Assembly (NCBI GenBank): GCA_021613535.1
Contig: CP075496.1
Location: 10,478,001-10,542,000 of the forward strand
DNA length: 64,000 nt
Direction of reading: 5' to 3'
From: Adineta vaga
Lineage: Eukaryota; Animalia; Rotifera
The notes under the pieces are model-generated. The model searched no databases, was not told where the DNA came from, and was given only the letters and a program-made list of their open reading frames with translations. Position 1 is the first letter of the stretch. Every line of letters starts with the position of its first letter. Below are positions 1 through 64,000 of this stretch, piece by piece. A program made the position numbers and the translations under genes.

Positions 1-122
1 TATCAAACCAAACACACATTTAAAAAGAAATGTTCTTTATATAGAAAGAAAAAACTATACTGAAAGAGAAATCAATGATCTCTCTCATTCTTTTCTTTGT
101 GACGAAAGTGAATGAGTTTATT

Positions 123-1078
<956 letters not shown>

Positions 1079-3815
1079 TTTCTTCGTCTCGTTCTTTTTT
1101 GTTCTCTTCCTATCAAAAATGAGTCGGTCAATCAAGAGCAATAATTTTGTGAGAATAGTGAATGCAATACAATAATTTCTCTGTCTCATTCTCTCACTTC
1201 TATTGTTGTTCTCTTTTCTCTTTTTTTTTTGTATTCTATCCGATGACAAGTAGGATTTCTTTCATTTGCAGCGACATATAGGGAAAGACGACGAAAGAGA
1301 GCAGATAATTGACATTTTACACACATTCTCTTTCGCCTTTTCTCCTTCAACAAATGCGTCGAGAAATTCGATTGGTTTAAATATCTCGCACCCATTGATT
1401 GGCAGTTTAAAAGAAAAAGGGAACTTTCTTCGATTAAAAAGAAATATTCTAGCCATTGATCATGTAACAAATTTGTACATGTCTAAATTATATTTCGAAA
1501 TAGAGATTGATCGATCAGTTAATCAATACTTGTGCTTCTTCTTTCATTCTCTTCATTACATATGTTTATGATATGCAAATCAGAAAAATCAACGTTGTAT
1601 CGTTCTCAGCTCTTTTTCTTTTTGTTCTATTTCAAATGAAAATAATTTTCTCATCATCATGTTCTTTGTACGATGTATATATAGTGTCAATAAAGATCGG
1701 ATTGACACTTTGAAGGTGGTAGTTATTCGATTAATAATAATCGATCGATTCGATTGAATCGCTCGTGCTTGTACAAATGCTCAATGGATGATGATTAGAA
1801 GAAGAAGAAGAAGATAGACATACATTACATTTCATTTTCTCTTTGATTATCCTCATAAACAGATTGGCATTGATGATCAAGCAGGTGAAGTCAATCAAGG
1901 ACATAAGTCACCTGGATATTTTCTATTCTTTTAATGTTTATTGATTGTCTCTAGTCGTAGTTAATGTCACACATTGGATATTATCGTTTGTTCATTGAAT
2001 GGTCCAATGAACAAACATAAGGTGTTATTTTATGTATCACCTTTTCTCTGTCTTTTCTTTTTTGTTTTATACTCAATAAATCAGTAAAAGCCTTGGGCTT
2101 GCTCGTATTGAGTAAAAGGATACAAGTGTTATATTAAGATCAAATATCTGATTGTATTAGTTAATAGAAAGTTTGATTTTAATGATGATCAAAAGAGTAT
2201 TGTTTCAATGAATGAAGTGCTATCTTTCGTTTTTTCTCTCTCTATTGCTTTTCATTGTTAATCAATCCACTCGAATGACGAATAAATTTTTTCTATTTAT
2301 TTTTAATTTGATTCACTTCTAAGAATGTTTATTTGTCTCTTGCGTTTTTTTTTCTTCTCTTTTTCTATGAGAAGACAGACAAAATCTATTTCTTTAAAAG
2401 TGTCTTCTCTCCTCCTCTATTGCGCGTTTGACAATGAAAAATTGCAATACAATAGTTTCAATTCGTCATATTATTGTTGTTGTTTTTTTGTCAATTATCA
2501 AGTTCAATGATCCACGAATTATCAAACAATGATGTTCAATAGACAAAAAATATTCAACATGCTGAGCATTCATTGAAATAAAGTTGATATACAAATGAGT
2601 GTCTAGAGAACAAAACTATTTCATTTTACCATTTTTTCTCTTTTACTATTATCAAATTGTTTAATCACAATAGGAAATGAGGCACATCAGGTAGTTCGTA
2701 CCATCTTTCATTGATTTCTATGTCAATGTCATCGATCATCGTTATCGAATTAAAAAATCGTGTCATTGTTACAATGTACTGATTAAAAAAAAGGCAACGA
2801 ACATCGGAAGTAGTCTATCATCAAACTCACGACAGTAAGATATAAATGCGAGCAATCATCGCACCTGTCATTCGTTCTCGTTGTTTTCCCTATAGACTCG
2901 TTCCGATTCAATTTGTTTCACCTGAATAGACGAACTAGACAGACAGATAGCGTGCCATCTTTAAATTGATCATTGATGATTGTGATAGACACGTACATAT
3001 TGCTCCGTATTCACTACACACCAAAGAAGAAAACAAAACTGTCTTGTTTTAAACAGATTAGTTACTCATTTCATATGTGCAACAGATCCATTACAAATGA
3101 TCGGGTCGCGTGTCCTTGTTATCATAAATTTTGCTCTTTTCTGAGCATCATCATTGCCTCCAGGGTTTTTATCTATTTGTTTGAAGTCAAGCAACACTAA
3201 CAGATGGACAGGCGTTGACATACATATATCTCGACACTAACTTGTTTGCTATTATTCTAATAGTTCAAGCATAGACTAATTTGACAGTAATTAACAATAC
3301 ACGAACGAATTAAAATTTGGATTCAAACCAATTTTCAATACGTGACGAAACCATACTCATGCCGAATGACTTGAATATACTACTTGAAAAGATGATGAAA
3401 GGAGAAAACGACTTTTCATGTAATTTCGTTTTTGTCTTTCTGACACAAAAAAAAATTTTCTTTGCTTTTTTTTGTGTGAATGTAATCACTTGTTTGAAAG
3501 AGTGTCTTATCGGCACGGTTCAGCAAATCTATCCACTCGCATCATCATTTTCTTCACTTGAAATCTTCTGCCAATCCGTTCGCCTCTTTGTCTCACTCGA
3601 GATGACTCTAATCTTAATCAGTTTATTTTGTATATATGTTTCGCTTTCCGCTTCGTCCTTTTCTCTCTAAGTTATTCTTCTTCAATAACTACTCCTACTC
3701 TTGGTAGTTTCTATCTAATAGAGTCAATTGAACGACGACGACGAACATCAATCATGGTGCGTGCAAAGCAGAAAAGAAAATCGAACACATTTGTAAAGAA
3801 TAAGAGAAACATCGA

Positions 3816-3860
3816 AAGAGAGAGAGAGAGAAACAGAAGCAGTTGATGATGATGATGATG
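3816..3860. repeat. GA and GAT microsatellites upstream of BarH copy B
   Basis: An agagagagagaga run and a (gat)n run are directly visible. Confidence 0.6.
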
Positions 3861-4141
3861 AAATAAATATAAAAAAGGGAGAGAATATATATATATTTGA
3901 TCGATGTTAAAGAAAACAATTTGCGATCGAAAGAAACTCTCTGGAGAGATGATCGGCAATGCGAAAAGAGAGAAAATGAGAAGGTAGCGAGTCATTCACT
4001 TTTTTCCCCTTTTTGCCGCTTTCAACCAATAGGCAAAGAGATTATAGAGAAAGAGAACAAGAGAGAAAGAGAAAGAATACTCAATGTACATTTAAATTTT
4101 TCCAATTACATTTCTTGTCACGCCCGATTACAGAAAGTCGA

Positions 4142-5244
4142 ATGGCTTCTACAACCAGTCTCTTTTTCATGCCACCAACCATGGTTCGACCACCAACAAT
4201 GTCGACAACATTAAAAGCAAAACGACGTTGTTGTAATTCGTTTTTTATTACTGATATACTCAGTAATTGCAATCGTTCACCATCGCCAACATCGGCGAAT
4301 ACTCATCAAAATAATCTTACATCAAATACGGTGAAAGATAGTGAGAGCGGTGATGATGATGAACCAATGTTACATGAGAGTGGCGATGATGATGGTAAGA
4401 AAAACAATTTGTCTGAAAAGTTTTACAATGAACTATCATGAGTTAACTTATGAGAAAATTTGATGATGATGAATGAATGAATGAGACTATAAATGCTCTT
4501 TTCGTGTCTAATATCTCGTCCTTCGTCTTAGTGTTTATAAATAATATATTAGATCGATGATTAGTTTTTCTTTAGAAAACTATTTAGAAACTTTTTCTAC
4601 ATCTAATTAGTTTTTCCTATAAAGACATTTGTAAGTAAAAAACCAAGGATCTATTGTTTTTTCTTTTGAGTAGATTCAGATATTGGCGAAGAAACAAGTA
4701 CATCAGATAGTGGTGGTGCTTGTCATGGTTTGCATGGTAGTACATTGAAAACGAATAAGAAGCCACGCAAAGCACGTACTGCATTTACTGATCAACAATT
4801 AAATTGTTTAGAAAAAAGTTTTGAGCGACAGAAGTATTTAAGTGTACAAGATCGAATGGAACTTGCTGCTCGATTAAATCTTTCGGATACACAAGTTAAA
4901 ACATGGTATCAAAATCGAAGGTTTATACAAATACTTGTAGAAATCAAATAATTTCCCTTGCATATTTCTTTCCGTTTAGAACGAAATGGAAACGACAAGC
5001 AGCTGTAAGTTTAGAATTTTTTGAACAACAAGGAAATATTGCTGCTGTTCATCGATTACTTCAACATCATCATGTTGCAACCGGTGTTGGCAATCCACAC
5101 TATCCTCTTTGGTATTCACCGTATTTAACAGGAAATCCAACTGATCCATTATTTGCTCTTCAACAACGTTTATCTCGAGATACGAATAAATCCTCATCAG
5201 AATCATCGTCATCAACAATTACTAGCCCGAACAAATCTGTATAA
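4142..5244 (+). CDS. BarH-class homeobox transcription factor (copy B), 3 exons: 4142-4394, 4674-4920, 4980-5244
   Basis: Homeodomain [15 protein letters not shown]...WYQNRR|TKWKRQ; eh1 motif SFFITDIL; same intron position within the homeodomain as copy A. Confidence 0.9.
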
Positions 5245-6791
5245 ATTTTCTTCTTTTTTTTTGGATTCTTTTTTTTTCTTCTGCTTGTCTTTTTATTCTT
5301 CTATTCTCATACATGCACACATTCATATATACATATACACAATACAGTCAATTGAAAGAAATGCAAATAAGTGAGATGATTGTTTTGTTTCAATCGATCC
5401 TTGTCAATGAAGAGAAGTCATACGAAGTCAACAGCTTTTCTTCATCTTCATCTTTTTCTATAGAGTAATTGCAAGAAAATAGCAGAAAGAATGAAGCGAT
5501 TGATAATTCAATTTCATTCAACAAATACACACCTGTAAACAGTCAATGCAATGCTATGATTTTGTTTAATTAATTTTCTTTCGAGTATCTTGAAAATAGG
5601 TAGGAAAAATAAACAATTGAATAATCGATACTTGATTATTCGTTTTTGAAATAGAATAGGATGGACAAACGTTTCTTCCATAGTTCTCTATGTGTGTAAA
5701 GCAAGATAGTACATAAAAGATTCTGATGAATTCCTTTGATCATCTAATTGTTTGATAAATACTTTAAACTGTGAATCTACTTCAGTTGTATATTTATCAA
5801 CCATGACAATAGATCTGTATGTATTTAAAATGAAGAATTTCGAGAAAAATAATCAAATTCATTTTTTTTTATTATGAATTTAATAAGATTTGTTCTTTTT
5901 CTACAAGTGCAACGAGTTTTAGTGTTCGAGAATGTCCAACAAATAAAAAAATGAAAATACGTAAAAAGATACACTAGCGACAACTATTTTCATAAATATA
6001 TTTCGATAACGAAAAATGAAAGTATGTCCTGTAGTAATACCATCGAAAATCCGATCAATAGAAAGCAGATTAGTAAGATTTTTGTTAAAGATTTCGAATA
6101 TTAAAAGATTGTAAAGGAAAACAACAAAATACAACATTTAGTTATGAAATTGTCAATAGATTTATTCTAGTTGAATAATTATTCGAAACTATAAGCCGTT
6201 TTTTTTTATGTGTTTAGTAAACACAAGTAGTCTCCATCAACTAATAATGATAGAAATTACGTTTGGAACAGACATACATCATGAAAGAATGTCTATATGT
6301 TGTAAATATTCTTAACATCTACGTAACTCTCAATGGTATAATGTTCATAGGCATAAATACGTAATGAAGATGGACTCTATTATCATTGAAGACATTATTC
6401 TTAAGGAATAGTATCTTTTGTTAATTAACCATAGATTCATTTCTTCTACCAAACATAATCCTCACGTGTATGCAACCTAAAGTATCGTCAATGAAAATGT
6501 AAATCATTTACTCTATCTTTATACAGAAATATCAAGATGAAGTTATGAATACTCCTCGATATGGAATGATTATATTGATATCCTTAATTGAGAACTATAT
6601 TCTTTATCAACAATTATACGTAACAGTTCATATTGTTAGTGGATATACATTCTCCTACAGCTTACATCATCTATAGATTAAAGATTATAAATACACAAAT
6701 ACGATTTATTATGAAATCAAACATAAAATTTGTTCTAAAAAGAAAAGAAAGTCTTAAATTCAATAATGATAATAATAATTCATTCATTTAT

Positions 6792-7028
6792 TTATTTTGC
6801 TTCACGTTTCACTGGTCTTTGTTTATTGAAATCTGATTTATGTACTTGCATACGGTCATTTAAATGTATAGTATGATGTGATAAATCCGCCTTGTTTTGT
6901 TTGTTTTTAAAAGCTTGCTCAATCTTATCATTATCACTTGAATTATATGGGGTCCATTGAGCTGGTGTATTTTTATCAAATGGATTTGCACTTGCATTCC
7001 AAAACCATTGACCATTTTCTTCTGCCAT
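6792..7028 (-). CDS. Stand-alone WWE-domain protein, 78 aa, intronless CDS
   Basis: QWFW...WTPY...KIEQAF...IHLNDRMQV...QRPVKR follows the WWE consensus; acceptor-like ttcag just upstream of the ATG. Confidence 0.75.
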   Translation of the reverse strand: MAEENGQWFWNASANPFDKNTPAQWTPYNSSDNDKIEQAFKNKQNKADLSHHTIHLNDRMQVHKSDFNKQRPVKREAK

Positions 7029-8059
7029 TTTGTTTCTATCTGAAGTTAATCTTCTGTAAAAGGAGAACTATGTCTTTTACTACACTGAATTCTTTGTTAA
7101 CTTGTAATTTGTTGTCGTTTTTGACTGACAAACTTACAACAAGACAAAAAGAATAAATCTGTCTGTAGAGAAAGAAAACGTGTTTTTGTTGGTTTCTTCC
7201 AAATACACGAGAAAAGTGAAGTGGAGAAGAAGAAAAAAAACGTTTTATTTTTTTTTGCTTTCTAATAAAATAAACTGAAAGGTATTTTCGCAGAAAATTA
7301 TACATCATTTACATGTAATTTGCTTGTTTGCTTTCAAGTTTATATGCATGTTTGCAAATCGAATGATTAGTATTGAACTATAAATAAATAAAAACAGCAC
7401 TATTAATGTGAAAGAAAAGACGAGACAGATATGATTTGTGTTATTTCTTCCATTACATCCGAGATGATGTGAGAAAGTGATAGTTATATAAACATTGAAC
7501 GATCTATAGAAATGATGATATACTAAATCAAATTATTGGATTAATGAACGACAGAATAGATATTTCTTATTCTTTGTCTGGATTATCAATGATCCATAAT
7601 ATGAAATGTCTTTCGACACGGACTTCATCATCATTATATTGGTATCTAATTGAAAAATGTAAACTGACATATCCGTCGTTTTCTTTTCATGATCATTCTA
7701 TAAACAGTCGAATGGTCATTTTCTTTTTCTCGATCTGCATGTGTCTCAACTCATCAATTATCTATTCGACCAGATGGAATCAACTTTTGTTCAGTCTCAT
7801 TGCTCAATTGAATGATATCATCGTCTATAGTTCTCACACATATTTATGATTAATCTTCTCGTTCCTCTTTCTTCGTAGAAAATACTGATGCTTTTTCCTT
7901 TCACTTATCTGATTTGATAGAATAGAAAGAGACGAGCATCAACTTCTTTGTATATAATCTTTCTTTTGCTATTTTTTTCTCTTATGACAGACACAACAGT
8001 TTGACGGCATTAAGAAGAAAACATCGAACGACGTCTGTACACATCTAGAAAGCAATAGC

Positions 8060-8983
8060 ATGAGTCGATCGTGTCCCGGATTTCTTGATCGACATGGAAT
8101 ATGGAATAATGGTATGATATCGATGATTTCTTTTTCGTGTGTCAGGTCATATTTTTGCATGTATTTAAAATAATTTGAGTAATACGAAAGAATTTTCTTG
8201 ACCCTATGAACTAAAAAGAATTGATATTTCTGAACTATCGAGTAAATATCACCGATATACCAACTGTTCATATCATTGTCTTAGATGTTAATGATTAGTA
8301 ATGTTACCTAAGATGATTAATGAACATTGTTCAACATATCAAAACAGACACTTTCGAATACCGTTCTTTATGATTGATGAACTCTTACTTGTCATAGTAG
8401 AAGGAATTTAATTTACACTTCTATAGGTTTCGATTGTTCATCACCACGTATCTGTTGTGGAACAGAAACGAATCGTTTCTGTTGTATCCCATCATCATCA
8501 TCATCATCAAAATTATCTTCATCAACAACACCTCTAACTCCTTATCAATCTTTTGACGATTTAGATTCTTATACAATTCATACATCGGATACTTTATTGT
8601 CCGAAAAATGGTTTTTTATTCGTATGTGTACAACTGGAATATTTCTTGCTAGTTTCTTACTTGTCTTGATTATAATTTATCTTTGTGTAACATCGATTCG
8701 TCATTTCAAACGTCAAAAACGAATGTCTATGGTTCAAGTATCATTACCTTCAACATCATCGATTTTAGTTGAACCAAAACGTTCTCTTTCGAATCGTATC
8801 TCAACAATAAGTCATACACCAAGTGATGTCAAATCTACCTATACAGATACTTCCATTGTCTTACCAACTCCTATGAATATATATCCAACAAATAATTGTC
8901 GTAATTCAACTGCATCATCATCATCATCATCATCATCGTCGTATTATATGTATCCAAATGAATTTGAATATCTTTGTAAATAA
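8060..8983 (+). CDS. Shisa-like single-pass membrane protein, exons 8060-8111 and 8427-8983
   Basis: Spliced N-terminus MSRSCPGFLDRHGIWNNG|FDCSSPRICCGTETNRFCC (Shisa Cys pattern), then TM helix GIFLASFLLVLIIIYLCV and a Ser-rich tail; exon 2 is in frame with ORF 8597-8983. Confidence 0.75.
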
Positions 8984-9138
8984 ATCTGACACAATATAAC
9001 CTCTCTCAGTACTTATTGTATAGTTAATCCATGAATTCTTTTGTTGTTTTGTTTAGTTTATTGTATACTGTTATATTATAAAGATGAAATCAAGTTTTAA
9101 AAATAAAAAAAAACACCATATCACATAGAAAATTGAGA

Positions 9139-10740
9139 CTAAGATATATTACAAGAACCTTTATCATCATGGTCATTGGATGGTCCTCTTTGTTTATGCT
9201 TTGACTTTTTCGATTGCTTGGAAGGTGATCGAGGTAATTGAGCAGAATTTCCTTGAGATTGTTGTTGTTGTAATTGAGCTTCATGATATAAGCGTTCTTC
9301 TTCATTATGAAGAGCTAAAGCCAGATCACGACTAAACAAGTTAGATAAGAAACTTTTAAACAAAGAAAATGTAAAGAAATGAATACAAACTCTCGTGATG
9401 AATCAACTGATTCTGGTTTTCGCCATATTCGTCCATAACCATCAGTAAATAAACTATCATTATCAACATCTGTCAATGTTTCAAAGACAATCGATCGATG
9501 ATCTAAGTAACCTTGATCAGAAACAAGTACCAAAAGTTGATTCTATGAAAATTAAGATTAACCTAGATTAACAAGAAAATAAAACTATAATAATTACTTG
9601 ATTTTTCCATATTGTACTAAAATGATTATTACGAAAGAAAACAGCTAATTGATTATCACGCATTGTTTGATTCAATTGAAGAATACCATAATGTGTTAAT
9701 TGGGAACTATATTCATCGAGAAATTGTTCAATTAATAAACCTACAAAATAAAAATTAACAAATCTTCTAATATAAATATGTTCCCTATAAATTTTCGTCT
9801 TACTTTCACGAACGACTTCTTCTCGTTCTGATGTCCGTTGTCGAATCATTTTTTCTACTAATTGATTGTAACTCGATGCATCTGAATTGACAATCGTTCG
9901 TAATTCTGTATCTTGTGGATCAATAACCCATCCATGGAATAGCTGAATATTGAGTAAATCAAATATGATGCATTCACGTGTATATTCAAATTTATCTACA
10001 CTATAAAAAAAAACAACAACAAGAAATAATGGAGTTTTACGAAGATGAAAACAAATGAATTTATGTACCCATCAAATTTTAAGTTTACATCTAATCCGGT
10101 TTTTAATTTATCAAGTACAGCTAAGGCATCTTGAACATTGTGTTCATAATTTGCTCGATCTTCTTCAGATAAATTCTTCAAAGAAGTAATCAAATTTTAT
10201 TAATGAAAAAAAAACAAACAAACTAACTGATTGTGTTTATGCTTACCGATTGTTCACGTTCGAGAATATGTTCAGCGAGTAATGTTATAACTCGTTCGGT
10301 TGTTATAGCATCCGTCTTAGGATTGATGGTAATCTATATAAAAACATCGAATATAAATTAATATTTTTAGTAACATAATAGAGAACAATGATTTTTACTC
10401 GTTTTCTAAGTAGAAGAATATTAACGATGGCAAGAAGAGGACAAGGACCATTAAGATTTTGTAATAGAATAGGTAAACGTTCAAAATTAAATTCAATCCA
10501 TTTAATTAAATGAAAATCTTTCTCTTTAGATGGATTCGGATCTGGTTGAGAAATTGCTCCGGCTACTGTTGATTCGACATTTGGTACAGATATTTTCTCA
10601 TCTGCATTTGATGGTACAGGTGCTGATGCTTCTTCTTGATTGCTTGGAGGTGAAATAGTTAGATTTTCAGTTAATGAATTAGCTAAATCATCACTTGTTG
10701 CTGTTATTGCTTGATCGGGTTGTGGTTCAGTTTCTGACAT
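9139..10740 (-). CDS. MINDY1: MINDY-1/2 (FAM63) deubiquitinase, multi-exon
   Basis: Catalytic motifs QNLNGPCPLLAIVN and FFRNNHFST; TGLDVN; LVSDQGYL; C-terminal DLALALH and CaaX-like CNIS. Confidence 0.9.
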
Positions 10741-11779
10741 GATTATGAACTTGTATATAAACTTAATGAAAAATCATTATGCACATCACGTAGAAGAAAA
10801 GAATAGAGTAGTTAGATCGTCAGAATCAGGAGAATGTCAAAATCAAATTCCACGTCAACCATCACAATCATATCACATTATACTTGAATCCATTGTCCAT
10901 GATTTATTTCAATCAATCAAACAGGAACAAAATTCTCAATAGATGTCCTACTACTATGTTGTTGACATGTCATATTTCATTGAATATAATGTTTGCAATT
11001 GCAATTGCAATAAGTAGACAAGAAACTATTCTACTCATATGATAACAAGTATCACAGATTTAAGCATTTCTAACTCGTTCATCTCTTATGCTAATTGATA
11101 ATAGATAGACTTTTTCTTCGTGAAAATAAGTTAATGTCACTGAATATTTATTTTTTCAAAAACAAAAATTCACCCTCTATAAAAGAAACGTTCTGGTCTT
11201 ATCAACACTTGCTCAATCTCGTTTTTGTTTATGAATCAAATGAGAAACAATTATCATTTTTATTCGAGAATTGTACAAGAAATGATGGTAGAATATTGTT
11301 TTTCTACTAAAATACTAATAGTCTTTAGATTACTCATACAAAACAACTTATAATATACTGAAAAAACCCAGATTAGAAACAATGACTGACTTATATAATG
11401 TTTGTTAACAAATAAATATAAAATCTATCAAGGTAGTTGTTGTTATCTACGAGTGCACATATAAAGAAAGAAAAGCTCTGTAAGTGTCTTCGTATGCAAT
11501 AATAAATCAATTTTACTGTTAATCTCGTATATTGTTGATTGATTTATCCATAGAAAAGCGAAATTGAAAAAGAAACGATATTCATCTCTAAATTTTATCA
11601 TCACTTCGTTTCAAGTAGGTATATCTTTAAAGTATTTATTCATTCTATCTAATTCTATTATCGATTATCGTCATAAAATACATACATATATATATGTCCT
11701 ATCTATCGTCATTAAAACCCCTATAAAACATCAGTAAAGGATTTACGCGCTGAATTTTATTTCGATAGATTTCTAGTTT

Positions 11780-13820
11780 ATGCATTTCTTCAAGAAGAAA
11801 ACTGTTGTACCAGTGATTATAACTGAGACAACAGATGAAACAATACAACCAGGATATGGTTCACGTCCTGTTTCTGCATTGAGTAAAACATCACATCAGG
11901 CAATTAGTGTTCCTGCATCTGAACAGATAATTAGTTCTCGAAAACCAAATTGTTGTCAAAAATTTTGTACAAAAGAAAATTTAAAAGAACAAGCTCTATT
12001 AATTGCAACTGTCACTGCTGTAATACTCGGTATTATTGTTGGTATTTCACTTCGAGGTTTGAAATGTGTCGGAGGTAAAAATCATCATAGATATTTGATT
12101 AGCATTCATCTTTATAATTATAGATGATCGAATAGATGGATGTCGAATAACAAAAGAAGATATAACATACATTGATTTTCCCGGAAAAATCTTTATTAAT
12201 ATTCTTAAAATGTTGATTTTACCATTGATTGTTTCCAGTCTTATATCATCTTTAGCTCAACTCGATGCACAATCATGTGGAAAAATGGGTGCTCGTGCTT
12301 TGATCTATTATATAGGAACAACATTACTTGCTGCTATAACTGGTGTCATTCTTGTGTTAACTATTCGGCCAGGATCACGTGGTAATTCAGCACCCAGCAG
12401 ACCAGGAGGGACAGCAACTGAAGCTCGAACGATTGATACTGTATTGGATTTATTCAGGTAGACATAGCTAAATTTTAGTTCTTTAATAGAATGTATTTTT
12501 AGAAATCTATTTCCTGATAATATTATGGAAGCATCATTTCGAGCCGTAAGTATATTTCTATTGATATATAATAATCTGGAGAATTGAATTCGATTGTTTA
12601 GTATTCAACGAAATTAATAACAAATGTAACATTGATTACTTTACCGGATGGATCAAGTAATAGGATTTGAATGACAATTTTTAAATTTCATTTTTCTAAT
12701 GTACTATTTTAGAATATAACAAAACGACTTATATTCCAAGAGTAGAAAAAACCGATGGTATTAATGTTCTTGGTTTACTTCTTTTTTGTATTGTATTTGG
12801 TATCATTGTTAGTCGTTTGAAAGAAAAAACTGCCATTTTAAAACAATTCTTTGATGCAATGCTTGAAGTCGTGATGCAACTTGTACGTATAGCCATGTTA
12901 TATGGTCCAATAGGCATCTTCTTTCTTATTGTTGCAAAAATGCTTGAAATGGATGATCTTGCTGATTTTGTTGGTTCATTAGGTCTTTATATGCTTACAG
13001 TTTTAGCTGGTTTATTTATACACGGTCTTATTGTTTTGCCACTTCTACTCTTTGTTATCACACGAATTAATAGTTTTAAATTTATACGTGGCATGAGTCA
13101 AGCATTAGTTACTGCATTTGGAACGGCTAGTTCATCAGCAACATTACCTATTACTTATCAATGTGTTGAGGAAAAAAATCATATTGATCCACGAGTTTCT
13201 CGATTTGTTTTACCGGTTGGAGCAACAGTCAATATGGATGGAACAGCATTGTATGAAGCAGTTGCAGCTATTTATATAGCACAATTGAATGGTATTCCAT
13301 TAAATGCTGTTAAGGTAATTGTCACAAGGTAAGTCAATATCTGATGGAAATTCTAAAGATGTAAACATATTTATTTAGTTTAACGTCAACATTGGCATCT
13401 GTCGGTGCAGCGAGTATTCCTCAAGCAGGTCTTGTTACTATGGTTATCGTTCTTAATGCACTTGGTTTACCTTCGGACGAAGTTCGAACAATCTATGCTG
13501 TAGATTGGCTTCTGTAAGTTCCTATACAATCTCTTTTTTGTATTTTGTATTTTCTTTTCTCTTCATACAGAGATCGATTTCGTACAGCTATCAATGTCTT
13601 TGGTGATTCTATCGGTTGTGCTATTGTACAACATCTATCACGTAAAGAACTTGCTGCACTCGATGAGAAGAAAAATATTGAAGAAAACAACAATTCAAAT
13701 ACTGTTCTTCCTCTACTTGTTAAGAATACTGAATATAGAACTAGTACACCAAATGGTCTCTTACACCGTGATTCATCAACTATTTTAGATAATCCAACAT
13801 ATACAGATTCAACTGCATAA
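11780..13820 (+). CDS. Excitatory amino acid transporter (SLC1/EAAT family), multi-exon
   Basis: [66 protein letters not shown] motifs. Confidence 0.95.
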
Positions 13821-14404
13821 ATTTTCAAAGTATATCGATGCAAAATGACAGTGAAACAGCATTCTATGCGTTGTTTCTTTCCTTTCCTTTTCTTTTGTAA
13901 TACATTTATGTCAATTAAAAGAGAAAAATATGGATAATTAACTTTCGATCGATCGATTGATTGCTAAGAAAAAGTATTTCTACGTGATTAAGTTTGATTT
14001 ATTCCTTTCTTGAAATCATGGATCAATATGTTTACGGGACTATTATAAAGATGCTAATCATCGATGACAGTTCACGTTTTTATTCTGCTCTAATGGAAAA
14101 AGAGAAAGACATATTCATCAATATGCAATTCTGACTGTATTTCATCACAGAAGAAAAATGTCATCAGTCTTGCTCATATAAAAGAAATATTAACTAAACA
14201 GATGAGATTTTCTTTCTGTTATTTTGTTCATCATCTGTCATTCCTTTTCTTTGCCTTGTCTTAATCATCGAAAGAAATTGTGTATACGAAGAAGGTTGAT
14301 TTATTCTTTCTTTTCTTCAATCTCTCATCAGCATATGTTTCTTCTTCTTCCTCGTCTTCATGCTAATTGTGCTTTTATGACGATGTTTCACACATTGAAC
14401 AATC

Positions 14405-15029
14405 ATGGCAAAAATGACAACGACGATCGCAGGAATAAGTAAACCACCAAGTACAATTTGTGGTGGATTCATTGATTTGGATGGTATCTGGAATAACGGT
14501 AAGTAAAAAGACAAATAAATAAATTATATTTTAATTTATTTTTTCAGGTTTTCAATGTCCAATTCAGCAATTTGTTCAATATTTCTGTTGTGGTACAGAT
14601 AGTTATCATTATTGTTGTACACCAGAACGTTTTTTATCAGATATTAATTCTTATAATGATCAAATTTCAGTATCTGGTCAATATCAACCATCGAATCATA
14701 TTATTATGGATCAGAGCAGTAATCCATCCCTAATTCAACATTCAAAAATGGTTAATAAACAATTTCAACAATTTCAAAATGTATTTTTACCAATTTTTCT
14801 TTTAACATCCAGTATATTATTCCTTATTGGTCTTGCTATATGGTTTTGGTTATATAAACATAAAGCATTCTATGCAACAGAACGAGATGATGATAATGAA
14901 CCAAATTTTAGTCGTAGAAAAACATCACAATCATTAGGAAGTGATTTAGAAACAAAAAGAAGAGATAGTACTCATATATCTCTCGAACAATCAACTCAAC
15001 AAACATCATATCCAACTACAGAAGTTTGA
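14405..15029 (+). CDS. Second Shisa-like single-pass membrane protein, exons 14405-14498 and 14548-15029
   Basis: ICGGFIDLDGIWNNG|FQCP...FCCGTDSYHYCC; TM helix VFLPIFLLTSSILFLIGLAIWFWL; C-terminus -TTEV. Confidence 0.75.
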
Positions 15030-15308
15030 TTAGCGTATGTTGACGGAAGTAATTAGCTGTCAAAGTCAAATATTCCACAATGTTCATTCGTCCATTGCAT
15101 TGTAGTTTTCTAATAGATTGTAATAAAAAAAAAGAAAACAATACAGTTTTGATGGAATTACGAAGAATTTCAAGAAGACAGCATGAAAAATAAATATTAA
15201 TCGATTCATTTTGATTTGTGAATGATTTCTATATGATGAAAATATAAAATGATGTTGTTTTCAGTCATTTCTTTAACATTATTTATTTCATCAATCTTTT
15301 GAACGTAT

Positions 15309-17016
15309 TTAATTAATAGGAGCAATTTTTAGCATCATGACTGCATGTGAATCAATCTTTGATGATGTATAATTTCCTGTAAATACTCCAATATCTTTTC
15401 GAGCCCATAAATCTCGAACAAATGCTGCTTATTCTTTAGAAAATCCGATATCTGTCCATTGAACAGTAATTTGTTCACTACGGCTATCACCACGATTTAG
15501 TAAAACAATTGCTTGTAATTTATCAGAAAGTGGAGTAGCCCAGATTTCAAGTTCTTGTTCAACAAATAAATATTCACCATTATGTTTACTTCTTACAGTA
15601 CCATCTGTTGTGTTCCATATCCATATTTGATTATCTTGTTTATTACATGTAAATGCAACAACACTCAGACCATCGAAATTATAGGTTTTCATCTTGAAAA
15701 TTGTAAATCCATTGACGACGTTTGAGTTCTTTAGTGAATATTGATGACGAACAGTTACCAATAACAACTCCATTAAATGCATTTGGTGATGATGAAGATG
15801 CTACAGCAACTTTTCTTCCTCGAATCCCTAATGGATCTTGATTAACTGCAATTACTTCTGGATTAGTAAGCGTTCCCAAAGTAGCTACACTCATTTTCGT
15901 TATATCACATCCAATAATTAATGGTGCTTTTCTAATACACGAAAGTGAAAAACGAGTTATATATTCAGTATCAGTCATCCCACCATTTCCAACTTCAAGC
16001 ACTTGAGAATTACCATTGAAAATAGTTTAGAAATGATCGATTGAGAACTTACTATCAGGATCATTCCATCCACCAGGTCCAGCTCGTTGAGCATCGTCAG
16101 TATTCTATGAATAGAAAAAGAAGAAACAAAATTAGCTAATCGAAGAATATATCATCGACTTTTACTAGATTAATATTTCTAATCATTGAATTCCAATTAT
16201 CTTGAATATCATCGGTTGTTCGCCAACTATTTCCAACATTTGGTCCCCAAAGATCGTGTGCATTTACATCACCTTAGAAAAAAACAATTTATCTTGCACA
16301 CCTTATTACAACATATTCATACCACATAAAGAAAAGAAGATTGATCTACCAGTAGCATTCAATGCATCTCGCATAATGGAATATTGAATTTCAGGAGCTG
16401 TTCCATTCGTATAACAACTATCTAGTTTTAAGTAATCTACATCCCAACTAGCATACGTATTCGTATCTTTTGTTTTATAACCCAATGAACCAGGTCGCCC
16501 ACCACAAGTTTGATATCTTCGATCTGATAAACGGAAAAGAATAGTATGATTAGAAGAAAAATAAGAATGAAATAAAACTAATATACCTGAATAAAGACCA
16601 AATTTAAGTTTTCTCGAATGAACATTGGAATGCCATTCGGAAAAGTATTTGGATCAGGTTGAATAGTGCCTTGCGCATCACGACTCATAGTCATCTAGAT
16701 TCACTATTGATTCAAAGATGAGAGCAAATCAATAGTTTTTTCAAGTAATAAATATAAATCGTATCATACTGATATCCAGCTGCTGCAGGAACTGTAGCTA
16801 CAAGCGTATCTGCCGTTTGTCGAACAATTGTTTCATTAATAGTACAATGAAAATAATTCCAACTATTCCATCCTGAAAATAAAAACAAAAATTTTCAAAC
16901 TTCATAAAATCTATTGATTCTAGACTACCCATTTGAGCTGTTCATCCAAGTCCATTATTCAATTGATGTGAATATCCAATATAGAATAATAAGTAGACAT
17001 AGATAGAAATGATCAT
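15309..17016 (-). pseudogene. GH27 alpha-galactosidase pseudogene with a ricin-B-like insert
   Basis: Recognisable [56 protein letters not shown]. Lesions: TGA at 16942-16944, TAA at 15429-15431, a frameshift near 15680, and deletions near VNLDD and NGIP. Confidence 0.85.
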
Positions 17017-17463
17017 TCTTTTGATATTACTATCAGAGATGAACAACAAAGACTTTGACAAAGTAAAATAACATCATTCTTTTATCTTTTATTATTTTGA
17101 TAAGAGATAGGTTATGCTCTTACTATACTTAGATTATTATCTCAATGTCGAATGTGAAGATACATGTTTGTCTAAAGAACGAATGATTATATATGCAGTT
17201 TAAAACTGAAAAAAAAACGAATTTCTATGATAATCGTCTGAATTATAATTTGTGGTTATTTTCGTACGTTTTGATGTATGAAAATAAAAATAACAATAAA
17301 CATTGAGATAAGTACGTGTAGATGTCGATGCAGTGATGCATACAATAACAGATGACTGTATATAAAAAAAGCAAAGAAAAATTATGTTTATAAGTATTTT
17401 ATACGAAGAGCAAACAGTATATTTTCATATATTTATTGATCAATCTAATTTATATTGGTAATT

Positions 17464-18063
17464 ATGGCTGGTGAATCTGGACATCCACATCGTCTCAAAG
17501 GTCTTTTATCAATAACAGTATTGAAAGCAAAAGGTTTAAAGAAAGCAGATTTAATTGGTAACAATGATAATTATGTGGTTCTTTCACTAGAACCTCTTGC
17601 AAATACACCTGAGGATAAATGTATCCAAACTGAAACATATCAAAAGACGCAAATTCATGATGGTTTAAATCCAATTTTTAATGAGAAATTTATTTTTCCA
17701 GTAGCTCACAGATTAGAAGCACTATACATTCAAATATGGGATTCGGATAATCGTAAAGATGATCTGGTAGCGCAAGGTACTTTGAGTTTGATTGATGATG
17801 AACAAGGTGGTCGACTAGATACAAATTTAAACAAGGAATGGCTTCATATTGTAGAAATTGGATTAACTGATAAAAAAGGAAGATCAGGCGGTTCGATTGA
17901 ATTTGTACTTCATTTTATTCCAGAAACCGTAGCTGATTATATGGGCAAGAAATTCGATGCTACTCAAGCTGAAATAAAGAAAAAATTAACACAAAGAATA
18001 GTCGGAAAAGTGACGGATGTTGCTTCGGACAAAATTCGCGCGTATGTTGGACTTAATGTTTAA
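17464..18063 (+). CDS. Intronless single C2-domain protein (~199 aa)
   Basis: LSITVLKAKGLKKADLIGNNDNYVV...NPIFNEKFIF...IQIWDSDNRKDD matches C2 with Ca2+-ligand aspartates; helical C-terminal tail. Confidence 0.85.
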   Translation: MAGESGHPHRLKGLLSITVLKAKGLKKADLIGNNDNYVVLSLEPLANTPEDKCIQTETYQKTQIHDGLNPIFNEKFIFPVAHRLEALYIQIWDSDNRKDDLVAQGTLSLIDDEQGGRLDTNLNKEWLHIVEIGLTDKKGRSGGSIEFVLHFIPETVADYMGKKFDATQAEIKKKLTQRIVGKVTDVASDKIRAYVGLNV

Positions 18064-18529
18064 AATTGAGAAAAAATTAACTTGACAATTCATTTGAATT
18101 CTAAATTTTCCTTAATCGCAATATACAGCACACACCTTTATTACGAAATAAATATATGTCTAAAAATTCTTTGAAACCAAGCAAAATACGATTGCGTGCA
18201 CTTCGTTCTTGAAAATTTATGTTACTTTATTTGATTATACTTTTTTTATTCTGTAGAAATCATACATATTTGATCTTGATCAAGTAGATGTCGCAAGATA
18301 TCGAATAGTTCTTTTATCGACAATTCTGAATTGTCCATTTTTTATTTTATAACTTCCATCCATGTTTATGATTATTACTGATTTTTTTTTCTCCTCTGTG
18401 CGTATCACCTTTAACCTTTCTTCGTGCAACTCGTGCATTAGAGTGATCACAAGATAAAAAACTTTGTATCGATTATTTAGAACTACTTTTTATTACGCAT
18501 TATTCTATTGCTTTTAGTCCGATCTAAAA

Positions 18530-20311
18530 ATGACGGATTATACAACAACAATCGAAATGCAAGATCGTTTATTAGAACGACCTTTAATCGAAACTTCATA
18601 CGCAACTGCAAAGGTAAAAGTTCTTCATCATTATTAAATGATTCATTAATTCAATTTTCTTCTCTTTTTTTTACAGTCAACTCCTATTTCAACACGATTT
18701 GGTTATGTTCTGGTTACACAACAAGGTCCACCTGATCGGACAGTAATTGTTACCTACCATGATGTAGGATATAATGGTATGTTTAATCGATTAGAAATTG
18801 ATAAGAAAACGATATCATTTATTTATTTATTTCGATCTAGGTGCAACGCAATTTCATCATTTTTTTACATCTCCTGAAATGGCCGCCATAGCAGAACATT
18901 TTACTATATATCATATTAATGCACCAGGTCAAGAAGATCGAGCTAATCCATTACCTGCAACGTAAAGAAACATTTTCAGAGATATTTCTGATGTAATGAT
19001 TTGTCTTTCTAAAATTTAGAACTGTTTATCCAACAATGGAAGAATTAGCTGAAACAGTGAATGATGTATTCAGTCATTTAGAGTATAATAACTTGTTTTT
19101 TTCTTCTTCTTTGAAACGATGAAAACTAAGATGGGAATTCTTTTAGGATAAAAACAGCAATTGGATTTGGTGTGGGTGTCGGCGCTAATATTTTAACTCG
19201 TTTTGCAGTTTGTATTCAATTTACAGTTGAATATCGATTTCATTCAGTTTTATTTTTAGTTAAAATATTCTTCAAAAATCTATGGTCTTATTTTGATTAA
19301 TTGTGTTTCACGTGGAATCGGATGGTTCGAAGGTTTTACTCTTAAAGTATATATTCTTTCTTGAAATAAACTTATTTTATAAGAAATATTAATCGTTCTA
19401 GTGGCCAACGAAAGATATGCCTCAACAAACATGGACTGATCCATTACTAACCTATTTAATTTGGTATCATTTGGGATTTGTAAGTTGAATTGAGAGTTTT
19501 CTGTTTTGTTTTTATAAAATTATGAATGATAGGAAACACAAGGAACACATCAGGATTTGGTTCAAGCACTTCGACGTCATTTAGAAGAGAATGTCAATGC
19601 AAAAAATGTGATTAAACTTTTAAATTCATTTTTAAAGTAAATAATAAGCCAAGACAAACGCTTGATTTTTTCAATATTTTCTCTGTGTTTCATTTTAGAC
19701 GTACACCTATCGAAATGGAACGACCAAATGAATCGAATAAAAATGCCAATTCGCCTAAAGTTCTTAAGTATGAAAATATAGTTCCTTATTTAAGAATAGT
19801 TAAAAAATGCAAATTTTAACATATAGATGCACAGTATTGAATATAACTGGATTTTCATCACCACATAAAGATGATGTTATTGATACAAATGATCGATGTG
19901 ATCCAAAAAAATCATCGTATGTTGAATTTGCTGATTGTGGTGGTGCTATTCTCGAAGAACAACCAGCTAAAACAGCAGAAGCTATTCGTCTCTTTCTTCA
20001 AGGTCTTGGTCATAGTAAGTCATTGAATATTTAATAGTGTCTAAGAAAAGTCAATTATTTATTTAGTTTCTTATATGAGTATTCCAAAATTTTCGGTAGC
20101 AAATCGTTTAACTGAACAAATATTAGAATCGAAACGTCGAAGTAGTGCTGGAGCACATATGGCTCGCCGTGAAAGTGTTCCATTTGATTCTGTCGATTCG
20201 GGATTATATCGTCGTGATTCTCGTGAAGACGCGAATATTCCAAATGATTACTATGATGATGAACTTCAACTTCGTGTTGATTCATTCGATGATCGAAATA
20301 TTAAATTATAA
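18530..20311 (+). CDS. NDRG family alpha/beta-hydrolase-fold protein, many short exons
   Basis: TYHDVGYN, YHINAPGQE, YPTMEELAE, GFGVGVGANILTRFA, ADCGGAILEEQPAKTAEAIRLFLQGLG. Confidence 0.9.
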
Positions 20312-20832
20312 ACAAGAATAACAGTAGTTTGAACACTTTTGTTTTCTAAATCTGATTTGTTTTTTATCTATCTGCAATAGTGATCTTCATTGTGTAGTCT
20401 GTTTTAAAAGAGAAAAAGAAAATGATTGTTCGCATAATAATTTTCATGTGTATGTATGTGCGTGTTTTCAACGATATCTCTATGTAAAAAAAGAAATGCA
20501 ATCAAAAGATACGTTCGTCTCGAAATTTAATGCAACAAATATATGTTAGTTTTTAGATTTAAAGAGATAAAAACCATAATAAAGTCAAATGTTTTCGTAG
20601 TAATGAACATCTTCTTCAATTAAATGATATAGATATGCACATATTTCGATAGAATTAGTCAATGAAATGTTTCGTTTACTATCATAGTCTCAATATCACG
20701 AATGAATTTATATGTTAACATTAAGTAAAACACATGTCATTTAGTTGATTAAACTAAACGAAAAAAAAAATTCTACATTTAATCTACCAAATTAAGATAC
20801 TTCAGAAGATTTGTTTTTCGTGATAAATCCAT

Positions 20833-22638
20833 TTATAATGATGTACTTTCAGTCAACATTTGATTTGAACTGGCTAGTGGCAATGGTTGTATAGTTAAAT
20901 TTTGTATTACTTCTACTGTTTGAAGAATTTGTTCATCAGTTCGTTTAATCGCTTCGATCTCTAATCCTTGAATTATATCAAATGAATCACGTGGTTGATT
21001 CGAATTTTCATTGATACTTTCACATCGTTCTATATTCATATTATCTGGAAGAGTGTCACATATATGAGGTGAAGCAAGTAATTCATCTAATGTTTGTTTG
21101 GAATCAATAAAAACTTTGTCGAATAAAAATCGAAGAATACGTTTTTCATATTCATCAGGATGAATTACACTAAAACAAAAGTAAATATAAATACTTATCA
21201 AAAAAGATCAATCAAATTCACCTATATTCTGCACCACGTTTTGGATCACGAATATTTTGTATGGCATGTTGCATTCGTTTAAAATTATCAAATGTTTGTA
21301 AACAATCGATAAAAGCTGGATAGAGAAGTACACGATGACCATCATGAGTAACACCAGGAATACCTATTAGATGAATTACAATGATTTAATTTTCGAAGAT
21401 TTGTAAAGAGAAAAACAAACAATGTGTGATAATAATTGTAACTAACCTAATAATGAATTTGCCATTTTATCATCACTAAAAGTATCATCTTGTGAACATG
21501 CGATTAAACGTAAAGGTTTCATGATAAATTTATTAATAAATTTTGTATTTGAAATACTATCAGTTTCAGTTTTCTCTTCGGATTTATTTGATTCAAGTGC
21601 TGTTCGATCAATATTTATTGCAGCAAGAAAAGAACTAATGCCTAATTGTGGCGTGAGTTTTAATTTTGCACAACCATCACCATTCTCTTTTTCATGATAA
21701 TAATCATCCAAGTGATGCACACCTAACATTAAGCTAAAATCTGTAATCATCATTTTTCGTAATTCAAATATATCATTTTCTAAAGTTAATTTTAATCGTC
21801 GATAGACTTCTTGTGAAAGACGAATACCATATGGATAAAATGATTCAAAATCAAGATCTTTCAATGCTTTTAAACGCCTTAATGGAAGATCAATACTTGA
21901 ATAACGACCAATACTCGATCCTTTTAAATCATATACTTCATGAATATCAAGAATTGATGGTAAATTATTTAACATAACTACACAGTAGATTTCGGAAGAA
22001 AATATTGAACGAATATTTACCGAATATAAACCAACATATCGTGTCATTAATGAAGATGTATGAGAATATCGTAAATAAAGTCCTGATAAAGTTTGAAGTA
22101 AAAGTTTAGCTTCATGATCACGTAATGTTTTTATAACATAAACCTAAATTGATCATAAAAACAACTCATATTTCTCAAATCATTTTCTTACATCATCTTG
22201 TGTTTTATACATTTGTGAACCTGATCGTCCTGTATTAGCAAAATTAATTAATTCATTTTGATTAAATGATGATTGAAAATCATTTCGTGTAATACCAACA
22301 ATTGTTCGTAAATATTCAAATGCAATTGGTGCAAATGTCGTAATTTCCATGGGTGTAGTTGTTTCACCAGTTTTATGATCTGGTGGACATGAAACTTGAT
22401 ATTTGTGTGTACGTGTTGAACGAAATTCATTGCCAAGTATACAGGAAAATCGATCTGTTGTATTCAATGTTTCAGCAAAATGAATTATTGATTGACGAAG
22501 TGCAGTACCGATTAATTCAGAATTATTTGCGAAAAATGTATTTTGAATAGGACTTTTAATGTAAGATAAAACACTTGTTTCAGACGCATTCCAAGCGTCT
22601 AAATTGAGAAGATTAACTGTATCTGTTATTTCATTCAT
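20833..22638 (-). CDS. Divergent phosphatidylinositol-phosphate kinase (PIP5K/PIPK family), ~4 exons
   Basis: FAPIAFEYLR, NTGRSGSQMYKT, VIKTL, VYDLKGSS, LKDLDF, ITDFSLMLG, FIDCLQTF, SVIHPDEYEKR. Confidence 0.85.
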
Positions 22639-24015
22639 TTTAAGTATCTAAAAGTAAGTTTTGTCAAGTTGAAGAAATAAACGAAATGAAGACAAGAAAG
22701 AAAAGGATTAGTTGAAGGATTATACGTGACGACGAAAGAACAAACATATCTATGAAGTATACACATGATTATTTGTCATCAATTTTGTAGGTCTATAAAT
22801 AAGAAGATAAATAGTAGACCGGCAAGTTATTCTATGTGATAATATAGAGAAACTAAAGTAAGCTTTAGAATAAAGATATTAAATGATGTTTGTACGATAA
22901 TAACAAATCAACAAGTACGAGAGAAAACAGTTCGACGATATTAAGACATACTTTTGAAAGAATGTGCAATGTAATGATATAGTTACATGAGTTTATGACA
23001 CAATAATTCAATTTTATAATTTCGATAACTTCTTTGAAAATTTATCTTGATAAAGCTGTGAATGATTCCTCGATTAAAAAAAAATACAATCGATGATGAA
23101 AGCGTCGAATGAAAACGACATTGTATTCTCGATTCGAATTATATAAGATAAGAAGAATAGAATATAATAGATATCAGTTTTGTAGAATAGTCCATGATGG
23201 CTATCGTGACAGTACTATTCTTTTCACGACATCTATCATTTCATAGTCATATATGCTATTCGTTTAGATTTTTACTTTTAATACCGATGAAAAAAAAAAG
23301 GAAATAGTAATAGAATACTACATGACAAATGAATGAATCATTCAATACTTTTACAGAACAAAACTGAACTGTTGTTTTCTCTCACTCTTCTACTTTTAAA
23401 AATGATTCATTTCATAGAGTATGTATATTCTTCTAACGATATAGTTCTAAAAAGATAGTTCAATATCCACATTACGGACTTGCTTATTTCAATGATCTTT
23501 AACCGCTCTGTTATTCGCTATTCTTTCATTTCGATGACGGTATATATTACATTCATCGATTCTTTTTTTTTCTCTTTCCTCAGAGTTTTGCCAATGGTTG
23601 AGAGTCATATAAATTCATTCTATGTATTAATTTATTTTTCTTTGATATCATCGACCTTTTCTCTCTTCATCCTATTTCTTCGCGTGAAAGAAACTGTTAA
23701 AAACAACTAGTTTAACTTGTAAATATTAACTTAATATAGACATCGGAGATTAATCATCTTACCTTCAATCATTAGGAAAGTGAACTTTGTCGTTGTATTT
23801 TTCACATGAAAACATACATAGTCAATGAGAAGAAGAAAAACAACCAACTAACTGAAGGAAGGCAAGATATTATTATTTGTTAAATATCAAAGAACTAAAA
23901 GCTTGCCGAGTGGTAGTTAAGGTAGTAATATATTCCTTTTTGACGAAAAAACACATATGTTACTTAACTGATTGTATTTCATATCATTTGCATTTCTTTT
24001 TAGATAATAAAAAAC

Positions 24016-27000
24016 ATGCTAGACGAATTACCAAGTTATGAATATTACAGTGAGTCATACGAGAAAATTCTTTAATGAAAATGAATTGTTTTGAGATTAA
24101 AGAATATAATCTTCTTTTCGTATTGATCATACTATTTTTTGTTTTATTTTTTAGTTCCATCTGAATGCTATATAACAGCATTCGAAGATTCAGTTTCAAA
24201 GACTCTCACATCAAATGTCTGTTCTTCGATCGATATTCTTCTACCCAATGGTCTTGTTGTTTGTCTTAAACGTGATAAATTCAACACCTTAGCAGATCTT
24301 CGTCAAGAATTACGTAAACGTTATGGAATAACATGGCCATTTCATTTTCTTTCAATTACTCATACATTTACCAATGAAACAGGTGATATACTCTTAGATG
24401 AACAACAATCACTCGATATATTAGGTCTTGTCTATCCATTTGTTCGTGTGAGTGACAAAGGTGAATTACCTACACCCTTGTGTAAATGGTTATCATCAGT
24501 TGATCAATCTGATATGGAATCTCTTATACAATTTACTGAACAACTTGTCGAATGGCGTGATTCAACAATGCCACAAGAAATTCTTCATGCTCCTCCATCA
24601 ATATCTCATACGATTCTTTCCAATATCGATTCATTTCTTGTTTATATTGAACGACGAAAAAAGTCTTATACATGTGTACCAACAACCACTTGTCAACAAT
24701 TGATTGAGAATATTCTTGTTGATGAAAATAAATCTTCATTTGATTATTCGAATGCATCAACTCAACCAATCTTAAAATTTTCCTATCGAAATGAATTTTT
24801 ATTCACAACAGAATCATATCCACTTCTTCAATATACTTATATTCAAGAATGTTTACAGAAAAATATTCAAATTAATGTAGAACTAATATATATACAATTA
24901 CCGAAAAAAAGTAAAAAACATGGACAAATCAATCAACTTCATGAACCAACTATTTTTCGTTCACCTATACTACAACAGTCAATGATAAATTCCAATAAAG
25001 AAAATACTCATCATGAACAATTCTTATTACCTAATCAATCTCTTTCCACATTATTTAAATTTACTTGTCGACTTCGTCCATCACCGAATGCAAAACAAAC
25101 TATATTTCAATTTCATTCAGGAATTTATTATGGTCGTCGATGTTTATTTTCATTTGATCCAATTAATTGGAATAATACTTATACAGAAGAAATAACACAA
25201 AATACAACATTACCTCTTGCAAATTTTTTACCTGGAACAATACTTTGTATGGCTTTAACAAGTAAACAATCTGAAACATATTTTCTTAATATTAGTTTAT
25301 TTCGTTCGAATGGATTTATTTTAAATGGTTCACATGAATTTACATTTAATATAATTAAATCTCAACAACATATTGCAAATAGTAAACATGTTTATCCGGA
25401 TGGTTTTATGGGTTCATCAAATCATGAATCAACAACAAATACATATGAAATAAAACTTAAATTTGATTTTCAATCCTATCGATTCTATTCAAACGAAGAA
25501 ATAACTGAAAAACTACTTACAATTAATATACCAACACCAACAGTTGTAACAACAGCTAAACAAAATCATCAAGAATCAAGTAGTGATGTTGCAAATGGAG
25601 AAGCCCTTAACTATTTATTAGGTGTTCTCAATGAAGAAGTAAGATTGAGTTGAAAATGTATTCTTAAGATAAACACTTATGTTTCTTTCTAGACACAATA
25701 TATGGTTCGAGAACCATCTTGGCTTTCTGATTGTTCATTAGCACCAATTGATGCATTACCATGTGTTCTTCATTCAATTCTCGGAGAAATTCATCGTTCT
25801 ATACTTGCCAATGGTAATAATTTAAAAATAATCTATGAAAAACTTTTTTCAATCTATAAATTAATTGATTCATGGCCACCGATGTCCTTTGAAATGTGTT
25901 TTTTTCTTTTGGATGGTACATTACCTGATGCACATATACGTTCTTATGCTGTTTCTCAATTAGAACGTTTACCTAATCATTTATTTCTTTTCTATATTCC
26001 ACAAATTCTTCAAGCAGCATTACAATTTGAACATTATATTGATACATCCTTAATTCGTTTGATTCTCAAACGTGCTCTATGTCATCGTTCCATTGGTCAA
26101 CGATTATTTTGGACTTTAAAAGATATTTCAACACGAAACGGTCGAGTCATGTTTGAAATCTATAAAACATATTGTGGTTTAACAATTGCAAATGATTTAC
26201 AAACTCAAGTAACTTTAACATTGAAATTAAATACAATTAATCAACGAATAAGATCGAAGAATATTAAAGATGCATCTGGTATGCGTCAAGCATTAATTGA
26301 ACGTTTAAAAGAATCGGATAAAAATTCTTGGCGTTGTGTATCACTATTAGATACAGGTTGTTTTCTTGGAACATTATTGATTGAAGAATGTCAAGTTTAT
26401 GATTCATTTATGCGACCATTTAAATTGGTTTGGGAAAATGCTTTGAATCCAAAACATGAACGTTTTGAACTAATCTATAAAATTGGTGATGATTTACGAC
26501 AAGATGTATTAACTTTACAAGTATTTCGTTTATTCGATTCAATTTGGAAGAAAAATAGTATTGATCAAGCAAATGACGACTTAGTACAATTACAAAATCT
26601 TCATATGACATTTTATGATGTCATGTGTACAAGTGAAACAACAGGTTTCATTCGTATTGTACCAAATGCATATACTATTTTGAATATTTATCATCGATTT
26701 AATACAACAACAACAATAAAACGAAACGTTGTTTATGATTGGTTAGCTCAACAGAATAATACTTCACAAAAGTAAATTAAAGAAATGATTTCTTAATTCA
26801 AACTTTTGCCTTTTGATTAGAACTGTTATAGGTAAAACTCCGCGTCGTGCAACAACTGGAGGATCAAATGATTCAACAGAATCAACGGTACCGAATAATG
26901 TTCTTGGTAAATTTCGAAAGTCATGTGCAGCTTATTGCACAGCTGGTTTTATTATTGGACTAGGTAAAGCAATTTGAGAAATTTCAATCCTAAGTCTATG

Positions 27001-27501
27001 TTTTCTTTTTTTCTTTTGCTCGATTTAGGTGATCGTCATCCGTCAAATATCATGTTAACACCTGATGGTCGTTTATTTCATGTGGATTTTGGTCATATTT
27101 TAGGTGATTATGTGAAATTTGGAAATATATTTCCACGCGAAACAACAAGTATTGTACTTGTTGAACCATTTTTGTATGTTATTAATAATCGCACTTCAAA
27201 TGATACTGTCGAATATCGAGATTTTATACAAATTTGTTTACAAACTTTTCGTCTTTTACGTGAACATGCAACATCATTATTTGGTTTACTTTATTTAATC
27301 ATCTATGCACGTTTACCATTATTAAATAATGTAACACATCTCAATTATCTACGTCAATCATTATTTTTAACTGGAGAAAAACCGTATGAAAGTAAAAATG
27401 CTATTCAAGCATATAAACGTAAAATTGAATCAGCACAGAATGATACAAGAAGATTTTTAGACTGGATTGCACATGCTTTTGTTCATAAACCACAACGTTA
27501 A
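24016..27501 (+). CDS. Divergent class I-like PI3-kinase catalytic subunit, ~5 exons
   Basis: ABD-like IDILLPNGLV; helical-domain DAHIRSYAV/ALQFEHY/IGQRLFW; kinase motifs KIGDDLRQD, GLGDRHPSNIM, FHVDFGHILG; exon 1 (24016-24049) splices in frame to 24155. Confidence 0.85.
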
Positions 27502-27992
27502 AGATGTCAGATATTTGAAACAGAATCTACACATATTTTCATGTTCATTTCTATTTTTAATCCAATAATAATAAGCATATAATAAACAAAGAGCAATGTT
27601 TTGACTTAAATTTCCAAAAACAAAAGTATGTTAATATACTATATTCATACTGAACCAGTCAATCATCTAGTTTTATATTAAATCATGATTATTTGCATTC
27701 ATGCTGAGAAATCCTTTAGTTTATAAACGATATTGAAATTTATTTTAAATGTGTACAGATTTGTTTATTGATACAAATTAGCAAACAATGAAAACAGTTT
27801 TGTTTTTGTTATAATGCGAATTTGTCAGATCTAAAGAATTGTACGGTAATCTTTCAATTCACGCATACACACAGAAAGCTTATTTTATTAATGATCACAG
27901 TGCAAACAAAAGCAAAGTTAAAATATTGAACTGCATATAAAAATCTATTTACATGTTGCTTCAACTAGAATTGAATTCTTTTGAGTTTCTTT

Positions 27993-30078
27993 TCAAAAAT
28001 ATGTCATTAAATCATGTAAAACTTCATCTGCATTTTCAATCATACATCCTGGCCATCTAAAACAAAAGATATGAACATTTTAGATCATGCAAAGTATGTT
28101 TTGTTTTCACTAACCGTATCTGTAATAATTGAATAATATCCGGCGTATTCATTTCATTATCTTCAAACAAGTCACCATAGATTGATGCTGGATATTGTTG
28201 TCGTGTATCAATGGATAGTAAACATGAGTGTTCTTGATTTTTTAAGCCAGTATAAACATGTAGTTGAAAATAATTTTCATAAATCCAATTATTTAATAAA
28301 TTAATATTTGTTGAATATATAATTCCATAACGACGATTTAAACAAATCAACCAAACAGGTACCTTTGGTGTTCGTAACATGGAACCAATTTCTTGTTTAT
28401 GCCAAAATGAATCATCTTCATGTTTAGACCAATAAAGAAATCCAACTGAACAACGATCTTTAACACCATATTGTGGTCTTTCCTATGAATATCAGATATT
28501 ACATGATATCGTTTTTGGAGAAATCTTTTTACATACCAGAAGATTACTATTTGCATCAAATTCAATCAATCCATTATGAAGATAATGTAAAGCTCGTCCA
28601 GTTAAGGCCAACATGACCATTTGAATAGTTGCTTCATCACGATCACCTACTAAACGTGTATGATCTAGATCATCGATTAATCTAATATATAAACATCTTT
28701 ATTTTTCATGTAGAAAAAACACAAAGATTATTTACTTTTTTAATGTACGTGATAACATAAGGCTGTAAAGAAACAAAATGACACCATTTTCTTTCATAAA
28801 CTATAAAAAACAGAACATGAAATAATAAAATTATATTGTTCGCGTTCTTTTTATACATACGTATGGTAAACATTTGATAATAAAGGAACGAAGTTTTGAT
28901 ATATCAACGAATTCAAACATGTGTAACTAAAAAAAAGAATATCTTTGTCTTGTGGTCTAACGCCTCGGGAAAAATATCTCACTCGTTCTGTTACTCCATC
29001 AGGTACATAATGTGAACCATAGTTTGAAAAACATTCATCACCTGCATATGGCATACAGACTGTTGCTCCTCGATATTCACCAGCTTGCCATAGAATCTAT
29101 TTTCGAAAACATGAAAATTAAACATTATATATATGTATATGTATCTGAGTTATACTTCTGTCAATGCATCAACCAGTGCTTCATTACGTGCTTCTACACT
29201 GACTGAAATCGATCTTTAGAGAAGACAAATGAAGAAATAAATGAGTTTAAAAAGTTTGCAATGGAAAACAAACCGATGTTTGTTTGGTGATAGGAGATTT
29301 TTCAAAAGTAAATGTCGAAGAACGAAAGCTTGAACAGCTAAAATAAGACCACGAGCACTTGTCTACAAAGAAAAGCAGATGAAGTTTTGACTTTTTTAAT
29401 ATTCTAAATTGATTACTCGATCAGCCATAAGACCATAATTTAATGGATTTGTATAATCTCGAAACGCGAATTTTGCGGAAAGCCACGTTTGACTAAACGA
29501 ATGAATAGTAGAATTATTTGCCAATAGACGAAGAGTCTAGAGAACATAGAATCAAATAAATCATGGAATATATCAAATGGTTCATACCGAAGCAATAGGT
29601 AATGTAATTTGATCACCTTGTGAATACAATTTCAAACTACGACTATTACCATGTGTTTTAATATATTCATCTAAAAAGTCATTTTTAAATGTGAGGAATA
29701 GATCGAAACTAGTTATTTACCTTCAAATAATTTTGGTGCCGTAGAATCTATTTGTTTCGGTTTAATAATTGGTTGAGCTAATAACGAATCTACACGCTAG
29801 AAATAATAACATAGAGAAAGATGATCATGAAATATATAGGGGTGTCATACATTTTTCAATTCAGCACGACTCGTTTCAAAATAACTAACTAAATTTAATA
29901 GCTCTTGATCACTATATTCACCATCAGAATTAGTAGTGGGATCAGGAAGAGTAGGAGGTGGAATAGAAGCAGAAGCAGGAGGAGGTGTGGAAGTATCAGC
30001 TGTATTCGTAGTAGTAATTCGATACATAGTTGATTGTGCTTTCGCCGTACGCATATTGTCGGGATCTGCAGTTGGCAT
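27993..30078 (-). CDS. MINDY-4/4B-like (FAM188B) protein, probably catalytically inactive
   Basis: ILFLYSLMLSR, LALTGRA, VGFLYW, IGSMLRTPKVPVW, RWPG; the expected GPCG catalytic motif reads ARGL. Confidence 0.75.
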
Positions 30079-30719
30079 TGTAAATATTTATTTGCAATGA
30101 AAAAATGAAAATCTTCAAAAAGAAAAGCATATTTATTATTACATAATATCGGAAGAATACGAGAGTATGAACAAATTAATCAATAACGGATATCTCTCTG
30201 AATCATAATATGATTATAAAAAATAGTTGAGTCTTTCTTCGAATATCATTCTAGATTCGATCTAACTATTACAATCAAAATCTTCAAATTTCACATCAAT
30301 GCTCTCTTTACAATCGACCCCTCTAGCTGTCTTATATAAGCGGAAAAAAATGCACTTTTCATCATGAAATCTTATTTTGCATTAAAAATAACAAAGTACA
30401 CTGAAAAAGAAATTCAATTTATAGTTCCTTTCATTTCGTCCAGCAATGACATGACAATTACCTTCATTCTTCATCTACAAATTTGTTTATATTAACACAT
30501 TTATGCACTAACAATCCATAGAATACATTCGATGGACATGTCAAGTTACATACATCGAACGAAAAGAACAGAGCAAATATAAAAAGGAGGGAAAGTGAAT
30601 AATGCAAAATATATCGTCTTTTCGTTTAAAACAAAAGATGCAACCAGATGGTGCTTCCGCGTCACTTCTACTAGCATCATCGTCAAAATGCAACATTTGT
30701 CTTTTTTTTATTCGAAATA

Positions 30720-33154
30720 ATGGTACTACGTCGACGTGGCTTGATCAAATATATTCTTTTAATTCCAATCTTATGGTTCATTGCTATACTCATATTTTCA
30801 TTTCAAACACAACCTTCCCCATCGCCGCGTTTCCGAAAAGATGTACCAGATCAAAAAGTTTCACCTTCATCGTTATTTGATCGAATAGCAGCACGATCAA
30901 TAGTTAATCGTATTCGTGATGCATTAAAATCCAAATTACAACTACAACAACACGTTGATCATGATCATCCAGTGGAAGAACGTTTTAAAGCTCGTGAACA
31001 AGCAAGAAAAATGAATGCACAAATACAAGTTGTTGCACCTGAACTTGAACATGATCATAAGAATTTAAATAAAACTGGTCCTGGTGAAATGGGCAATGCT
31101 GTACAAATTGACAAAGATAAATTATCACCAGAAGAAAGAAAAAAATATGATAATGGTTGGAAAAGTCATGCTTTTAATGAATATGTTAGTAATATGATAT
31201 CATTACGAAGAAGTTTAGCTGATGTTCGTGATCCTCAGTAAGAAAGATTTCTTCAAATAATCCATTTTATATTTCTATTTTTATTAGATGTAAGAAAGTG
31301 GAATTCCATCCGGATCTTCCTGATGCAACCGTTATTATTATCTTTCATAATGAAGCTCGTTCGACTTTATTAAGAACAGTTTGGTCAGTACTTGATCGTA
31401 CACCAGCTCATCTATTGAAAGAGATCATACTTGTCGATGATTTTTCTGATAAAGGTTTGTGTTCGTGGTAAGTTTATTTCAATTAAAGAATAATTTTCAG
31501 GTTTTTTTTATTAGAACATTTACATAAAATGCTTGAAGATGATATTAAACCATTAAAGAATGTTCAATTACTTCGAACAAAAAAACGTGAAGGACTTATT
31601 CGAGCACGATTGCTAGGTGCTTATGCAGCAACTGGACAAGTTCTCGTCTTCTTAGATTCACATTGTGAATGTGCTGAAGGTAAGAATAGGAATTGACTGA
31701 ATAGTCAAATATACAGTTAGAAAAAAATGAAATAATTATTTTGTTCTGTTTTGTTTTTGTCTTCAGGATGGCTTGAACCTTTATTAGATCCAATAGCACG
31801 CAATCCGAAAGCATCTGTAGTACCATTAATTGAAATTATTGATGATTCTACATTTGCATTTCATGGTACACCGATTCAAAATATTCAAGTTGGTGGATTT
31901 GATTGGAATTTAATCTTTAATTGGCATGCCACACCTGAACGTGAAATGCAACGACGACTAAAGAAAACTGATCCTATCAGGTGCGTTAAATTGTCATTTT
32001 TTGTATTAATTTCATATCTATGTGTTTTTCCAATATAAAGGAGTCCTACCATGGCTGGTGGTTTATTTGCTATAGATCGAGCATGGTTTGAAGAATTAGG
32101 AATGTATGATCCAGGAATGGATATTTGGGGTGGTGAAAATCTTGAACTTTCTTTTAAAGTAATTATCAGATGCAGACGTCTTTATTTTGAAATATATCTT
32201 CATCTTCATTTCATTCAGCTTTGGCAATGTGGTGGTGAACTGCTATGTGCTCCATGTTCACATGTCGGTCATGTGTTTCGGAAGCGCTCACCATATAGTT
32301 GGCCGAAAAGTACAAATGTTATAAAAAAAAATAGCATTCGTCTCGCCGAAGTATGGCTCGACGAATATAAAGTAATGCATCTCTCATCGAATCATATCAT
32401 CTGAACACTTTTATTTATTTTTATCTAGAAATATTATTATGAACGAATTAATTTTGATTTGGTAAGGATATTTGCTTTGATTGAAACACATGATCGAAAT
32501 ATTTTCTATGTAGGGAGATTATGGAGATGTATCTGAACGAAAAAAACTTCGTGAACATCTTCAATGCAAACCATTTAAATGGTTTCTCGATAATATCTTT
32601 CCTGAACAGTTTGTTCCTGGAGATAGTTTAAATTATGGCGAGGTATAACTTTTCTTCTTCGTTAAATAAAATCGCTTACAAAATATATATTTTTAGGTTC
32701 GAAACCGAGGCAAACCAAATATTTGTCTCGATTCACAAGGAGTTGAATATCATGATAAAGCAGTGATTGCTTATCCTTGTCATGGTCAAGGTGGCAATCA
32801 ATTTTTCCTTCTAACTAAAAACGGAGAAATACGACGAGAAGAAAAATGTCTAGATTATGTAAGCATTAAACTTCAACAACCCAATGAAGTTCGCTCAATG
32901 GTTTGTCATTCAATGAGAGGCAATCAAATGTGGTTTTATGAGGTATACTGAATATTGCTTTCATGTAAATTACTTTAACTCATTTCCTATCATTCATTAT
33001 TTTTAAGAATGACATGATTCGACATGCATCCGGATTTTGTATGGAATTATCACTAGCAAACGATAGAGATATTTATATGGCTAAATGCAATCCATTTAAT
33101 AAATATCAAAAATGGTCATGGAAGAAACGTATAAACAACTCTTCATCTTTCTAA
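30720..33154 (+). CDS. Polypeptide N-acetylgalactosaminyltransferase (GT27) with C-terminal ricin-B lectin
   Basis: N-terminal TM; [59 protein letters not shown]. Confidence 0.95.
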
Positions 33155-33328
33155 TAATTATATTTTTGTTAAATTGTTTTCCTTTTTTTGTTTATGTTTT
33201 ATGTGTTCGTGTTTTTAGGGTACTGTTTTTATACTTTACACACCGGTGTGTGAATATCTATTCATAATTGTTATCGTATTAAACGAAGATAAATCTTTTA
33301 TTATGTTTATTGTTTTCTCTAGATAAAA

Positions 33329-36300
33329 ATGATGAATATGGATGGTTCGACAGGAGAAAATATGGCTAATCTTGGACAAGGAGATGATCAGCAAATGGTA
33401 ACATTGGCTGAACGAGAAAATTGTATAGCACGATTGTAAATAAGAATATCTGGAGTTTTGTTATTGACTTCATTGACGATTTTTATTTTCTTAGAACAAA
33501 TTATTTTAATGGTAATCGAGAAATGGCTAAACATCTTGATGATCAAGCAATTGCTAGAAGTGGCGGAAAAGTGGTAAGATATTCTTCACCTATGCTTAGT
33601 TTATTCGTTGTTTAATCTGTTCATATCTTTAGATCTTGTATAGAAAAACGTTACAAATGTTACTGCCACCAAGAAATCAACAAATGCAGCAACAGCAACA
33701 GCAGCAGCAGCAACAACAACAACAACAACAACAAATGATGAATCCACAAGTAATGAATAGTTATAATCTGATATGAAAAAATTTCCTGTCCCATCATTTA
33801 GTCACAACAACAGCAGATGTATATGAATCAACAGCAACAACAACAACCACCTTCATCTTATACGATGCCAACATCGTTACCTCCATCATCATCAATGATG
33901 CCTTCTACGCCAACAATGATGAATGTGAAACAAGAACCTCAATTACCAATGCAAAACAATCAAATGAGTCAGATGAGACCTAATATACAAAATTTTCCTG
34001 TTCAACAGCAACAGATCAAACAGGAATTGATGATGCCACCAACTCCACAGCAGCAACAGCAACAGATTAAACAAGAGCTGATGGCCCCGACAATGCCGCA
34101 GCAGCAGCAGCCCGGAATGCAAGCTCAACAAATGAGACAGCAACAACCATCACAATATAATCAACAACAGCCATCATCTAATCCTAATCAATCTTCAGTC
34201 AACACACCTCAACAACGTACAATTGTTCAGGTAAATGAACATAATATATTGTGAAAACGCTTTGAAAAGATCTTAATATCTTAATTGTATAGCATTTACA
34301 ACAAGTACGTCAACAAAATCATCTCAATCAACAACAACAGCAACAGCAGCAGCAAGAGTTTTCAAACACTGCTCAGATGCAGCAACAACAACAGCAACAT
34401 CCATCTAATCCTTCAGCATTACAACAATCATCAACAACACCAGTGCAAGCTCCTTCGACGTCAGCTGGTAGTTCCGATGAAAGTAAGCCTCGATAACATG
34501 TTTTCAGATGTTATTCGTAATAACTATTTTTTTCAGTTCTTCAACAACTTCTCACAAGTCCAAATCCACCAAAACAACCACCTTCAGCTATTGCTCAAAA
34601 TGTTGCTCAAGCAAGATTACGTACCGTAAATAAAAAGTCGACACATAATTTCTTCTATTCAATATAATTATATTTAGATGAACCGCAATATTCGTAATCC
34701 ACCCCCCTCAGCATCACAAATGCCTCCACAACAGCTACCAAGTCCAATGACACCGTAATTCAACATAGCGATTGATTCATGCATAATTTTCACTAAATGT
34801 TTTTTCAGTGGCTCTGATCCAATGATGGTTGGCAATATCCCATCACCTCATTCTCATCCTGCCATGATGCAACAACCATCTACACCATTAGGACCACCTG
34901 GTCAAAGTCCTTTAGCACGTTATATGATGGCTCAATCACCTCAAGCTGGTGTCTACCGTCCACAAATGTCTCCGATGAATGTGATGAGTAAATAAGATGA
35001 AAAATAGAGAATATAATTTAACAAAATTTATCATTGATTTAGATTATGCGGGTAGTCCAACAGCCATGATTGATGAAGAAATGCATTATTTATTTAAATA
35101 TTTTACGGAACGTATTCATTATTTAACTCGTGTAATTCAACGATGTCAACAAGAAGGTGAATACTAAACAAATCAGAACTAATTTTCGTGTTCATCACAT
35201 CCTTTTCTATTCTTTCTAGGTCAGCACGAGAAGGTAGCTAAATATCGGCAATTACATGATCAAATGGCAACATTTGTTCGAAATCCTGTTCCAGAACATC
35301 TCATAGCTGCACGTCGTCTCAAAGAGCATGTTGATCGAATCATTGATCCACGTATGTTTGGACCAATGATGATGGCACCTATGATGGATATGGCAGGAAT
35401 GGTACCACCTGGAACTAACGGTGGTCGATTTATGACCAATGGAATTTTCGAACAATGTCAACGTGCTATTGTAGATTATCTTGGCAAAGATTCCACTTTA
35501 AAATATAATGTTTCGAGACGTTTCTTAGATCCATTGAGTGACGTTCTTAATGGTGTACCTCATAGGTAATTATAAAATTGATTCTTATGCCAACTAGATT
35601 ACCATAAATGAATGCAGAAAGACAAAACTCAGAATATGTTAGCACATGTGTTTCTCCTTCAGTTAGAAATCTTACTATTTTGACTTATAGATAGACATCC
35701 TCATTTGTTTTATTTACTTTTAGAACCATACGATTAGATATTGAATCAAAAGAAACAATTGAATCCTGTTCACCTTCAGAAAATACTCATTCGTCTACAT
35801 CTCTTGCAAACACCATTGAAAATGAACTTGCTAATTTATCAATAAATACTTTTACTTATGAATTAAAACCATTGTCAGATAAATTATCTTCGTCTTCTTC
35901 ATCATCAATCACCGATATGATAGATTCATCTATCCGTGATTATGAATTAACCTGTCATTTTATTGAAATTAATATGCCTATTGTTCCACCTATAAAAATG
36001 AAATTATCCGTACGATATCCAGATGAACCACCTGAAGTTCTCTCATTAACACCGACCACTTTATCACAAACACCCGCAAAACTTGAACATTCAGGTAACT
36101 TATAACATTAAAAATCAAACGTTTTTTCTATATCGTCTTTGTTTTATTATCTTAGATGGTCATTCATTTTTTGAATCAATCTCACGAAATTTTATATATT
36201 TTTTATTTAAATTACCAGCTCAACATACTGTCACTGATATTTTAGATATATGGGTAAAATCTTTCATTTTCCGTCCATTAGAATTCATATTTCTTCTTCT

Positions 36301-36353
36301 TTTCTTAGCGTACTGCTATTCAAAATGCTTCCACATGTCAAGATAAAAATTAA
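33329..36353 (+). CDS. MED15: Mediator subunit 15-like
   Basis: Short helical (KIX-like) N-terminus, long Q/P/M-rich region, C-terminal MPIVPPIKMKLSVRYPDEPP and FLFKLPAQHTVTDILDIW resembling the MED15 C-terminal domain. Confidence 0.75.
33687..33733 (+). repeat. CAG/CAA polyglutamine tract in the MED15-like gene
   Basis: cagcaacagcaacagcagcagcagcaacaacaa... run is directly visible. Confidence 0.85.
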
Positions 36354-36708
36354 TCTATTTCCATCTGATCTTGTATAATATTGCACATATATTTCCTAAA
36401 TTTATTGTATATTTACTCGATAGAAAAATGAATGTTTTGCTCAATTTTTTCTTATTACAAGTTTGTTTGTAATGATGTAGAGCAGTTATTTAATGTTTCA
36501 TACTGTCTTAACGGAGAATATAACAAATAAATGTCAGAATCATTTTTAAAACAAACTCATAGAAAAGTACCGAATAACAATTTTGTACTACAAATACTTG
36601 ATTATAGTATCTTTTCGATTCAAATAGTAGTATATCTATTTAAAATGATCTGTAGTGAAGAATAAACTATGTCTAAGAGAAATACTTCTATTAAAACAAT
36701 ATAAACGA

Positions 36709-37785
36709 TCAATCAAAACATGCACAATCATTTTGATTACATCTTTCTAACAAATCTGATTTTGAGCAATCAAAAAGAACTGTCCATAAACGTTCTATGA
36801 CATGACCAAAAAACGGATTGCTTGGTGTTGATTTGCCAATTGGTGAACGAGGATCTGTATGAATCCAATGTTTACTATCAGCCTATAAATAAAAACGATG
36901 CTCTTAACGCATGAATTATTTCAACCGAAATATACTGTACTGTGACTAGATCATTGAAATATTTGTATATTTGTAAAGGATGTTTTCTTATACGCGTCTT
37001 ACTAACCAAAAATTGTCCTCGATACGCAATCTATATATAATCGAACTGGTTTTATGATAAAATGAAGTTTCAATTATTATTTACTGTTTGCTTCTCTGGC
37101 GGACATAATGTTTGTTTGAGCAATGCCCATAATTCTGCTAATCTTACCATATTATTATACTTATTTCGACCACAGTCATATTTTTCCATCCAATCTGTAT
37201 GAACAAGAGGCATGTATCCAATTGTTGAATTAAATTGTTTTTCTAATCGATTAACAAACCAATCATCGAATCGTCGATTTGAAATACCTTCTACAGCAGC
37301 TTGAGAAAATAGAATATGATTGGCAAGTGTATCGTAATTGTTAATGATATGATAGAGATATGTACCACTTTCTCGACCAAAATTAGGTAATGACTGAACA
37401 ATATCTGCTTTTAATTGTTTTTGAAGATGCGGACTACTGATATTCGAATTTTTATTATAAACAATGACTGTTAGATTAAGCTTTTGTAAACTTGAAAGAT
37501 TTCGAAGAAGATAAATAAATTGTGAGACAAAATCCATGTCTTCAGCATAATAACTCAATACCACGTCAAACCTTCTGATTTTTGTGAAGAGTTAGAATTA
37601 TGAACTTGAAAATGAGAGTTATTATAGAAAGTCAAAGAATATAAATTGTATCGAACTAGTAATTTGATACCAAATTTTGCATACCCATAATAGATTATCG
37701 TAGTTATAATTATTAGTATCACAATGACACGTACAATAGTTCGACGACCACTGAGAATATTACGATTCGAACTTTCCAAAGACAT
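36709..37785 (-). CDS. DUF3431-like type II membrane protein with an apparent frame break near 37580
   Basis: LPNFGRESGTYLYHII.NYDTLA..ILFSQA, GQFLVS..RIR, FGHVIERLW resemble the fungal-type DUF3431 family; the N-terminal TM ORF and the main ORF are offset by 1 nt. Confidence 0.65.
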
Positions 37786-37975
37786 TCTTTCTGCCTATTT
37801 TTCGACGGTTAATCAATTTTTATTGTCAATAAACCATTTCTAGACACACAAGTTATTTTCGAACTGAAATCTTATCAATTTTTACTGATCTATCCCCAAA
37901 TTATCTCATATTTAGTTCTACATTAACTAGTCCCATCTTTCGTATCCCTATTTGATCCTTTCTGCTTATATGCGG

Positions 37976-38250
37976 CTAAGGAATATAACTACAAAGTGTT
38001 AACTGTCTTCCCTCCGCATCATCACATACGTATATGAATTCATACGTCGATTGAAAGATGAACACAAATTCTAGCAACATAAATCAGAAGAACGTCAAGT
38101 ACAAGTTAAAAGAAGAAGAAAAATATACGAAAAAATAGATAAAAAAAGACTTCTGACGTTAATTAAACAGCATGAAGATGGTAAACTAACTGTATTTTTA
38201 ATTAGCCATTCTATCAGGTAGTACAGTAAAGATTAAGAAAAGAAAGAAAG
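37976..38250 (+). mobile_element. Degraded DNA-transposase (MULE-like C-terminal) relic
   Basis: Broken frame reading roughly YNYKVLTVFPPH..YEFIRRLKDEHKF*QHKSEE, reminiscent of MULE transposase C-termini; contains stops and frameshifts. Confidence 0.35.
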
Positions 38251-38371
38251 AAATATTTTCTCTATATTAACTTGTGTATTCTCTTAATTCATTCTCATTT
38301 ATGTTATGCCTTACTGGATGGAAATTAATATTGAATAAACTATTATTGTACACTATCTTTTTCATTACGAA

Positions 38372-39343
38372 CAGGCTTGCCAAATGAAACTTTTAGAAAT
38401 CAAGAGTTTTTGAAAAAAAATCAGGAGGTTTTCTTTAGATATTCAAGAGCGTTTATATAATTTTTATTGTACGAAAGTTACGTTCATCTAAATACTCGCT
38501 CAAGTGCTTCTGATGGTATCCATGTTCTATACTGTTACTGAACTTTTCATTTATCCAGTTTGGAAAAACGGACCTCATATTCGAGCTTCACCACTCCAAC
38601 TATTCATCGGTAAACCCTTGCCCAAAACTATTGTTTGTTTTGTAGAAGGAAAGATGTTTCTTTGTCTCAAACAATAGGATCCATTCTTTTAAAACTATTG
38701 TCAAATTCAGATTTCCTCTCCTCGATCACCCTTAAGTCAAATATTAGGTTAAACGATCTCTAGTTTTTTCATTTATCTTCCGATCAATCAGCGAAAAGCG
38801 ACCAAACAAACAAACAAGTAAATAGTTTATTCTCGCAGAATTTTCTATGAGAATCAGAATAATATATAACTTTCGACTCAGTGCATCTCTATAAGTTTAC
38901 AGACCTGTCGCTCTTCCCTTACAAGATAATTATTAGCAAATGAATATTAACTTCTCGATTAATATGTAATTAACTAATTACTATTAAATTTATGGCTTTC
39001 TTCAATGAGACTATATTTCTCTGTCGATTGGATTTCTCTGAGTATACTCGATTTAGTAAAAACATAAACATAAAACTTTGTAGATGTCAAATGAGTGTTC
39101 ATTTTGTTTCTACTATTGTTCTCAAAAAAGCATCATGTGACTGAAAACTGATCTATAAAAAGCATTTGACACAGAAATAGTTAATAAAAATCTATTCAAT
39201 TCTGATTAATTTCTCGTTTTCTCTACCAAAGTTCTATAAACGACAATATGTCAGTAAATTTCGACTAAGAAAAAGAAAAAATTCGGAGAAAAGGACAAAA
39301 ATTCAAGACATTCCTGATCAAATCAGGAAGTTTGACAGCTCTG
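38372..39343. mobile_element. Possible old non-autonomous hAT-like element
   Basis: Imperfect terminal inverted repeats caggcttgccaaa ... tttgacagctctg (9/13 match), with subterminal aatcaggag/aatcaagag motifs; flanks do not form a clean TSD. Confidence 0.3.
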
Positions 39344-40151
39344 GTTGTAGACCTCATAACAGATTGAGACCTTAACTTGGAATCGCCGCACACTAGCTGT
39401 CAAGCAGAAACATAGATGATGTGTTTTCATAAATTACTGTAATTATTTTTGAGACAGTTCATTATTTTGAGTAGTTAAGTTCAGCAATAATAAATAAAAA
39501 GACATTTCTACAACAGCATGCAACTGACAGTTAGTCAACATCATGCGAATGTATGTTTAAATACGTGAATTTTAAGGTTGTATTATTGACAGTCGTCGTT
39601 TTGAAAGTATGAAAGTGGTAGTGGATTTCTTATTCATATAGATAGTTTTGTTTCACGATATATTAAATAATGAAAGAATATGTTGATCTATCGATATTTT
39701 TCCCTTTTTTTTTTGGTAGATTCTTGACAGTTTTGAATCAAAATAAATTTTTTATAATAATTAATATTCCTATTTTCATAAGAGTAAAGAATTTAATATG
39801 AGCAGTGCAAAGATGCAAAAATTTCGTTGAACTCGAAACATATCTTAATTATTGAACGAAATAGTTAACGATGTGAGCTTTGAATTATCTTTGAAAGTAT
39901 AGAAGAATGAAGATCTGATTATCATAAACTCACAGCCACGCCTTTATTATAAACAACAATAGTATTTAAACTATTCATAGTGACTGTTTTTAGTTGCATT
40001 TGCATATTAACAGAACAAAGAAAAGTTTTTTTTTGTTTGGTTTGAGTTGAATGTTGCTTTTACTTTTATTTTCTTTCTTTCTTTGACTACTAATAAAAAA
40101 GAGACAGAGAGAGAGAAATAAATAGTTCGCCTTTCGTCAATTACAGTTACT

Positions 40152-41228
40152 ATGAGCACTATTGGAATGGCAACTAATAAAAGTAAACATTCACGTACTG
40201 TTAGTGAATCTTCGAGTCATACAGGACTAGATCCTGAACAACGACATGCAGCTAATCTCGAGCGATATCGTTCTTTATCAGCCAAAGTTGAACGTTGTTT
40301 ACAAGAATTAATCGAACGTGTATGTAAACAAAATCCGACATTAAATTTTGAATTACTCACTCCACCTACATCACATTTAACATCTCATTTACCAAATGAA
40401 AATAAAGAATACTATTTCGATTTTTATCTTGTGTGGAAAAATCTTGGTCAAATACAGGTTCAGAAAGGTGAATCATCAATATGTTGTAAAATCAAATATC
40501 TTAATAAATCAATAGTATGGTCACGTGCTGAACAAGATCGTCTTTTAATTTCCTATGTAGATAAGACAAAAGCATCCTATCTCAATGGACGTGGTTTACG
40601 AGATTTGTTTTTCGAAACATTTCATGACATATCTCCTGATTTAATACGTTTGGATTTCTTTGAACATTTGATCTATTTCGATTTAATCGTTCCATCTTCT
40701 AAAGATAAGACGACATGTCATATATCACTTCTTCCATGTATACATTTATCCGAAGAAAATGAAGTTTTACTTCCATTTGGTACACTTCGTTGGTACTCAA
40801 GATCATTATCATCCATCAAAGAAAATAATTTAAATAATTGTTTTCAACAACCATTACAAAATATTTCTATTCGTCGTTATATGTCTACAAATGATGCAGT
40901 TGATACATCAGCAAAATGTACACGACAAGATCAACAAGCATTTGCACGTGTTCGAGCAATTATTCATGAATTATTACTACCATGTACATTAGAACATATT
41001 GATACAATAGAACAACTTCGAGTACCTTTTGAAAATGATCTCGATGAAACAAAGAAACTTTTCTTTTTACCTCATCGAATAGATCGAAATTGTAACATAT
41101 TTCCAGCCGGACAATATTTATTGGATGATCCAAGAGCAAAAAGATTCTTTAAACGAGTATTACAGACAAATACTAAAATACCCACGAATGTACAAACAGA
41201 AAATAGTGAAATAAAACAAGAGAAGTGA
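40152..41228 (+). CDS. Intronless 358-aa protein, possibly a degenerate Mab-21/cGAS-like nucleotidyltransferase fold
   Basis: Long ORF in AT-rich DNA; ordered motifs YFDFYLV, YLNGRGLRDLF, HISLLPCI, LPHRIDRNCNIF resemble Mab-21 elements; family call is tentative. Confidence 0.55.
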   Translation: MSTIGMATNKSKHSRTVSESSSHTGLDPEQRHAANLERYRSLSAKVERCLQELIERVCKQNPTLNFELLTPPTSHLTSHLPNENKEYYFDFYLVWKNLGQIQVQKGESSICCKIKYLNKSIVWSRAEQDRLLISYVDKTKASYLNGRGLRDLFFETFHDISPDLIRLDFFEHLIYFDLIVPSSKDKTTCHISLLPCIHLSEENEVLLPFGTLRWYSRSLSSIKENNLNNCFQQPLQNISIRRYMSTNDAVDTSAKCTRQDQQAFARVRAIIHELLLPCTLEHIDTIEQLRVPFENDLDETKKLFFLPHRIDRNCNIFPAGQYLLDDPRAKRFFKRVLQTNTKIPTNVQTENSEIKQEK

Positions 41229-41702
41229 TTTATTTTGTATCCAGATGCACTTTGTTGAATAAAAATTCTTTGTTTTACAACTATTTTTGAACTATTTGTA
41301 TTTTGAAACAAAGTTTGACTTCCTTACCGGGACTACCCATAGTTCAATTGGTTTCACTATTTTTGATCAAGCGAAAGACGACATCTACCGAATAATAAGT
41401 TTCAATGGATTTCATTTTCCAGATTAACAATACAGATAAACAAATCTATTTTTCTATTATTATATGTCTAAGATATGAAGATTGTCTTCGAAATTTCTTT
41501 TGGATATAAACGGAGGTTCCATTGAGTTATTCATGGCCGATTGGTTAGGTCAAACGGCCATATCAAATCAATCATTCTGTTACTGTTAGTTAGTCAGATG
41601 ACCATATTAATCTGATCTCATCATAATTGGTTGATCGAGTAATAAGTTTTATTTTATTTTCAGACTTTTTTCGTCGTTGTTTTCCATCATCCTCGACTCG
41701 AA

Positions 41703-42340
<638 letters not shown>

Positions 42341-42847
42341 ATAAAATCTAACAAATGACAACATAACAGCGACGAACATAGTGTTATTTTCATTTTGTTT
42401 TGTTTTGCTGTCAATTGTGATTAGACATATCTCATTAATGAGAATAAGAATAAAAGAAACAACAACTTGATAACATCAATTCTATATAAAACAGTATCTT
42501 TTTCTAAAAAGTTAATTTCAGTTTTTTCCTTTTTAGATTAATTAAATGAAAGTAATTAGACAAGATATTTCATTCAAGACAATGGCAATGTGATGATTGT
42601 ATTTATCTGTAGTTCAATTTCTATATACTTTGAGAGTCATTGAAAATTGTTGTTCTTTCCTTTCTCCTACTCTTATTTTAATTTCATCATTTACGTTAAA
42701 ATTTTTCTTTTCTTTCTTCTACAACAATAAAGTTGTATAGTGAGCATGTGATGTCTCTCACGTTATTTGATCTCGTAGGTAGTTGTATAAAAGAACTATT
42801 CATTTGTTTTAGATATTCATTTTTTCAATTTTTTATTCGAACTAACA

Positions 42848-45800
42848 ATGGCATCTGATCAAATAGATGCAAATGCTGATGATAGAAAAAAATCAGCACC
42901 AATGGAATTTAACAATTGGAATGAATTGATTCAACATGTAAATATTAATCATATATCCTATAGAGTATCTTTCAAGTGTGCTTTATGTCATTTTCAGACC
43001 CAGAGTTTATCGCAAGGTTCTGATAAGAAACTGAAAATCTGTATGATTGATGAAGAAAATGAAGAAATTCGTTTACAGAATCAAGATGAATTTGATTTAA
43101 ATGCTCAAGTAAATATCTCTCTTTAGATGATGACAATATTATGATCAATTCTTTTGTTTTAGTACGCTCGAGATCATGATATTAAATCTCTCACTTTCGT
43201 TGTCTATCTCGATGAGAAACATCTATTTAATGGAATATATCATGTTGAAAAACCAATAGAAAAAGTCACTTTTCCTGCAGATAAATTACTAATGCTGTTG
43301 GACAATGTTCTCGTTGAAAAATGGTATATACCAGTTAAACAAGATGAACCACTTGGTGTTTGTTTATTGGCTGCAATTAGTTTAGCTCAAGATGGTATTG
43401 AGAAAGAAAAACTATTTTATTTTATAGAAACAATGTTTTTCTTCGATTTTTTCTCAGGTAAACTTGAAAACGATGTCGATTGTAAACGATTTATTGAAGA
43501 TATTATTCCTGAAGCATTTCGAAAAGTAATATTGATAAAAAAAAAGCTTTTTTCTCTCTATACTAATTCCATGTTTCAGTTACAAAATACTGAATCTGTC
43601 ACGTCATGGCCACGTGAAATACAATGTGGTATATTTGAAATGATTGAATTATTGATTGATTTAGTTGGTATTCGTATTTGCTATCCTCCAGTGCCTATTG
43701 CATTATTAAATACACTTGCTATGGTTTGTTTATTGTCGTTTTAAAATCTTATTTTCTAAAACGAAAATAACTATCATTTAGACATTTGATACGAATACAA
43801 AATTTTCACAAAAACATAAAAACGAATTGATACCATCACGACGTGTATATACTATGAAAGATGATGATTTCCTAAGTGAAGAATACGATCATGAAACATA
43901 TGGTTGGCTACGATCAATTATTCAACGTGTAAGTTTTTAATTAGAAAATAATTTTGTTTTATATATCTATCGATGTTTAGTTCCTTGCACAAAATGGTTT
44001 AGATCGTATTCGTTTACAATTCGAATGTATTAAAGCATCAAATTCTACAACTTCAGCAATGGTTTGTCATTTTCTTGATTGATTTTCTCAACAAAAAATG
44101 TGATGATTTGATTTTTAGGAATATAATGCTCTATTGAAACTATTTTTAAAATGTAATAAATGTATCAATGCACAACGTTATCGTTGTATCTTTCATCGAC
44201 CAATCCATCTCGTGATTCAATATCTTCGAAAACAAAAATCTGCTATTGAAGAAAATCATGAAGTAATTATTGAACTTCTTTTTATTTATTTAGCACAAGA
44301 TTATCTACTTTTTTTTCTAGTTAAAACAATTGTATGAAACATTAATGGATATTTGTTATAAGTATGACTTCAACGATGAAATGAAGAGTTTATTGGCTAT
44401 GTCAAATGCATCAAAACAAGCAGATATATTAACAAAATCTGCTGAATGTGGTTCGGAAACAACACCACTTATTGAGGTAAATAGATAAGCACAGTTTCGA
44501 TTCTTAATGCACAAGAACGATGCCAAATCATAATTTTATAAGACTAAAAAATATGTTTTATATTCATTATTGATTATGAGAACGTTTCTAGATACCAACA
44601 TCTGTACAAAGAAAAACTAAAAATTATGATTGTTACGAGAAACTTGCTGAAGATATTCGCACAATGTCAATGACTAATGAAGATATAGAACGAAAAGTAA
44701 GTTCATTCTTATATCATTGTTTCTCTATAATCGATTGTGATGTATTTTCTTTAAGAATATTAAAAAACAACGAACCGACGAACAAGTACCAATCACATTA
44801 TTTACTCGTAATAATCTTATGGAATGTATCGATGTAAGACAATGAATAAAACGAAAAACAAATTGCTTATCTTTTTCTTTCCAGGAATTATTGACTTCAA
44901 CAGATAAACGTTCACTTAAACGAAAACATCGTCGTGAACATCAACGTTCAACCTTAATGTCAACCAGTTCTGGTCATATGAATAAAAAAGAAAATAAACG
45001 ATCAAATACTATTACACTGCCATCAATACAAAATTTCGATCGGTAAAGAGACAAATCTATGAATATTTCTTTTTTTGTTCTAACATTTTTGTTTAATATT
45101 AGAACAAATCCGGAAGATATTCTTCATTATTTTACTCCAATGAAATTAAAAATTGCGACACTTTATGATAATCTTCATACGGCTACATGCCTTGGTAATA
45201 TTCGTGACGTTTTAAAAATCGAAGAAAAACTTAAATTACTTCGGTAAGAAATAGTTTCACTATCAATCGATCAACATCATATCATTCTATCATTTGTTTT
45301 TAGTCCATTCTCTGCTCGTTTTATTGCGGATGAAAATACACCGGATGGAACAAGTATGCATCAAGGACAAGTTTTTCGTAAAGGTTGGATTCTTCTTAAT
45401 GATGGTTCATTGCCATGGGATAGTACAGATGTTCAATTGATTAATCTATCGGATGGTATTCAAGTTCTTCAACAACCTATTGTACCAACTACAGCACCAC
45501 ATGCTCGAGCTGTTATTACTGTCGATTATAAATGTGCAGATAAACCAGGAACATACGAAAGTAAATGGATACTTTCTTATCGTCAACAAACATTTGGTCC
45601 AATGATATGGTGTTCGATCGAAGTTAATGATCTACCGGTTGGAGAAAAATCTCAAATTCGTAAGAAATTCGACTGATCAATTTTGTAATGTTTCTAAATG
45701 TGATATTTTTTTCAGAAACACTTGTTGATGAAAGTGAATTTGAATTTATTGAAGTACCATTACCAGCCTGTTTTGATTTATCAAAACCATATCAATCTAT

Positions 45801-46775
45801 AATGCAATCGTCATCAAGTGCCAGTTCACTTCATGTAAATATCTTTCGTAGTTTTTGATACATTATAATTGTTTCGTTTGTGTCTTTAGTCAAGTTATAT
45901 TTTACCAAATGTTGATTCAACGGATTTATTATCGAACGATTTCAATGCTGTACATAGTAAGAAAAACTCTTCATTGGCTATTTTGTTTTAATATGATTTT
46001 CTTTTGTTTCAGTTGATAATTTGCAAGATCCATACGGTAGCGATACTGATGATTTTTCAACTCTTTCATCTTCATCTCCCACACCACCATCAGCTATTGA
46101 ACCAATTCTTCCAATAAATTTAGCATCTGAAGAACCAGTCTCATTGATTGAATTAGCTCCGCCAGTAGAAGAGCAAGCCACAACAGTTATAGATGCGAAT
46201 AAATGTGAAGAACGTCAAACAATTCGATTAAAGTACATATACATATACATAGACATATGTTAATATTTAATTATATATCATATTTTTATTTTAGTCAATC
46301 ATTAGATTTTGTTGATACAGTCGTAACAAATATTTTCAGCGTCGCAAAACAAGCAGGTTCAACAGCAAAGGCTATTTTTAATACATTACAAGCTTTTGAT
46401 GAGGTATGAAAACATATATGAAATATGTATATTGATCTATCAATATCCGATATTCTCTCTTTTTGTTTCGTTTTGTAGTCAAGTACTCCCGCAACACCTA
46501 CTACTCAAGAAGAACAACCTAAATTAGTCAATACATTTGCTGCGAGTCCAACAAATACGAATGGATTCTTTGAGCATATTGAACAAATTTCAATAACACG
46601 TACAGATTCATTTCCTTCAGAAGATCAAATGCAAGCATTAATTGAAATGGGATTTGTTAATCGAGCTAAAAATCAACGATTATTAAGAGAAAATGCTAAT
46701 GATTTAGCTAAGGTGATTGAATTCTTAACACTCGATTGCAATGATGATACAGATTGGTTTGCTCATCGTCACTAG
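42848..46775 (+). CDS. NBR1-like autophagy receptor: PB1 - USP24/USP9-like N-terminal domain - FW - LIR - UBA
   Basis: PB1 OPCA-like IDEENEEIRLQNQDEF; KWYIPVKQDEPLGVCLLAA...CKRFIEDIIPEAFRKL; FW domain FIADENTPDGT...KGWILLNDGSLPW...FGPMIWCSIEV; LIR-like SEFEFIEVPLPACFD; UBA LIEMGF.NRAKNQRLL; ends DWFAHRH. Confidence 0.85.
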
Positions 46776-47219
46776 ACGCATTTGCAAATAACTTTTCTCT
46801 CAATTGTATGATTATGTAAAATAATACTTAATAGTTCTCTGATTTCTTTTAATCTAGCTTCTCACTTTTTTTCTTTTGAACTTTATATGTCATTTCTTTT
46901 TAATTATTATGAATACGTGATTGTTTTCTATCTCGTTCGCAAAAATGTACATAATGCTGTTTTTCTTTCATATTATCATTATTATTATCATTATTATCTC
47001 TTTAGTTAAACATACAAACAAAAAATAATCTGAAATCTTAGAACTCTTGTGTGTGTGTGCATGTCATATTCATTTTGAACAATAAATTAAAGATTTCTAT
47101 CTTCACCTTCTTTGAAACTGTCCCTAATGGAAACATAAAAAAATTTAAGAAAAATGAATGAAAAAGAAAAACTTTCATAAATAACCTTTTCTTGTCATTT
47201 TAGATTGATATTTTCATTG

Positions 47220-47515
47220 ATGTAAGTTTAATTTGAAAGAACATCTTATGAAAATCTTGTCAACTATACAGGTTACGTCATAAGTCAATTCTTGAAACAT
47301 ATGGTTTGGGTTCATCATCAACTGAAGATCAACGTCCAAGTTATGATGAACGTTATCCACCAGTTCGACAACGTAATGACCGAGAACGACCACGTTCAAT
47401 TCGTTTAAAGCCACAAGAATATCTTTTACTTATCTGTGCTGCTCTTGGTATTTCAGCTCTAATTATATACAACGTTTTTAAGTCATACACTGAATACTTT
47501 TCATCCGATGATTAA
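47220..47515 (+). CDS. Small (81 aa) single-pass membrane protein; start codon split by an intron
   Basis: AT (47220-47221) | gtaagt...tacag | G (47272) rebuilds ATG in frame with ORF 47306-47515; C-terminal hydrophobic LLLICAALGISALIIY. Confidence 0.55.
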
Positions 47516-47766
47516 TCTGATGTCAACGTTAACTAAATCTCAGATCATGCACTTATAGTAATGAAAATTTTCTTTCTTCTCTCAATCTTTTAGTGGTAGT
47601 TGATGTTTTATCTATAAATAAATCTAGTCTTATATGTAAATATATTCATTTGTTTTAGATTAATCATTCATTACACCTCCGTTGGGTAGTAATGTTATAT
47701 TTTAATATGTTCATCAATTGGACTTAAGAAAAAACAAACTATATTTGAATCAAAGATTTCCATTCG

Positions 47767-49095
47767 ATGGACATGGAAAATTCTGTGTCAATGAAGAGAA
47801 AACATGAAGAAGATGATGGTGATGAAACAAATATTCTGAATAATAATAATAAAAATAATGTCGAATCAACAGTAATTGATAGTAAGTAAAACTTTGATGG
47901 AAATGAATTGTTATAAGTTTCAATTTGAATTTAGATAAGAATGAACAAATAACAAATAAAAAACAGAAGAAGAAAAAGAATGTTCGTTTTGACGATGTAA
48001 CTGTCTATTACTTTGCTCGTAGTCAAGGTTTTGTTAGTGTACCAAGTCAAGGTACAATTACTCTGGGTATGTTATTAAACAATTTTCCTTGCTTTTTTTT
48101 TATAAATGATTATTTTAGGTATGGTTCCTGAACATTCACATGTCGAACAGTATTCAGTATCAGATTTTTTACGTCATCGTCGAGCAATACACAAATCAAT
48201 ATTACGTGAAAGAAAACTACTTCCACCACCTTCATCTACTAGTGAGTTACAAAACAAAATTGATAGTTATCACTTTATCGAACATTTCTTTTAGCTATAG
48301 ATAGTGATAATGATGAAGATGAACCTCTTCCTGTTGATGATTATTATTTTGTTCAACCGATTGCTACTCGACAACGTCGAACATTATTGAAACAAGCTGG
48401 TCTTGTTAAAATTGATGCAACAGAAAAACATGAATTAACCTTAATTCGACGTTCACGTGAAGTCTGCGGTTGTTCGTGTACACGTGAAACAGGTGGTTGT
48501 CAACCATCCACATGTGATTGTTATTTGAATGGTATTGCATGTCAAGTTGATCGTTTAACATTTCCATGTCCATGTGCAACAATGCTTTGTAAAAATCCAT
48601 TAGGAAGACTTGAATTTAATCAAAATCGTGTACGAAATCATTTTTTTGATACAATTACAAGATTGGAAGCCGAAAAAACTCAAGAAACACTTCGTAAGAA
48701 TATTTCCTTTTTTTTGCTCTCGTCGTCTTGTAATTCTATGTATATTTCATTTTGATTCAGCATGTTCAACAAAACAATCCGATGATCTGTCCACTATTAC
48801 ATCACTTTTATCATCAATCATATCCCAAATTGAACTTGATGAACATCAAATTGCATCTGTTCTAAATTTACTGGTTTCATCAGTCGAAAATCCAGCAATA
48901 AATACCGACGAATCGTCGTCATTCTTGCCGATGATTTCATCTTCTAATATTACAACAACATCTTCCACTTGTATTCCATCTTCAATCAAGGATCAGTCAA
49001 TTCAAACATCCCGAGCATGTCATACATCGCCTTTACGACGAATAACAACTAATTCTCTATCATCTTCATCAATTATTTCGACTGAATTGTCGTAA
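47767..49095 (+). CDS. Cysteine/serine-rich nuclear protein (CSRNP/Axud1 family)
   Basis: KKNVRFDDVTVYYFARSQGFVSVPSQG..TLGM; IRRSREVCGCSC; GIACQVDRLTFPCPC; NPLGRLEFN..RVRNHF. Confidence 0.92.
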
Positions 49096-49710
49096 AACAA
49101 AATCAATTGTATCATTCTTTTTTTCTTTATCGGCTTGATATTTTTTTGCTATTTATTCCTATGTTTGCATTTTTTTTCTTCTTTCTCTACATATGGATAT
49201 TTTAAAAGAACGTGATTGAACAAATAATATCAATTTTTCTATACAATCAAACTATTTACGATGTCTATGAATTGTTGTTTATTTCGACGCCTCCTATCTG
49301 TTGTTGACGAAAGAAACATCGAAATCTTCTCTAAACATATTATTTCGACCTTGTTATCAGCTTTTGTAAATTCTTTGCAATTTGTCTATCAAAATATTGA
49401 TGGTATGATGACTATAGTAATGAACATGATATTAACTTAAAGATATGCCTACGATGTATCTTGTTGTCCGATAAATAGAAAAATGTCTGCATACGATAGT
49501 CATCTGTAGGACTACAATTCTCAACTAATCCTAAATCAATTTGAATGAATCGCTTTTATTTTTCTGTATTCTAGTTGAATGTCATGTGTACAATGACGCA
49601 TCGAGGTTAAATAAAGAAGATAAAGGAGGAAGAAGCAGAGGAGGAGAAAGTAGTTGAATAGTATTCGACATACGAATATAAATACTTACGTGTTCATTTC
49701 TCAGTTTTGT

Positions 49711-50702
49711 ATGTTAAAGATGAAATCGACAAGCATATTTCAAGGTAAGCAATTGATAAACTACTCTATTGATCTATGAAGATTTTGTTATTCAATAGTT
49801 TTCTTTATTTTTCTTCTGGCTCTTCAATGGAATCAAATTCATGCTAGAAATCTTACTGTTCAGATAACAACGGAAAGTATGATAAGAAATGAAAGCGTAA
49901 CAACAATGAAAACTCATGAAAAGTTAGTAGAAACTAAAGTCGATAAAAAACCATTGACAATTTTATTATGTGAACAACGTGATAAACCTTATTTTCTTCC
50001 ACATAAATCTAATAACAGTCAATTCTATGTATGTGTTAAAGGACAATTATTCTTACTTAATTGTCCGATGGATCATCGATTTGATAAAGAACTTGATCAA
50101 TGTGTTCGTAAAACTATTGAGAATGAAATTGAACAAAGTAAATTATTGATATTGAAAAATGTTCTATGGGTTATTAAGTAACATTGTTTTTTTTTCTTTT
50201 AGAACCCAATATACCAATTTTAATTCCACATGAAACAAATTGTGGTTGGTATTATGTTCAACGTAATGGTACAACAGGTGAACGTGTTCTTAATCATTGT
50301 CCAATGCCACAATTATTTGATATTGCAACACTTGAATGTAAAAATTATACAGAAGTTAAATGTCAAGATCGTTTTGAACCAAAAGATGCATGTAAGTGAA
50401 AAGAAAACTCTTCGACTTTATTGTTGTTTTCATCTCTAGGTGATTATCAAATTCGGTCATCTGCTCATTCATATCCATGTTCATACATACCTAGCTGTAA
50501 AACTCGTCTTGATGGTTTATATCCTGATCGTTTACGTGATTGTCGGATGTATTTTCGATGTACATCAGAACGAAGTTCAGAATCGTTTTCCTGTTCACAA
50601 AATACTTTACCATTAGGTGAAAGATTTAGTTTTGAAGAACAACGTTGTTTACCTGCTCAATATGTAGAATGTATCAATGACCAACAAAAACCTTTCGTTT
50701 AA
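49711..50702 (+). CDS. Secreted protein with three chitin-binding type-2 (peritrophin-A/CBM14)-like domains
   Basis: Signal-peptide-like FFIFLLAL; Cys/aromatic repeats FYVC..CPMDHRFD..C, CGWYY..CPMPQLFD..C, CRMYFRC..C..RFS..C. Confidence 0.8.
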
Positions 50703-52535
50703 ATTTTTCTTATCAAATGATTAATGCTTGTACTCTTCAAATAAAGATATACAATAAGAAAAAGAAAAAATCTATTAAAATTGTTTGTGATGAATGAATG
50801 TTATGCCTATTTTTTTTTCCCTTTCTTTCAATCAAAATCTGTTGATATAGAAAAGCGTACATTCTCGATTGTCAATTATCAATACTTCTTATGCTTTCAT
50901 TTCTTTCTATTTATTCCTTGAGGAATAGTTTGTCTTTTTTTGTTCTCTTTATCTCCGATCTTCAAAATACTAGCTCATCTTTATCTCATTTACGCATCGT
51001 GAAGTTGTGTTACTAAATATGAAGACAATCATAGACCGATAGAAAGAAATAAGATAGATCTGCCTTTTTTTTTAGCTATTTCCGCCTGTTCGCATTCAGA
51101 AAAGAACGATGTTTCTGATGGGAATCGATATTTTTCTACGAACGATGTTTGCTGTTGTAGTGACAAGGCCAATATGCTCTCTTTTGCTCGTTTCCTTCTC
51201 TTTCTCTCGATCGTTGTTGTATAAGAGTCTTGTATACAAATCACAGAGAAAAACTAATCTCTATATTAGATACCTGATCGTCCTAGTTCGCTATATCAGT
51301 TAACAATCACAAACGGAAATATTTCATCTCGTTCATACTAAATATGACACAATCAATTGATCATATAACATATGGACATTGCCAGAATATCTTGAATATT
51401 GATACTCTACAAATCACTATGACATGACATGCAGATACTATTCTATATTGATATCAGTCGAGAAAAAGACATATCTGTCGATTAGTTATTGAAACAACAT
51501 TTGTATATAAATATATATTTGAAATTGTGTGACAATAAATGAAGCAAAAATGCATTCCAAAGAATAATGATAGAAAAAAAATCATGGAAAGAAATAAGAA
51601 AAGTCTTTTTCTTAAAGGCAACTCGGCGTAACAAAAGCTGTCTCTTTCATTTTTTTCCTACTTCTCTCGACTTGGTTTGTCCGATCACGTGTATGACTGT
51701 AGAAAAGAATGCACGAAGAGAGACAGAGAGGGAAAATGGAGAACGCGATGAGGTTTTTCTGCTCAATCATTATGTTCTTAATGATAGGTCTGCTTCTAAA
51801 ATCAAACCAAGAATAGCAGAAAAGAGTATGATTTTCTAAATATTGCCAAAGGCGCTAGGAAAAATATATCATAAAACTGGTAGAAAATCCATTGATTGTT
51901 GTTTAAAACCATGACATATTAAAATACTTTTTTCTTCTCAACTTTTTTTCTCTTCTCTTATTTTCTGATCGCCTGTCATTTCATTTGTTCTTTCCGTCAT
52001 CTAGCTAAATCATTATCGAACGTAAGTAAACAATGTGTTGAACTATCTTTTTTCTTTCTTAATAATAAATGAAGCTTGAAATATTTGAAAATGAAATTCT
52101 TTTCGTTCACTCATGCATATGACGAAATTATTATTTTCAGTAGTTTTCTTTTTACTATAGAACAGTCTAAATTCTTCATCATTATTATCAACTTACGCTC
52201 AACATATAGTTCAATCGTTATCCATTATTCTATTCAAAGATCTTCCGTATGTTAAGAGCAAAATAAATGTTTGTCTGATATACAGATATCTGAAAAAAAA
52301 GAACCTTGATTTTATCGTTAGTGCTAATGCTTTAGTTATGACGCAACACTTTCTCTCTATCCTTATTGACGTCAGATATATATTCTCTACTGCACGTCTT
52401 AACATATGTATGTATACAAATTTTCTAGATTGTCTGTAGTTATATTATCGTTAAGTTTGCTTGAAGACGGATGTATTTTGTTTAGTTATTCTTTGTTAAA
52501 GATAATGATAAATTTCTTCTAAATTCCTGTCAAAT

Positions 52536-61788
<9,253 letters not shown>

Positions 61789-62712
61789 AAAAGGTTTTTT
61801 TCTGTGATAAATTCTCCTTTTCTTCTTACCTTCTTCTTATCAACATATATAGATCGATGTTTTTTTTATTGATAAAAAACGAAAAAAAGAAAGACTATTT
61901 TATTCATCGATGTATATATTTGTGTTTATAAGCTCCGTCCTTTTGTTACCTTTTCTTCCTTTACGTCGACCGATAGCAATGTCTGTTTGTTTTGTGTAAT
62001 AAATATGTATCAAACTGAAAAGAAGAATACTATATTTAAAATATACCATATTATTGTCATTATGTCTTTTAGAAGTGATTACAGCGATATCTATAATGAA
62101 GAAAAAATACATATTTCTTATTGGGCAATTGTCTATTGACCAATAGGATTGGTCTGTTATTGGACAAAGCAAAACTGTCTTCTCTTCTTCTTCTCTTTTG
62201 GGTCAATTAAATATGCAGCTTTTTTCTTTTACGGAATCGTATTATGTTCAATGAAATAGGTATCAACGGATGCTTCATGCTTGTTATGGACTGTATATTG
62301 CTGCTGACAAAACGCACCCGCAGTTAAACCCTTACACTCTTTCGAAAAGGATCACATTTTGTTTTCTGCGTTTCAGATCTGGAGAAATAGGCAATGTTAC
62401 ATAAACTATAGTTTCGTGAAGAACTAAAGGCTAGATCAAATGAATAAACACGAGCTTTTCATATTTCTAATTCTGAGTATACGACTAATGAATATACATA
62501 ACATAGGAAGTGATTTGAATTCTGAAATATTATTCATATCATCTTGTTTACGATATATTCAGGGAATGTGGCTAAAGATGATTTCAGTCGAACAAAGAAC
62601 ATTGAATCTAGCAATGCTAGTCGTCACATTGTCTATGATATAATTTGAATAAAAGAAAAATACTTGAGTAAGATGATTTTTACTTTTCTACATTCATTTC
62701 TAGATCTGAATA

Positions 62713-63386
62713 ATGCCAATTCGATTTGCTGTCGTATGTTCGTCGAATCAAAATCGAAGTATGGAAGCACATAATTTCATGAGTAAACGTGGTTTACTTG
62801 TCAGATCATTTGGTTCGGGTCAACAAGTGAAATTGCCCGGAACATCATTAGAAAGACCCAATACTTATACATTTGACACAACATATGAATTTATGTATAA
62901 AGATTTATATAATAAAGATGCTAATTTATATACACAAAATGGTGTTCTACATATGTTAGATCGTAATCGTCGAATTAAAGAAAAACCTGAACGTTTTCAA
63001 GATTGTCGAGAACGTTTCGATATTATTTTTACAGTTGAAGAAAGAATATTCGATCAAGTTATCGAAGGTAAGAAAAAATTTAACTAATTGAAGATAATTC
63101 TATTCTTAAATAGATTTAGAAAATCGTGATAAACGCACGAATGAAATAGTCCATATCATCAATATTGATGTTATTGATAATCCTGAAGATGCCACACTTG
63201 GAGCATTTATGCTTTGTGAATTGGGTCAAAAAGTAAGCGAAAGATAGAGAATTATGTAAACTATATCTTATGTTTCTCTTTTAGATGGAAGCTACGGAAG
63301 ATTTAGACAATAGTATCGATGAAATTCTGACGGAATTTGAACAAAAAACTAAACGAACTATTCTACATGCTGTTTCATTTTATTAA
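62713..63386 (+). CDS. SSU72: RNA polymerase II CTD phosphatase Ssu72, 3 exons
   Basis: AVVCSSNQNRSMEAH, RSFGSG..VKLPG, NIDVIDNPEDATLGAF, C-terminal LHAVSFY. Confidence 0.96.
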
Positions 63387-63508
63387 TTAAGAGAAAAACT
63401 CATTTGTGAAATGATTATTGTGTTTTGTTTTTGTTTTTGTTGTTTAGAAAACAATAATTTGTAATTCTTTTTTGTTTTGTTTGTTTTTTATATTTATTTA
63501 TTGAAGAT

Positions 63509-64000
63509 ATGAACGATCAAGCTACTGAAGCTTCGACTACCAATCAAGAAGGTATGAAGATCTTGAGTAAATAACAAATTCAATCAAATGATTATCTTTT
63601 AGAACAAAATGTTCTTCCAACAACGAAAGAATCACAACAGCAACAACAAGTACAACAACAACAACAACAGATCAATGTTGTTGATGATGCCGCACTTCAA
63701 GCTGTCCTCAGTTCAATGAGTGAAACAGAAATGAATGCTTTCCTCGAAGAATTAAATAAAACAGGCAAAGCATGTAAGACAACATATAGCAATACTTTTT
63801 AGTATTCAACTACGCGCTATTTTTATACTTTAGTTTTGCCTGCTATTGGTCAAACAATTGAATTATTAACTGTTAATGCACCTACAGAATTACCAACAAC
63901 AACGACTCAACCATCAGCAGAAATTCTGCTTCAAGAATTAACAACACTTATTCAACAAGCACCAGCTGATATTGTACCATTGAATATTGAACAAAAGATT
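63509..64000 (+). CDS. 5' part of an unidentified gene running off the window
   Basis: MNDQATEASTTNQE|EQNVLPTTKESQQQQ... with two GT-AG introns and an open frame to the window end. Confidence 0.6.

What the first reader, a model, noticed from the sequence alone, without database searches (positions are those of the whole stretch)
42848..46775. NBR1-like receptor carrying a USP24/USP9-type N-terminal domain in place of the ZZ finger
Seen: one continuous spliceable frame with PB1-like, FW, LIR-like and UBA modules in NBR1 order, and no ZZ zinc finger. The segment at ~43265-44060 (VTFPADKLLMLLDNVLVEKWYIPVKQDEPLGVCLLAAISLAQDG...CKRFIEDIIPEAFRKL...WPREIQCGIFEMIELLIDLV...YGWL) closely resembles, from recall, the non-catalytic N-terminal region of USP24/USP9. 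The PB1 end and this segment share one exon (43163-43393), so the junction is not a gene-model merge. No USP catalytic domain is present. Established: canonical NBR1 is PB1-ZZ-CC-FW-LIR-UBA. Inference: domain shuffling produced a receptor that may route a deubiquitinase's partners or substrates to autophagy.
Basis: partly seen in the sequence, partly recalled or inferred. Interest (0 to 1): 0.8.

Follow-up and report, generated by a model that had tools for sequence, protein, structure and literature searches.

The report
Rotifer NBR1 carries USP24 helical module
In bdelloid rotifers the autophagy cargo receptor NBR1 has lost its zinc finger and carries in that slot a ~265-residue helical module copied from the deubiquitinase USP24; the fusion is real and conserved, but what the module binds is unknown.

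Summary
Confirmed. The locus is Adineta vaga I4U23_020518: 19 exons, 940 aa, identical to my exon model, and spanned by one spliced RNA contig in each of two studies. Its PB1, FW and UBA domains all have human NBR1 as best solved-structure match; there is no ZZ finger and no USP catalytic domain. Residues ~100-365 are the non-catalytic N-terminal ARM-like region of USP24 (33% to toad USP24, pairwise E 2e-40; human USP9X E 6e-11), closer to the rotifer's own USP24 than to USP9. Two intron positions are shared with USP24 but not USP9, so it was copied as genomic DNA. The same fusion is in the second A. vaga copy and in Rotaria, A. steineri and Didymodactylos; no canonical NBR1 was found in this genome, and no non-bdelloid fusion was seen (monogononts untested). 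I found no paper describing it. Most likely it works as an ordinary NBR1 with a new protein-binding module in the ZZ slot; that it captures USP24's partners is untested (~25%). A first-stage note of this scan (s1-498676) made the same call on another piece of this genome. New variant of a known kind; interest 0.55.

The parts
42848..46775 (+). NBR1-like gene, 19 exons, 940 aa (A. vaga I4U23_020518, UJR33059.1). Introns: 42938-42997, 43109-43162, 43395-43457, 43526-43579, 43724-43781, 43929-43980, 44062-44118, 44263-44320, 44477-44591, 44697-44755, 44834-44884, 45043-45102, 45244-45303, 45660-45715, 45835-45889, 45957-46012, 46233-46294, 46404-46478
42896..43243 (+). PB1 domain (aa ~17-94) with the acidic OPCA motif DEENEE (aa 48-53, 43049-43066), NBR1 type
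   Evidence: Pfam PB1 E 0.088 on exon 2, E 5e-4 in a Rotaria ortholog; ortholog profile hits human NBR1 PB1 2g4s/2bkf/1wj6 first; beta/alpha pattern in model
43259..44401 (+). USP24-derived N-terminal ARM-like helical module (aa ~100-365), exons 3-9, in the place of the ZZ finger
   Evidence: 33% to toad USP24 94-321, pairwise E 2e-40; human USP9X 81-306 E 6e-11; own-genome USP24 46-47% vs USP9 26-32%; all-helical model pLDDT 90.5; ARM/HEAT solenoid neighbours, best Z 12.4
44762..44938 (+). Two conserved basic motifs in a disordered linker (KKQR at aa 429-432; LKRK at aa 463-466), NLS-like by pattern only
   Evidence: invariant in 10 orthologs; pLDDT < 50
45110..45238 (+). Conserved helical pair just before FW (aa 508-550), position of NBR1 CC1
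   Evidence: predicted helices 508-534, 538-550 at pLDDT 48-63; conserved
45335..45625 (+). FW (NBR1 Ig-like) domain, aa 563-659
   Evidence: Pfam E 1e-16; human NBR1 4ole E 9e-16 against ILRUN 0.11; Foldseek 4ole E 1.4e-8
45727..45789 (+). LIR-like motif, overlapping cores FEFI (679-682) and FIEV (681-684) after acidic residues, followed by an invariant P-L-P-x-C-F-D
   Evidence: human NBR1 LIR1 is SEDYIIILP (PMC5538626); binding not tested
46299..46400 (+). Highly conserved predicted helix (aa 808-841) with hydrophobic 3-4 spacing, candidate amphipathic helix (AH)
   Evidence: equivalence to the mammalian AH is inference
46617..46739 (+). C-terminal UBA domain, NBR1 type, with MGF motif
   Evidence: Pfam UBA_NBR1_C E 7.6e-6; ortholog profile hits human NBR1 UBA 2mgw E 2e-7, next family E 0.01

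Best explanation
This is the bdelloid NBR1. SHOWN: one expressed gene encodes PB1 - USP24-derived ARM module - basic linker - helical pair - FW - LIR-like motif - conserved helix - UBA; the module came from the rotifer lineage's USP24 by a DNA-level partial duplication before the sampled bdelloid genera split and before the two A. vaga copies diverged, and it has been kept as a folded, conserved domain. INFERRED from established NBR1 biology: the acidic PB1 docks on the basic PB1 of p62, UBA binds ubiquitinated cargo, LIR binds ATG8, FW binds further partners. INFERRED, weakest step: the ARM module is a protein-binding surface that took over the ZZ slot and gives ubiquitin-independent recognition of a cargo or regulator. 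Confidence in the architecture and origin is about 0.95; the figure given is for the whole account including the binding role.
For: Gene model and transcripts. NBR1-type PB1, FW, UBA. Only four FW genes found in the genome: this pair and an ILRUN-type pair with UBA-like + FW. USP24 homology. Introns at FRK|LQ and at |EYN shared with own USP24 and absent in own USP9. Same architecture in the C1 copy and in Rotaria, A. steineri, Didymodactylos. About 55 invariant positions in aa 100-365 over 10 orthologs; of six transcript differences checked in exons 2, 3 and 8, five are synonymous and the one replacement lies at aa 99, just before the module (read by hand). A p62-like gene with the basic VK and IRRF residues exists in the genome. 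Fungal Nbr1 ZZ domains bind cargo directly (PMC9582228); USP9X 1-600 is cited as binding a substrate, ALDH1A3 (PMC12006517).
Against: No binding data of any kind. The same review says mammalian NBR1's ZZ, unlike p62's, is not used for N-arginylated cargo, so the slot need not be a cargo site in animals. USP9X evidence concerns 600 residues of a paralog. PB1 and UBA fall below Pfam's curated cut-offs. No tree was obtained, so donor and timing rest on identities, introns and distribution.
Confidence: 0.6

Rival explanations
1. The module still binds what USP24's N-terminus binds, so NBR1 intercepts USP24 clients (or competes for them) and sends them to autophagy instead of rescue.
For: The residues most conserved between USP24s and the module are the same set (F104, P105, W121, I123, P124, K126, E129, W177, G184, P206). 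Human USP24 acts on autophagy through ULK1 (PMC6984603).
Against: Many shared residues are probably structural. Only 41% identity to own USP24 over the best exon. No ligand mapped to this USP24 region was found.
Confidence: 0.25
2. The module is an oligomerisation or docking surface: it self-associates or binds USP24 itself, bringing the deubiquitinase to p62/NBR1 bodies.
For: The two USP9X entries in the PDB hold four chains, compatible with a dimer. Metazoan NBR1 has a monomeric PB1 and relies on another domain to self-associate (PMC9582228).
Against: The interface in the USP9X structures was not examined; Foldseek and VIA did not return USP9X for this model, perhaps because that part is not modelled. 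A CC1-like helical pair is still present.
Confidence: 0.12
3. The module is a tolerated insertion acting as a rigid spacer; it is conserved only to stay folded.
For: Conserved positions are largely hydrophobic; USP24 fragments have been inserted into several other bdelloid genes, so such insertions arise often.
Against: 265 residues kept at 41-71% identity in all ten orthologs and both homoeologs, without truncation; invariant polar residues (K108, K120, K126, D128, E129, Q225, H227, K228, R264).
Confidence: 0.13
4. Artefact: two adjacent genes or a mis-assembly merged by a gene model.
For: Several public bdelloid models of this locus are merged with neighbours (RPS11, CSRNP, a small membrane-protein gene).
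Against: Junction inside one exon; single spliced contigs in two studies; same exon order in the second copy and in four genera.
Confidence: 0.01

Closest known systems
Metazoan NBR1 (human Q14596 type; PB1-ZZ-CC1-FW-LIR-AH-UBA)
   Same: Domain order, acidic OPCA-type PB1, FW closer to NBR1 than ILRUN, LIR-like motif, UBA of NBR1 type, similar length (940 aa).
   Different: No ZZ finger; a 265-aa USP24-derived ARM module and a long basic linker lie between PB1 and the CC1 position.
USP24 (and paralog USP9X/FAF), N-terminal non-catalytic region
   Same: Residues ~95-365, between the UBA and Pfam PF25010, align over the whole module; three intron positions shared with rotifer USP24.
   Different: No N-terminal UBA, no PF25010 ARM, UBL, UCH or DUF3517 domains; not a deubiquitinase.
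Yeast Atg19/Atg34
   Same: NBR1 homologs that lost ZZ and kept PB1, CC, FW, LIR (PMC9582228): ZZ loss has precedent.
   Different: They gained no foreign folded domain and lack UBA.
ILRUN/C6orf106
   Same: FW domain.
   Different: Short UBA-like + FW protein; a separate gene pair in this genome (C3:8.28 Mb, C6:8.13 Mb).
p62/SQSTM1
   Same: PB1, LIR, UBA.
   Different: Has ZZ, lacks FW; present separately in this genome (for example C5:6.352 Mb).

Membership tests
NBR1 | FW domain (the feature used to tell NBR1 from p62, PMC9582228) | tested here: met
   Pfam E 1e-16; PDB 4ole E 9e-16; Foldseek E 1.4e-8
NBR1 | N-terminal PB1 with acidic OPCA surface | tested here: met
   below Pfam cut-off, but ortholog profile finds human NBR1 PB1 first, DEE motif aligned
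NBR1 | C-terminal UBA | tested here: met
NBR1 (canonical architecture) | ZZ zinc finger after PB1 | tested here: not met
   no ZZ match at either copy or in nine full-length orthologs; one CxxC only, inside the USP24 module. So: NBR1 ortholog, not canonical NBR1; Atg19 also lacks ZZ
NBR1 | CC1 coiled coil before FW | tested here: inconclusive
   conserved helical pair 508-550 at low confidence
NBR1 | LIR motif by sequence | tested here: met
   acidic-F-x-x-I/V cores conserved in all orthologs, compared
NBR1 | Binds ATG8, ubiquitin and p62; is degraded by autophagy | not testable with these tools
   needs pull-downs and flux assays
NBR1 | Orthology by phylogeny | not tested
   tree run failed when the script machine was lost; best hits and absence of another NBR1 in the genome point to orthology
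USP24/USP9 deubiquitinases | UCH catalytic domain | tested here: not met
   none in P0128 or near the locus
USP24/USP9 deubiquitinases | N-terminal helical region homology | tested here: met
ILRUN | UBA-like domain then FW, about 300 aa, no PB1 | tested here: not met
   940 aa, PB1 first, FW scores E 0.11 to ILRUN

The most novel reading that the evidence does not exclude
Bdelloids wired a deubiquitinase's substrate-recognition module into their only NBR1, creating a receptor that takes USP24 clients (or USP24 itself) into p62 bodies without needing ubiquitin on them, as one of several bdelloid genes built from USP24 fragments; the module would then be the undefined substrate-binding domain of USP24/USP9X.
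Probability: 0.25. Interest if true: 0.8.

Novelty: new variant of a known kind. Interest (0 to 1): 0.55.

Why it matters
NBR1's architecture is old and stable, and known departures are losses or ZZ duplications; a gained folded domain from a deubiquitinase, fixed across an animal class, was not found in the literature searched. The fusion also marks natural boundaries of an unnamed ~265-aa unit of USP24/USP9X (no Pfam model covers it) that is predicted to fold alone, which gives a ready construct for asking what the large non-catalytic N-termini of these disease-linked enzymes bind. Any link to bdelloid desiccation or radiation tolerance is speculation.

Tried and rejected
Pfam finds nothing on the module: PF25010 starts after it (residue ~369 in USP24). 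PDB search with the intron-containing 193-aa frame found nothing; the full public protein did. The word search with that frame gave only unnamed fragments, which is why the large search was used once. Foldseek, VIA and Atlas give only generic ARM/HEAT solenoids; the Atlas feature search was uninformative. My first guess of introns 9 and 10 was off by one to two bases and was corrected. P0036 looked like a non-bdelloid ortholog but lies next to RPS11 as in bdelloids and reads through short introns. USP9 as donor rejected (identity, introns). Retrocopy rejected (shared introns). UBA taken from USP24 considered (40% to own USP24 UBA) and thought unlikely: best Pfam and PDB matches are NBR1's UBA and it sits at NBR1's position. 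Intron 8 is four codons off the nearest USP24 intron and was not counted as shared. Tree building failed. Literature searches for NBR1 + rotifer, and for ligands mapped to the USP24 N-terminus, found nothing relevant.

Full report
Setting. The genome has 100.8 Mb in six contigs and the window is C4:10,478,001-10,542,000. The gene's public record names it Adineta vaga, a bdelloid rotifer.

1. The observation. Scoring GT-AG pairs and fixing two boundaries gave 19 exons, 2823 nt, 940 codons, no internal stop. All 19 exon peptides lie in order in P0128, hypothetical protein I4U23_020518. Spliced contigs confirm it: a 3008-nt contig of run X1 carries 42998, 43163, 45303, 46013 and 46477 at positions exactly 38 below my CDS positions, and a 3097-nt contig of run X11, from another study, covers the same span. 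These are assembled contigs, not long reads, and the runs' RNA status is the tool's guess, but they lack the introns. RPS11 upstream and the small gene downstream are on separate contigs. Exon 43163-43393, which holds the end of PB1 and the start of the foreign segment, is one piece.

2. The NBR1 parts. FW matches human NBR1 (4ole, E 9e-16) far better than ILRUN (E 0.11). Ortholog profiles of the PB1 and of the C-terminus both find human NBR1 first. The LIR-like motif at 679-684 is conserved with an invariant P-L-P-x-C-F-D tail; human LIR1 is SEDYIIILP, and from memory it is also followed by a CFD. The model of the whole protein (mean pLDDT 57) shows PB1, a helical domain 106-366, a disordered linker, a helical pair, FW, a long disordered stretch with one conserved helix (808-841), and UBA. 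No ZZ is found here, in the second copy, or in nine orthologs. The FW search finds four genes in the genome: this one, its copy on C1, and an ILRUN-type pair. So no canonical NBR1 was found, with the caveat that counts from this search are lower bounds.

3. The foreign segment. In the genome it matches four genes with a UCH domain about 6 kb downstream: a USP24 pair (C4:11.987 Mb, C1:2.480 Mb; UBA upstream; 46-47% identity) and a USP9 pair (C3:7.185 Mb, C6:9.242 Mb; 26-32%). In the large search the long hits are named USP24 of crinoid, sea spider, amphioxus, toad, fish, flatworm and ticks. P0128 100-328 aligns with toad USP24 94-321 at 33% and with human USP9X 81-306 (E 6e-11); by profile the match runs to about residue 365. 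It scores higher against bdelloid USP24-type sequence (41%, 96 bits over one exon; 168 bits to an A. steineri USP24 fragment) than against toad (34%, 76 bits), which fits a donor within the lineage, not a transfer. Folded alone it is 14 helices at pLDDT 90.5, an ARM/HEAT-type solenoid with no specific solved match. No Pfam model covers it.

4. How it arose. The intron at G145 (phase 1) is common to this gene, USP24 and USP9. The introns at FRK|LQ and before EYN (both phase 0) are shared with USP24 only. USP24 has one intron this gene lacks, and this gene has two that USP24 lacks. This points to a partial duplication of USP24 genomic DNA followed by intron gain and loss (inference). USP24 and NBR1 lie 1.5 and 1.2 Mb apart on C4 and C1. 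The C1 copy has the same exons in order at 41-94% identity per exon. Rotaria (four species labels), A. steineri and Didymodactylos have the same architecture, and RPS11 lies directly upstream in A. vaga, Rotaria, Didymodactylos and an unnamed sample. So the fusion is older than these genera and than the two copies. No non-bdelloid fusion appeared among the 17 hits scanned for domains, but the remaining hits are mostly short fragments and no monogonont NBR1 was retrieved, so the outer limit is open. A tree was planned but the script machine was lost.

5. How it probably works. Established NBR1 biology (PMC9582228) gives the frame: acidic PB1 to p62, CC1 self-association, FW to TAX1BP1 or cargo, LIR to ATG8, AH and UBA to ubiquitinated cargo and membranes. 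A p62-like PB1-ZZ-UBA gene with the basic PB1 residues is present. The new module is most simply a protein-binding surface in the slot where fungal Nbr1 binds cargo through ZZ. ARM solenoids are typically such surfaces (own knowledge), USP9X 1-600 is cited as binding a substrate, and human USP24 regulates ULK1 and autophagy. None of this shows a ligand for this module. I put 0.6 on the whole account, of which 0.25 is the case where the ligand is shared with USP24; docking or oligomerisation 0.12; spacer 0.13; artefact 0.01.

6. Membership and novelty. It meets the FW criterion and has NBR1-type PB1 and UBA, so it is an NBR1 ortholog, but not of canonical architecture; it is not a USP. ZZ loss alone is known (Atg19). 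Gain of a USP24 domain was not found in the papers searched; public records call these proteins unnamed, UBA or FW domain proteins. A first-stage note of this scan (s1-498676) reads another piece of this genome the same way, probably the C1 copy; it is not independent support.

7. Conduct. Exons were searched one by one by reference. The large protein search was used once, after the family scans and the word search left the segment unnamed.

Noticed in passing
L024:1427-6360 minus (G000:C1:~15.401-15.406 Mb); P0035: A second USP24 fusion: a longer USP24 N-terminal stretch with PF25010, then two Macro domains and a PARP catalytic domain, no UCH. An A. steineri protein (CAF1311317.1) has the same layout. 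Transcript not checked.
   Followed up: partly
L052:4167-5871 plus (C1:15.017 Mb) and L053:5240-6849 minus (C3:17.818 Mb): Two more USP24/USP9 ARM fragments (PF25010 175-408) directly downstream of a B-box-like/coiled-coil exon; possibly further shuffled genes.
   Followed up: partly
P0095 / P0141 (Didymodactylos): Divergent USP24 N-terminal fragments of 306 and 594 aa with no catalytic domain in the models.
   Followed up: no
window 44762-44938: Two basic motifs invariant across bdelloids in a disordered linker. Human NBR1 shuttles to the nucleus through an NLS in CC1 (bioRxiv 10.64898/2026.03.10.710728); these could be import signals.
   Followed up: partly
window 44152-44163 and 44354-44356 (aa C303, C306, C351): A CxxC and a further Cys are invariant in all ten NBR1 orthologs; the first Cys of the CxxC is not kept in most USP24s. 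Metal or redox site not tested.
   Followed up: no
window 43217-43243 (aa 86-94): The PB1 model lacks a confident first strand but has an extra conserved strand after the last one (invariant F89, G91, Y93), which might complete the fold. Unverified.
   Followed up: no
window 41768-42340 and 47252-47515: RPS11 upstream and a small one-helix membrane-protein gene downstream are often wrongly merged with this gene in public bdelloid models; transcripts here are separate.
   Followed up: yes
L052:2191-3531 plus: A long 446-aa reading frame resembling an amidinotransferase (by eye), next to a USP24 fragment gene; possible foreign gene.
   Followed up: no
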